NCBI RefSeq assembly: GCF_001447785.1
Contig: NW_015175991.1
Location: 120,712 to 184,711 of the forward strand
Direction: 5' to 3'
Origin: Gekko japonicus
Taxonomy: Eukaryota
Length of the DNA stretch: 64,000 bases
Shown here: positions 1 to 64,000 of the stretch, piece after piece
Position numbering within the stretch: position 1 is the first letter of the stretch
Layout of the letters: the number at the start of each line of letters is the position of its first letter
Notes under the pieces: generated by a model
The model's database searches: none
The model's input: only the letters and a program-made list of their open reading frames with translations
What the model was told of the DNA's origin: nothing
Program-made: the position numbers and the translations under genes

Positions 1-80
1 CAGGGCAGCTGGTCGGCCACTGTGTGAGACAAGATGCTGGGCTAGATGGACCACTTGTGTGATCCAGCAGGCCTCTTGTC
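1..80 (+). mobile_element. CR1 LINE 3'-end remnant
   Basis: ggccactgtgtgagacaagatgctgggctagatggaccacttgtgtgatccagcagg resembles the CR1 3' end also seen at ~3520-3570 and ~36395-36465. Confidence 0.6.
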
Positions 81-255
81 ACAGTACAACCCTAATATTA
101 AAATACAGTCTTTTTGAGACTTCAGTTTATATTGAAATTTCATTTCTAGAATTTTTGAAATTCTCTATGATCAAGTTTTAAATTATTGCTAAAGTAGTTC
201 TCATATTCTTGGAGAATTCAGTTGAGCAGTGCAGGAGGGATGCATATATGTATGA

Positions 256-363
<108 letters not shown>

Positions 364-2231
364 TGAAGCATTCACTGAAGTTTTCACTGAAGATTCATTG
401 AATTAAATGTACTGCCCTTCCTTGGAGACACATTTCCTGCATCATTCTGATTGGTGGCTCATGATGACTAGTTTTGCCTTCTGAAGAGAACATGTGTTTG
501 CTTCCTTTGTGCTGTGATTAGCAACCTTACTCTGGTGGCAGTAGTTACGGCATATACCACACCATTGGAAAAGGTGCAGTGGCTCACGTTTCAGATGCTG
601 CTGGAAGATTGCTGCCCAGCCTCTTCTTGAAAATTTCAGATGATGTTCAACAGTCTCCTTGAACATTTTCCTTTCATTAACTGCTGTTTCCTAAGATTTA
701 CAAGAAACCTGCCCTCTTCTCTGTGCGTAGAGGGAACTGTATGATTCCCCCATCTCTTCTGAACCCTTTTCAACGTCTGCCACATAACCATTTTCAAAGA
801 TTCACCCAGTTTTTTTCACCTTTTTATATTATCCAAATACTAGACTTCTTGGCATACGTTAAGTTTTCTTTGGAATTCTTTCAAACTTCCATCTCCTTTG
901 GAATTGTGTTGCCTAGAAGTTCAAACAAAATGTCACCAGTGCTGAGTAAATTGCTCCAGCTTTGAAACAGATGCACTTAAGCACCTTTGAGATTTTGCTT
1001 CATAACATCACATGGCTGACTTGTGTTTACCTCACTATCTTCTATAACTCCTAAATCATCTCTCATGCTGTTGCTTAGCTAGTTATCTGCATCTTGTATC
1101 TGTGCATCTTTACTTTTTCTCCCTCTATGTAACATTTTATTTCTTGTAATTCCATTTCACTTTTTGTCGTCTCTACACATCTCTTGCAGAGTGTTCTGAT
1201 AATTTTGTTAGGTCTTGATCTTTTTTTAATTCTAAATTTAACAGAGCTGGTTTAATAAGCTTTCCTGATAATTGTTACTTACAATCTTGGTGTGTTCTTG
1301 GTCTGTTTAAAAAAATGCATATTGCTCTTAGGATATGAGCTCTGATTTGAATTTCTCAAGGTGATCAAAGGGAGGAAGTAGGTTTGGCTGCTAGAAATAA
1401 TTTTATTTTTCCTCTGTGCTTACAAAGCTAATACTTTTAGTGTTCAGGTATCTGTAGCTCTCTTGTAAATTCCCTTGAATTTCCTTACTTCCCCTTTCTT
1501 CCTCTCATTTAAGTAGTACACATGCTGGCTTTTGGCTAATGTTTTAAGTCCCAGTTCTGAAAAGAGATAGCTGTTTGTCCAAATCCTTCTCTCTTATTAA
1601 AGAGTGTGAGTCATTCTGACATGCTTACTTAGGCCCTTGTTCTGTCAGTGGTGCTTTTTGCCTTGTAACAACTTCCATTTTATGGCATTTTTAGCTAATA
1701 GTACAGCTGGGATCTGAAGTGTCCTTTCTGCTTATGGTAGGCACTTCCAGTTGTGGAAGAGGCCATTTTTGCCGATTCCCACCCCCTTGCTGTAATCCCC
1801 TACTTTGACTGTTCCTGGGAGTCCAAGGGGGAGGGTATGCCTTTGCAGGGAGGAGGCAGAAAGTCACCATTTATGCAGTGCATCGGATCTAATTCACACT
1901 TCTTATTTTTCCATGCTTATTTTTTGTCAGTATCTCTGCTGAGCTGAGCAGCCAATCTAGAGGTGTCCTTTGAGTTGTGCCTTCTTTCTGTGACCATAGA
2001 CAGAACTTCTTTCTATGGAAAAGTCTGCCTTGCCAGAGTATAGGGAGTTGAATTAGGTAGCTTTCATGTCCATTCCTGTAAGTGGAGATCTGGTCCAGTA
2101 AGCTGTTGAAGCTGAAACATGCTCCGGAATCCAAATATCTGTTGCCATTGGCTGAAATGATTACTCTGTGAGTCTAAAGCTGACTTATGGGATAGGGACT
2201 GAGGCAACTTGCTTTTTTCTTTTGTTTCTAG

Positions 2232-2327
<96 letters not shown>

Positions 2328-2624
2328 TAAGTATCAGCTGTTGATTTGCTTTGCATGCCTGCTGTTAATGCTCGCTTAAATCTTGTTCATGTTTTGTTTG
2401 ATTATGGAGGCTTGAATGCTTAAGAAACTTGATTTAACCAATTGATGGGCTGTGACTATAAGGTGTTAAATAGTTTGCATTTTATGCTCTGTTATTTTAC
2501 TTCATTTAGATATATTTTTCCTTCTAACATATAAAAATAAATGCAAATACTAAATCTGAACTGTATTGTACCCTGTTAAAATGCAGTTAGTGTTACTGAG
2601 GAGTAGTCATTCTTTCTAAATTGA

Positions 2625-2786
<162 letters not shown>

Positions 2787-2844
2787 TAACATAGCTCAGG
2801 CCCTAAGTCCTTGTTAGGGGGTTGAAGTACTTTTCCTATGAGGA

Positions 2845-3573
2845 AAGGCTGGACAATCTGTGACTTCCCAGTTTAGAAGAAAGAAAGACAGCTAAGGGAA
2901 GTCATGATAAAGGTTTGAAAAATTATGCATGGGTGGAGAAAGTGGAAAGGGGATACCTCTTCCATAATACTAGAACTTGGGGGCACTCCATGCAATTGTA
3001 CAGAAATGAGTTCCTGACAGATAAAAGGAAATACTTCTTTACTCAACAAGCAGTTAAAACTGTGAAATTTGCTCCTAGTGGAAGCAGTGATAATCATAAG
3101 CACAGACAGCTTTAGAAATGTGTTAGAGTTACAGTTTCATGGAGGAGAGGTTCATCAGTAGCTACTAGCCACGGTGACTGAACATAAATATAATGTTTGT
3201 GGAATTGCCCCACTGCCTGTATCTGCTAATTGTCGATTGGATTATTTGTTAGGAATTTGTTCTTATGCTATTGATGTTTTATGAATGTTTACTGTACTTG
3301 TATTTTTATCCAGTGCTATTTTAATGTTTAGATTTATTTTATGGTATAAAATTGCTCAATGTTTTATTGTAAACCTCTCCAAGACTGCACATGAGAAGAT
3401 GTAGTATAGACATCTAATAAATAAATAAGAGGCAGCAGACCTCTGAGTACCAGTGGTGGGCGGCAGCAGAGGAAAACCTTGGCCTCTTTGCCTTGTTTGG
3501 CTTCTAGGGCAGTTGGTTGGCCACTGTGTCAAACAGGATGCTCGACTAGATGGACCACTTGTCTTGCGTTCTT
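2845..3573 (+). mobile_element. Decayed CR1 3' fragment, split by an AT-rich LINE tail (~3190-3430)
   Basis: CR1-like ORF2 C-terminus (aattatgcatggggtggagaaagtgga...) followed by the CR1 3'UTR motif ggccactgtgtcaaacaggatgctcgactagatggaccact. Confidence 0.65.
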
Positions 3574-4264
3574 ACAATAGGGACACAGGGATGAAATGCC
3601 ACAGAACTAAGTCATAATTCTTTTCAGGATGGTTTTCTGAATTTTGTGTTGAGGCACTCTTGCACAATATAAAAACAAAAGCTGAACTAAATTGTGGCTA
3701 CACATAAGTCCAGGGGACAGTTTGAATGGGGCTAGGGCAATGTAGGTAACGAGTTGCGTGGGGCTAGGGCAGTGTAGTGTCATGCTTGCTGAAAGCTTCC
3801 AGAGGGAAACGGGTACTCAATGCTGCAGTGAAGGAGGAGATAGGCACCAGGAGGCCGCCTCCATGGATGTTGCAAGAAATGCGAAGGGCAAGTGTTGGCG
3901 AGAGCAAGTAGAATTGGGGGTGGCGGGGCTAAGATAAAGCGGGTTCTGGGCAAGAAAGCCTTGAATAAGAACATGGTGTTCTTGTTAGAGCAGGAGTTGA
4001 AGAGAGACTTATCGGACATTGTGGGAAGTGGGGTTAGACGTGCTGGGCCTAGGAGGGCATTTCACAGTAGGTATTCAGAAGATCTTATTTGCATAGCTGC
4101 ATTGTGTAAAAGGCAGAACTGGGTTCCTAAAAGCTGAGACAGTGTGGGAAACAGGTGCGTTTAGAGAAAAGCTACCTGTGAAGAATCTGGTAGTCTGAAT
4201 TTTATCATTCAGGCTGTACCTTCATAAACCTTGGCTGTTTATCCACACACACACCGGGATGTGA

Positions 4265-4564
<300 letters not shown>

Positions 4565-7500
4565 TAAAGACCTGTCTGAATAACAGAAACAGTTCATGTT
4601 CAGTCTTCTGTGCTGTCCCACATGGGTGGGGGAGACACTGCTCTTGTGCAAGCCAGACATCGGAGGCTCTCTTACAGCTACTCTAGAATTTTCTGCCCTC
4701 CAAAGGGAGCCCCTCCCCTGCAGAGCTCGTTAGAGGCCGTTTTCCCGCCTGTCACATGCTCTGCAAGGAGGAGCTCCCCCTTTCCCTCAGTCCTTTCTTT
4801 GCCACCAAATTGTGAGGACAGGTTCTCTACAGCTCTATGTATCATGAGCTTTTCTCCAAGTTTCCTTTCTTCTGGGCTCTCTCCTTTTTGGGGGTAATGT
4901 TGCTGAGGGCTTTATTTAAAAAGTGTTCCCAGTGTGGTATTAAAATGACCCATTCAGATGAGCACCTACTCTGCCTTCTCTGCTTGGGTGAGGCTCATAA
5001 TACAGTCACGTGCAAGATCTGCCTCCAATTTACCCCAAAAGCCTGCTCAGACTGAGCAGCACGCTTAAAGGTGAGTTTATGGGAGAAAGCACTCTCTTGT
5101 TCTAATTAGCCCAGCAGCAAAAACATCTGCCCCAGCAGAGCATAAGCAATCCTTGCCTTCAAAATCACCAGTTCGAACCAACCAACCTGCAAGTCCACCA
5201 TTGAGCACCTTGGTTCTGTGGTTCCAGGGACAGAACTGAAGCATTTGCTCAGCTGAAGGCTGCACATTGGAGCCCCAACCTAAGAAAGCACGTTCCAGGT
5301 CCAAACATAAGGAGAAGCAGTGTTCCAATCCCAGGACACTATCTGAATCAATTGACTCTGGTTCCAGCCAAATCAGCTGCAGTTCCAACAGAACGGAGGG
5401 GAGTCTCTCTACCACGAACTCCTTCTCCACATGCCTCCCCAGCTCATTTGCTCTCTGAAAGGGAATTGGAAGCCTAGCCAGGGTGCTTTGGCAGGTCCAG
5501 CAGCTAGTCGTCCGTTGGAACCATCCTCCTGGACCTCAAGAATAGGGCAACTGGCAGTCGCAAAAAGCATCTCCAGCACCGAGGCACCTCTCTTCACAGA
5601 ACCGTGACACTGCAGGTCTGCCAGTTTGGTATCCTCCTGCAATCTCTCCTCCACCCCCACCCTTATAGGGCATTTGGATTCTGAGGAAGAGCAGGATTTG
5701 AGAGCTGACTCCCCTTCTGGTCCGAGCTCAGACATACCACCAGACCCTTCACCTGATGATACTGTAAGGGACCCTGATCCGATTCACTTAATGACGTTCT
5801 TAAGCTCTATGGAGTGAATGGCTGAATTGCTGGAAATAGAGGTGATCTCCATCAATCCAAGATCTCAAGACAAGATCTTAGGCAACCTCTGTACATAGTT
5901 ACCGGGTATAATTGCCTTCCCTGTCCTGGAGGGTACTGGGGACATCTCCAAGGCCCTCTGGCAGAAGCCAGCTAGCATGGCTGCCACATTCCAAAAAGTG
6001 GAAAATTTATGCAGAGCGCAACAAGAAGGTCATACCTTCCTCCAGCTTCATCCCTTGAAGCTGAAGAGATGCAGGTGAAACAGCGTACATGGATGCATTC
6101 CTCACCAACTGATAGAGAAGGGCAAAAAATTGATGCACTTAGTAGAAAAGGTTACTGTTCTGCTGCACTCAACCTGCTCATTGCCAACGATGGTGCAATT
6201 ATGGGAGGATACCAGTTGTACCTCTGGGAAGAGAGCTTCTATCTGAAGACAAGAAGCCTTTGGCTAAACTTCTCCAAGCGGAAGCATTGTGCTTTTCCAA
6301 GCAACAGATGAATTCAGGCAGACACTCCGCTGACTCCTCCTCCAGGCCCATGGCTTCAGCACTCGTACGGAGAAGGTATGCTTGGCTGTGCTCCACGACT
6401 CTCCCTTCTGACACTAGGCAGAGAGTGGAAGACCTCCCATTTGAGGGAATGACACTATTTGCTTTGTCGACTGACAGTTATCTCTAATCCAGAAGAACAA
6501 GCAAGCAGGTCATTCATTCGGCACCACAGCAGGTCCACCACTCTGTACAGACCTCAGCAGTCATACAGATTCCACCAATCGCAGTTGCCATACTCTTGGC
6601 ACTCACATCAGCAGCCACACTTATCAAAGTATCCTATACTTTTCAGGGTCTATGGCTCAAGGCAGCTGCAGGTCCAATCATAGACAGTTGGGCTCACAAC
6701 ATCAGCCACTTCCTAAAGAGCCACAGCAGGCTCCAAAAGGTTCTTTATGACTAGGGCCCGTAATAGACCAGTCAGCTATCATCTTTAAAGACAGGTTGGC
6801 TGTTTTGAGTGACAAATGGCAGGAAGTAACTCATGACATTTGGGTTTTGTCAATTGTTAGTTTGAGTTACAGACCAAAGTTTTGGCGGTGGCCACCCCTC
6901 CAGCATGTGGATCAGGCTCTGAATAACTCCATACCTGAGTTGGAACAGGAGCTGTCATCCCTTATCCAAAAGCAGGCAGTACAGAGAGTCCCTGATTCGG
7001 ACGCAGTCACAGGTTTTTACTGATGTTTTTTTCCTAGTACCGAAAAAAGATGAAGGTTTTAGACCAATCCTGGACTTAAGGGATCTGATTTTTTTCCTGA
7101 ATGTTAGAAAGTTCAAATTTTTTTTCCTAGTACCAAAAAAAGATGGAGGTTTTCGACCAATCCTGGACTTAAGGGATTTTAATTTTTTCCTGAATGTTAT
7201 AAAGTTCAAAATGTTGTCTTTGGATTTAGTCTTACAGCTGTTAGCATTAAACTGTTGGTTTTGTGTACTTGTCCTTCAGGACACTTATTTCTATATACCT
7301 GTCCACCCCGTTCTTGCAGGTTCTTGCACTTTAAATATAATCATGTTTCTCACCAGTACATGTCCCTTCCATTTGGGTAGGCAACTGCCCCATGAGTATT
7401 TTCTAAATATCTTGCGGTTGTAGTAGCCCATCTAAGGTCTAAAGGTTGTTCTGTTTGCCCATATTTGGATTACTAGCTCATTACTACACCTTCCTGTGGG

Positions 7501-8264
7501 GAACTAGACTCGCAGGTTTCCCTGATTATACAGATGTGCCAGGAATTGGGTTTGGTAATTAACAGCAAGAAATCACGCCTCCAACCTACTCAGATTTCCT
7601 TTATTGGAGCCCTTCTGGACACCACAGGGGCCAAAGTTTTCCTACCAGTAAATAGAGCTTTACACATCAAGGCATTGATTAGGTGCCTGCCTCACAACAA
7701 ATTTCAATCAGTCCTTTTCTTTCAGAAGCTGTTAGGACTGATGGCTTCTACCACAGCCACAATCACGCATGCACACCTAAGAATGCGACCTTTGCAGAAT
7801 TGGTTTTTAAGTAAATTTCCCCCTGCTCTGCTTTCCCAGTATACTAGGTTCACAGTCCCTAGGTCCATGGTATGGCAGTTGGGCTGGTGGGTGTGCAATA
7901 GTAACCTCTTAGCTGGAGTAACATTTGGGGGGAAGGATGCCTCAGCTTTCTGTCACCTCTGATGCATCCTTGCAGGGCCGGGGAGCCCATTGTTGGTCAC
8001 TTTCTGTTCAGGATATGTGGTCGTTAGAAGAAATGGCTCTTCATGTTAACCTCTTAGATTTGCGTGTCATATGTTACGCCCTTACCTCGTTCACAGGGCT
8101 CACCAAGGGAAAAGTCATTCAGGTCATTACAGACAATACTACAGCAATGACCTATATAAACTGACAGGGGACACGGCCTCAGCAGCCCCATGCAGGGAAG
8201 CCACTCGTATTTGGGAATTGGCCATAGCTGAAGGATCCTCCCTTCAAGCAGTACATGTGACAGG

Positions 8265-8471
8265 CAATGCTCCCTCTAAGCTGTGGAGTCTTGTGAGCAA
8301 AAATTCTACTTTGTGAGCTTCTGGCATTAAAGTTGTGAGCAAGCGATTTGGCTACTGCATAAATTAGTTTGCTCTGGAGCCATCCGTCCTAAGCGAAGTC
8401 AAAAATGTGTGAGCTGGAGGCTAAAAAAACTGTGAGCTAGCTCACACTAACTCAGCTTAGAGGGAACACTG
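8265..8471 (+). mobile_element. hAT-type MITE (copy 1), inserted in the DIRS
   Basis: TIRs CAATGCTCCCTCTAAGCTG / CAGCTTAGAGGGAACACTG; exact 8-bp TSD GTGACAGG (8257-8264, 8472-8479). Confidence 0.92.
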
Positions 8472-8690
8472 GTGACAGGTAGTGCCAACACAAGGGCAGA
8501 CATCCTCAGCAGAATGGGGCAGTCAGAACACGAACAGTCTCTGGGGAAGAACGATATCCTCCCAGTTTTCCAACAGAGGGGTTTTCTGGGAGTGGACCTT
8601 TTTGCCACCCATGCCAATGAGAAAGCCCCGACATTCTGTTCCAGGGCAAGTACCGATCATCTTTCTCTAGGGGATGCCTTCCAAATTCGC

Positions 8691-9516
8691 TGCAATATAA
8701 GAAAAACTGGAGATAGGCGACCTAAGAAGGTATAAACATTCAAGTACTATAATGTATATGCAAATGTAATCAACTTTATATTAAAGCTCAGAATGTACAA
8801 AATTACAATATTAGGGCATAATAGCCAGAGGTATACAAAATTACAATACAAAAGCTCATTAATCAGAACATAACAATGTAGCAGCAATATAGAAACAGTT
8901 CAGCAATATATAATATTATAACTAACCTTCCTAGTTCATAGAAGCACCTTCTCCTCTCAGGTTGCTACAGATAGTAGTGGGACTAGCCCTTAGTTTCTAT
9001 GGAAAATCTGTCATTTTGGACTTCTCTGCATAATGCTAAGCTCAAGGCTAAGGAAGTCTCTGTGCTTAGCATTATGGTCCAAAATGACCTGAGAGGAGAA
9101 GGTGCTTCTATGAACTAGGAAGGTGACATTATAAACCAAGAGATATCAAGACACAATACATGTTGATTTGCTTCTGATGAAGTTTCACCACGAAACAAAG
9201 TGAAAGCCGGCTGCTTTGTTAACTGCTTTGTAAACTGCTTTGTAAATTGTTTCTATATTGCTGAACTGTTTCTATATTGCTGCTACATTGTTATGTTCTG
9301 ATTAATGAGCTTTGGTATTGTAATTTTGTATACCTCTGGCTATTATGCCCTAATGTAATTTTGTACATTCTGAGTATTAAGCTTTAATATAAAGTTGATT
9401 ATATTTGCATATACATTATAGTACTTGAATGTTTATACCTTGTTAGGTCGTCTATCCCCAGTTTTTCTTATATTGCATCCTTTATACTGGGAGGTCTGTG
9501 TTTCCTGTTTGTGCAG
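8691..9516. mobile_element. Fold-back (inverted-repeat) insertion, probably Penelope-like, inside the DIRS methyltransferase region
   Basis: Arms 8691-8910 / 9254-9477 are near-perfect reverse complements; inner inverted repeats at ~8925-9124; flanking near-duplication TTCCAAAT(T/C)CGCTG (8679-8692, 9517-9530); CTGATGA..GAAAC core at 9174-9196. Confidence 0.7.
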
Positions 9517-10470
9517 TTCCAAATCCGCTGGGCAGGAACCCTGTTTTATGCCTTCCCGCCATTCCCGCTTATTCACAGGGTATTGACCAAAATACAAAAG
9601 GAGCACACATGTTGTATCCTGATCACTCCCTTTTGCCCCAGACAAGTCTGGTTTCAGGTCTTCCTATCATTATCCAAGGGCCTCTACGTACACTTTCCCT
9701 TAGCTGCAGATTTACTTCGCAGGGGACCTGTCATCCACCACGAGGTGATTAGGCCCAAGTTGACAGCTTGGCTGTTGAATGATCCCAGTTTCGGTTCTCC
9801 GACCAGGTAGCCAATGTCCTTCTTACTGCCCATAGACCCTCCACTAGGACGTCATACATGAATGGGTCCGTTTTTCTAATTGGGCAGGGAGTTCACACAG
9901 AAAATTGTCTTATTACCTTGGTATTAGAATATCTACTGTCTCTTAAAGAATCTAATCTGACGGTTTCTTCCCTTAAGGAACATTAAGTCGCTATATCTGC
10001 CTATCATACCAAGATCCAGAACAAGACGCTGTTTTCTCACCCAGCGTCCAAATGTTTTTTGAAGGGGTTGTTTAATTTGTTTCCTCCATTACCACATATA
10101 GTGCCACAGTGGTCCCTTTCAATGGTTCTCTCCCAGCTCATGCTAGCCCCATTTGAACTGCTGGGTTCTTGTAAGAAAATGTATGACTCTGAAGTCCTGC
10201 TATTTGGCTGGTAATCTGCCATAGTTGTCAACAGTTAACAATAAAGTACTATGTCATTTGGTTGCATTTGGACGAAGGCCTTGTATTATAGCTGCAACCT
10301 TAAAGAGACCAAGGGTCTGTCCTCCCCCCCCAAAAAAGTTTTTAGGTTGCTTACTGCACCTGGTTATTCAAACAAGAGGGGCAGATCTTTCATTTCTATG
10401 TATGGCATGTTTTTGCTTTTCACAATACATAGAATTAATTGCTTAGTAGTGAATTCTTTGTATGTTCTAG

Positions 10471-10578
<108 letters not shown>

Positions 10579-11383
10579 TAAAAGATACTATGGTGGCCAT
10601 TATTCATGTTGTTGTAAATAAAATGCAGTTCATTGTGGCAGAGAATTAGATATAGAGTTAAAAGAGCAATAATGGGTTGCATCCTGCTATTTCTAGGTGC
10701 AAGGATCACTGGATTCCCCCCATCCACCCTCTCCTCCCATCCCCTCTGGAGCCATTTCTGATCCCAGAAAAGCTTACTTCCAGGGTTGAGGGACTTTTAT
10801 GCACGAATAGCTGCATCAGCTAGGTGGCTATAGTGGGCAGAGGGAAGGGGGCAAAATTGCTCCTTTCTTTCCCCTCCACGAGCAGAGCTCAGTGCACTCA
10901 AGGTGCAAAAAGGGTGTTCTTGTTCCTTTCCCCATCAGAGACGCTCAACTGGTGGTGTTAATTCATGCAGATCCCTCAGCCATGAGATTAAACATCCGTG
11001 TGATCACAAATGGCTCTGGGAAGGGAGAGGAGGGAAAATCCCAGACTGTCACTGTTGTCTGCTAGTGGTTTGCGAGTGGTTTGTGAAGCACTTGGGTGGG
11101 TACAATAATTAAGTTTAAGGGAGAAAATGTTTCAAAATGGCCTTGAGGAAGACAAAAGGGCCACCAGGAGGAGGAAGGGGAAGGTTAGAGGTGGTTTTCA
11201 GTATCCAGGGAAGGGGGTATGTCAAAGACCTGAAACTCAGTAGGTGACACTTGGCAGGCAGTTTTTGGCTAAAAAGTTCTTCCCATGGCAGTTGTTGAGT
11301 ACTGAAAATTAGTATAAATCTTCTGATATCTACTGTGCAATACATTGAAGGTATATGTTGCAATTACTTCTGTATTATCTTAA

Positions 11384-11587
<204 letters not shown>

Positions 11588-12029
11588 TAGCCTCAGCTGT
11601 AATTTTTTGTGTCATGGAAATTTATGGTGTCTGGTTATTTGAGTTTTTTTTAACTCTGTGCATAATATTCATAGCTCTTCTCCTTTGAATCTGTCCTGCT
11701 TGGTCTCCCGTAGCTGCGAGCACAGAGCTGAAAATCAGTCCGGCATAGCACTGAATGTGTTGTATCAGAGAACCGTTGTAATGTCCTCAGTCTTGAGACT
11801 GATGCTGTCTCTCCCAGAACTCTTCAACAAAGTTTACTCATTCTGCATGTCTGTACTCGAGTTTTAACTTGAGGGAAAGCTTAGGGGCATTTCAGGGCTG
11901 AAGACTCTGTTCCCATTTAAGCAACAAAGGTGGCAGAACTTTGAAATGTGCAATATTGGCACAATAGGTCAGGGAGACTGAGGGCTCTGAGAAGAAGAGC
12001 AAAAATCAGACCCTGTGAAGCAAGTAAAA

Positions 12030-12272
12030 GCCAGCATGGTGTAATGGTCAGAGCCCTGGGCTAGGAAGATCTGGGAGACCCAAGTGTGAATCCCCACTCT
12101 GCCATGTGAGCTAAACTGGGTGATCTTGAGCTAGTCAGTCTTTCTCTTAGCCTAACTTTCTTCAGAGGAGGGTGGTTGTGAAGATGAACAGAAGGAAGGG
12201 ATAATAATTGTTGTGTAAGCCGCTTTGGGGTTCCCATTTGGGAAAGTGGGCTATAAATAGCCAAATAAATAA
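12030..12272 (+). mobile_element. tRNA-derived squamate SINE (Squam3-like)
   Basis: gccagcatggtgtaatggtcagag head, B-box-like ctgggagacccaagtgtgaatcccc, body ggttgtgaagatgaac, (AAAT)n tail; many related copies in the window. Confidence 0.75.
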
Positions 12273-12493
12273 GTATTAAAATTCTCTCTTGGCGTCTTCT
12301 AGTTTATAAATATTCGGCTGAAATTCCTCACACTTGGAAGACTGAGGTTTAGACATTTTCTTTTCTGTTTTTTGAAAAGTTAAGCTAAAAGCTCAGGAGG
12401 CTTTAAAGGCCTACAAATTCCATACAAAAGGCAGTATTCTGCATTTTGGCTTACAATTACAGTTGTACAAACACTTTGATATATAGAGAGTAG

Positions 12494-12862
<369 letters not shown>

Positions 12863-13260
12863 TGAGTTTCTGCTGTGTTATCAAGAGATGCCAAAGTTGC
12901 TGAGGCAAAAATGTGAGGAGAGGTGCCTCACATGGGGAAGAGTGCCCCCCCCCCCGAAGGGCATGCCTCCTCAAAACTCTAGAAAAGCTAAAGTTTGAAC
13001 CATAGGGTAGGGGTGTCCTGCTGTAGTGCATCCTGGATGTAAACGTCTTCTACGGCAGAAGGGAACCACTGCTCATGGGGGCACTCTTAGGGCTATTCTC
13101 CACCCCCAAAATTAGTGAGTCCAGCGTCCCCTCACAGGGTTACCATGGGGTTGGGCAGAGATCATGAGAAATGCCTGGTTCTTATCCATAATGGTAGTAA
13201 TGATTGGCATTACGCTTGTTCCCATTAAATGTAAAACCATGAATTATGTTCTTTATGTAG

Positions 13261-13305
13261 AAAATGAAGAGGTTTCCAATCAGGCAAAATCTTCCCAAAG
13301 CCAAG
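13261..13305 (+). CDS. PROSER1: PROSER1 short coding exon (45 nt)
   Basis: tgtAG|aaaatgaag...ccaag|GTaagc; ENEEVSNQAKSSQSQ keeps the phase between flanking exons. Confidence 0.88.
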
Positions 13306-14700
13306 GTAAGCTGTACATCTATCAACCCTAGCTATAATAAATTAAAATACATATCTGTAAGAAAAGCCTACGTTGAGAATTCTGTTGAATACTGCTTTAG
13401 AAAAGAATCCATTTATAGTTTAATAGCAATTTTAAGGTAAGCTGAAAGTAATAACAGGCGCATAGAATTCTTTTCCAGTGATGAGTCTCAACCAGCAACA
13501 ACGTAGGATTACATGTCATAAATGGGAGGCAGAAAGAATAGCCTTGAATATTGTGAGAGAAGTTCCACACCTGCTTTGTAGACTTGTCCATTTAGGGATG
13601 TGATACATCATTTAAAAACAGCTTGCCTTCTGGTTTACAACACTACAGTGTATTCACCAAAGTTACAGTGTATTCACCAGATTGTCCTTTGTCCAAAAGG
13701 GATTAACACTGTCAGGATGAACTCTAGCCAGGATGGTCAATTAGGAATGGAAATGAATGGATTATTCTAATATAAATTATTCAGGGGTCCAAGATCCCAG
13801 ACACTCTAAGTGGCACTCTTGCTATAGTAAGGTGTCAAGGTTTCTGTCACACACCCTTAATCCAGTGGGGGAGCCTGTGCTCCTGAAGCTGGCTTCCAAG
13901 TAGTTAAGTGCAGGTAACTGGGAGCTGATGTTTATGTCTGCACATTCTTTTTAAAAGGCAGTTTGTATTCCGTGCCCAAAAGAAACAATAAGATTTATCC
14001 CACTAGAGTGCACCTCAAATAGTTACATGGGCCATAATAGATTTTGACTAGCACTAAGCAAGCCACCACCCCATGGTGATACCAGGCTTCACCCTCTGAA
14101 GGTGGCTGACTCCACTATGGGCCATGTAAATGTTTGAAGGAGTGATCAGAACACCATTTCTCAGTTCTTGTGTGGGCTGAGAAACAACATTAAATCTCCT
14201 CTCCGCCCCCTCCCCAAAAGTTTCTTCATTGCATCTCAGAAGCTTGCAATGGGGAGATTTTCAATGGGAGATCAGGGTTAGAATGCTATCCTTAAGCCCA
14301 GAGGATGCCTGAGAGTCAGTGTTCCAATCCCCCCTCCCCCATTTCTCACCGTGTTCCTCTTCTGGGAAGGGGTGAGCAATTGGGGGGGGGTCAGAATGCC
14401 TCCCGTACTGCCCCCCCCCTTCCAGCCTCATGGAGAGTCATAACATAACTCTGCCAAGTCACACGTAGTATAACCATTGTTTACACTAATGTGTTTATTT
14501 TGCATACGTGTTCAATTTGTATGTCACTTTGGACCTAATATTTAAGGATGCACATAATTTGGAAGATGCAAAAAGAGAAACGAGGGGATGGCTAGAGGAA
14601 ATCAGTACCTGAGATCAGGAGAAAGGCAGGCCAATATGTACATCACAAACATCACTTTGCCTGAACTCTAGAGTTCTCCAGATTCTTTCTGTATTTGTTC

Positions 14701-14959
14701 CAAAAATATTTTCACAATCCTGAAATTCAGTGGAAGTCTTTTTTTAAAAAATCTGCTTCACAAATTAATTGCCGTGTAGTGAAGCTAATCTACGAAGGCA
14801 GGAAAGATAACTGAATAGGTTTTCAAAAATATGTTCACAATCCTGAAATTCAGTGAAAGTCTTTTTTAAAAAAAATCTGCTTCACAAATTAATAGCCTTA
14901 TAAGGATTGCCCTGTAGTGAAGCTAATGTACGAAGGCAGGAAAGATAACTGAATAGGTT
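14701..14959. repeat. Local tandem duplication (~120-135 bp unit, 2 copies)
   Basis: caaaaatat..tcacaatcctgaaattcagtg...gaaggcaggaaagataactgaataggtt occurs at 14701-14821 and 14824-14959. Confidence 0.9.
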
Positions 14960-15196
14960 ATATGGGTGTCTTTTTTTCCTTTACATGACTTTATACATAT
15001 GCAGATGTTGTGAACTTTGAGGGGGGGAAACAAATTTTGCTTGTTCTATAGTTTGAACATTTCAAACAGTAACTGAACTGCTGGTCATGTCTCACTCTTG
15101 CATACCATTTTTTTTGTAAGTTGTGGTGCACTCTTTTGTTTTGCTCTTATGCCTATGAGTTGCTGCGTGAATTGTGTTAGAATGCATTCGTGTTGA

Positions 15197-17056
<1,860 letters not shown>

Positions 17057-17319
17057 TAATCATAATGACAAAGTGCATTACATACTCCAGTAATTCTGTG
17101 GCCACCTTCAGAAAAGCATAGCTGGAAAACTGTTAGATTTCCTTACGATCTATCCCAGGGTGTGTGTGGGGAGGGGGTCTTTAGCAGAGTTGCAGGAAAT
17201 GTCTTTTGTTTCCATATCCAAGGTCTTTAATTACAGGTGGGTTTTGAAAATTCTTAAAACACAAACTGCCAACAATAGTATTCGACAGTGTCTTACAATT
17301 TTCTGTTGTCTGAAGTGTT

Positions 17320-17530
17320 GTGGTTAGATTGTCCAGCTAGATCTGGGAGATCCAGTTTCAGATCCTCACCCTGCCATGGAAGTTCATTGGGTGTCCTTGG
17401 GCCAGTCACGCATAATCAGCCTAGCCTGCCTCACAGGGTTGTTGTGAGGATAAAACAGAGGAGAGGAAAACGACACGGGCTGCTTTGGGTTCCCCTTGGG
17501 GAGAAAAGCAGGGTATAAATAAAATAAATA
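17320..17530 (+). mobile_element. tRNA-derived squamate SINE (Squam3-like)
   Basis: gatctgggagatccagtttcagatcc...cctcacagggttgttgtgaggataaaa...ggagaaaagcagggtataaataaaataaa. Confidence 0.75.
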
Positions 17531-17679
17531 TCAAATATTGGCAACAGAATTTCTGTGTTTAAAGAAGTCCTCTAATGGATCAGAGCTAAGTACAAACATA
17601 AATGTGCGGTGCCTCTAAGCTGTACAGCCATAGCTTGAAATGCAGTCCCTTTCAGATTCTTCAGAACTTTTGTATGTAA

Positions 17680-17934
<255 letters not shown>

Positions 17935-18799
17935 TAGTACCTAAATACAAAGAAACTGCAAGAACTGTATGCCCCAAGTCATAACTTCTGCTTCTGAGAA
18001 ACAGCTAAGGAGGTGCATGTAAAATGCATACTTGTTAATTTTCTGGAAAATTTGGACTGGAGTACAAAAGCAGGACCTGAGCTACTTCATATGGACACAA
18101 TATAGAGGCAGCTGTGTGGGGGAAGGTACGACTTGAAATCTGCAAACTTAAGTGTCACTCAGTTTTCTTTTTATATTTTTTGAAATAATTACAAAATGAA
18201 AAATTTGAATTGGAAAATATTCTGGAGGAAATTCCCATTTCCTGTAGTAGAGCATGTATTGATTCAGCATGTTTATTTTGACTTATATTTAATGGTAAAC
18301 AAAACTTTTTTAATGATATGTGCCAGTGGCAGACACGTGAACTGAAATATTTGATTGGGGAAAGGTAAACCAAATGTTTAATATTTTTATTGGAATTGTG
18401 CTTTAAATAAAGACAATTTTTTTACATTGTTCACATCTTTAAAAAAAACAACTCAAAGGCATTGAAAACTGTTGACGCTAATTTTAGCACAGCTAAAGAA
18501 TTGTGGAAGATACGCTGTGGGCGTGACTTGTCCACTAATCTGTTTCAACAGAACTCTGCTCTCTTGCTCCTCTATTTCACTGTCACTCTCCGTAACATTA
18601 CTTGTTAGTTCCGTATTAGATCTGTGATTACAGTATTCTAGCCACTGTACGACAGGAGACATATACACTTTGGCTATGCACATCAAGTCAAAACCAAAGG
18701 TGATCATAACTTTATTTTTAAAATTTGGATTGTTTGTTTTATACCACCACCTCCAAGTTTACAAATCAGTAGAACATATATGTATTATCTCACAAGTCA

Positions 18800-19000
18800 T
18801 AGAACATTGGGCTACAATGTGGGAGACCCAGGTTTGAATTTTCACTGTGCGCTGAATCTTGCTGTGTGACCTTGGCCCAGTCATAAACTCTCTCTCAACC
18901 TAACCTACCTCATAGGACAACTGTTAAGTTAAAATGGAGGAAGGGAGAATAATACTATACTCCACTTTGGGGTCCTCATTGGGAGAAAAACATCTAAATA
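18800..19000 (+). mobile_element. tRNA-derived squamate SINE, decayed
   Basis: gggagacccaggtttgaatt...gaccttggcccagtca...cctaacctacctcatagg...aaaatggagg. Confidence 0.65.
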
Positions 19001-19268
19001 CAATTAAGATGTATAAAAATCTAAATACAGATCCTAAGGATTATCACCTTTGACTATCAAGCTAACCTAATGTTGCATAGGCAGTGGTATCAATTTATGG
19101 TTAATTTTATGTAAAAATGAACTTTTAGAAATGGAAACACAGATTTTTTCTGGTTCACATTTCTGGTCATATTTGAGTGTTAAGGGAGAACAGCACTGCG
19201 TGTGTGTGCGTGCGTGCTGGGTTTTTTGTTAACATTCTGGTTTTGTGTGTGTGTGTGTTTTCTTAAAG

Positions 19269-19400
19269 GCCCACTCAGCTTCTGCTCTAGAAAACTATAC
19301 ATCTCAGCCTGATGGTTTTACTACATACCCACCAGCATCAGGAACTCCAGGAGCAGCTTTTACGTTGCAAGCGAGTCTGCCCCAGAGTGGATGGCAATAA
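19269..19400 (+). CDS. PROSER1: PROSER1 last coding exon
   Basis: aaAG|gcc; AHSASALENYTSQPDGFTTYPPASGTPGAAFTLQASLPQSGWQ-stop matches the PROSER1 C-terminus (..QSGWQ*). Confidence 0.95.
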   Translation, partial: AHSASALENYTSQPDGFTTYPPASGTPGAAFTLQASLPQSGWQ

Positions 19401-20047
19401 ACTACTTCAGTTTCTCATGCAGAGAGAGTCCTTCCCGAAGAATGTTGTGGCAGCTTGGCAAAGCCACTGATGGTGCTCCCATTGAAGGTTTTGGAAAATA
19501 TTTACTTCAGTGTGTACCACTGAAGAGGAAGAGAAGGAGGATTCTGAGAAGCTGTTTCGGACACACTACAAAAGACAAACTATTTCACTTTTTATCAATA
19601 AAAAGTACTGGGTGTCCCTAATTCCATTTTTAGCTAGTAAAAGTTGAGGATACTTGGATCTTCACATGATCCAGTCTAGGGGTCAGTATTTTTTTTAAAG
19701 TGGTTTGGGGTAAGAAATGTTACATGAACTTTTCAGGACTAATTTAATCCCATGTTTGAAATGTGGGTTTTGATTATTAAAAAAAATCAGAGGCTGCCAG
19801 AATGTCAGATGTTCTCCTTTCTCCCCACTTCATGTTACATATCAGATTCATTGCTGATCTTCCCAGGCTATAGAAACTAATACTTTACACAAAAGGCAGA
19901 GTCAATTCCAACCCTCTGCCTTTCATTTTTTAATGTTCTGCATTGCCTTTCCAATTCATGGTTGCACATCTGTATCTAAATGCTATAAAATACTATAATA
20001 TGTATGAAATTGCCCCTATTCTTTACCTGAACATGTTTCCAATTGTA

Positions 20048-20189
20048 GGCTGCGATCACACACACTAAATAATCCACTTTCAACCTACTTTCAGTGCACT
20101 TTTGAATTGGATTATGCCAATTCATACAGTAAAATCCAGTTGGAAAGTGCATTGAAAGTGGATTATTTAGTGTGTGTGTGATCACAGCC
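20048..20189. mobile_element. Palindromic MITE in the presumed PROSER1 3'UTR
   Basis: Long TIRs GGCTGCGATCACACACACTAAATAATCCACTTTCAA / TTGAAAGTGGATTATTTAGTGTGTGTGTGATCACAGCC. Confidence 0.8.
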
Positions 20190-21054
20190 AATCATCAGTA
20201 TTTCTTTACCCTCCAAGGATGCCAGGAAGCCCCACTTTAGGAAACTTAAGTATTAGTTTATTTTTAAAAATATCCTTTTGCAAGTCCTAGACTTCAGTGC
20301 ACAATTACTGTAGCTCATTAGGGCTTGTATATATAATTCATGGTTTGTTTTATGAGTAACACGTAATTTTGTGTCTCCTATTGGTAAAGCATTGGTTGAA
20401 GCTCCAGTGCATCAAATGCATCACTTCAGATTCTGCCTAACGTGTCAAAGGCCTGCTGATTTGTGAACAGAGTAGTCATTTGTCTTAAATGAAAAGAACT
20501 GCACTAATATATAATGCTGTATTGTAGTCATATCAGAATGAATTCCATGGCTAAAAAAAGAATGCATCTAAAACCTCTTTGAAAGATGCAAATTTAAACC
20601 TTTGAAAGATGCAAATGTAAACCTTTAAAATGTATTCTCCACCTTATGCGCCTACACGTGGCTGGCACTAGATTATCCCCTGCTTCCAGACTGCAGAAGC
20701 CAGCAGTATACTCACAAGGATTTTAAAGACAGTTGGCTCACTTGAAGTAGAAATTATGCAATACAAGATATGGATGATGCTCTTGTTATGTTAATGAAGT
20801 GCTCTATACTGTTTTAGTATATGTAGTTAATACTAGGGATTTTTTATCTCTTAAAGTCTTGATCACGTTATAGATCTATAGTAGTGATATACTTGATTTT
20901 TTTAAATGTGAATTGTCAGAAAAAGCAGAGCTTGATATCTTTTTTTCTTCTAAAGATGGAAGTGTACTAGATGGGATTAATATAGAGGTTTCCACAAGTG
21001 AAAAGGCATGAAGAACACTAATGTGTATATATCTGTATTTTTATAAAGTTTTTT

Positions 21055-21105
21055 AATAAAATGTGTAGGGATGGTACACACATTTCTAAAGTAGACTGGA
21101 ATAAA
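21055..21105 (+). terminator. Candidate distal polyadenylation signals of PROSER1
   Basis: AATAAA at 21055-21060 and 21100-21105 in AU-rich context with downstream GT/T-rich sequence; a proximal AATAAA lies at ~19597. Confidence 0.5.
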
Positions 21106-21309
21106 CAATCTTTACAAAACTGTTTTGCCTTTCATTGACAAAGTGAAGAAAATTAAAGTGAACACATTTGTGTTTTTTTGAGGCAGGATCTTTGTAAAAA
21201 TAGTAAGACTATTTAAGACTCAGATTTGAAGAAAGAAATGTTCATCTAATATATTTGTACCCTAAAGTAGTTGAGTAAATTCCTTACATAGTCCAAATAA
21301 AATGGAGGG

Positions 21310-21425
21310 GCAAGAAGTGAGTTTTGACTCCCAAAAGCTTAAGGTGCTGGAATATTTTGTTCTTTGAGGTGCTACTGGAATTGAATTGTGTTCTGCTACT
21401 GCAGACTAACACTGTCACCCACCTA
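21310..21425 (+). mobile_element. Short Penelope-derived repeat remnant
   Basis: gaagtgagttttgactcccaaaagctta...aggtgctactgga...ctactgcagactaacac; related pieces at ~23925-24010 (-), ~36483-36630, ~56245-56315 and ~61595-61700. Confidence 0.5.
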
Positions 21426-21465
21426 AGTATATCTATACCCAAATTTTCATTTTGGGAAGTGTTGT

Positions 21466-21700
21466 TAGGGTTGCCAGGTACCCCCTGGTCACTGGCAGAG
21501 GATGGGAGGGTAGGGTTGCTAGATCCAGGTAGAGAAACTCCTGGAGATTTGGGGGTGGAGCCTGGGAAGGACAGGGACCTCAGTAGGGTACAATGCCACA
21601 GAGTCCATCCTCTGAAGCAATAAGCATCCCTTTTCTCCAGAGGAACTGATCTCTGTAGTCTGGAGATGAGCATCCTGCAACCTGGAAGCTAGCATCCCGA
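21466..21700. mobile_element. Non-autonomous DNA transposon (hAT-like MITE)
   Basis: Starts TAGGGTTGCCA, with an internal repeat of that motif and a decayed inverted end (ctagcatcccga). Confidence 0.6.
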
Positions 21701-22034
21701 AGTTGTTTGGAAGTCCCTTGTTTTCATTTTGTAAATGTAAAAATATTCAGACTTTTAGTAAGGATTATGACATGCACACAATCAACATCTACTGTCCACT
21801 AGCTTTCTTTGTACAAATGTTAAGCATCTGGGAGAGGGGCCATGGCTCAGTCAGTGGTACAGAATCACGGGCATTCAGAAGGTAATTAAGAGAAAATTTG
21901 CCTTTGATACTCAACTAAGGTTCCTGTTCTAATTGTGTTTCTGTGAACTGCAGAGAAGTGAGGACAAAAGAGAAGGATGCTAATGTGAGCTACTTTTGTC
22001 TTCAAATTCAAAACTTCTGCTCAGGGCTTGTGAA

Positions 22035-22239
22035 CAATGCTCCCTCTAAGCTGTGGAGTCTTGTGAGCAAAAATTCTACTTTGTGAGCGACTGGCATTCA
22101 AGTTGTGGGCGAGCGATTTGGCTGCTGGCTGCATAAATTAATTTGCTCTGGAGCCATCCTTCCTGAGCTAAGGCAAAAATGTGTGAGCCGGAGGCTAAAA
22201 AAACTGAACTAGCTCACACTCAGTTTAAAGGGAACACTG
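22035..22239 (+). mobile_element. hAT-type MITE (copy 2)
   Basis: Same sequence and TIRs as 8265-8471; flank CTTGTGAA (22027-22034) recurs at 22245-22252. Confidence 0.9.
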
Positions 22240-22399
22240 CTTCACTTGTGAATCTAAAATTGCCATTTTGTTTACAACGACAGAAGAGTGAGCTAGAATT
22301 CAGGCCGTATTTCATCAAACCACACAAAAGTTCAAGAAACTGGAGAGTAGCAAATCAACGCGCATGCAACAGATCACTGGTTTGCGAGGAAACCTCATT

Positions 22400-22990
22400 T
22401 TAAAAAACCCTCTCAAACAGCGAGGCTATCTCCTCTCCCCCCTCCCCCCCCCCCGGGGTCCCCAGGGCTTGGGGAGTGGCGCGTTGATTTTGCATTTCGG
22501 TCGCGGCTGTGCCGTCATGGGCGTCTTCGCTCTTTTTGCACATGCGTTGTGCATTCTCTGTCGAAGAGCGCTGTTCTGGTGGAGGGGGAGTGACATGGAG
22601 TCGTCGGTCGAGGAATTGATGCCCCGGCTTTTGCCTGTGGAGGATTGTGACATCGCGGAGGATTTCGATCCTAGTGTGCCCCCCAGAACACCCCAAGAGT
22701 ATTTAAAGCGGGTTCAGTAAGTGAGCTGATCGAGGGTCTGCGCCCGCCGCAGTGGAGAGAAGAGAAAGAGCAGGGTTGGGAGTGGGGCTGCCCCTGGTGA
22801 GTGGATTGATCCGGCCCTCCTTTTGGAGATGGGCTTGTAGCCGTCCCTTCCGTAAGGTGGTAGGGAGGAATAGAAATGCTTGCCGTCACTCAGTCGGTAT
22901 TAAGATAACTGGATCGGCCGGGTTGCCTCTTCTAGTGCGCTCACAGTTTCCATAAGGTTCAACTAGACACGCGTTTTCCTCTATAAACAA
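22400..22990. promoter_or_regulatory. CpG-rich promoter/first-exon region of GEMIN2
   Basis: Sharp local rise in GC and CpG around the first coding exon. Confidence 0.75.
22595..22716 (+). CDS. GEMIN2: Gem-associated protein 2, exon 1
   Basis: [41 protein letters not shown]; donor ca|GTaagt; 10 exons total 795 nt = 264 aa + stop. Confidence 0.95.
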
Positions 22991-23323
22991 GCGCGTTACG
23001 TTCTGCCTAGATTTGGCAACTAGTACCGAATGGGGTTGTTTATATTATATGATCTTAATGAAGAATCTACTTGCTTCCTGTAGGTATGCGGTATATTTTC
23101 AAGGCTTGTTGGATAAAGGTGCCTACGCTTATTTTCATTAATAGTCTGATTCTGCCTATGCTCCTTCTGTAACATTGCTTGTCTGGAGCTGGTTGGTAGT
23201 AGTATCGCATCATTGAATAAATGGGGGGGTAAAATCTACACAAGAGTAATTGAAATTAATGCAGTGCAGATGCACTTTTTTCTGGGTTTCACTCGGTGTT
23301 AGAAGGCACCCATTTGATCAACT

Positions 23324-23735
23324 ACGGTCCCAGTCACACGGAGGGTTTTGGCCCGGGTGAGGGACGGATCGGGGCTGCAGCAAATGGGCGCGATCTCACC
23401 ACAACATCTGGGAAGTGGTGCGCACCCGTCCCCGATCAGTCCCTAACCCCAGAAACCCCCGCAGCAAAAAACCCCCACCGACAGAGGTGGTCTTACCTGA
23501 ATGGCCGCGGCAAGCGTGGCCGTGGGATCGCCGGCGCATCCCGGCTCCTGGCCGAACTGTGCATGCAAATGCATGCGCAGCCAGCTGCCTCGGTCTCCCG
23601 ACCGTGGCTTCCTCCCCGGCATCTGATCATGCCGGGGAGCAACGGCGCCGCGGCTCAGGGAATCCGTGTGATCCCGCTGCTGTGTGTCTATTTTGGTGTG
23701 GCTTCCAAAAGCCGCACTTTGGCCACGCAGAGGCC
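23324..23735. mobile_element. GC/CpG-rich, partly palindromic repeat (probable truncated MITE)
   Basis: Abrupt CpG-rich block in an AT-rich intron, with imperfect symmetry around gtgcatgcaaatgcatgcgc; only one terminus is recognisable. Confidence 0.4.
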
Positions 23736-24012
23736 AGAATAATTTGTGACCCATTCACAAGCTGAATATGGCCCACAAACCTTGGGGCCTGCCAGGTGCC
23801 ACACGGGTCCTGTGTTTTGGCAAGGCAGGCTATTGTCCCAAGAGAGTTTCAGAATATGAATACATGTGGATTAAATAAGGAACACTTTATTCTACTTTTA
23901 TACAGTGAATTGCAATAAAAATTATAGAACAAAGTTTGAGTCCAGTGGCAGCTTTAATACCAATAATGTTTTAATTCTGGCTATAAGCTTTAATTGGTTT
24001 GCACACTTCATC

Positions 24013-24342
24013 TGCGGTGGCTCAAGTGGTTAAGACGCTGAACTGCAGGCTGTAGTTCAGCAGTTCGAGACCCTAGTGTGCCGCATGATGGAGTGAGCTC
24101 CCATCTCTAGTTCCAGCTCCTGCCAACCTAGCAGTTCGAAAGCAAGAAATTGCAAGTAGATAAATCGGTACCGCTTCGGTGGGAAGGTAACAGCGTTCCG
24201 TACGCCTTGGTGTTTAGTCATGCCGGCCACATGACCACGGAAACGTCTTCAGACAGCGGCTCTTCGGCTTGGAAACGGAGATGAGCACCACAACCCTAGA
24301 GTCGGACTCGACTGGCTTTCGAGCAAGGGAACCTTTACCTTT
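24013..24342 (+). mobile_element. Sauria SINE, near full length
   Basis: tRNA-like head gtggctcaagtggttaag, body gccaacctagcagttcgaaagc...ggagatgagcacc, (ACCTTT)n tail; 10-bp TSD ACACTTCATC (24003-24012, 24343-24352). Confidence 0.9.
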
Positions 24343-25211
24343 ACACTTCATCAAATATGCCAAATTATAGTCTGAAATGAAATATTTTGATTCTATAATC
24401 TCTGTCACAACCTTTTCTGCCACTAGACAGAAAACAGCCTAAAAATAAAGCTGCTTCAGAAAGAAAGCAAAAAAGAACGAAAAGAAATACTTAAACCACC
24501 AAAAAATGCTGGATTGCAAAGATTTTATAAGAAAGGCTCAGTTGCCTTCAAAACTTCGGCTATGGGACTATGAATCCAAAACTTCCATTTTATTCAAGCC
24601 ATATATCGATTGGCGCAAGTTTAGAAATAATTATGAGAGAGTACTGTCGGGGCAGAGTTGCCATCTTCATGTAAAGTTTTTTTGTGCATGAACGTAATGT
24701 GGAGAAAGTTTTAGCTACTTCGTTTCTGTGGGCCATGTTGGTATTTTAAAAAGAGCTGGGTCAGTAAAAAAGTTGGCAACTACTCAGAACTGGGGAGACA
24801 GCAGGTGAGAGATTAGGGTTCCAAGGAAGACAGTTGTGTTTCAGCTGTGAGACTGCATGCTTCAGTACAGCAAACAAGAAATTTTTGTGGAATGTTGGTG
24901 TATAAAAATATAATTTGGTTTTAAGTGGTCAGCATTGACACTTGTTATGAAGATCTCATGGGTCCTATAAAAAAATCCAGATTATATGAAAGAGAAGAAG
25001 GCAATAGAGAGGCCCTGCAGGAGCTCAGCTGGGACAGAAAAGTAGGGGAGATTGTGGTAACTTCCTTAAATCATTGTTGTATTGTTAGTCATATAGAAAA
25101 ATCTTTTTAGATGTGAAAAAAATGTAAGAATTCCTGGATAATTTCTGTGCATCTCCAGAAACTGGAAGACATTAAAAACAAAATTGGGACACTTGTTTTC
25201 TTGTTTTGTAG

Positions 25212-25296
25212 GATTGAAGCTGCAAAATGCCCCGATGTTGTTGTGGCCCAGATTGACCCAAGAAAACTGAAAAAGAAACAGACAGTGAATATTTCA
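25212..25296 (+). CDS. GEMIN2: GEMIN2 exon 2
   Basis: AG/GT flanks; [28 protein letters not shown]. Confidence 0.96.
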
Positions 25297-25566
25297 GTAA
25301 GTTCTGGGGAAAGGTGGTGACAAAATTTGTTTTGCATGGTCCAAGGACCTCAGGGCAGCAGTAAACGTTGAGAATCTCCTTGTTATGGTTTCACAACAGC
25401 GGTGGCTGGTCTGAAGTCATATAGTGAGCTTCACAACTGAGCAGAGATTTGAATCCTTTCCCCTGACCCATCTTAGTCTAACATTCTAGCCCCTATACCA
25501 CGGTGTTCTCTTGTTCATTTAAGAGTGGACTGTGGCTGTAACATGCTGAGTGTTCAGCAAGACTAC

Positions 25567-25634
25567 CCTCCATCCTGATTGTACAAGGTGTTTATGGATT
25601 ACCAATAAAACACCTTGTACAATCAGGATGGAGG
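25567..25634. repeat. Perfect 27-bp inverted repeat with a 14-nt loop
   Basis: cctccatcctgattgtacaaggtgttt (25567-25593) / aaacaccttgtacaatcaggatggagg (25608-25634). Confidence 0.92.
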
Positions 25635-25767
25635 ATTACCAATATATGGACGTGAGCAGGATTAGGAGCCCTGTATTTGATGTAAGTTCACTTAACAAGA
25701 TAGCTGTGAGACCTTACATCAAATATTTAGATATCAGCAATCATAGAAGAATTTTTACCCTATTATA

Positions 25768-26085
25768 GGAAAGAAGGAGGGAAGAAAGAAAGAGAGAAGG
25801 AGGGGAAGAAGGAAAGAAGAAGGAGTAGGGGAAGAAAGAAGGAGAATCAAATAGGGAGAGAAGGAAAGGAGGGAAAGAAGGAAAAAAGGAAGGAAAGAGA
25901 GAGAGAAGGAAAGTAGGAGGGAAAGAAGGAAGGAAAAAAGGAGGGAAAGGGAAAGAAAGAAGGAAAAAAGGGAGAGAGAGAAGGAAGGAGAAAGGGAAAC
26001 AGAGAAGGAAAAGGGGAAAGAAGGAGGGAAAGAAAGAAGGATAAAAGGAGGGAAAGAAAGAAAGGGAGAAGGAAAAAGAAGGGAA
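25768..26085 (+). repeat. Polypurine low-complexity tract, degenerate (GAAG/GAAA)n
   Basis: ~320 bp that is almost entirely A/G. Confidence 0.95.
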
Positions 26086-26193
26086 TAACAAAGCTTCTTG
26101 CAGAGTTCATGTAGATGGTGTCTAGTCTTCCAGAACAAAACTTGGAATTGCTGTGGTGCAGGCCAGTCTTAAAAGGTTTTAGCAAAACAGACC

Positions 26194-26725
26194 TGTCATG
26201 ATCTGGCCTGTGCCACCAGAGGCCTACTAGGCCCAGGGAGCCTGGCTAGCAGTAAGGGAGGCTGGGCCTACAAACCCCAGAAGGCCTTGGGAAGTTTTGG
26301 TGCCGATTTTGACCAATAGGGAAGAAGAGGGCTGGGGAATATAGGAACTGGTACAAGAGGGAAAGCTGTTCTTCTTCCCAGGGAACAGAGCCAGAAGGGA
26401 CTGAGGCTGCTGTGGGGAAGAAACCCTCATCCTGAGGGAAGGGTGAGTAGTCTAAGGCCACGATAGTGAGCTAGGGACAGTATATTTTTAGACGCGTTAG
26501 GGCATTTGATTTCTTTTCACCCACTTACTGTTATTATTCTGCACCTTGTTTGTTTGACCTCCTATAAAATAAATTATTTTCATTGTTCACTCTGCTTGGT
26601 CCTCACGCCTATTATTCGGCCAAATGGGAGGTCTAAAGGCCTGGGAGGGTGCTCTGGGCCTTCTCAGAGGAGCCTGGAACCAGAGTGGTGGCAGCATCAG
26701 GTGACACCCCACCTGAGCCATGACA
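26194..26725 (+). mobile_element. Solo LTR (Gypsy/ERV type)
   Basis: TGTCATG...CATGACA inverted termini, 532 bp, internal AATAAA (~26568), 5-bp flanks AGACC/GGACC (one mismatch). Confidence 0.78.
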
Positions 26726-27589
26726 GGACCCATGTAGTACAAGCAGTTGTAATATCTGGATCAATATTTTCACTGTCTCCAGGGTTCTAGCAACTAATCA
26801 GTTTTCATTTGTTGTACATTACAGTCACTGCTTCTCTCCGCTCTCTGAATCTTGATGAGTGATTTTAACTTAATGTTGTCTGGGCCAGGGTTCCACAGAT
26901 TTTAGCTAGTTATTTGTAGCCAGCAAGACCAGGCTTTATTATTTCTTGCTCCACAGAGGCAAATAAATGCAACACATGGCAAACTAGTTTTAGAGGGTAG
27001 GAGTGCCAGACAAGGTGGTGTGTTTTGGAAGCAATCTTTTTCCTCTAATCCATGTCTTGGCATGTGATACAGCCTGCCACCACTATGAAGGAGGTACCGC
27101 TCTGCCTCTGCCCATGACTCGTGGCAGAGTACACTAGAGGCTACCCCTGTTGGTTGCAATTTGCCAACATTAAACTTTAGGTTGCTATGGGTTATTTACT
27201 TCATTTATAGTGTGCCTTTTTCGCTGAGTCTCAAGGTAGATTACAACATATAAAAACAATTCAGTCAGACAACAAAACGCCTCCAATAAACAATGCAGTA
27301 AAAGTAGAATTACGGGACTGGAAAACAGTGCAACAGTCAGCATAACAAACTGTCTAAGGCGTGGCATACCATCATACAGAAAGTGAGCTACAAAGGTAGA
27401 AGACAGTGTTGTGGGCTTCTTGAGTGTTTCATCTACTTCAATATGATTTGAGTTTTCCCTGATCTTTTCTATAGTGAATGAACTCTCTGTGTGGCCATAC
27501 AGCAATCTCTCTCTCAGCCTACCTTACCTACAGGATTGTAATGAGGAGAGAAAATGTAAATACCTTTAATGCATGGGTCAAGAATTCAG

Positions 27590-27735
27590 GTCTTGACCGA
27601 TCTCAGAAGCTAAGCTGGCTAGTATGGGAGACCTCCAAGGAATACGCAGAGGCAGGTGATGGCAAGCCACCTTAACATCCCTTGCCTTCAAGCCCCACTA
27701 GGGGTTGCCAGAAGACAGCTTGATTTGATGGCAAA
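27590..27735 (+). mobile_element. 5S rRNA-derived SINE remnant (5S-Sauria-like)
   Basis: gatctcagaagctaagc...atgggagacc...ggaatac resembles the 5S rRNA internal promoter, joined to a BovB/Sauria-type 3' end (ggcaagccacc...ggggttgcca...ttgatggca). Confidence 0.65.
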
Positions 27736-27794
27736 AAAAGCAACAACAACAAAACAAACCCAAAAACACAAGAATTTAGAACTGATATTGTCAG

Positions 27795-27978
27795 CATTGT
27801 TCCCTCTAAGCTGAGTTAGTGTGAGCTAGCTCACAGTTTTTTAGCCTCCGGCTCACAGTTTTTTGTCTTAGTTCAGGAAGGATGGCTCCAGAGCAAACTA
27901 ATATATGCAGTAGCCACATCACTCGCTCACAAAGTAGAATTTTTGCTCACACGACTGCATAGCTTAGAGGGAACATTG
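27795..27978 (-). mobile_element. hAT-type MITE (copy 3, inverted)
   Basis: Reverse complement of 8265-8471; exact 8-bp TSD ATTGTCAG (27787-27794, 27979-27986). Confidence 0.92.
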
Positions 27979-28021
27979 ATTGTCAGTCTAGCATTAATAG
28001 TTCTTCCCTTTCTTTTTGTAG

Positions 28022-28111
28022 CTCTCAGGATGCCTCCCTGCCCCTGAAGGATACTCACCAACTCTGAAATGGCAACAACAACAAGTGGCTCACTTTTCAG
28101 CCATTCGCCAG
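28022..28111 (+). CDS. GEMIN2: GEMIN2 exon 3
   Basis: AG/GT flanks; [30 protein letters not shown]. Confidence 0.96.
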
Positions 28112-29069
28112 GTGACTACTGCACGTGCACAGAAATCCAGCAATCTTATATGGTGTTTTTTCTTGTCCAGGCTTGCAGCAGTTCTTACTTGGGAAGGTCC
28201 TGATCGCATAGTACCCATTTTCAGGAGAGTTTACTGCAGTGCCAGATCCAAAAGGCATTACATTCTCAGTTAGACTAATTTTTCAGAGACTTCTTTTAAT
28301 GGAAAGAGTCCTATTGTGGCCTAAACTTTTGTCCTCTGAAAAATTATTTAAAAATTAGCACTTATGTCTGTCACTCATCATTTTGTTTTTTTTCCCTTGA
28401 AGATTTTATGCAAATAAGGCTTTGGGCACATTCATTTCTATTTTTGCTTAATATTGCAAAACTAGTAAAATTATGTGACAACAGGGCCCTCATCATCTGC
28501 AGAGGCAGTCTTCCACTGCAGAGTACATTCTTCTTGCGCTAGCCACTTCTTGGCTCCTTAAAAGACAGTGTCGCATGAGTGGAAGTGCACCCTGCAATAA
28601 AGCACTGCCTCAGAAGTGGTCAAAGAGGCCTGCAAATCCAAAGAAAGTATAGGATGCAGGCCTACACCCATCACTTGAGGGAGGAAATCTGCGTTGTTGC
28701 GTTACACATGATGTTGATGAAGTTAGGTAATTCATTAAATCTTCATAAATTTGCATCTGAGTATAAACAGTTCTGGGGGGGAAAGGCTTGATTTTGTTTT
28801 TAGGTAATCTATTACAACCTAATCTATTACAAACAGTCTTTGTGTATGACAGTGAAGGGAATGCCTTTTCTCATTTGTTGTTTGCCATCTGCAACTTATA
28901 TAAGTATCAGTATTTTTAAAAAATCAGATTTTCAAATATCTGCTTGATTAAATGGGGGCAACTTTTCAGTTGGTCAGAAGGCTTTTAATCACTTGATCTG
29001 AATAACTGGACTAAACACAGCAGCTGTAGTAAAAAGTTCATATGAGATTTTACTTTTTCAATTTTCCAG

Positions 29070-29129
29070 AGTGTGTACAAACACAGGGACCACTGGAAAT
29101 CCCAGCATTTGGACAGTAATGTTACGATG
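29070..29129 (+). CDS. GEMIN2: GEMIN2 exon 4
   Basis: AG/GT flanks; SVYKHRDHWKSQHLDSNVTM. Confidence 0.95.
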
Positions 29130-29402
29130 GTGAGTAAAATTTACATTGTAATCCTGATTGGCGGATCATTTGCTCCAGAATACTGCAGAGCAAGCTGTCT
29201 GAGGACTACAGCCTTTTGGGTCACCTTTCTTTTTCTCTTCTCATTGAGTGATGTTGAGATAGACAACAGGGCAGTGCCTTGTTATTAACTAAAAGTGTAG
29301 GATTAGCATTTGTGTTTGAGTGCACTCTGTAATCTTAGGGAGGCACAATATTTTTGTTTTATTAAAACAGAGAAAATAATCTTGTTTGCTTGGTTTCCTC
29401 AG

Positions 29403-29516
29403 CCCACATCAGATGACGAAGAAGGCTGGAAAAGGTTTTGTCTGGGTGAAACGTTGTATTTAAATACAGGTGTTAAAGTATACAGTGATGAAAATCAAGG
29501 AATTGATTACATACAG
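29403..29516 (+). CDS. GEMIN2: GEMIN2 exon 5
   Basis: AG/GT flanks; PTSDDEEGWKRFCLGE...GIDYIQ. Confidence 0.95.
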
Positions 29517-29628
29517 GTGGGTAGAAAGCACAAAGATAAAAGTTGATAACCTGTACATTTGCAATTACTTTATATTTCCTATAAATACTTTAGTTTTTTA
29601 CGTATTCTGATGGCTTTCCCCACCCCAG

Positions 29629-29673
29629 GTTGGCTTTCCTCCATTGCTGAGCATTGTTAGCAGAATGAATCAG
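29629..29673 (+). CDS. GEMIN2: GEMIN2 exon 6
   Basis: AG/GT flanks; VGFPPLLSIVSRMNQ. Confidence 0.95.
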
Positions 29674-30079
29674 GTATCTCTTACTACTGTCATTCTTGAG
29701 TGGGGTTGGTGGTGAGTTTTTTGTAGATGTGCTGTTAGTTATTTATACTTCCTTCCATAAGGGTAACCTGGTGCATGTGACAGCACCCCATGAGCCCTGA
29801 ACACACTGGCCCTGCCTCCATATGACAGACAAGTCAGCTGCTCAAACTCTCTCTCCAGGCTGATCATTGGGGAAGGAGAGTTCACGCAGCCACTTCCTTG
29901 GTGCAGTTGCCCCTGCGGATGATCAGGAAGTCGCATGGAGGCAGGGGGTGGGGCCAGCAGGCTCACTCTCCCTCCTTGTGTGTTCAGTGAATGCGTGATG
30001 GTTCTTACCAAATGAAACAGCATCATACAGATAGCTTGCTGAAAGTTATACTGTACCTGGACCCACAGTGTAATTATAA

Positions 30080-30960
30080 TTTATTTGTTTATTTATTTAT
30101 TGCCCAATCCCTGCTTTTGCCAGGCTCTGGGTCATGTACGGTATCCATAAAAGACAACCAGATAAAACCGTTAAAATATTAATAACACATATCCGAAGAA
30201 AAGAGATGGCAAATACTGATTAATCCGATTTCAGACTGCCGGCTACTTTGCAGGCAGGGGGGAAGATAAACAGCAGGAGGAATGAGAAAGTGTGCCAGCC
30301 AAGAAAGAAACCATTGCTGTCCTCAACCAAAAGCCTGGTGGAACATCTTTGCCTTACAGGGCCTGCAGAATTGCATAAGGTCCCACAGGGCCCTGGTGGT
30401 ATTTGGCAGAATAGCAGCAGGTGGGGCCAGGACCAAAAAAGCCCTGGTGAAGGACAGCTGGATATCTTTAGGGCCAGGGACCGGCAGCAAGTTGTTATCT
30501 GAGGAGCGTAACACTCTCCCAGGGACATAACGGAGGAGACGGTCCCTAGGTACATTGGTCCCTGACCACTCAAGGCCTTATAAGTCAATACCAAAACCTT
30601 GAACTTGACTTGGTATTCAACTGGGAGCCAGTGTAGCTGGTGCAGCACCGGATGGATATGTGCCGTCCGTGATGTTCCCATCAGGACTTGCGCCGCCACA
30701 TTCTGAATCAGTTGGTGCTTCCGGGTCAGTTTCAAGGGCAGGCCAGTGTAAAGTGAATTACAGTAATCTAGTCTGGAGGTGACCTTTGCATGGATTACTG
30801 TGACCAGGTTGGGGTGTGACAGGAAGGGGGCCAATTGCCAAGCCTGGCATAGATGAAAAAATATCAATCTGGCAATATGTGTGACCTGGACCTTCATATT
30901 CAAGGAAGAGTCCAAGATCACTCCCAAACTCCTGATGGATTGTGCCGATGTCAGCAGCGC
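30080..30960 (-). mobile_element. L2 LINE 3' fragment
   Basis: Minus-strand ORF GVILDSSL..VTSRLDYCNSLY.GLP..QLIQN.AA..LHWLPV..FKVLVLTYKAL; (TAAA)n tail near 30080-30100. Confidence 0.88.
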
Positions 30961-31401
30961 TCCATCAAGATCAGGCAGCCTATATCCCGACCCAGATGCT
31001 CTCCCCCAGCCACAGGACCCACAGGCCTTCGAACCATAGCATGGGCCTCAGATTTAACCCAAATGCTCTCTATATTTGTATGCATATAAGAATATTTGTC
31101 ACTTATAGTCTGATCCTCCTATTTGTGGAACAGTGGAAAAAATGTTTAGGGCACACTGTGCCAGCTGCTACCTCATAGCATCACAAAATATGAAGCTGCA
31201 TTGATATCACATAGTTGCTTTGCATGTGAACTTAAGCCATGGTTGCCATTGATTTAAACATCTGGTTTCTGGATTATATCTAATGTTTCATGAAACATCA
31301 GGTGCAAGTGTACTTCTTGTTTGGTAATGCAATGCAAGGACTATAAGGAGGCACCATATAGAGGGTTGTTTTTCATAGCTGCTTCTCTTCCTTCTTAAAA
31401 G

Positions 31402-31470
31402 GCAACAGTAACCAGTGTCTTGGAATATCTAATAAACTGGTTTGCAGAGAAGGAATTTACTTCAGAACTG
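31402..31470 (+). CDS. GEMIN2: GEMIN2 exon 7
   Basis: AG/GT flanks; ATVTSVLEYLINWFAEKEFTSEL. Confidence 0.95.
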
Positions 31471-31984
31471 GTAACTTTTATTTCTTCTGTTCATTTTGAA
31501 AAGCAGACAAGAAAACTGTCCCTCTTGAAGCTTAGCAGAAGGAAAAACAGAAATATTTAATGACTGGTTTTGTTACTACATCCCTACCCAGACCAGTTGA
31601 GCATCAGCAAGATTACTGTACCACAGGCCTTCCAACCGTAGCGTGGGGCCCAGATGCACATTCAGTCAGTCCAGGGTCTCTTTTAGTGAAATGCCTGCTT
31701 AGCCATTAGTAGAACTATGCCCCTATTATATGGCCTTCTCAACAATACGCTTTTCTGAATCTCAGTTTTCTGCATCCCAGGGATGGTCCTTCTCTACAGA
31801 TAGAATGATTGCCTGAACTTATAGAAACCTAAGTAGATACTGTAGACTCCAAAAATGAAACCTAAATCTTTTAGTATTAACACAGCAGTTACAAAGACAG
31901 AACCTGCATGCTCTATGTCTGCTGTTCAAAACCTTGTGCACAACCCAGCTTGCCTGGATAGGTGCATGTTACAGGCTAAATTAG

Positions 31985-32200
31985 ACTTATTTTTAAAATA
32001 TTTATACCTTGCTTTTCTCCCCAATGGGGACCGAAAAAAGCTTACAGCATTGTTCCCCCTCCCCTCCATTTTATCTTCACGACAACCCTGTGAGATAGTT
32101 TAGGCTCAGTGACTGGCTGAAGGTCACCCAGCAAGCTTCCATGGCAGAGTGGGGATCTGAATTTAGCTCTCCCAGACCCCAGTCCAGTATTTTAACCAGT
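31985..32200 (-). mobile_element. tRNA-derived squamate SINE, reverse orientation
   Basis: cttttctccccaatgggga...ctccattttatcttcacgacaaccctgtgag...ttccatggcagagtgggga. Confidence 0.72.
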
Positions 32201-32393
32201 ACACAATCTTGTGCATGTCTGTTTGACATGGACTTAAGAAACAATCATTTATATTCAGGCTGGTTAACCTGTAGACCTGGGATCAGGACATTTATGGGCA
32301 TATGTTAAAAATGGCTTTCCCCCACTTTGCTTGGATGAAGTACCAGTAGTGAAACATTACTTTCAGGATGCACCTTCCATTAAATTCCTGTAG

Positions 32394-32504
32394 GGCAGAT
32401 GGCTTTATGCTTTGCTGGCCTGTCTTGAAAAACCATTGTTACCAGAGGCTCACTCCCTGATTCGGCAATTGGCCAGAAGATGCTCTGAAGTGAGAGTTTT
32501 GGAG
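32394..32504 (+). CDS. GEMIN2: GEMIN2 exon 8
   Basis: AG/GT flanks; [37 protein letters not shown]. Confidence 0.97.
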
Positions 32505-32908
32505 GTAAGCTGACTCTACAAATTATTGAATAAAAATTATTTAGAAAATATTCTCTTGCGTGTGCGTGTCATTCCATTCAGTTATCTGGTTCCTGGTTTG
32601 TTTTCCATTATACCATCTGAAAGTGACAGTTCAGAACCTAACAAAAAGCATTCCAAGTACTCACTGTGATCTGTGATTGACGTTCACAGAATGTTAAATG
32701 TATCAGGTTCAGTTTTCTGAATATCCAAAAACTGGTATTTCACCATTTTATGCACCAGTGAATACTGACGGTCATATTTAAGTGGCCGCTGTTTACTAGC
32801 TTATCTTTGGGGTTTTGGACATTTGCCAGATTTGTTCAGAATTGTGAATGTTGACATTCCCTAAACTTCAGATGTATGCTGCATTAATTCTGCTTTACTC
32901 TGTTGTAG

Positions 32909-32967
32909 GAGAACAAGAATGAAGAAAGAGTATCTGCTCTGAACTTGTTAATTTGTTTAGTTGGCAG
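32909..32967 (+). CDS. GEMIN2: GEMIN2 exon 9
   Basis: AG/GT flanks; ENKNEERVSALNLLICLVGR. Confidence 0.95.
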
Positions 32968-33658
32968 GTATGACAGATATCTTATCTATTGAGTTGGCTC
33001 TTTAAGAAACTGCATGTGCTGTTCAGACTCGCTGTTTTCCTCAGTAACTTGTCTAGCAGAACTGGCTTGGGCCTTTGATTTGACTGCTTGTTCAATTACT
33101 TTCTAAAGTTTTAAGAAACAGAATCCAGTCATTATTAGGCTGTGATCCAAAGTAACATGGATGATTTTGGGAAGGTTATGATAAGCATCATGCACCAATA
33201 AGCAGCAGCAGCAGCAACACTATAGAATCCTTGAGCAGTCTTCCTCTTGCATTAGAGATCATGTATTTTGATCCCTGAGCAAGAGTGTGCTGTAAATTGG
33301 GCAAGAGAATCTCACCATGGAATTTAATTACTATAGAATTCACCACTTTTCTCTTTCACACGCTAGAGACTCTTATATTGCCAAAGCAAGGTATTTTGTT
33401 GTTTTAATGCTGTGTCTAGTAAAACCACCTGTATGCTTCGCTTCTGCTCAAGCTTTCTGGCCTTCTGTCTAGTCCTGAACTTCCCTGGCTGTTTTTATTG
33501 AAGACAATCAAATATATTGTAGTTTTGTCCCTTCCTTAATACACCATTGTTCAGTTGACAGTAGATATTTGTTACATCTCCAGCATATTCAAGTCTTAGA
33601 TTTAAGGGGTATTTTTTCCTATTCTTTCTATTTTCATGACTTTTATTCTCCCCTCCAG

Positions 33659-33698
33659 GTACTTTGACCAGCATGATCTGGCCGATGAGCCAGCTTGA
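33659..33698 (+). CDS. GEMIN2: GEMIN2 exon 10 (last coding exon)
   Basis: ccAG|g tac ttt gac cag cat gat ctg gcc gat gag cca gct TGA; YFDQHDLADEPA*. Confidence 0.95.
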
Positions 33699-34379
33699 TA
33701 AAGTTTGGAGAGCAAAGAAGCATGGCCTATCATAATAACTGTGAGGGAATGCCATGCCAATATACTCAGTCAGCTCCTATATGACTTAAGGGTGAAGAAC
33801 TGCAGCTGTGCCCTACCTTCCAGTATGACCTTGCTGGATTGTAAGAACAGTAATTCAAAGTGATTTTAGCAACAGTTGTGGTCAACTCAACTTGAAAGAT
33901 GTCAACAGCAGGGCGCCTGAACACTTTGTCAACTTCTTTGCCGGCAAACTGCTGTGAGACCTGTATCCAAACTGCAAGCTCATCCTAATCAAACCATGGA
34001 GCAAGACTGTTGAACTTGTTTTAAAAACCCAGCAGGTTTTTAAAAATCAGATCTGTACAGATTTTCCCCTTCCCCCATCAGTTAATGTAAAGTTGTATCG
34101 GTCCTTTTTCAGTTTTACATTAAAGGTTTTTTTAATTGTCTTGAATTATAAATCTGAGCATTTTGAGGTCTGTTAAGTCTTTGTACTGGCCCATGCTGTT
34201 AAAATGGCTAAAAATAGTTCATAACATGAGCTAGTCAACCCACATAAATTCTAGTCAGATAACAGATCTTCCAAAGTTCATGATGTGTACTCAGGTTTGT
34301 TTCCAACTGACTAAATGTCTAACCCTCCCCCACCTCCCTAATTAATGTTGCTATAGTTAAACAGATTAACCACTTTAGT

Positions 34380-36467
34380 CCCTTGGATGACCCAGGGGTA
34401 AAAGAAGTACTGAAGGATAGGAAAATGGCTGAGAAGCTGAATGCATTTTTTGCCTCTGTCTTCACTGTGGAAGATGAGAAGTACTTGCCCACTCCAGAAC
34501 CACTGATTTCGGAAGAGGTGTTGAGAGACCTGAGTCAGATTGAGGTGATGAGAGAGGAGGTCCTACGACTGATAGACAACTTAAAAACTGATAAATCACC
34601 AGGCCCAGATGGCATACATCCTCCAGGAAATTACAGGCCAGTCAGTTTGACGTCGATACTGAGTAAATTGGTGGAAACTTATTAAGGAAAGAATTAGTAA
34701 GCACATTGATGAACAAAAACTATTGAGGCAGACTCAGCATGGGTTCTGTAAGGGAAGATCTTGTCTCACTAACCTGTTAGTGTTCTTTAAGGGGGTGAAC
34801 AAACATGTGGACAAGGGGGACCCAATTGATGTTGTTTACCTTGACTTCCAGAAAGCTTTTGATAAAATTCCTCATCAAAGGCTCCTAAGTAAACTCAATA
34901 GTCATGGGATAAGAGGACAAGTGCTCTTGTGGATCAAAAACTGACTAATTAATAGGAAACAGAGAGTGAGTATAAATGGGCAATTTTCTCAGTGGAGGGT
35001 GAGCAGTGGGATACCACAGGGATCAGTACTGGGTCCAATGCTCCCCTCTGTCATGGGATATTGTACACTGTGGGTCATCCTACTAGCTATTTTCACCAAC
35101 TTCAGACTCCAGTGTTACATAGAACCTTTTCACTTGCCAGGTTCAGTGCTCTCCCCTCAGCGATCTTAACTGGGAGGTTTAATAGTATCCCTTTTTAAAC
35201 AGACTATGCCCCTGTGCAAGTGGGTCTGTTGAAACGATGTCTCACAAGTTATTGGAATGACATTACTATGCCAATATTCGACAGCGCATTTTATCGTCAT
35301 TACTTGGTGGTATCAGAGAGCTTCTTGACTCACACAAATTGCTCTACTTGCTAAACAGCGATGATGAAAATATAACCATTTCTGTGGCAGAGCTCTTGCA
35401 GACTGCTCTTTTTTATTCATAGTACAATATTGTAATACAAAACTTGTTTTCAGGAGATATGAAATTGAGACTATTTTATATTGATTTTAGACTATCTTAG
35501 AACATTTTTCCCTCTTTGATTAGTATCCGTTCTTTACCTTAACTTTTGTGTATTACTCTTTTTAATGTCAATGCCTGTAAAGGTAATTGAATTGATTTGG
35601 AATTGGGAGTAAGCAGTGAAGTGGCTAAATTTGCGGATGACACAAAGTTGTTCAGGGTGGTGAAAACCAGGGAGGATTGTGAGGCACTCCAAAGGGACCT
35701 GCTGAGGTTGGGTGAGTGGGCATCAACGTGGCAAATGGGGTTCAATGTGGACAAGTGCAAAGTGATGCACACTGTGGCCAAAAATACTAACTACAAATAC
35801 ACGTTGATGGGGTCTGAACTGGCGAAGACTGACCAAGAGAGAGATCTTGGGAGTTGTAGTAGATAACTCACTGAAAATGTCGAGACAGTGTGCGACTGCA
35901 AAAAAAAAAGACCAACGCTATGCTGGAGATTATTAGGAAGGGAATTGAAAACAAAACAGCCAGTATCATAATGCCCCTGTATAAATCAATGGTGCAACCT
36001 CATTTGGAATACTGTGTACAGTTCTGGTCACCACACCTCAAAAAGGACATTATAGCATTGGAAAAAGTGCAGAAAAGGGCAACTTGAATGATAAAAGAGT
36101 TGGAACACTTTCCCTATGAAGAAAGGTTAAAGTGCTTGGGGCTCTTTAGCTTGGAGAAATAATAAGGGGTGACATGATTGAGGTTTACCAGATTATGCAT
36201 GGGATAGTGCACGTAGAGAAAACTACTTTTCTCCCTTTCTCACAATACAAGAACTCGTGGGCACTCAATGAAATTGCTGAGCAGTTGGGTTCAAACAGAA
36301 GGGTTCACTTGTTTCCTGGGGGCTGGGGGGGGGGGCAACAGTGGACGGGCTTCTAGTGTCCCGGCCCCACTTATGGACCTCCTGATGGCAGTTTTGGCCA
36401 CTGTGTGATACAGAGTGTTGGACTGGATGGGCCATTGGCCTGATCCAACATTGGCTTATGTTCTTAT
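34380..36467 (+). mobile_element. CR1 LINE, 5'-truncated, between the convergent GEMIN2 and TRAPPC6B
   Basis: KSPGPDGIHP, NYRPVSLTS, QHGFCKGRSCLTNL, YLDFQKAFDK, PQGSVLGP, KFADDTKL, HLEYCVQFWSP and a CR1 3' end; internal deletion after GIHP; interrupted at 35046-35593. Confidence 0.92.
35046..35593 (+). mobile_element. Non-LTR retrotransposon 3' fragment (RTEX-like) nested in the CR1
   Basis: Translates to FSLARFSALPSAILTGRF..RLCPC..GSVET..H (decayed C-terminal zinc knuckle) and ends in aaaggtaattgaattga; clade assignment is tentative. Confidence 0.55.
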
Positions 36468-36482
36468 AATCTGATTTGAGAG

Positions 36483-36630
36483 AGCTGTGTTAGTCTCCAG
36501 CAGCAAAAGTAAACTAGAGAATATTGTAGCCTCTAAAAACCCACAAAGAACTAGAGTCCACTTCTTCAGATGCAATAAGCGGATCCCACGTTGCATCTGA
36601 AGTGAGCCCTTATCCATGAAAGTTTATTTA
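36483..36630. mobile_element. Short palindromic Penelope-derived repeat
   Basis: agctgtgttagtct start; central inversion cacttcttcagatgcaa / ttgcatctgaagtg. Confidence 0.55.
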
Positions 36631-37510
36631 TAATGTAGCTTGGGACATCCCATACATTTGCAACCAATGCATAGCCTTACCAATGCATTGCAACCAATGC
36701 ATTCACAGACCATTTAAGGGGATATTTTGCCCCATTTCAGATCAGGCCAGAAGGTTTATAAACACTTAGTATGATATTTCAGTATATACAGCCTGCTCTA
36801 GCTTTTCAAGACAAAATATATTAGTCAATTTACAACATAACTGGGGGTTATCTATATATAATCTGTTGTGCATTGCTAAAGGCAGAAGACTGCAGTGCCA
36901 TTCATTTTTACAGAAAAGTCACATTAAGAATTCTACCCTGGCTTTTAAGGCCTGGGAAAATTCCAGTACATACAAACATAGAATATACATGGTTCTTCTG
37001 AAAATTCTGTATGAATAAAGCAGGACTCTCACCAAAGAATCCACTTGGGGGAGGGGGTGTTGATGATTGCCCTCAATTATCTTCCCACATCCTGAAAAAG
37101 ACTGTTGCCAGGCTATCTCATTGTATACATAGAAACTTGGGTGCATACCATAACATTAAAAAAGAACATCAGCAACTTCATAGAACCTTAGAATGTGGTT
37201 AGCTGTTAGCTCAGAGATTTTGTGTGTTTATAAGGCCACTCAGAATAAATTCTGCATTGCTAGACCAAACCAACAAATCAGATAGTCAAACTTTGTATTT
37301 AATCGGGGATCCGATTGACATACTTGTATTTCCCAGAAACATGCATAAATGGGACATTACTAAAAAACTGCAACAGTCATCTGATAACTATCATGTTATG
37401 TTTGGCAAAACGTTTCACATAGACACAGGACATTTGCATTAAACTGCAATTATAAATAAAATATACAATTTCAAGATATTACAGGGCAGGTGTTTTCTTC
37501 TATACATTTT

Positions 37511-37542
37511 CTAAATCTTCTGTATCATCACCTGAAATTTAC
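37511..37542 (-). CDS. TRAPPC6B: TRAPPC6B exon 6 (last coding exon)
   Basis: Minus strand AG|gt aaa ttt cag gtg atg ata cag aag att TAG; CKFQVMIQKI*. Confidence 0.93.
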
Positions 37543-38656
37543 CTGTCAAAAAACAAAAGAGAAGGAATGTATAAAGTATCTACCTTACTTAGCTGAAGCA
37601 ACTATTAACCTAGTTCAAAAAACGCAGTTGCCTGAGTCTATACTATTCTCTTGTACAATGCATCCAGCCATATTTAAACAAATCTGAGTTGGTTACACCT
37701 TCTGCCAACCTTAAGCAGAGTTATACCCTTCTAGGTCTACTGAAGTCAATGGACTTGAAAGGGTATAATTCTGCTTACAACTGCATAGCTGGTGATTAGA
37801 ATGTCAGAAATTCATGTTCAAATTTCCACACTGCAATGGAAACTTAATGGGTGACAACCTGTCACTCACTTTCAGCCGAAACTACCTTACAGGATTGCTG
37901 TAAAGATAAAATGGAGGTGGGAAAATGTAAAGTCCTTTGGGTACCCAGAGGGACAAAAATAGAGTATAATAATAATAGCATGCTTTCAAGTTGCAATAAG
38001 CAAACCATGGGGCTTTCAATGCAAAAGATAAGCAGAAGTGGTCTGCCATTGCCTTTCTCTGCATAGCAACCCGAGAGAGGCTTCAGGTTTCAGGCAATTA
38101 CAATGGAAAATACAGCATCTGATAATAATGCAGTGCATAAAGTCTCTAACTGATTTGTGAGAGGGCAAAGAAACCCCAGCAGCCCCTCCAGCATTCCAAA
38201 AACTATAGCCATATTAAATTGGCTCAAATGAGATCTGTGTATTGGGTTTAGAAATGTCTGGGGACCTAGGGCAAAGTCTGGTCCTTTTAACCCTGTAGAG
38301 CTGAACTGGAAATCTACAAAAAACATGGTATGCACTGCTTTCCTCTCTGGAATTCATCACTTTCAAAGCTGGATTTATGCACAAAATAAGTAAGCTACAG
38401 TTAAGGGTCTTATGAGGGGCCTTTAAATACAAACAAATTACATGGGAGGGGAAGGCTTCTAGACAGGGCCTCAGTAGATCTTAATCCAGCCTTGATTGCT
38501 TTTGTTAGTCTTTGTAACACTCTTAAGAGCAACAGTTTTACAGCCGCTGATAATCACTGACCTCACTTGATATAAAGAATGCACTGAGGAACAATTTCTT
38601 TACATTACATCACACCTATATGTACCATTTTTCTCTCAGATACAAAGTGAACTTAC

Positions 38657-38750
38657 ATGCAGGCATTGCTGAAACTTCCGCTGTCACGATACTCTTTATT
38701 CCCAAATTTGATAAAGCACCTCTGATCAATCCACAAGTAAATGCCAAATA
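38657..38750 (-). CDS. TRAPPC6B: TRAPPC6B exon 5
   Basis: YLAFTCGLIRGALSNLGIKSIVTAEVSAMPA; canonical splice sites. Confidence 0.96.
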
Positions 38751-39574
38751 CTGAAATGTAATAATACGAAAAGAAAGAACAGCTAAACAGGACTACATTT
38801 TTGCTTATTAAGGTCAGGACACACCATGTCTCCTATCCATACATATGCCAGCCTCAAAAGTGTAGACTGAATCACGTAACAATCTTGTCACACATGTAAG
38901 TAGTGCAGACAGAGGGCCAATAAGCATATCAGTCTTCTTATTAATACAAAGATATGAACCCAGCTATATCAAATAGGACAAGCTATGTAAAGTATACTTC
39001 CCTTCCAATATTCATCTCCCTAACTTGCAATAAAATATTTCCATATAGCATGCCCACAGATACGAAAATCATTTTAAAAAATTCTGTTAGCTTATTTCTA
39101 TTCATATCTTTTTTAAAAAAAATCTTAACAAGACCACTTCTGCCCTTTCCAGTTTTGTAAAGAACGCTCTGCAGGCATTCATTGTTGTTCATTACATAAG
39201 GGGGGGGGCACCATTCTTGTGGCACCCTCCTCCCCATATATACAGATCTGTAGACACAAATGCATGCAAGTCAGGACAGCTATTGTGTCCCCCCACCACC
39301 ACGTGGCAGAATTATAAGCAAGACAGGGCAGTTCTGTACTGCAGCCTGAATTGTCTTAGGCTTCCCTATTTGGTTCTCTCCCATAAGACATGGCAGGAGG
39401 CTCTTCAGCCTGACAATGCACCTGGCCACTCTGCTCTAAAAAAATTGTTTACATTTCTGAGTTCCAGCCAGGAAGTTAAAACATCTAGATGGGCCTTGAC
39501 AGGGATAACTCCAGTCAGAATCTTCTCGTCAGAAAGGGGAAGAGTCTGGGCTTCATCAGGACCATCCGATTACT

Positions 39575-40787
39575 TGATTAACAGCTCTTAGAGGGGCAAT
39601 TCCCTGGGGTACTCAAGGAAGCGATGGTCCACCCTCTCTTGAAAAAGCCATCTTTAGACCCGGCCGAATTGACTAACTACCGGCCGGTCTCCAATTTTCC
39701 CTATTTGGGCAAGTTGATTGAGAGGGCGGTGGCGATACAGCTGCAGTTTCTCTCCTATCCAAGATGACGCTTCTGTGTTAGATCCCTTCCAGTCCGGCTT
39801 TCGCCCAGGTCATGGAATGGAGATGGTGCTGGTCGCTCTGACTGACGACCGCCGGAGGCATCTAGATCGAGGCGGAACGGCGGTGCTGTTGTTGTTAGAT
39901 CTGTCGGCCGCATTTGACACGGTTGACCATCAGCTACTAGTCCACTGCTTCGCCGACGTGGGGATTAGGGGGCTCGCCTTGCTGACATGGCTACAGTGAT
40001 CCACGCAATGGTTACCTCGAGACTAGACTACTGTATTGCTCTCTACATGGGGCTGCCTTTGCTGTGGATCTGGAAGCTGCAACTAGTGCAGAATGCCGTG
40101 GCCAGGCTGTTGATGGGTCTCCCTAGATGGGAGCACATCCAGCCTGTGCTGAGGACACTGCACTGGCTGCCAATAGTATACCGAATCCACTTCAAAGTGC
40201 TGGTTCTTACCTTTAAAGCTCTATATGGCCGGGGTCCAAAATACCTACGGGACCACCTTTCCCCATATATACCCCAGAGAACACTACAGTCTGGGTCTCA
40301 AAATCGGTTGACCCTCCCTGGCCCGAGGGAGGCCAGGCTAGCTGCTACTAGGGCCGGGGCCTTCTTGGTGGTGGTTCCTACCTGGTGGAACAAGCTCCCA
40401 AAGGAGATCAGGGCCCTGCGGGGCCTTTCACAGTTCTGCAGGGCCTGCAAGACGGAGCTCTTCCACCAGGCATATAACTAGGGGCCGCCGCCATCTTAGT
40501 GCACGGCCCGTAATGTTGACATCAGCAGCTGCCTCAAGAATGAGCAACATAACATTTAAACACTTATGTGGAATAACATCGAAGCACTTTATTTGAAAAC
40601 ATCTCATTTGTTTATTTTATCTGCTGCCAGTACTTTGTAACATTTGTAATGCAGTATTTTAATTCTTGTGGTTTAATTCTGTACTATTTATGCTTTTATT
40701 TTGTATTGTTGTATTGTTGTTGGAAGCCACCCTGAGCCTGCTTTGCAGGGAGAGCATAAATTTGATTATAAATAAATAAATAAATAA
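39575..40787 (+). mobile_element. L2 LINE fragment with an internal deletion
   Basis: NYRPVSN, LDPFQSGFRPGH, LLLLDLSAAFDTVDH joined directly to VTSRLDYC..LHWLP..KTELF; (TAAA)n tail. Confidence 0.9.
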
Positions 40788-41007
40788 TATGGATTCTAAA
40801 AGTATTTAACACCCAGTGTTTGAGATGCTAAGAGTGCTCTGCCAACACCATGGTTAGGTCTTGCCAGAGCACTCCTAATTTCCCCAACAAATCACACTCA
40901 ATGCATATAAAAGAACATCTTCATAAAACTTAAAATTCAACTAAGTGAAGAATTCTAATTTTGAATCTACAATTACTAACCTACATAGGCTATGATGCAA
41001 TACGTAC

Positions 41008-41091
41008 CTTAGGTGCATGTTCCAAATACTGTTTACCGGCAGACATTTGAGTCAGGAGACGAAATTTGTTGTCTTGGAGTACATAGATGCC
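41008..41091 (-). CDS. TRAPPC6B: TRAPPC6B exon 4
   Basis: GIYVLQDNKFRLLTQMSAGKQYLEHAPK; canonical splice sites. Confidence 0.96.
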
Positions 41092-42216
41092 CTGCAGAAA
41101 TGAATAACTATCTCCATTTCAGACAGAAGACAAGAATACTAACATCCCAATCCAGCTAGAAATCATATACATATGGACCACACCCCTAGCTGGATGGAGG
41201 AATTGAGTGTACACAACAGATTCCGTACACTGATTTCTCTAGCCAGTCCAACACATCTGTACATGCATGCCTCTGTCAAACTACATGTGACTGTCACCTT
41301 AAACTCCCCCCACCCATCCAAGACAGACCATCCTCAGAATTTTTAACTTCATTTTATTACTACTTTTAAAACTTACACAGTTCAGGCAAAAAACTGTATA
41401 ATCACTACCATTTTTTTAAAAAAAGTGATAGCGGATATAATTAATTTAACATTTGCATGGGTTATGTGAAGAGATTTTAACCCATCAATGACTGCCATTT
41501 TATCTTTGTTTCATATTTATCCTTCAGTTATTCTAAACAATCCATAAATTGTTGCCAGGTTGATTTAGAACTGCATTTTTCACTGCATGTAATTCTTCCT
41601 TGAATTGTAAGAGCCTCAGTCTATTCTGTTTTACATGCTTGCTTTGCTTTCCAATGTTGTAAGTCTAACAACTGGGATACAAGTACTATTCTTGCAATGT
41701 AATACTTGTTTTCTTTGAAAACATCCAGATAACTGGAATACAACTCCACATACATTGCTCTGAAGAAAGAATCCAACTATATGACAGAAAAAACATGAGG
41801 TTCAGTTCTTGCCAGATAAGATGGGGTCCAATGTTTGAACATTCCCAGTTTACTTTAAAAAAAAAAAAACTCTCTCAGTACATAGAAAATTAGAATGTGA
41901 GAAAGAACAACCTGTATGTAACATGTCTATGTTCTATGTGTTTTGATGGGATCAAAATTATTTTCATTTCCTCACCTACAGGAGGAAGTGGCCTAATCCA
42001 GCAAGAGTTCTGTAACATGATTTTGCTGAAAGCATTATCTCTGCTTTATGTCTCTGCTTTAAGTCAACTCCGTGTAGGATAAGAGTTAAAATCAATATAT
42101 TTATGTTTCAAGTTCAGTCAGGTATATGTAATCACAGCTTTTTATTTTCAAGCTTAGTACTGATATGCAACATGTCCAGCTGCACTACAAATTCCATATT
42201 CTTACAATATTAATAC

Positions 42217-42334
42217 CTGATGGTTGGTTCTGAGGTTATCAATTTGCTTTTTGAATACAGTAGTCCAAAAATCTTTGCAAATAAACTTCATAATATCTAA
42301 TTCATCCTTGAATCTGGCAGTATCTTTGGTAAAC
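42217..42334 (-). CDS. TRAPPC6B: TRAPPC6B exon 3
   Basis: [39 protein letters not shown]; canonical splice sites. Confidence 0.97.
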
Positions 42335-42908
42335 CTAAGAGAAATGAATTCAGAGTAGAGATATTTGTTTAATTATCTTGAAGAAGCTGTCAAATACAAT
42401 AATGTGTTTTGGTAACAAAATATGCGCTTGACCTTAACAGACATTTTCACTGACAGAAGCAGTTTCCATTAGCATGTCATGAATTTGTCACCACCCCCTG
42501 AAATGCTGTTCCTGAGACACAGGTAACACCCCACCCACCACTCCAGGAACAGCATGACCATGGATCAGGAGGTCTGATGCAGAAGAAGAAGCCGGTGAAA
42601 GCTGAGCCCCTCCTTTCCATCCCATTCATTGGATCCAGTCCTATGTGTAGAAGAAATTCATGTGGCTTTCTTAAAAAGCATGGGTACAATCCAGACAGCA
42701 TTAAACACACTGATTTCATGGGGAGATAACTGATTGTTTAAATTCACCCATGACAATCTAAGGGACCTGAAAAATACAACCCTATAGTTACTACAGCGAC
42801 TTCATTGTTTTTTACCCATACACAATATAATAACAGCTGTGCTGATATCAACTGTTCAACAAAACTCAATTATATTAAATAGTTTTCTCTTTCACTGTTG
42901 TCTTACTA

Positions 42909-43215
42909 CAGTGATCCCCAACATGGTGCCCACTGATGTGTTTCCTGGTGCCCACTTGCTTTTTCCCCAAAGCAAAAGCCCAGTCCTGGCTTTCATCCAT
43001 TTCACTGGAGTAGGATGTACTTCAGAAAAGTCCAGGACAAATCTTTTTGGAAACTACTACCTCTGTCATAAGAGGATGCTTCCAAGTATTCTGTGGAACA
43101 TTCCAGTGTTCTCAGAGTGAACCCAACCCACCTGGCAGCCATTTTGCTGTGGTAACAGTTACCTGGTCTCAGAATTCAATACATGCTCACAGGTGGAACA
43201 AAGTTGGAGACCCCA
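42909..43215. mobile_element. Decayed hAT-like MITE
   Basis: Termini CAGTGATCCCCAAC / GTTGGAGACCCC; no clear TSD. Confidence 0.45.
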
Positions 43216-43881
43216 TCTTAGACAATCAAACAAATAGTTTAACTGCAAAGAGTCTAAATATGAACACAACTTTATGGAGAGTTCAGTTAATAAATAAAAT
43301 CATGCACTTTAAACTTCAGAAATGAAAACACCCCAACATTGTTCAAAGTCTTCAGAATAAGATGTAGGTACCACATAAAAGGGAAAATCAATCTGAATAG
43401 GAAAACTGGAGGACATTCACAATGAGAGCTCCAGCAGATTTCAAAAACAATTAAAAACAGTCATTAGAATAGGAATGTTCAACATCTTCAAACACAGGGT
43501 CAACATTTATCCCCAAACTGCAACATGGGACCTGTTCTGTTTCATATCAGTTTCTCTCCTATGTTTAAAAAATGTAAAGCAAAGAAAATGGTCCATGTGC
43601 TACTGATGCAACCAGTCTTTGGTGCAAGCCAGCTGTGTGAGTGACAACCCACCAACCGAACACCAATATATTGTCTCACCAGTTTTCTACTACAAGTGAA
43701 TACTATTTCACAATAACACACCAAGCTGCTGGAAGCTGATATGTCTATTCCTGTGCTTTTCTTGCTATACAAAGTACACAGCGTCTTTCAAAAGCTGTCC
43801 TCATGCCACTCCTAAAAAGATATATAGAACCAGGTGGAATATTTAAAGTCAAGCGATGTATCAAAAAGAGGTTCTACTCAC

Positions 43882-43949
43882 CTTTCTATTAACCCTTGTC
43901 CTACTCTAAATCCCATGTTTTCCAGTTTTGTGATGCATCGTCCATTTTC
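43882..43949 (-). CDS. TRAPPC6B: TRAPPC6B exon 2
   Basis: ENGRCITKLENMGFRVGQGLIER; canonical splice sites. Confidence 0.96.
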
Positions 43950-44319
43950 CTGAAAGCACAAAAATTGCAATCCTGTAGCAAATCTACATAAAAGAATTTT
44001 AACTATTTCTCACATTTCAATCATGCCCTTCCTCCAAGGAGCTGAGGGTAGCATACATGTTATCCTCAAAACAATCCTGAGGTCAGACTGTGAGAGTGAG
44101 TGGTACAATATCACTATGTGACCTGCAGGACCCAATGGACATTTGAACCCAGGTCTCCCCACTGTTGCAGCACAATCCCAAGCAAAGTTTATTTACTTCA
44201 TTTATACGAGCCACACCCTCCTAAATCCACTGAAGTCAACAGGCTTAGAAGGATGTAACTCTGTTTAAGATTGCATTGATAGTCTCTTGCCACATCAGGT
44301 TTGCAAGTTAGGGCCTGAG

Positions 44320-44830
44320 AGGTATAGCTGGAAGTAGAACATCTGACTAGGATCTGGGAGAATCAGGTTCAAATCCCTATTCTACCAGGGAGATTGCTGG
44401 TTGAAGAAGAGAAGAAGATATTGGATTTATACCCCACCCTTCACTAGCCAAAGAGGCCTCCAAGCAGCTTACAATCCCTTTCCCTTCCCCTCCCCACAAC
44501 AGAAACCCTGTGAGGTAAGTGTGGCTGAGAAAGCTCTCTCAAGAACTGCCCTCGAGAGAACAGCTCTGAAAGAACTTATGACTGACCCAAGGTCACACCA
44601 GCAGCTGCATGTGGAGAAGTGGGGAATCAAACCCGGTTCTCCCAGATTGGAGTCCACACTCTTAACCACTACACCAAACTGGCTCTCTTGAACCTGTCAC
44701 ACAAACTAACTTGGATCTGTCACATAAACTCAGCCTAATGTACCTCACAGGGTTGTTGTGAGGATAAAATGGAAGAGAGGAAAATGATGTAAGCTGCTTT
44801 TGGTCCCCACTGGAGAGAAAGGCCAGGTAT
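44320..44830. mobile_element. Nested SINEs: a younger copy (44402-44687, -) inside an older + strand SINE
   Basis: The inner copy is nearly the reverse complement of 47049-47312 and has a (CTT)n tail; the outer SINE head (44320-44400) resumes at ~44690. Confidence 0.8.
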
Positions 44831-45479
44831 AAATGAAGTAAATAAATAAGATGTAAACACTAGTTGCCTTTAACACTTTACATGGAAGAAACAGAACTCT
44901 GGTAAAGGTCTTTCCAAAACAATGAGCATAACCAAGCTCTTTTCTTACTCTTTTCTAGAACCAATGGGCCTAGAACCAACAGTTACCAACCTACTTATTG
45001 AAAAGTCATGATCTTCATCTCCATGGGCAGAGGAGGATTCTCAAAAAGCAACAACCCTAAAAAGGTAGTTTCTGTCATTCAGGTTACAGCCTGCTACGAA
45101 AAGACAAGCAACGATCATGGGGCATTACAGCTCAGCATACTAGCAGACTTGATGAAACAAATCCATGGCTTTATAAAAGGATAACAAATAAATAAGACCC
45201 GTTGATTAAACTACCAAAAGTGACGCCCAGTTAAATCAATGGAGCTTGTTAACAACTAGCTCGCCAACAGAGCAATCCGGTGCAGAGTTATCCAGTCTCA
45301 GCTCACTGAAACCAATGGACTTAGATCAGAATAACTCTAAGCAGGACAAGCCTCTCTATCCCCCACTTAAGAGGAGGGGAGGGAGAGAGACTCCTGTGTC
45401 ACCCCTACTCATTTGCCAGTAAGGCAGCCTGGGCACTGAATGCGAGGTCTACCCAACCTGTTCATGCAGCAAAGCCAGA

Positions 45480-46240
45480 AAAACGGGGCAACCGGAAAAC
45501 TACGGTTTCCACGGCGTGAGGCGGGTGACGGTGAAGCGTTTAAGAGATATCCGTTGCGTTTATAAACGTTTGTGGATTCTGAGTCCAATGGAGGACTCCT
45601 CCGCCCCGTCCCGAGGGCCATCCGAACTGAAGCGAAAGGTCCTGTAGCGCCTTAAAGCCGGGGGGGGACGGGGGGACGGACCTGGGAGCTCTATGCCGCA
45701 ACCGCGCTTCGTGTCTTTACGGTACCACCGTCTGCAGCTCACAGCCAGGCCAGCCTGGAGTCACTACAGCCTCCCTCCCCCCGGCTTTCAACCGGGAAGC
45801 GCCGGTCTCCTTCGCAGGAGCGGCGGGTCTCAGCCCTTCACTCACCCCGTCGCCTTGCTCCGCGGCGCGGTACAGCCCAGAAACCATCTCGTTGTGCAGC
45901 AATAGGAAGAGCGCCTCGTCCGCCATCTCCGACTTGTTCATGGTGGCCCCCTTCCCGGTTGGAGAGGCAGCCCCGAGGGCTCCTCTCGCACACACCCTCC
46001 GGCAAGGCCAACCAGGCCCTCCCTCCTCAGAGCTGCTGGCGGAACTGTCACCACAACCGCCGCCGGCTCCCGGGGCGGGGTTTCTAGAAGTCCCCGCCTC
46101 AGTTAGCTCGAGCTCCCGGGGAGTAGGAGGACTGGAAGGCTGCCTGGCTACTGAGAAGAGAGAGAGCTAGGCGTAGGATGAAGTCTTACGGGTGGTTTCG
46201 GGGCGCAAGTTTGGGAGTTCTCTCTTGGGCGGCTCGGTCC
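45480..46240. promoter_or_regulatory. CpG island/promoter of TRAPPC6B
   Basis: High GC and CpG around exon 1; GC boxes ggggcgggg (~46072) and ccccgcc (~46092). Confidence 0.8.
45846..45926 (-). CDS. TRAPPC6B: Trafficking protein particle complex subunit 6B, exon 1
   Basis: MADEALFLLLHNEMVSGLYRAAEQGDG|GTgagt; 6 exons total 477 nt = 158 aa + stop; an in-frame upstream ATG lies at 45941. Confidence 0.96.
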
Positions 46241-46614
46241 TTTGCATGTTCACCAGACTCTCAAGGAAATATGCAGATGATTTGCAGCCTTGCTGCAAAT
46301 CCTGTAGCTTTCTATGACTTTGGTATCGCGAGATAGTGCGTGTATTGGTGAGAACTGCCGCACTTTTGGGAAGCTCTTTAAATGCTTGGAAAGATCTACA
46401 TACATACAATGTATTGTTGTTATTGCATAGTCACGAATTAAGGGGAAACTTAAGTAGCTGCCATTTCATAATTTTTATCTCCTCCGTTCATATCCCAAAT
46501 GGACTTTGGATACTGGAGCACACCAGAGAATTTCAGAAGAAAATCAATTTGTGTTTCATACATTACAGCAAAATTCTCACTGTGTGGATCATGAAAACCT
46601 ATGGTTGGTTTTAA

Positions 46615-47502
46615 AATAAATGGGTGTGCCACAATATCTGTTTGTTTCAATGCACAACCTGTACTCTGGAAAAGAAGCTACAGTTAGGACAGAATATGGA
46701 GAAACAGAATGGTTTCCAATTAGCAAAGGTGCCAGACAAGGATTTTATCTCCCTGTCTCTTCAATCTATATGTAGAACATATCGTAAAGAAAGTTCACCT
46801 TTAGATGAAGGTGGAGTGAAAATTGGTGGAAGGAACATTAACAATTCGAGATACACAGATGATACCACATTAGTCACAGAAAATAGTGAAGACTTGAAAC
46901 AACTACTGCAGAAGGTTAAAGCAGAAAGTGCCAGAGCAGGAGTACAGTAGAACATCAAGAAGACAAAAGTAATGAATACTAGGGAGTTACACAACTTTAA
47001 GGCTGAGAATTAAGAAATTGAAATTCAGGATCTTCTATTCCTTGGCTCCAGTTTGGTGTAGTGGTTAAGAGCATGGACTCTAATCTGAGAGAACTGGGTA
47101 TGATTCCCCACTTCTCCACATGCAGCTGCTGGTGTGACCTTGTGTCAGTCATAAGTTCTTTCAGAGCTGTTCTCTCAAGGGAAGTTCTTGAGAGAGCTCC
47201 CTCAGCCTTACCTACCTCACAGGGTGTCTGTTGTGGGAAGAGGAAGGTAAACTGCTCTGAGACTTCATCCAGTAGTGGGCGGGGTATAAATCCAATCTCT
47301 TTTTCTCTTCTTCCATCCTCAACCAAAAGGGAGACTGCAGTGAAGCAATCAGAAGAAGGGAAGGGCAGCCAAAGCTAGAAAAAATTCTTAAGTATAAGGA
47401 TGTGTTGCTGGCAACCAAGATTGTTAATTCATGCCATAGTATTCCATGGTATTATATATGGGTGTGAAAGTTGGAAAGTCAAGAAAACTGACAGGAAGAA
47501 AA
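46615..47502 (+). mobile_element. RTE/BovB LINE fragment, left part
   Basis: GVKIGGRNINNSRYTDDTTL..ENSEDLKQLL.KVK.ES..AG, and YGCESW; interrupted by a SINE and by the L1. Confidence 0.88.
47049..47312 (+). mobile_element. tRNA-derived squamate SINE (Squam3-like) inserted in the BovB
   Basis: cagtttggtgtagtggttaagag head, gattccccacttctccacatgcagctgctgg body, pyrimidine (CTT) tail. Confidence 0.82.
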
Positions 47503-47681
47503 AAAATATTTTTTTTAAATTTTCTAAAAACTACAAGAAAATAGGGAAGAGGGGACTATAAACTATGGGAGAAAGTAAAGATAAACCACTAAAACTCAAG
47601 AGGTGGGGGTCATATAATGCTTACAATAAAATAGCTTTGAATAAGAAAAGAGTAATTTGTTACATTGTAGGTGATCATTCA

Positions 47682-47912
47682 GGAGCTGCAGTGGCTCAAG
47701 TGGTTAAGACGCTGAACTGCAGGCTGTGGAAGGTCAGTAGTTCAGTGGTTCAAGACCCGGGTGCCGCAAGACAGGGTGAGCTCCTGTCTCTAGTTCCAGC
47801 TTCTGCCAACCTAGCAGTTCAAAAGCAAGAAATTGCAAGTAGATAAATAGGGACCACTTCGGTGGGAAGGTAACAGCGTTCCGTGCACCTTGGTGTTTAG
47901 TCATGCCGGCCA
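47682..47912 (+). mobile_element. Sauria SINE inserted in the L1 3' region, cut off by the assembly gap
   Basis: Close match to 24013-24342. Confidence 0.88.
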
Positions 47913-48331
47913 NNNNNNNNNNNNNNNNNNNNNNNNNNNNNNNNNNNNNNNNNNNNNNNNNNNNNNNNNNNNNNNNNNNNNNNNNNNNNNNNNNNNNNNN
48001 NNNNNNNNNNNNNNNNNNNNNNNNNNNNNNNNNNNNNNNNNNNNNNNNNNNNNNNNNNNNNNNNNNNNNNNNNNNNNNNNNNNNNNNNNNNNNNNNNNNN
48101 NNNNNNNNNNNNNNNNNNNNNNNNNNNNNNNNNNNNNNNNNNNNNNNNNNNNNNNNNNNNNNNNNNNNNNNNNNNNNNNNNNNNNNNNNNNNNNNNNNNN
48201 NNNNNNNNNNNNNNNNNNNNNNNNNNNNNNNNNNNNNNNNNNNNNNNNNNNNNNNNNNNNNNNNNNNNNNNNNNNNNNNNNNNNNNNNNNNNNNNNNNNN
48301 NNNNNNNNNNNNNNNNNNNNNNNNNNNNNNN
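47913..48331. other. Assembly gap
   Basis: Run of N. Confidence 1.
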
Positions 48332-51300
48332 TTTTTTGTGTACAGATGCACGCCAAGTCTCCAGAAAAATGGAATCCAAGCTACAGGGTAAGTCTATATC
48401 CATTATCATTAACACCTGTTGTATGATCTGGGCCCAAAAATATTTGTGGGCAATTCCACTAGCAATGAGCAAAGTCTGCAACAGCTCCACACTTTTCCCA
48501 GCATTTATTAGAGATTTTGGGGTTTATTTTGTGTAAGACTACCGGGGTCATATACCACCTGTTCAGTATTTTGAATGAAGTGAATCTATTACTAAATATG
48601 TTCAACGTGTTACTGGGAGACGACCAAATTAGGTTCCAGTCTTCTTCAGTAATCATTTTTTGACAGTCTAATTCCCATTGACACTGGGATTTGAGACTAG
48701 TAATCCTATTCCCTCTCAATAGCAATTTGTACAGTTTACCTATCATACCTTTTATTTTTCCGTCCGAGTTTTTAAGGATTAGTTCAAATTTGTTAAGTGG
48801 TTTAGAGAATATTGACTTTCTGTATAACTTGGTTAGGACATTTTAAAGTTGCAAGTATTGAAACCAAAAGATTTTCCCATTTCGTTTATTTTCCATTTCT
48901 TGTTTACTCAGAGGGGCCCCATTATTCATTAAATCTATTAAGTGCACTATTCCTGCCTCTTTCCATGTCTGAAATGCATTTTCCTCTTGACTTGTTGGGA
49001 ACTAGTCCTGACTGAGAAAAGTGGAGAGCTGTGAGATTGGTGGTAAGAGCGTTTTCTTATGTGACTCCCAAATTTCCAAGGCCAACTTGAGAAACCAGTT
49101 ATGCAGATTCGCAGCTTGATTTTTATTGTTGTTTCTCCAGTATCGTTCTGAGAGGGAGATAGGCTGAGTTATTATTTCTTGTATTTGTTCCCAGCTAGTT
49201 TTGGTCTCATTAGTTAAGACCCATACTACGTTCGTAAGGTTAGCTGCAACATAATATTTATATAGGTCTAAGAAGTCTAAGCCTCCCCTCCTCGTTTTCC
49301 GCATGAGGGTATTAAATTTGACTCGTGGCTTTTTATAGCCCCAGAAGAAGTCATTTCCTGATTTCCATGTGTGGGATAGATGATGGAATTGCTCTGAACA
49401 GGAAAAAGAATTTAGGGAGAACAAAGCTTTTCAGTAAGCTTATCCACCCACAAAAATCCCAACTTGTGCCATTCTTTTAAACGTGCGCTTAAGTCCTTAA
49501 ACAGAGGTTGATGGTTCACTTTAACTAAGTCCTCGAGATCCCTCGGAATTTGGATTCCTAAACACCTCCAGTGGGTAGTCACCCAGTCAAAAGGAAGTTT
49601 TCACAGTTTCTTTTCCTCTGAGTCCGATATTAAGATAGAGGCAATTTTGGTTCCGGATAGATTTACCTTCAGACCTGTTAAGTGCTGAAAGTTCTGAAAT
49701 ACTTCTTGTAGCTTCAAAAACGAGGAATTTGGGTTAGAGAAATATATTATGAGGTCGTCAGCATAAAGGCTAATGGTATGCATTTGTTGTCCAATTTTAA
49801 TACTGGCAACCAGCAACCAGCCTGATTGCATTTGCTAATGGCTCTATTGCTAATGCAAATAGAATAGGTGACAATGGGCACCCTTGTCTGGTGCCTCTAT
49901 TCAACATTATTGGTCTGCTTAGAATGCTATTGATACGGATCCTAGCAAAGGATTTAGAATATACTGCTTTTATCGCATTTAGAAAATAACCCCCAAAGTT
50001 CATTGTCTTTAAGACTTGATGTAGGTAAGTAACTTCCACACTGTCAAAGGCTTTCTCTAAGTCAACCATGAGGATGATGGATTCCAGTTCTGTTCGTTTA
50101 CAATGAGATATTATGTTTAACGTTCTGTGAATGTTGTCTGTCATGTTTCTATTTGGAATAAAGCCTGTCTGGTTAGGATTGATATATACTGCTATAATTT
50201 TCTGTAAACTTTTAGCCAATACTGTCGGAAATATTTTAGCATCACAGTTTAGTCTGTATGAGCCAGGCGATTCTTTATCCTTATCTTCCTTTGTGATAGT
50301 GACAATATGAGATTGACCCCATGACAGTGGCTTGTCCCCTTTGAGCAGTATAGCACTGCAGACTCTAGCCAGAGACTCCGCTATGTCGAGGCTGAAGATT
50401 TTAAAAAATGCAGGGGTAAACCCATCACACACACACGTGCCGTGTTGGACTTGAGGTGTTTAATGGCATCCATGATTTCTTTCGAGGTGATGGTAGAGTC
50501 TAAAAATTGTTTATGTTCAGGTGAAAGTTCTTTGCACAGGTTTTTTCCCACCAGTAAATTCTGAATATCTTTTCCTGGAGGCTCATTCGATGTATATAAT
50601 TTCTGGTAAAAATCTGCAAAGCAGTTGACAGTTTGGTTTTGGTCAGTGTACCTTTGATGTTTTGAGTCTCGGATAGAGAAAATTCTGTGTTCAGAAATTT
50701 TCCTGTTAACTCTCCATTTTAAAATCTTTAGGTTTTGGGGACTTTTCTGCCAAAACTGTTCTTTCAAGAACAGTATATTCTTTTGGATCTTAGTTGTTTC
50801 TATGGTTTCTAGAATTCTGCGCTCGGCTAATAACTCTTTGTAGGTACTTTTGTTTCCCGTCCTTTTGTGTAGTGTTTCCAGCGTTTGAATTTTCTGAAGT
50901 AATGTATTTGTGCCTCTCTCTCTTTCTTTACTCTAGACGCTAGCGCTATCGACCTCCCTCTGGTTACCACTTTGAAGGCTTCCCACAGCGTGAACACATC
51001 TACCTCTCTATTATCATTTTCTTTGAAGTAATTGACTATTGTTGTTTTCTTCCTTACAAGTGTCTCTTAATAAAATGGAATTATTCAGTCTCCACACATT
51101 GCTTCTAAGTGTCCTTTCTTTTTTGCACAATTTACATTCTATGTACGCGTGGTCAGACCACATGAAAGAGCCTATGACTGCGTCCTTGACTCTATTCATT
51201 AAGGTGTCTGACACTAGGATGTAGTCTATACGCGTGTATACCTGATGTCTTGGTGAAAAGTAAGAGTAATCCCTTTCCCCCAGGTGAGTTTCTCTCCACA

Positions 51301-51810
51301 CATCCCGCAGCCGGTCTTTCAGTGCTGTGTATAATTTCTTGACGTTTTGATTTGGTGTTTTTCCTGGTTCTGTCCAGGTAATTGTCTACTATCATGTTAA
51401 AGTCCCCGCCTATAATTACCACACCTTTCTGGAAACTGCAGAGTTTGTTTAGAGTTTCCTCAATGAATTGTATTTGCTGTTTATTCGGGGCATAGATTGA
51501 AGCCAAAGTCAATGGCTCAGAGTCTACCAAACCCTGTACAAACAAGGGGTCTGCTGCTACTCATTCACATTTAAAATGCACCGAATTTGCTAACAGAATT
51601 GCCACTGCCCTTGCTTTGCTAGAGCCAGCAGCATAAAATTGCTGGTCAAACCACTTTGTTTTAAACACCAGATTCTCCGTAGCACATAAATGTGTTTCTT
51701 GGCAGAATAGAATTTTCGGATGAGATTTCAAAATAAAGGAAGTCACCCTTTTGCACTTGATACAGTTGTTAACACCTTGAACATTAATCGATCTTATTCT
51801 ATATACATCC
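48332..51810 (-). pseudogene. L1 ORF2 (APE endonuclease, reverse transcriptase, Cys-rich region), disrupted
   Basis: SINVQG, CQETHL, SIYAPN, GGDFN, TRIDYILVS, WSDHA; NQTGFIPNR, DLEKAFDSV, RGTRQGCPLSPILF, LYADDL; KILNRWYMTP..CWEKCG; frameshifts and stops. Confidence 0.92.
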
Positions 51811-52423
51811 AGTATTTTATAGTTTTTACTCTTTAAAAGTATTTCCACCGCAGAAATCCTTCCTCAAGAGCAGTGGGCTGAGACCAAGCTCAGAACAATT
51901 ACCCCTGTTCCCTAATTATGTTCACACTTACCCACTAACTTAACAACCCTACCTAAAGTTAAAGTTCTGCAAATAACTAACCACTAAGCACTTTTAATCC
52001 AACTCAAAGAAACAAAAACAAAAACTAATCCTATCCTTAACGTACACCTAACCACTAACTATATAAAGAACTGTCAAGCAGAACTGACACTCTTCCAAAG
52101 CGCTAGAGAGTGCCCCCTCCCCCCTCCCTTCCCCCCCAAAAAAACCAAGATAGGAGTTACTGGATACCTTTGTCAGCAACACGCCAACCTTTCCCTTCTA
52201 ACTAGAGAGGAAAAGGATCACAGCTCACTGCTGCTGCAGTGAGACTCCCTACACCACTGGGGACCAAGAATCAACTGTCTTTTCCCATCCCAAACCCTCC
52301 CCCCTTGAAGCTTAGCCAAAAAACATAACACATAAAAACAGCATTAGTTAAAAAACAAACTGCGATCATCAGGTCGAAAGATAAAGGTTCCCAAAAGCAT
52401 GCTGCCTCTCTTCTCTAGAACAG

Positions 52424-53422
52424 TCACGAGTCTTCCATGGGTGCCTCAGAGCTATTGTGCTGCCTCGGATTTTGATGTGGTGAAGGTGAGAAGGGAAGCT
52501 TTCTTTTATGGAAGCGTCGTTCAAATCCTTGCACCAGGGCAAAGCAAAGCATTTTCAGTACCACAACTGCCGAGTCTTCATCCCAGATCTCGTATCTTGT
52601 GCCGTGATGTGTGAAACAGAACCTTGCCGGGGTGACCCATTTGTATTTTATATTTGCTGCCAACAGCTTAGCAGTGAAGGGTTTGAGCTCCCTTCCATTT
52701 CTGGATGTCCTCAGCTGGGATGTCAGGGAAGACTTGTATTTCTTTTCCCTGATATCGCAGAGCACCTTTTGCTCTAGCTACTTCAAGGATCTTTTTCTTG
52801 GCTCTCAGATCTCCAAACGAGATCACAATGTCCCTTGCTTGCTTCCTGCCTGGGTTGTAGGGGGAGCCCTTTCGGTACACATTGGTAATTACAGGAGCAA
52901 CACCCTCTTCCAGCTCCAGTTCAGCAGCTAACCAGGACGACAGAAAGCACCTCAGATCGGCTGTGTTCTCTGCGTCTTTTTCAAAACCGCGAAATTTCAA
53001 GTTGCATTTTTTAAGGTCGGTTTCCAAAATCATCAATTTTTCTTTAATTTGGGAGTCAGCTGACTCGAGCTCACGAACATCCTCTTGAAGCAGTTCAGTC
53101 ATAGCCATTGCACTCGCCGCCACCTTCGCAGAGTGATTCACAGAGATTTTAATTTCGTCTAACTGTGCTTTCACTGGCTCAAATAAGGAGGAGAAGGTGT
53201 CTAGCAGCCTCTTTTCTAGGTTTGCGATAGAAATGTTAAAGTTTTCAGTTATTAGAAATGGTGGCAGCTGCGGGCCATTGCTCTGAGCGTCAGCCATTTT
53301 ACGTTCTTCTGATCCATTACTGGAGCAGGCTTCTTCTTTTTTTCTGACACTTTAAAATACGCCGACAGAGGGTTAGAGCCTGGAGGGACATGTTTTCCTT
53401 TCGTTCCCCCAGGCTGTGGCAT
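52424..53422 (-). pseudogene. L1 ORF1, ORF2-proximal copy (ORF1b), frameshifted
   Basis: Coiled coil, then NLKFRGF..RDIVISF..KKKILEVAR.KG.LRYQGKEIQVFPD..RELKPFT.KL..NIKYKW (L1 ORF1 RRM and CTD pattern); probable ATG at 53422. Confidence 0.85.
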
Positions 53423-53537
53423 CCTTAGGTGAAAAGATTAGTGGCTTACTTTTGACCACAGTTAAGCGAAGGGAGTATGGGGATGGGAGCACCAAATTCA
53501 AGCAGCCACCATCCTCGCCAGTCGCGCACACACCCCC

Positions 53538-54507
53538 TTTCCCTCAATCGATATCCTTGCTTGGGGGCGGCTGCCACACGTTCCAAATCCGAATCTTCTC
53601 CAGTAAGTGCTTCATCATCACTCCCCTTGTTGCTCTTGTCATCCTCTTCTCCTGTTGGATCCAGATGTTGCTGCAGAAACTCTCTTGCTTCATAACAGAG
53701 TCAGTTTTTCCCCTCTTATCTTTGAACTTGAAGAGTATGCCTTCGGGTACAATCCATTTGTAGGATATGTTATTCTTTTGTAGAAATAAAGCCAAGTTCT
53801 GTATTTTTTCCTTATTTCAAAAGGAATGTGTTTCAAAATTCTTATCTCCTTGCCATCAGTTTTAAGGGTAGTTCCATTTATTGGTTTTAAGATCTGATCC
53901 CTCACTTGTCTTCTGGAGAATCTTACCACCACCTCGCCGGGCAGATTATTTTTCTTTATGTAGTCTGAATATGACCTATAGATCACATCTATTTCGCCTT
54001 GAAGAAAATCCGTTTTAAAATCTGCAACCGCCCCCAAAGCATCACTCAAAATCTGTTTAAGATTCTCCCCTTTAATCTCAGGAACTCCTTGAAATCTCAG
54101 TATATAGCTTGCCTTTTCCATTTGTAGCTGTAACAGCTGGGCTTCATCAGAGTTTCTCTTCTTTTCCATCTCCTGCATTTGCTTTTTAACTTTTTTAGTC
54201 TTGGCATCCACTTCTTTAAAATTCTCGGCTGTTTGCTCTGTTGTTTTTTGAAGTCTCATCTAGTTGCTGTTGCTGTGCAGTGAAATTTTGATTGAGTGTT
54301 TTCATTTGCTCCAGCAGGGGTCGCAATGCTTCTGTTAGCATCATAGAGAACCCTATGGTTGTTTCCGGTTGCGTGACCGCACTCGCTGGGCTAGCACTTC
54401 CTGAAGGAGGCTTAGGTTTGTTTGCTTATCTTTCTCTTTTAAGTCCATTTTTATTTCCGGGGGGGTTCCTGCCCCCCCCGCTTACTTTAGGGGGGACTTT
54501 CAGCCAT
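53538..54507 (-). pseudogene. Second, dissimilar L1 ORF1, distal copy (ORF1a), frameshifted
   Basis: Coiled coil, then ILRFQGVPE..EIDVIYR..LPGEVVVRFSRRQVRDQIL..GKEIRILKHIP..NISYKWIVPEG, and an acidic tail. Confidence 0.82.
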
Positions 54508-54824
54508 TTCTCTGGTTCTTGTTTTAACCAAACTCACTTTCAATGTAGATCATGTAGATCTCGCCTTCAAACGTTTAAAACGCTCAACCTCCTCTCGCTT
54601 GTCCCTGTGTGCGTCTCTGAGTCCACAGCAGCTAGACCGTCAGGGCATCAGAACGCCTCAATCCACCAGCAGCGTGCCAGGAGAGAGGCGATCCTCAACG
54701 TCCCATGGCTAGGAGCCCTTCACAAAGGCTCCAGGGGGACGTGTACAATCGCTCCCCCCTCTCATCCTCTGGTTCACGAATTGTGTCCTTGGGAGCTGCC
54801 ATTAGATCGCCAAAACCGGAAGTC

Positions 54825-55065
54825 GACAGGAAGAAAATTGATTCCTTTGAAATGTGTTGGAGCATTTTACAGATACCCTGGACCTTCAAAAAAACACAAA
54901 TCAGTGGTTCCAGATCAAATAAAGCATGAACTCTCTCTAGAAGCTAAAATTACTAAACTGAGTCTATTGTACTTTGGCCACATTATGAGAAGACATGACT
55001 CAATGGAAAAGGCAATAATGCTAGGAAACATTTAAGGCAGCAGGAAAAGAGGAAGACCCAACATG
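54825..55065 (+). mobile_element. RTE/BovB LINE fragment, right part
   Basis: Resumes the frame broken at 47502: DRKKIDSFEMCW..IPWT..LEAKITKL.LLYFGHIMRR.DSMEKAIMLG. Confidence 0.88.
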
Positions 55066-55224
55066 NNNNNNNNNNNNNNNNNNNNNNNNNNNNNNNNNNN
55101 NNNNNNNNNNNNNNNNNNNNNNNNNNNNNNNNNNNNNNNNNNNNNNNNNNNNNNNNNNNNNNNNNNNNNNNNNNNNNNNNNNNNNNNNNNNNNNNNNNNN
55201 NNNNNNNNNNNNNNNNNNNNNNNN
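55066..55224. other. Assembly gap
   Basis: Run of N. Confidence 1.
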
Positions 55225-56078
55225 ATGAGGAAGTAGAGGGATAGGTGATTTGCCCAACAAGGCTATGGGCTGAAGAGAGAGAAGAATGGGATCCTGTCTG
55301 CATACTGTGTATTCTCATAGGTTCTTCCTTGTGTTTAATTAGAAGCTAGAACTTCTTGGAAGCGACTTGTCAGCACTTAACACATTCCATAACTTTTAAA
55401 ATTAAAGATGCCATCTGGAGATTGTGTAATTAAGATTAATTGATTGTTGATTTTAATCTGTATTTTTGTATGTTTTAACATGTTGTAAATTGCAGAACCA
55501 TGTACTGAGGTATGAAGCAATTCAGAAATTTAATACATAACAAAAACAACAACTTTTATCCCATCCTTTCTCCAAGGATTTTAGCATGCAGAAGTGTTCA
55601 TAGAATTAATTATAATCTCACTACCCTGTGGTGTAGGTAGGGCTGAGAGAAGAGCATCTAAATCTGCACTGGTTTGTACTGTTAGTACACTGTAATTCAC
55701 TGCTAAGAACACCACCAAGAGATTTTAACCAGTTGCAAAACACATCTTAAGTAAAACTGGTACACTCATGCTTGGTGTTCCAAATTTGTTTTAAAAAACT
55801 GACCATGTATTCACAATGTAGAAAATAAATTTCCTCATAATGCCCTTACTTGCTTTTCGTTTTTGGACAGGCAGGCATGATCAAAATATAAAGAAACCGT
55901 TAAACACTGATTTCAGTAGCTTGAAAAAGTGGTGTGAAATTGTGTAACTACTGCAACCAGTTCTCTCAGATTGTGAATTTGCCTCCACTTCCCACGGACT
56001 GGTAAACTCTTATTTGGATTAATACAGTGTGCTTCATGCCCCGCTAGGCCACCTATCTCTGCCCACTTCCTGAAAGCA

Positions 56079-56130
56079 NNNNNNNNNNNNNNNNNNNNNN
56101 NNNNNNNNNNNNNNNNNNNNNNNNNNNNNN
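56079..56130. other. Assembly gap
   Basis: Run of N. Confidence 1.
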
Positions 56131-56539
56131 ACTATTGTACATTGCCTTTTAATGCCACAGGTTGCTTTCCTTCTACCCAAATAAATAAATGTGGCATGTC
56201 TACAAATGTGATATAAAAGGTGAGAACAGACTTGCTACTACGCATAAGCCTGTAGCACAAACAAAACTGTATTCTACCATCAGTCTTTCCTGATCTAAAG
56301 CCCACTTCTTCAGAGGCCCAGAGTCAACGGGGTTTTTTTCCAAGCGAAAGTCAAACGCAACCTCGAAGGTCTAGAGCACAACAGAGGCTGCTGGTAGCCG
56401 CGCCGATGCAAAACCAAATCCAAAAACAAACGCCCCTTCCAATTAATACCTAGAGTAACACAATGCTCCGACTCGCTCGCGGCCTCCCACCTACATTCGT
56501 TTCTTACACATTAAAGCAGTTCATGACCCAAAGAGCGCG

Positions 56540-57008
56540 CGAAAACGAATAGGACTGGCTATAGAGTGAGTACGGCAGACCCACCTCCCAAATCCACCTC
56601 CGATATCTGATTGGTTAACTCGAATGCCTCATTTATCACTTGGTTGGCTGTTTAGACATCAGTCCGTCCTGGCATTTGGTAATTGGTCAGATAAGCAAAG
56701 CCGGCGAGCGTCGAGTGGCTGAAAGCTTTTCCACTATGAAACATAGGACTGAATGGTTGGCTGAGATAGAAGCAGACGATTGGATTAACTTGGTGCCTCT
56801 TACAGTCACAAGGCGGTCTCTCGCTACGATTTCCAGCAGCTATTGGATAAGAGCGTTGTCTCTCCGAACTGCGAGTGACGATTGGCGAATTTCTTGGACG
56901 AGACACGTTACGTGTGGGCGGGCCGACTCCCCCACCCCTTCCTCCCACGATTCCTCCGGCCTTGCTTTCTGCTGGGTAGGACGTGCTGTGGTGGTTGCGG
57001 CGGTAGGG
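56540..57008 (+). promoter_or_regulatory. PNN promoter: CpG-rich, with five same-orientation CCAAT boxes and a GC box
   Basis: ATTGG at 56610, 56682, 56779, 56842 and 56881; gggcgggc at ~56916. Confidence 0.75.
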
Positions 57009-57121
57009 ATGGCGGTAGCTGTGCGTGCTCTGCAGGAGCAGCTTGAGAAGGCCAAAGAGAGCCTCAAGCACGTCGATGAGAACATCCGCAAGCTCACGGG
57101 GAGGGACCCCAACGATGTGCG
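57009..57121 (+). CDS. PNN: Pinin, exon 1
   Basis: MAVAVRALQEQLEKAKESLKHVDENIRKLTGRDPNDVR; donor cg|GTgagg. Confidence 0.97.
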
Positions 57122-57812
57122 GTGAGGTTGATGGGAGGATAAGGCCGGGGCGGGCACGCTAGAGCCGAGTGGAAGCAGTTAGGCTCATTAACCAATGAAG
57201 GGGTTCTTTTGCATCTCATTCCTTCGTAAGTGCGCAACCTTACTTGGCTTTTGTTGCAACCCGCAAGTTAAAGGAGTGTGTGTGTGCATCTGTTTTCAGG
57301 CGTGGTGATCTCTGGTTTGCGCTGTTTTTTGGCCACAGAGAGGACTAGAAGAAGCTCCGGGGGAATGGGGTGAAATGGGAGGGGTATTGGGAGAGTTAGG
57401 TCCAGGGTGAGAGGAAAGTAGTTGTAGGAGAGGGAGTGGGTGTAGCCAGCGTGATGTTACTGGTTAGCGTGTCATCTTAAGATCTTGAAGACCCAGGTTC
57501 AAGTTCTCAGTCTGCTATGAAAGCTCGCTGGGCTGAATTACCTCACAGGGTTGTTGTGAAGGTAAAATGGAGGCGGGGAGGACACTTGGACGGTGGGTGG
57601 GATAAACTTGTGCTCCTTAAATAACGTATTTTGAGCTGCTGGTGATGGAGAGAATCCTGTATGAGGAAAACATACTGCTTAATTTCTTCATGCTGCCTAT
57701 TTGACTTGGAAAGTGCAGCCGCTCCAAATATGAAGTCCTCTGAAATGTTTTTTGGATGTGCATTGATGTTTGGTTTTTGTTTTCTAATGACTATGGCTTT
57801 TCTGATTTCCAG

Positions 57813-57884
57813 GCCAGCTCAAGGTAGATTGTTGACCCTCACAGGCCCTGGTGGAGGTAGGGGGCGTGGAAGTATATTGCTGAG
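57813..57884 (+). CDS. PNN: PNN exon 2
   Basis: AG/GT flanks; PAQGRLLTLTGPGGGRGRGSILLR. Confidence 0.95.
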
Positions 57885-58484
57885 GTAAGAACCTGCATTC
57901 AAGTGTTTGATATTGATTGTGTATGGAACTCTGGGCAGTTCTTGTGCTGTATCACTCAATGCTTTCAGTTTATTTGAGTTACTAATGCCACATGGACAAT
58001 ATGTATTTAAGGGACACAATTTCAGGAGACTTAAATGTTCTAGTACTTTGATATCCATGATTCTGTGTTTCCCAATGCAGTCCTGTGCAGCGTTACTTCA
58101 GTTTAGGTTGAATTAACTTTGTATTGCCTTGTATTGTTGCTTTTGCTGCTCCCCACCACTGCTGCCATGAGGTTGTGTACAAAGCTTTAGAATCTGTGCC
58201 ACTAGATCCTATGCTTCTTTACTTGGAAGTAAGCAGCAATCATAAGACTGTCAGGCTGAAGGTTGTTTGCAGTGGTACAGTTTAATAACGATGTGGGATA
58301 AATTATGGGGCATTTGGAGCAGAACCCTGGTTGATTTGCATAGGGGTGTGTGTAAGCCTCTGCTTGCACAGCAACAGCCAGTTCAGAGATCTGTGATTTA
58401 AAGATCGATTTGAGTAAATGTAACACTTTAAAAGTGTCTTCTGGAAAGAAGACTAAACAATAAGTAAGCTGACAAGTTAGTGAC

Positions 58485-59806
58485 TAGGGATGGGCATGAA
58501 CCTTCCCGTTTACTGAACTGGTTTGTTTCGTGAGGTTCGTGATGGGGTAGAACGGCCCCCCAGTGGCTAGATGACAAACTCGCAGCAAGTCTCCAGCTGA
58601 CTCTTCTCTTCTACCAAAAGGAGATTGCCCCCCTTTTCCCTTCCAACCCTGTGATCCTCAACTTCTGGGCCTCCTGGGGTCCCCCTTTTTGTTCTGGCCT
58701 CATCTGCTGGCCTCCCTTTGACTGCCCCACAGGCCGGTTCTCCAAAGTTTGCTTGTTTTATTTAACCTATATCCGTCCCTTCCCTGCAGGCAAGCTCAGG
58801 GTTGCAACATAAATATAAATAATGAAAACTTCTTAAAACCATAACAATAAGAATCCTGAGTAAAAGACAGATGGTAGGCCAGCAATAATTGATTGTGCAT
58901 CTTGTGCTGAAGATCAGGTGGATGGAAATATGATAAACAGCCCCATTACAATTGATGGTGATGACTGCCAACTGCATCATAAGGCAATTTGAGTGCAGTT
59001 TGGGCAAGAGGGGCCTAAATGAATGGACGCCCGCTAGTTAGCCAAAAGCCTGGTGGAACAGCTATTTTACAGTTTCTGTGGAACTGTAATAAATCCTGCA
59101 GAGCCCTGATCTCAATTGGAAGCATGTTCCACCAGACTGGGGCCAGGACAAAGAAGGCCCTGGCCCTAGTCGGGGCCAAGCAGGTGTCTTTTGGGCCAGG
59201 GACTGCCAGTCAATGTTGCTCTGCCAAGCATAAAGCTTTCTGGGGCACATATGGGGATAGACAGTCCTGCTGATATGTTGGTCCCTGGTCGCATAGGGCA
59301 TTAAAGATTAACCCCAGCACTTTGAACCGGATCCAGTACTCATTGGTAGCCAGTGCAATTGACGCAACACAATCCGAATGCATGCCCGCACAGATATTCC
59401 AGCCATTTCTGCAAATAAGAGATTGCCTTCCCCTTTCTCCCCCAAGCCTTGAATCGCTGACTCTTCTCTTTCCTGTGCTGGCAAGCTCCCCTCCTCCGCC
59501 TCTCCCTCATCTCCTTCCACCCCCAACCTGGGCTCATTCACACTTTCCTCCACGCCACTGGGACTCACGAGGGTCACTTTTGTTTGGTGTTTGGAGGGTC
59601 ACTATTGGTGTTTCCAGCACTGCAGAAGTCCAAACCCCACCCCCCCTTTGCTTTGTCAGTTAATTGATCGGTGCCAGCATGTCTGCCATGTGAACCGCCA
59701 GCACAAATAGCACGAACCTCTGTAAGAACCATGGAGGTTCATGTGAGGTTTGCTGCAGGCACAGTCACACAACCCTTAATTCAGATGAAGTTCATGCCCA
59801 TCCCTA
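58485..59806. mobile_element. hAT non-autonomous transposon carrying a nested L2 fragment
   Basis: TIRs TAGGGATGGGCATGAAC / GTTCATGCCCATCCCTA; exact 8-bp TSD TTAGTGAC (58477-58484, 59807-59814). Confidence 0.88.
58757..59390 (-). mobile_element. L2 3' fragment nested in the hAT element
   Basis: Minus strand VLRQLHWLP..FKVL; similar to 30250-30660. Confidence 0.78.
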
Positions 59807-60085
59807 TTAGTGACCATACAACTTAACTCTTTTTAATACAATTTGTCCTTTATATAGTGTATTTATTATGCTAGTTGACATAGTAGTCCTTATTTAATGT
59901 TGTGTTCAAAAATAAAATGATGTGGTACACAGTATCTTTCATGTTTATGTTTCATGTTCCACAGTATATTTCCTGTTTATGAAATTGCTGTGAAAATTGG
60001 CTTAGATGTGAAGGCAGACTAGAAAAATGTAAAGACACTAGTTGCTAACAAGGCAGGTAGATGTTATAAATCTGCTTTCCAGATA

Positions 60086-60300
60086 ACTAAGAACATAAGA
60101 GACGCCAATGTTGGATCAGGCCAAAGGCCCATCCAGTCCAACACTCTCTATCACACAGTGGCCAGAAATACCAGTGCCATCAGGAGGTCCACCAGTGGGG
60201 CCAAGACATTAGAAACCCTCCCACTGTTGACACACACACCCCCAGCACCAAGAAGACAGAGCATCACTTGCCCCAGAGCCCCTATCTATACCTTGTGGCT
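60086..60300 (-). mobile_element. CR1 3'-end fragment
   Basis: taagaacataaga...tgttggatcaggccaaaggcccatccagtccaacactct is the reverse complement of 36400-36465. Confidence 0.8.
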
Positions 60301-60800
60301 GAAAATCCAACCAACCCATTTGTATGGCTGCTACTCTCCCAGTGGTTTAATCAAAAGTTGTTCATGTTCTCTTCCCATTCTCTTGTCTTGAGGTTATTTG
60401 CTGATGCTGCACACAGCACAAAACTGGCAGTAGAAATACTGCTGAGCATGCAGCTACCAGAGCATGGGACTGAAGAAGGACATGTGTTTCTTCCAGTTGA
60501 TAAGAGACTGCTGACTTCAGTCTGGAAGACAGGCACATCTCTTCGTTGTTGCCTGGAATGTCGCTGTGTCATAGAAGCTACACATGCAGTTCTTTGTACA
60601 CAGGCAAATACCTGCCATGGTTGCCTGGAATGAAAGCTTCTCCCATTAGATAAGGCAAACTGAGTGTCTGTTATACAGCTAGTTGCCTGTGAGGCATGGT
60701 ATCAATTTCTGTACAAGGTTATATGGGATCTTAGTTGTTGAAAGCCTTCACTGTTATTACACTGATTTCATCAACACTTTGATCTCCTTCTTGGTTTCAG

Positions 60801-60869
60801 GCGTGGATTCTCGGATAGCGGAGGAGGACCCCCAGCCAAACAGAGGGATTTGGAAGGGGCGACCAGTAG
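60801..60869 (+). CDS. PNN: PNN exon 3
   Basis: AG/GT flanks; RGFSDSGGGPPAKQRDLEGATSR. Confidence 0.96.
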
Positions 60870-61795
60870 GTGAGTAAGAAAGAGTGGACTTGAAACTTGC
60901 TTGCATGCTTTTTAACCTACTTTTCTCTGCTTGTTGTGGACTTGGAGAAGCTTACAGTCCCCTCCAAAAAAGCCTCAACAGGAAACCATCATATGCTATA
61001 TACATTTCAAACCAAGTTACCAAACAACTGCACTACCTGCTATTGACAGACTAATCCATTGCTTGAGGCCACAGCTGCACTGTTCGTTGAAACAATCCCT
61101 CCCCATGTACCTCATGGAGAAATATCCTTGAATATATTACTGTAGTCCTTTAACATCTTCCACAGATGCCTGAAGATCAATTATTGTAATGACAGTTTTC
61201 CTTTTATCATAATAAGGCAATAAATTCAGAAGCAACTGTTTCCTAGATCCTGGGGCTGCATTACACTTTGCCAAATGTCTGTGCAGAGATTAATAACACA
61301 AGTTATTTCCATGTATAGCTAATGGAGAAGTTGAGAATTAGTATTTATTTTCTGAATCCTGGAATCCAGACTTCCTGTGTCCCTCCATTTCTCCTGCAGC
61401 CCTCTGTGCTTCCTGAAAAGCGGAAATTTAGTTGGGAAATTTATACTTAACACAGGAAGCTGTACTCATTAGAGGAAACAGTGCAAGTTGAAGCATCTGG
61501 TCACCCACATAGAGCATGTTAAATTCCAGTAAGGAACTTGTTAATGAGTTAGGATCAAAAGAGATTTTGAAGGACTAGATCTCTTGATTTTTTTAGTTTA
61601 GCAGCTATGTTATTCTGTTGTAGCAAAACACAATACAAGTCCAGTGTTAAAAACTAACAGTGTTTATTCTATCATGAAAGCTCATTCTGGAATTAAGTTG
61701 CCACTGAACCTGTAGTTTTGGTCTTATTAACATTATTTTTAAATCCCGTTTAAGTTATTGCTGTGGTTTTAATACTTGACACGTTTTTAATTTAG

Positions 61796-61868
61796 GCTGG
61801 CTGGGGAGCGTCGGACAAGGAGAGAATCACGCCATGAAAGCGACGCAGAGGATGATGATGTTAAAAAA
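61796..61868 (+). CDS. PNN: PNN exon 4
   Basis: AG/GT flanks; LAGERRTRRESRHESDAEDDDVKK. Confidence 0.96.
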
Positions 61869-61957
61869 GTAAAGTATACCTGAATTTTCATGTGGGGGAA
61901 AGGAGGGGGAAATGAGTAAAAATGTTAATTTAACCTAGTTTTATCCTGTTCTTGCAG

Positions 61958-62052
61958 CCAGCGTTGCAGTCTTCTGTTGTTGCTACCTCCAAAGAGCGAA
62001 CACGCCGAGACCTCATTCAAGATCAAAACATGGATGAAAAAGGGAAACAAAG
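61958..62052 (+). CDS. PNN: PNN exon 5
   Basis: AG/GT flanks; [32 protein letters not shown]. Confidence 0.97.
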
Positions 62053-62662
62053 GTATCTAGATTTGAATTTAATGTGACATGAGGTTTTTGAAACTTCAAG
62101 ATATAGTGAAGTCTTGGAATGGTGTGAGTGGGTACTGAAGGCATGGTAACTCTTCGCCTAGTTTCTGCATTGCATAGATTACACGTGTGAAATGCTTCAT
62201 GATAGCCTAGTCTGTTTTAAGAAATGAATGAAGTGTATTTCATACAAAAGTTAATAACATGCAAGTTCCAACAGCTTTTGGAATTTACAGTGTTCGTGTG
62301 AGTCAGAACAAGGACTAGCAAAAGGTATTAACACTCAGGGTTTTATAGCTGTGGCTTGAAGTCTGCCACTTGTATTCCATGGAATTAAGCATCTCTGTTC
62401 TCTGTGTCCATGGAACTTAATTGTACTATGCCTTCTTGTAAATTTTTCCATGAGATGTTTCGAATACTGTCCCCCATTTTATCTTTATCTCTTATTGTTT
62501 CTCTGTTTTTAAATCTGCTTTTTCTATTGTATGTTCTATTACCTTGTTTTAAATTGCCTGTATTCTTAGCTGCTTTGGAAGGCTTTGAAAATCTTGTTGT
62601 GATACTGTCTCTTAAGTGCCTGGAGTAATCATACTTTTCTCCTCTCTTCTGTATTCTGTCAG

Positions 62663-62738
62663 GAATCGGCGTATATTTGGCCTGTTGATGGGTACTCTTC
62701 AGAAGTTCAAACAAGAATCTACAGTTGCTACTGAGAGG
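62663..62738 (+). CDS. PNN: PNN exon 6
   Basis: AG/GT flanks; NRRIFGLLMGTLQKFKQESTVATER. Confidence 0.97.
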
Positions 62739-63660
62739 GTACTAATTTTCTGTCCCTAGAAATTTTAACTAGAAGAAAATTGAATATTTCCATATAGCAA
62801 AATTAATATCCCACATGGAAAGAGTCTTGCTCCCGGTGACTCAGTAGTTTTCTGTTGTATTGTCTTTTCAAGAATATCATTTTCAAGTAGAAAGACAAAT
62901 GGGAAGAGAGTTTAAATATATAACTCATTATTATTATTTTAAATGCAACTTAGGACTTGATGAGCCATGAGTTTGTAGTCTCACTTGCACACAGACCTCT
63001 CCAGGTGACTTTGCACTGGTTACACTCTTTCAGCCTAGCCTACCTCAGAGGGTTGTGAGGGGAAAAATAGAGTAGATCTGTGTATGATACTCTGAGCTGC
63101 TTAAAGTTGCTTTGAAAACTATTTATTTGATTTATATACCGCCCTCCCCGCGAGCGGGCTGAGGGTGGCTTACATCAGTACTGTTAAACAATCGTTTAAT
63201 CATTTTTAAAACTGGAAAAACACTATAACACTTGATATTTCTCCCTCTGTAAAACTTTCTTGCTGGGACTTTACCTTTGTAGAACAAGAAGCAAGAAAGC
63301 CAGTCCTGCCTGCCTACTAGAAACAGTGGGGTAGAGCCTTCTCCTATTTACTGTTCCACTGAGTAAAGTCTGAAGGTTTTTCCACCAATGGAAAACCCAC
63401 TTTGGTTGAAGAAGAACCTTTGGGTTTGGAGGATCGTTGGATCCATCCCAGCATGTAACTGCTAAGCAAGGCAATGTGGATCTCTAAACTAAATATATTT
63501 AGGATTGCAGTTTTAGATGTGAAGTAGAGATTTTAATCTTAATCCAGGATCACAGGGTCAAAATTAAACTTCAGAAACTAAGACTGAGTCTTTATTCTGT
63601 GATAATTTTATCTAAATTTGATGTTGCTGAGTAAATATAAAACTATTTTCTCTTCTGCAG

Positions 63661-63816
63661 CAAAAAAGGCGACAAGAAATTGAACAGAAACTTGAAGTGC
63701 AAGCAGAAGAAGAGAGAAAGCAAGTTGAAAATGAGAGGCGAGAACTTTTTGAAGAAAGACGTGCTAAACAAACAGAGCTGCGGCTTTTAGAACAAAAAGT
63801 TGAACTTGCTCAGTTG
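63661..63816 (+). CDS. PNN: PNN exon 7 (the gene continues beyond the window)
   Basis: AG/GT flanks; [52 protein letters not shown]. Confidence 0.97.
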
Positions 63817-64000
63817 GTGAGTTTGAATTCAGCATATGAATTTATAAAGCTGTCTTCTACCAAGTTAAACCTCTGATCCAACTAGCTCTGTGTTGCTTAT
63901 GCTAGCTAGCTGCAGTTTTCAGGGGTCCCAGGCTTAGGGAAGGTTCTACCACCTGGGATGCTTTCTTTAACTGTGCTGGGATCAAATGTACTGCATCCAA

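What the first reader, a model, noticed from the sequence alone, without database searches (positions are those of the whole stretch)
47490..54837. One L1 insertion carrying two different ORF1 genes in tandem (ORF1a-ORF1b-ORF2)
Seen: a single 13-bp TSD (GACAGGAAGAAAA), which splits a BovB reading frame (..KKTDRKK|IDSFEM..), encloses 7.3 kb. On the minus strand this reads 5'UTR (GACTTCCGG start) - ORF1a (~54507-53538) - ORF1b (~53422-52424) - ~600 bp spacer - ORF2. Each ORF1 has its own coiled coil, RRM and CTD pattern, and the two are too dissimilar to be a recent duplication. There is no polyA tail between them. Established: canonical vertebrate L1 has one ORF1. Inference: this is either a replicating three-ORF L1 family or a one-off chimera of two L1 lineages. 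This copy is frameshifted and inactive.
Basis: partly seen in the sequence, partly recalled or inferred. Interest (0 to 1): 0.8.

Follow-up and report, generated by a model that had tools for sequence, protein, structure and literature searches.

The report
Half-L1 module fused to full L1
A dead 7.3-kb retrotransposon insertion in a squamate genome really does carry two different L1 ORF1 genes in a row, but it looks like a one-off fusion of the front of an abundant ORF1-only "half-L1" with a complete, rare L1, not a member of a replicating three-gene L1 family.

Summary
An exact 13-bp duplication (47490-47502 and 54825-54837) splits one BovB reading frame. On the minus strand it encloses 5'UTR-A, ORF1a, a 240-nt spacer, ORF1b, a 575-nt G-rich spacer and ORF2.

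- **Both ORF1s are real L1 ORF1p.** Each has coiled coil, RRM and CTD. They are 25% identical and belong to separate lineages.
- **The two halves differ sharply in copy number.** In whole-genome reads at about 1x, 5'UTR-A plus ORF1a has depth 70-430. Everything from about 53540 onward (spacer, ORF1b, ORF2) has depth about 1.5.
- **ORF1a belongs to a family of hundreds of copies.** Other notes on this genome describe abundant 1.8-kb ORF1-only "half-L1" retroposons, which are probably that family.
- **ORF1b-ORF2 is a complete L1 on its own.** It is single-copy and has the architecture of Anolis "clade 2" L1s, with its own 5' end at the junction.

Best reading (about 0.5): one chimeric retrotransposition event, by template switch or chimeric RNA. 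Main rival (about 0.3): an L1 nested in a half-L1, with its tail and duplication hidden in the 419-N gap. The expected missing sequence (about 390 nt) leaves little room for that. A replicating three-ORF family is unlikely (about 0.08).

The parts
47490..47502 (.). Target-site duplication, copy next to the 3' end of the composite
   Evidence: Exact 13-mer, present only twice in the window.
47503..47680 (-). 3'-terminal 178 nt of the composite. It is AT-rich and ends in A8 followed by TATTTT. It is either the L1-B 3'UTR (chimera reading) or the half-L1 3'UTR (nested reading).
   Evidence: It has no other copy in the window. Its copy number was not measured.
47681..47912 (+). Later insertion of a tRNA-derived squamate SINE that runs into the gap
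   Evidence: 86% identical to a second copy at 24012-24229. That copy continues for about 120 nt more.
47913..48331 (.). Assembly gap of 419 N (length estimated). Not filled.
   Evidence: Expected content: about 120 nt of SINE plus about 267 nt of ORF2 end.
48332..51848 (-). L1-type ORF2 (EN, RT, Cys-rich C-terminal region), broken by at least 10 frameshifts or stops and with its C-terminal end missing in the gap
   Evidence: Pfam Exo_endo_phos_2 and RVT_1. Human L1 ORF2p 8SXT at E 5.5e-33, and C-terminal piece aligned to residues 1071-1143 of 1275. Frames shown.
51849..52423 (-). Long G-rich spacer between ORF1b and ORF2
   Evidence: GC 0.42-0.47 and GC skew -0.38 to -0.55 on the plus strand. 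This matches the description of Anolis clade 2 spacers (PMC5381506).
52424..53297 (-). ORF1b: L1 ORF1p with coiled coil, RRM and CTD, one frameshift near 52700; single-copy lineage
   Evidence: Nearest relative is Gekko kuhli protein P0001. Read depth about 1.5.
53298..53537 (-). Short 5'UTR of the inner L1 (L1-B). Its 5' end is GGGGGTGTGTGCGCG.
   Evidence: Single-copy depth. The length of about 240 nt equals the clade 2 average of 0.23 kb, and the 5' end resembles the consensus GGGNGCTGCGCATGC. It shows no homology to 5'UTR-A.
53533..53543 (-). Junction between the high-copy module A and the single-copy L1-B. The G-run could belong to either side (possible microhomology).
   Evidence: Depth steps from about 130 to about 3. 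The excess in bin 53380-53548 places the step near 53540. P0002 C-end comparison.
53533..54507 (-). ORF1a: L1 ORF1p of an abundant family, with at least 4 frameshifts or stops. Its last few codons and true stop are probably missing.
   Evidence: Depth 100-430.
54508..54824 (-). 5'UTR-A. It starts with GACTTCCGGTT, which contains an ETS-type site.
   Evidence: Depth 70-135. The motif equals the zebrafish L1 5' consensus GGACTTCCGGTT (PMC5381506).
54825..54837 (.). Target-site duplication, copy next to the 5' end of the composite
46500..47489 (+). Host BovB/RTE-type LINE, left part
   Evidence: RT motifs and a continuous frame across the empty site.
54838..55065 (+). Host BovB/RTE-type LINE, right part
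   Evidence: Read depth about 1500.

Best explanation
This is a single chimeric retrotransposition product.

- **The inner element.** A full-length L1 of a rare lineage (L1-B) was being copied into a BovB target. It consists of a 240-nt 5'UTR, ORF1b, a G-rich spacer, ORF2 and a 3'UTR.
- **The switch.** When the reverse transcriptase reached the 5' end of L1-B RNA it carried on along a second RNA. That RNA came from an abundant family (5'UTR-A plus ORF1a, most likely this genome's ORF1-only half-L1 retroposons). The enzyme entered a few codons before the ORF1a stop, at a shared G-run, and ran to that RNA's own 5' end (GACTTCCGG..).
- **An equivalent route.** A chimeric RNA could have formed before reverse transcription. 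It could arise by read-through from a half-L1 promoter into an adjacent L1-B (5' transduction), or by RNA ligation or trans-splicing.
- **The result.** One insertion with one 13-bp duplication, one 3' tail and no internal poly(A). It holds two unrelated 5'UTRs and two divergent ORF1 genes ahead of one ORF2.
- **Its fate.** It left no detectable progeny. It later decayed through frameshifts in all three ORFs and took a SINE insertion in its 3' region.

What is shown: the anatomy, the identity of the proteins, the copy-number step and the integrity of the BovB site. What is inferred: the single event, the mechanism of joining, and the identity of module A with the half-L1 family.
For: - **Duplication and host site.** The exact 13-bp duplication occurs only twice in 64 kb. 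The BovB frame is continuous across it and BovB paralog reads bridge the empty site.
- **Copy-number step.** With whole-genome raw reads at about 1x and at least 85% likeness, depth averages about 1.5 over 50000-53379. It jumps to 70-430 over 53549-54900. The step falls near 53540. Logan contigs of a second run show the same step, about 65 against 17,000-215,000.
- **L1-B is complete by itself.** It has a 5'UTR of about 240 nt, a 5' end resembling the Anolis clade 2 consensus, and a long G-rich spacer. Its ORF1b matches L1 ORF1p and its ORF2 matches L1 ORF2p.
- **Two lineages.** ORF1a and ORF1b lie on opposite sides of a branch of length 3.6 with 100% support.
- **No internal tail.** No poly(A) run and no repeat of the junction sequence occurs in the visible 3' region.
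- The missing ORF2 end is about 89 aa, or 267 nt. The missing SINE part is about 120 nt. Together they account for about 390 of the 419 N.
- **Precedent.** Single-duplication L1 chimeras with a non-autonomous partner at the 5' side are documented: U6/L1, Alu/L1, and mRNA joined to full-length L1 (bioRxiv 10.1101/2025.02.02.635956).
Against: - Nested insertions are far commonest as a class compared with chimeric ones. This genome is rich in half-L1 copies that could act as targets.
- The gap length is only an estimate, so a hidden second tail and duplication cannot be excluded.
- I did not measure the copy number of the 3'-terminal 178 nt, which would decide the matter.
- The 3' end (A8 then TATTTT) and a duplication that starts with T in the sense orientation are not the classical L1 signature.
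- Reads that physically span 53540 were not individually listed. The spanning contig reaches only 26 nt into module A.
Confidence: 0.5

Rival explanations
1. Two sequential insertions. An ORF1-only half-L1 of about 1.8 kb inserted into the BovB and made the 13-bp duplication. Later a full-length L1-B inserted in the same orientation into the last codons of its ORF1. The L1-B 3'UTR, its A-tail, its own duplication and about 300 nt of half-L1 3'UTR lie in the assembly gap. The visible 47503-47680 is then the half-L1 tail.
For: - Module A is high-copy.
- Many notes on this genome describe complete 1.7-1.9-kb half-L1 retroposons with poly(A) and duplications.
- Module A plus about 0.5 kb would make just such an element.
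- Nested insertions are very common in general.
- The gap sits exactly where the telltale sequences would be.
- A high-copy half-L1 3'UTR in the gap would help explain why assembly failed there.
Against: - The gap would have to hold at least about 790 nt. That total is ORF2 end 267, L1-B 3'UTR at least 100, tail and duplication about 25, half-L1 3'UTR about 290, and SINE 120. The estimate is 419.
- No repeat of the junction-proximal sequence and no A-run is visible on either side of the gap.
Confidence: 0.3
2. A replicating tri-cistronic L1 lineage (ORF1a-ORF1b-ORF2). It would be small or old, and this is one decayed member.
For: - At birth the composite had a promoter-bearing 5' end, three ORFs and a normal 3' end.
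- The likeness threshold of 85% would miss copies more than 15% diverged. Most family-A reads are themselves only 85-90% alike.
- ORF1b and ORF2 depth reaches 3-5 in a few bins.
Against: - ORF1b, the spacer and ORF2 sit at single-copy depth, about 1.5. ORF1a is 70-280 times higher, so nearly all ORF1a copies are not linked to ORF1b.
- Reads in ORF1b look allelic, with zero other differences (table 3).
- There is no second copy in the window.
- I found no description of L1 with two ORF1 genes in the literature searched.
Confidence: 0.08
3. Assembly artefact. The contig was wrongly joined at the repeat boundary near 53540, or the scaffold was wrongly joined across the gap. Parts of different loci then appear as one element.
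For: - The junction coincides with a boundary between unique and repeated sequence, where short-read assemblers err.
- The assembly has gaps and rests on short reads.
- The independent contig stops 26 nt into the repeat.
Against: - The two outer ends carry matching halves of one BovB copy with an exact 13-bp duplication. A chance mis-join would not produce that.
- Module A here is more than 10% diverged from most relatives, so it is effectively unique for assembly. About 39 reads at 99% or more amount to about 1x over the whole stretch.
- No strongly supported loose end was reported at 53540.
Confidence: 0.07

Closest known systems
LINE-1 chimeric insertions (U6/L1, Alu/L1, mRNA or 5'-transduced sequence joined to full-length L1), formed by template switching, RNA ligation or splicing, or read-through
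   Same: Two RNAs are joined head to tail in the sense orientation. An L1 forms the 3' part. There is one duplication, one 3' tail and no poly(A) at the internal junction. The 5' partner is a non-autonomous passenger of the same machinery.
   Different: Here the 5' partner is itself an L1-derived coding module (5'UTR plus ORF1) of another lineage, so the product has two ORF1 genes. The host is a squamate. The partner is cut internally, near its ORF1 stop, rather than at its natural 3' end.
HAL1 (half-L1), the ORF1-only non-autonomous derivatives of L1 in mammals
   Same: Module A is a high-copy unit of 5'UTR plus an L1-type ORF1. This genome is reported to hold many 1.8-kb ORF1-only elements (definition of HAL1 in PMC5753468).
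   Different: In this locus the ORF1-only module lacks its own 3'UTR and tail and is followed by a complete L1. I could not align it with the half-L1 copies of the other windows. HAL1 is described from mammals only in the literature I could search.
Anolis carolinensis 'clade 2' L1 families (Boissinot and Sookdeo 2016)
   Same: L1-B shares their architecture: a short 5'UTR (about 0.24 kb), a long G-rich spacer (about 575 nt), a G-rich 5' terminus with a TGCGC core, and an A-rich ORF2.
   Different: The 5' terminus matches the published consensus only in part. No sequence comparison with Anolis families was possible. The nearest protein is from a gecko.
L1TD1, a mammalian host gene built from two tandem L1 ORF1-like regions
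   Same: Two ORF1-derived coding regions lie in tandem at one locus. The published analysis could not tell whether two insertions or a duplication made them (PMC4161310).
   Different: L1TD1 is a conserved, spliced host gene. This locus is a decayed retroelement with no sign of domestication.
Replacement of 5'UTR or ORF1 modules during L1 evolution (mosaic L1 lineages in mammals)
   Same: A foreign 5'UTR and ORF1 sit in front of an existing L1 body. This is the kind of intermediate such replacements would need (5'UTR replacement discussed in PMC5381506).
   Different: Here the resident 5'UTR and ORF1 are still present, and there is no evidence that the composite ever replicated.

Membership tests
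L1 ORF1p (type II: coiled coil, RRM, CTD), tested on ORF1a | Sequence homology to L1 ORF1p across RRM and CTD | tested here: met
   Alone it reaches only Pfam Transposase_22 E 0.051, but over the full domain. A profile with 24 relatives hits human ORF1p 2YKP at E 1.5e-13 across coiled coil, RRM and CTD, and hits 2LDY, the RRM-CTD solution structure that titles human LINE-1 ORF1p, at E 3.2e-11. The CTD piece aligns right after the RRM in the same relatives.
L1 ORF1p (type II: coiled coil, RRM, CTD), tested on ORF1a | Fold: a long N-terminal helix followed by an RRM | tested here: met
   AlphaFold model with pLDDT 83.4, helix 2-50 followed by a beta-alpha-beta RRM. The top ten Foldseek PDB hits are all human L1 ORF1p, with TM about 0.6 and E 3e-6.
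L1 ORF1p (type II: coiled coil, RRM, CTD), tested on ORF1b | Sequence homology to L1 ORF1p | tested here: met
   Pfam Transposase_22 at E 5.5e-5, above the curated cut-off. 2YKP at E 2.9e-6 and 2LDY at E 5.4e-5. The YKW motif of the CTD aligns with ORF1a.
L1-clade LINE (inner element L1-B) | ORF2 with an APE-type endonuclease, an L1-type RT and a Cys-rich C-terminal motif | tested here: met
   Exo_endo_phos_2 and RVT_1. The RT piece matches human L1 ORF2p at E 5.5e-33, far better than R2 at 5e-16. The C-terminal piece aligns to ORF2p residues 1071-1143, including the CxxC..H motif.
LINE-1 chimeric insertion (single event) | One target-site duplication flanks both parts | tested here: met
   Exact 13-bp duplication with a continuous BovB host.
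LINE-1 chimeric insertion (single event) | No poly(A) or second duplication at or after the internal junction | tested here: inconclusive
   None is present in the visible sequence. The 419-N gap lies exactly where a second tail and duplication would sit. The length budget argues against them.
LINE-1 chimeric insertion (single event) | Both parts arrived at the same time (orthologous empty site, or equal age) | not testable with these tools
   No related genomes or other family copies were available. The density of disruptions is similar in the parts, but that measure is too coarse.
HAL1-like or half-L1 retroposon (module A) | A high-copy unit consisting of an L1 5' end plus ORF1, without ORF2 | tested here: inconclusive
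   High copy number limited to 5'UTR-A and ORF1a is shown. I could not see what follows ORF1a in the other copies. The link to the half-L1 family rests on unchecked notes from other windows.
HAL1-like or half-L1 retroposon (module A) | Its own 3'UTR and tail directly after ORF1 | tested here: not met
   In this locus ORF1a is followed directly by the L1-B 5'UTR, and its 3'UTR is absent from the visible sequence. This copy is therefore not a half-L1 element as such, only its front module.
Replicating three-ORF L1 family | Several independent copies share the ORF1a/ORF1b junction | tested here: not met
   Depth over ORF1b, the junction-proximal 5'UTR-B and ORF2 is about 1x at 85% likeness or more. 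There is no second copy in the window. Copies more than 15% diverged would be missed.

The most novel reading that the evidence does not exclude
The composite was, for a time, a functioning tri-cistronic L1. It would have been transcribed from the half-L1 promoter and would have made two different ORF1 proteins. It might have a few old progeny more than 15% diverged. Such an element would be the missing intermediate by which L1 lineages swap 5'UTR and ORF1 modules, or by which ORF1-only parasites and autonomous L1s exchange parts.
Probability: 0.08. Interest if true: 0.75.

Novelty: new variant of a known kind. Interest (0 to 1): 0.35.

Why it matters
If the single-event reading holds, this locus is a physical record that RNA of an ORF1-only parasite and RNA of a particular autonomous L1 lineage met in one reverse-transcription complex. 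That would name a likely helper for the half-L1 family of this squamate.

It would also show a simple route by which a foreign promoter-plus-ORF1 module can be placed in front of a complete L1. L1 evolution is known to proceed by replacing 5' modules, and the mechanism is debated. L1TD1 likewise began as two adjacent ORF1 copies.

As a single, dead, possibly nested copy it is otherwise ordinary genomic debris.

Tried and rejected
- **Other copies in the window.** tblastn and blastn found none for ORF1a, ORF1b, ORF2 or the 3' end. Only the SINE has a second copy.
- **Word-based protein search.** It found nothing for ORF1a. For ORF1b it found one Gekko kuhli fragment.
- **Metagenome scan for ORF1a relatives.** Nothing found.
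- **Earlier findings by sequence.** Blank.
- **Homology between the two 5'UTRs.** None. This rejects the idea that the inner spacer is a duplicated copy of the outer 5'UTR.
- **Second duplication.** I found no repeat of the junction sequence near the 3' end.
- **Single-sequence AlphaFold model of ORF1a.** Too poor to use, pLDDT 52. It was replaced by an alignment-based model.
- **Literature on L1 with two ORF1 genes.** My memory that megabat L1 had two ORF1s was wrong. Nothing turned up. The HAL1 paper by Bao and Jurka (2010) is not held.
- **Expression.** RNA-run depth follows DNA copy number in both module A and BovB, at a ratio of about 0.3-0.4. It is therefore no evidence of specific expression.
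- **ORF1a ending at TGA 53546.** Rejected after the frame correction.
Full report
**1. Observation**

The 13-mer GACAGGAAGAAAA occurs exactly twice in the window, at 47490-47502 and 54825-54837. Removing what lies between, and keeping one copy, restores one reading frame of an RTE/BovB-type LINE (..YGCESWKVKKTDRKKIDSFEMCW..). RT motifs lie upstream. Reads from other BovB copies laid on the right flank continue, at 54825, with letters that match window 47461-47489 (loose ends). The host element is therefore continuous and the duplication is real.

Between the two copies, the minus strand reads as follows:
- a 317-nt 5'UTR that starts with GACTTCCGGTT;
- ORF1a;
- about 240 nt of spacer;
- ORF1b;
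- about 575 nt of G-rich spacer;
- a frameshifted ORF2;
- the 419-N gap;
- a plus-strand SINE;
- 178 nt of AT-rich sequence ending in A8 then TATTTT.

**2. The proteins**

ORF1b hits Pfam Transposase_22 above its cut-off and hits human L1 ORF1p structures (2YKP at E 2.9e-6).

ORF1a was left open by Pfam (E 0.051) and by the word search. I therefore ran the exhaustive search.
- It found 245 relatives, the best at 47% identity.
- The ones that carry names are squamate proteins: Erythrolamprus, Gekko japonicus, Pseudonaja ("L1 transposable element RRM domain-containing protein"), and a Pantherophis model in which the ORF1 is fused to an endonuclease domain.
- A profile of ORF1a with 24 relatives hits human ORF1p at E 1.5e-13 over coiled coil, RRM and CTD.
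- An alignment-based AlphaFold model (pLDDT 83) has the human ORF1p trimer as all of its top ten matches.

ORF1a and ORF1b are 25% identical. In a quick maximum-likelihood tree, ORF1b groups with a Gekko kuhli protein on a long, fully supported branch, apart from ORF1a and all 79 of its relatives. The careful tree search did not finish. ORF2 is L1-type: the RT piece matches human ORF2p at E 5.5e-33.

**3. A correction at the junction**

Of the family reads laid on ORF1a, 57 of 83 carry an extra T at 53688. In the frame this restores, the TGA at 53546-53544 is not a stop. ORF1a reads ..YRLRERG up to 53533. This parallels the C-end of its best relative, P0002 (..DLRARGAKQPP then stop). That alignment is weak, so this step is inference.

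Module A therefore seems to be cut a few codons before its true stop. The cut falls at a G-run (53537-53533) that could equally be the start of the inner element.

**4. The decisive result: copy number**

I laid about 1.9 Gb of whole-genome raw reads (about 1x) on 50000-55060 at 85% likeness or more.

| Region | Summed depth |
|---|---|
| 50000-53379 (ORF2 5' half, spacer, ORF1b, most of the inner 5'UTR) | about 1.5 on average (range 0-4.9) |
| Bin 53380-53548 | 9 |
| 53549-54900 (ORF1a and 5'UTR-A) | 68-433 |
| BovB flank | about 1500 |

- The small excess in the transition bin places the step near 53540.
- Logan contigs of an older run show the same step. One of its contigs covers 52105-53566 with ten differences and stops where the repeat begins.
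- Reads in ORF1b look allelic.
- Most reads on module A are only 85-90% alike, so this copy is old or belongs to a diverged subfamily.

Nearly all copies of ORF1a in this genome are therefore not followed by ORF1b. ORF1b-ORF2 is essentially single-copy.

**5. What the two parts are**

The inner element is a complete L1 by itself. It has a short 5'UTR of about 240 nt, a 5' end GGGGGTGTGTGCGCG, and a long G-rich spacer. This is the architecture that Boissinot and Sookdeo describe for Anolis clade 2 L1s. They report a 5'UTR of 0.23 kb, a spacer of 257-1032 bp with G-rich stretches, and a conserved terminus GGGNGCTGCGCATGC (PMC5381506). The match of the terminus is only partial. A separate first-reader note (s1-831021) also saw an L1-type 5' end at this junction.

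The outer 5' end GACTTCCGGTT equals the conserved zebrafish L1 terminus GGACTTCCGGTT from the same paper. The two 5'UTRs are unrelated.

For module A, earlier notes on this genome report about 98 sightings of complete 1.7-1.9-kb ORF1-only "half-L1" retroposons with tails and duplications. That fits the high copy number, which is limited to 5'UTR-A and ORF1a. I could not align module A with those copies, so the link remains a lead.

**6. The gap**

As the program note asked, I tested this first in the sense that is possible.
- The left edge of the gap lies inside a plus-strand SINE (47681-47912).
- The right edge lies in the ORF2 C-terminal domain on the minus strand.

The two sides therefore belong to different elements, and no frame can run across the gap. 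Continuity cannot be shown from the sequence. Only the matching BovB halves and the duplication tie the two contigs together.

I only estimated how much known sequence must be missing.
- The last visible ORF2 residue before the frame change aligns to residue 1143 of 1275 of human ORF2p, and 43 more codons are visible. About 89 codons (267 nt) are therefore missing.
- A second SINE copy in the window runs about 120 nt further than this one.

Together that makes about 390 of the 419 N.

**7. Explanations**

(a) **Single chimeric event** (confidence about 0.5). Either the L1-B reverse transcription continued onto a module-A RNA, or a chimeric RNA was made by read-through, ligation or splicing. 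This fits the following:
- the single duplication;
- the absence of any internal A-run or repeat of the junction sequence;
- the intact 5' termini of both parts;
- the possible G-run microhomology;
- the gap budget.

L1 chimeras of this build are documented in human (U6/L1, Alu/L1, mRNA joined to full-length L1, 5' transduction).

(b) **Nested insertion** of L1-B into a resident half-L1 (about 0.3). Nesting is common and half-L1 targets abound. But the gap would have to hold at least about 790 nt.

(c) **A replicating three-ORF family** (about 0.08). This goes against the depth data. Copies more than 15% diverged would, however, be missed.

(d) **Mis-assembly** (about 0.07). This is unlikely given the matching BovB halves.

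**8. State and activity**

- ORF1a has at least four disruptions, ORF1b has one, and ORF2 has at least ten.
- A SINE has inserted in the 3' region.
- RNA-run depth tracks DNA copy number (ratio about 0.3-0.4 in both module A and BovB), so there is no evidence of specific expression.

**9. Novelty**

In the literature I could search, I found no description of an L1 with two ORF1 genes, nor of half-L1 elements outside mammals. The closest parallels are L1 chimeric insertions, HAL1 and the two-ORF1 origin of L1TD1.

As a single decayed copy whose single-event origin is not yet proven, it is a new variant of a known kind and of moderate interest.

**10. Limits**

- Read laying and the look-up of sequencing runs allow one call each, and I used mine before the 3' end became the key question.

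Noticed in passing
window 53549-54824, and notes from other windows of this genome: The 5'UTR-A plus ORF1a module is present at roughly 10^2-10^3 copies in the whole-genome reads. The scan holds about 98 notes on 1.7-1.9-kb ORF1-only half-L1 retroposons in this genome. I found no published description of such elements in squamates.
   Followed up: partly
window 54814-54824 (minus strand): The outer element starts with GACTTCCGGTT. This is identical to the conserved 5' terminus reported for zebrafish L1 families and unlike the terminus reported for Anolis L1. It contains an ETS-type ACTTCCGG site.
   Followed up: partly
window 47503-47520: The 3' end is A8 followed by TATTTT, and in the sense orientation the duplication begins with TTTT. 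The priming strand therefore ended in AAAA and would pair with a U-run, not with poly(A). This is not the classical TT/AAAA L1 signature, and I cannot explain it.
   Followed up: no
window 47681-47912 and 24012-24350: Two copies of a tRNA-derived squamate SINE, 86% identical. The complete copy ends in a CCTTTAC-type repeat typical of BovB-dependent SINEs.
   Followed up: partly
window 45400-46250: A GC-rich island (60-66% GC over about 850 bp) lies about 1.3 kb upstream of the BovB and L1 cluster. It may be a CpG island or a first exon.
   Followed up: no
window 53887-54055: Read depth peaks here, in the RRM core of ORF1a, at 433 against about 130 on either side. Several L1 or half-L1 subfamilies probably share this most conserved stretch at 85% likeness or more.
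   Followed up: no
window 50228, 50250, 51232, 52381, 52563: At these single-copy positions nearly all reads and contigs of other runs differ from the window. One case is a 12-nt insertion after 50250 and another is TAGC after 52381. These are individual differences or small assembly errors in the reference.
   Followed up: no
protein P0001 (Gekko kuhli) against window 52427-53297: The only database relative of ORF1b is a 178-aa gecko protein, 53-70% identical by BLAST and 81% over the trimmed alignment columns. The window's organism may therefore be a gecko or a close relative.
   Followed up: partly
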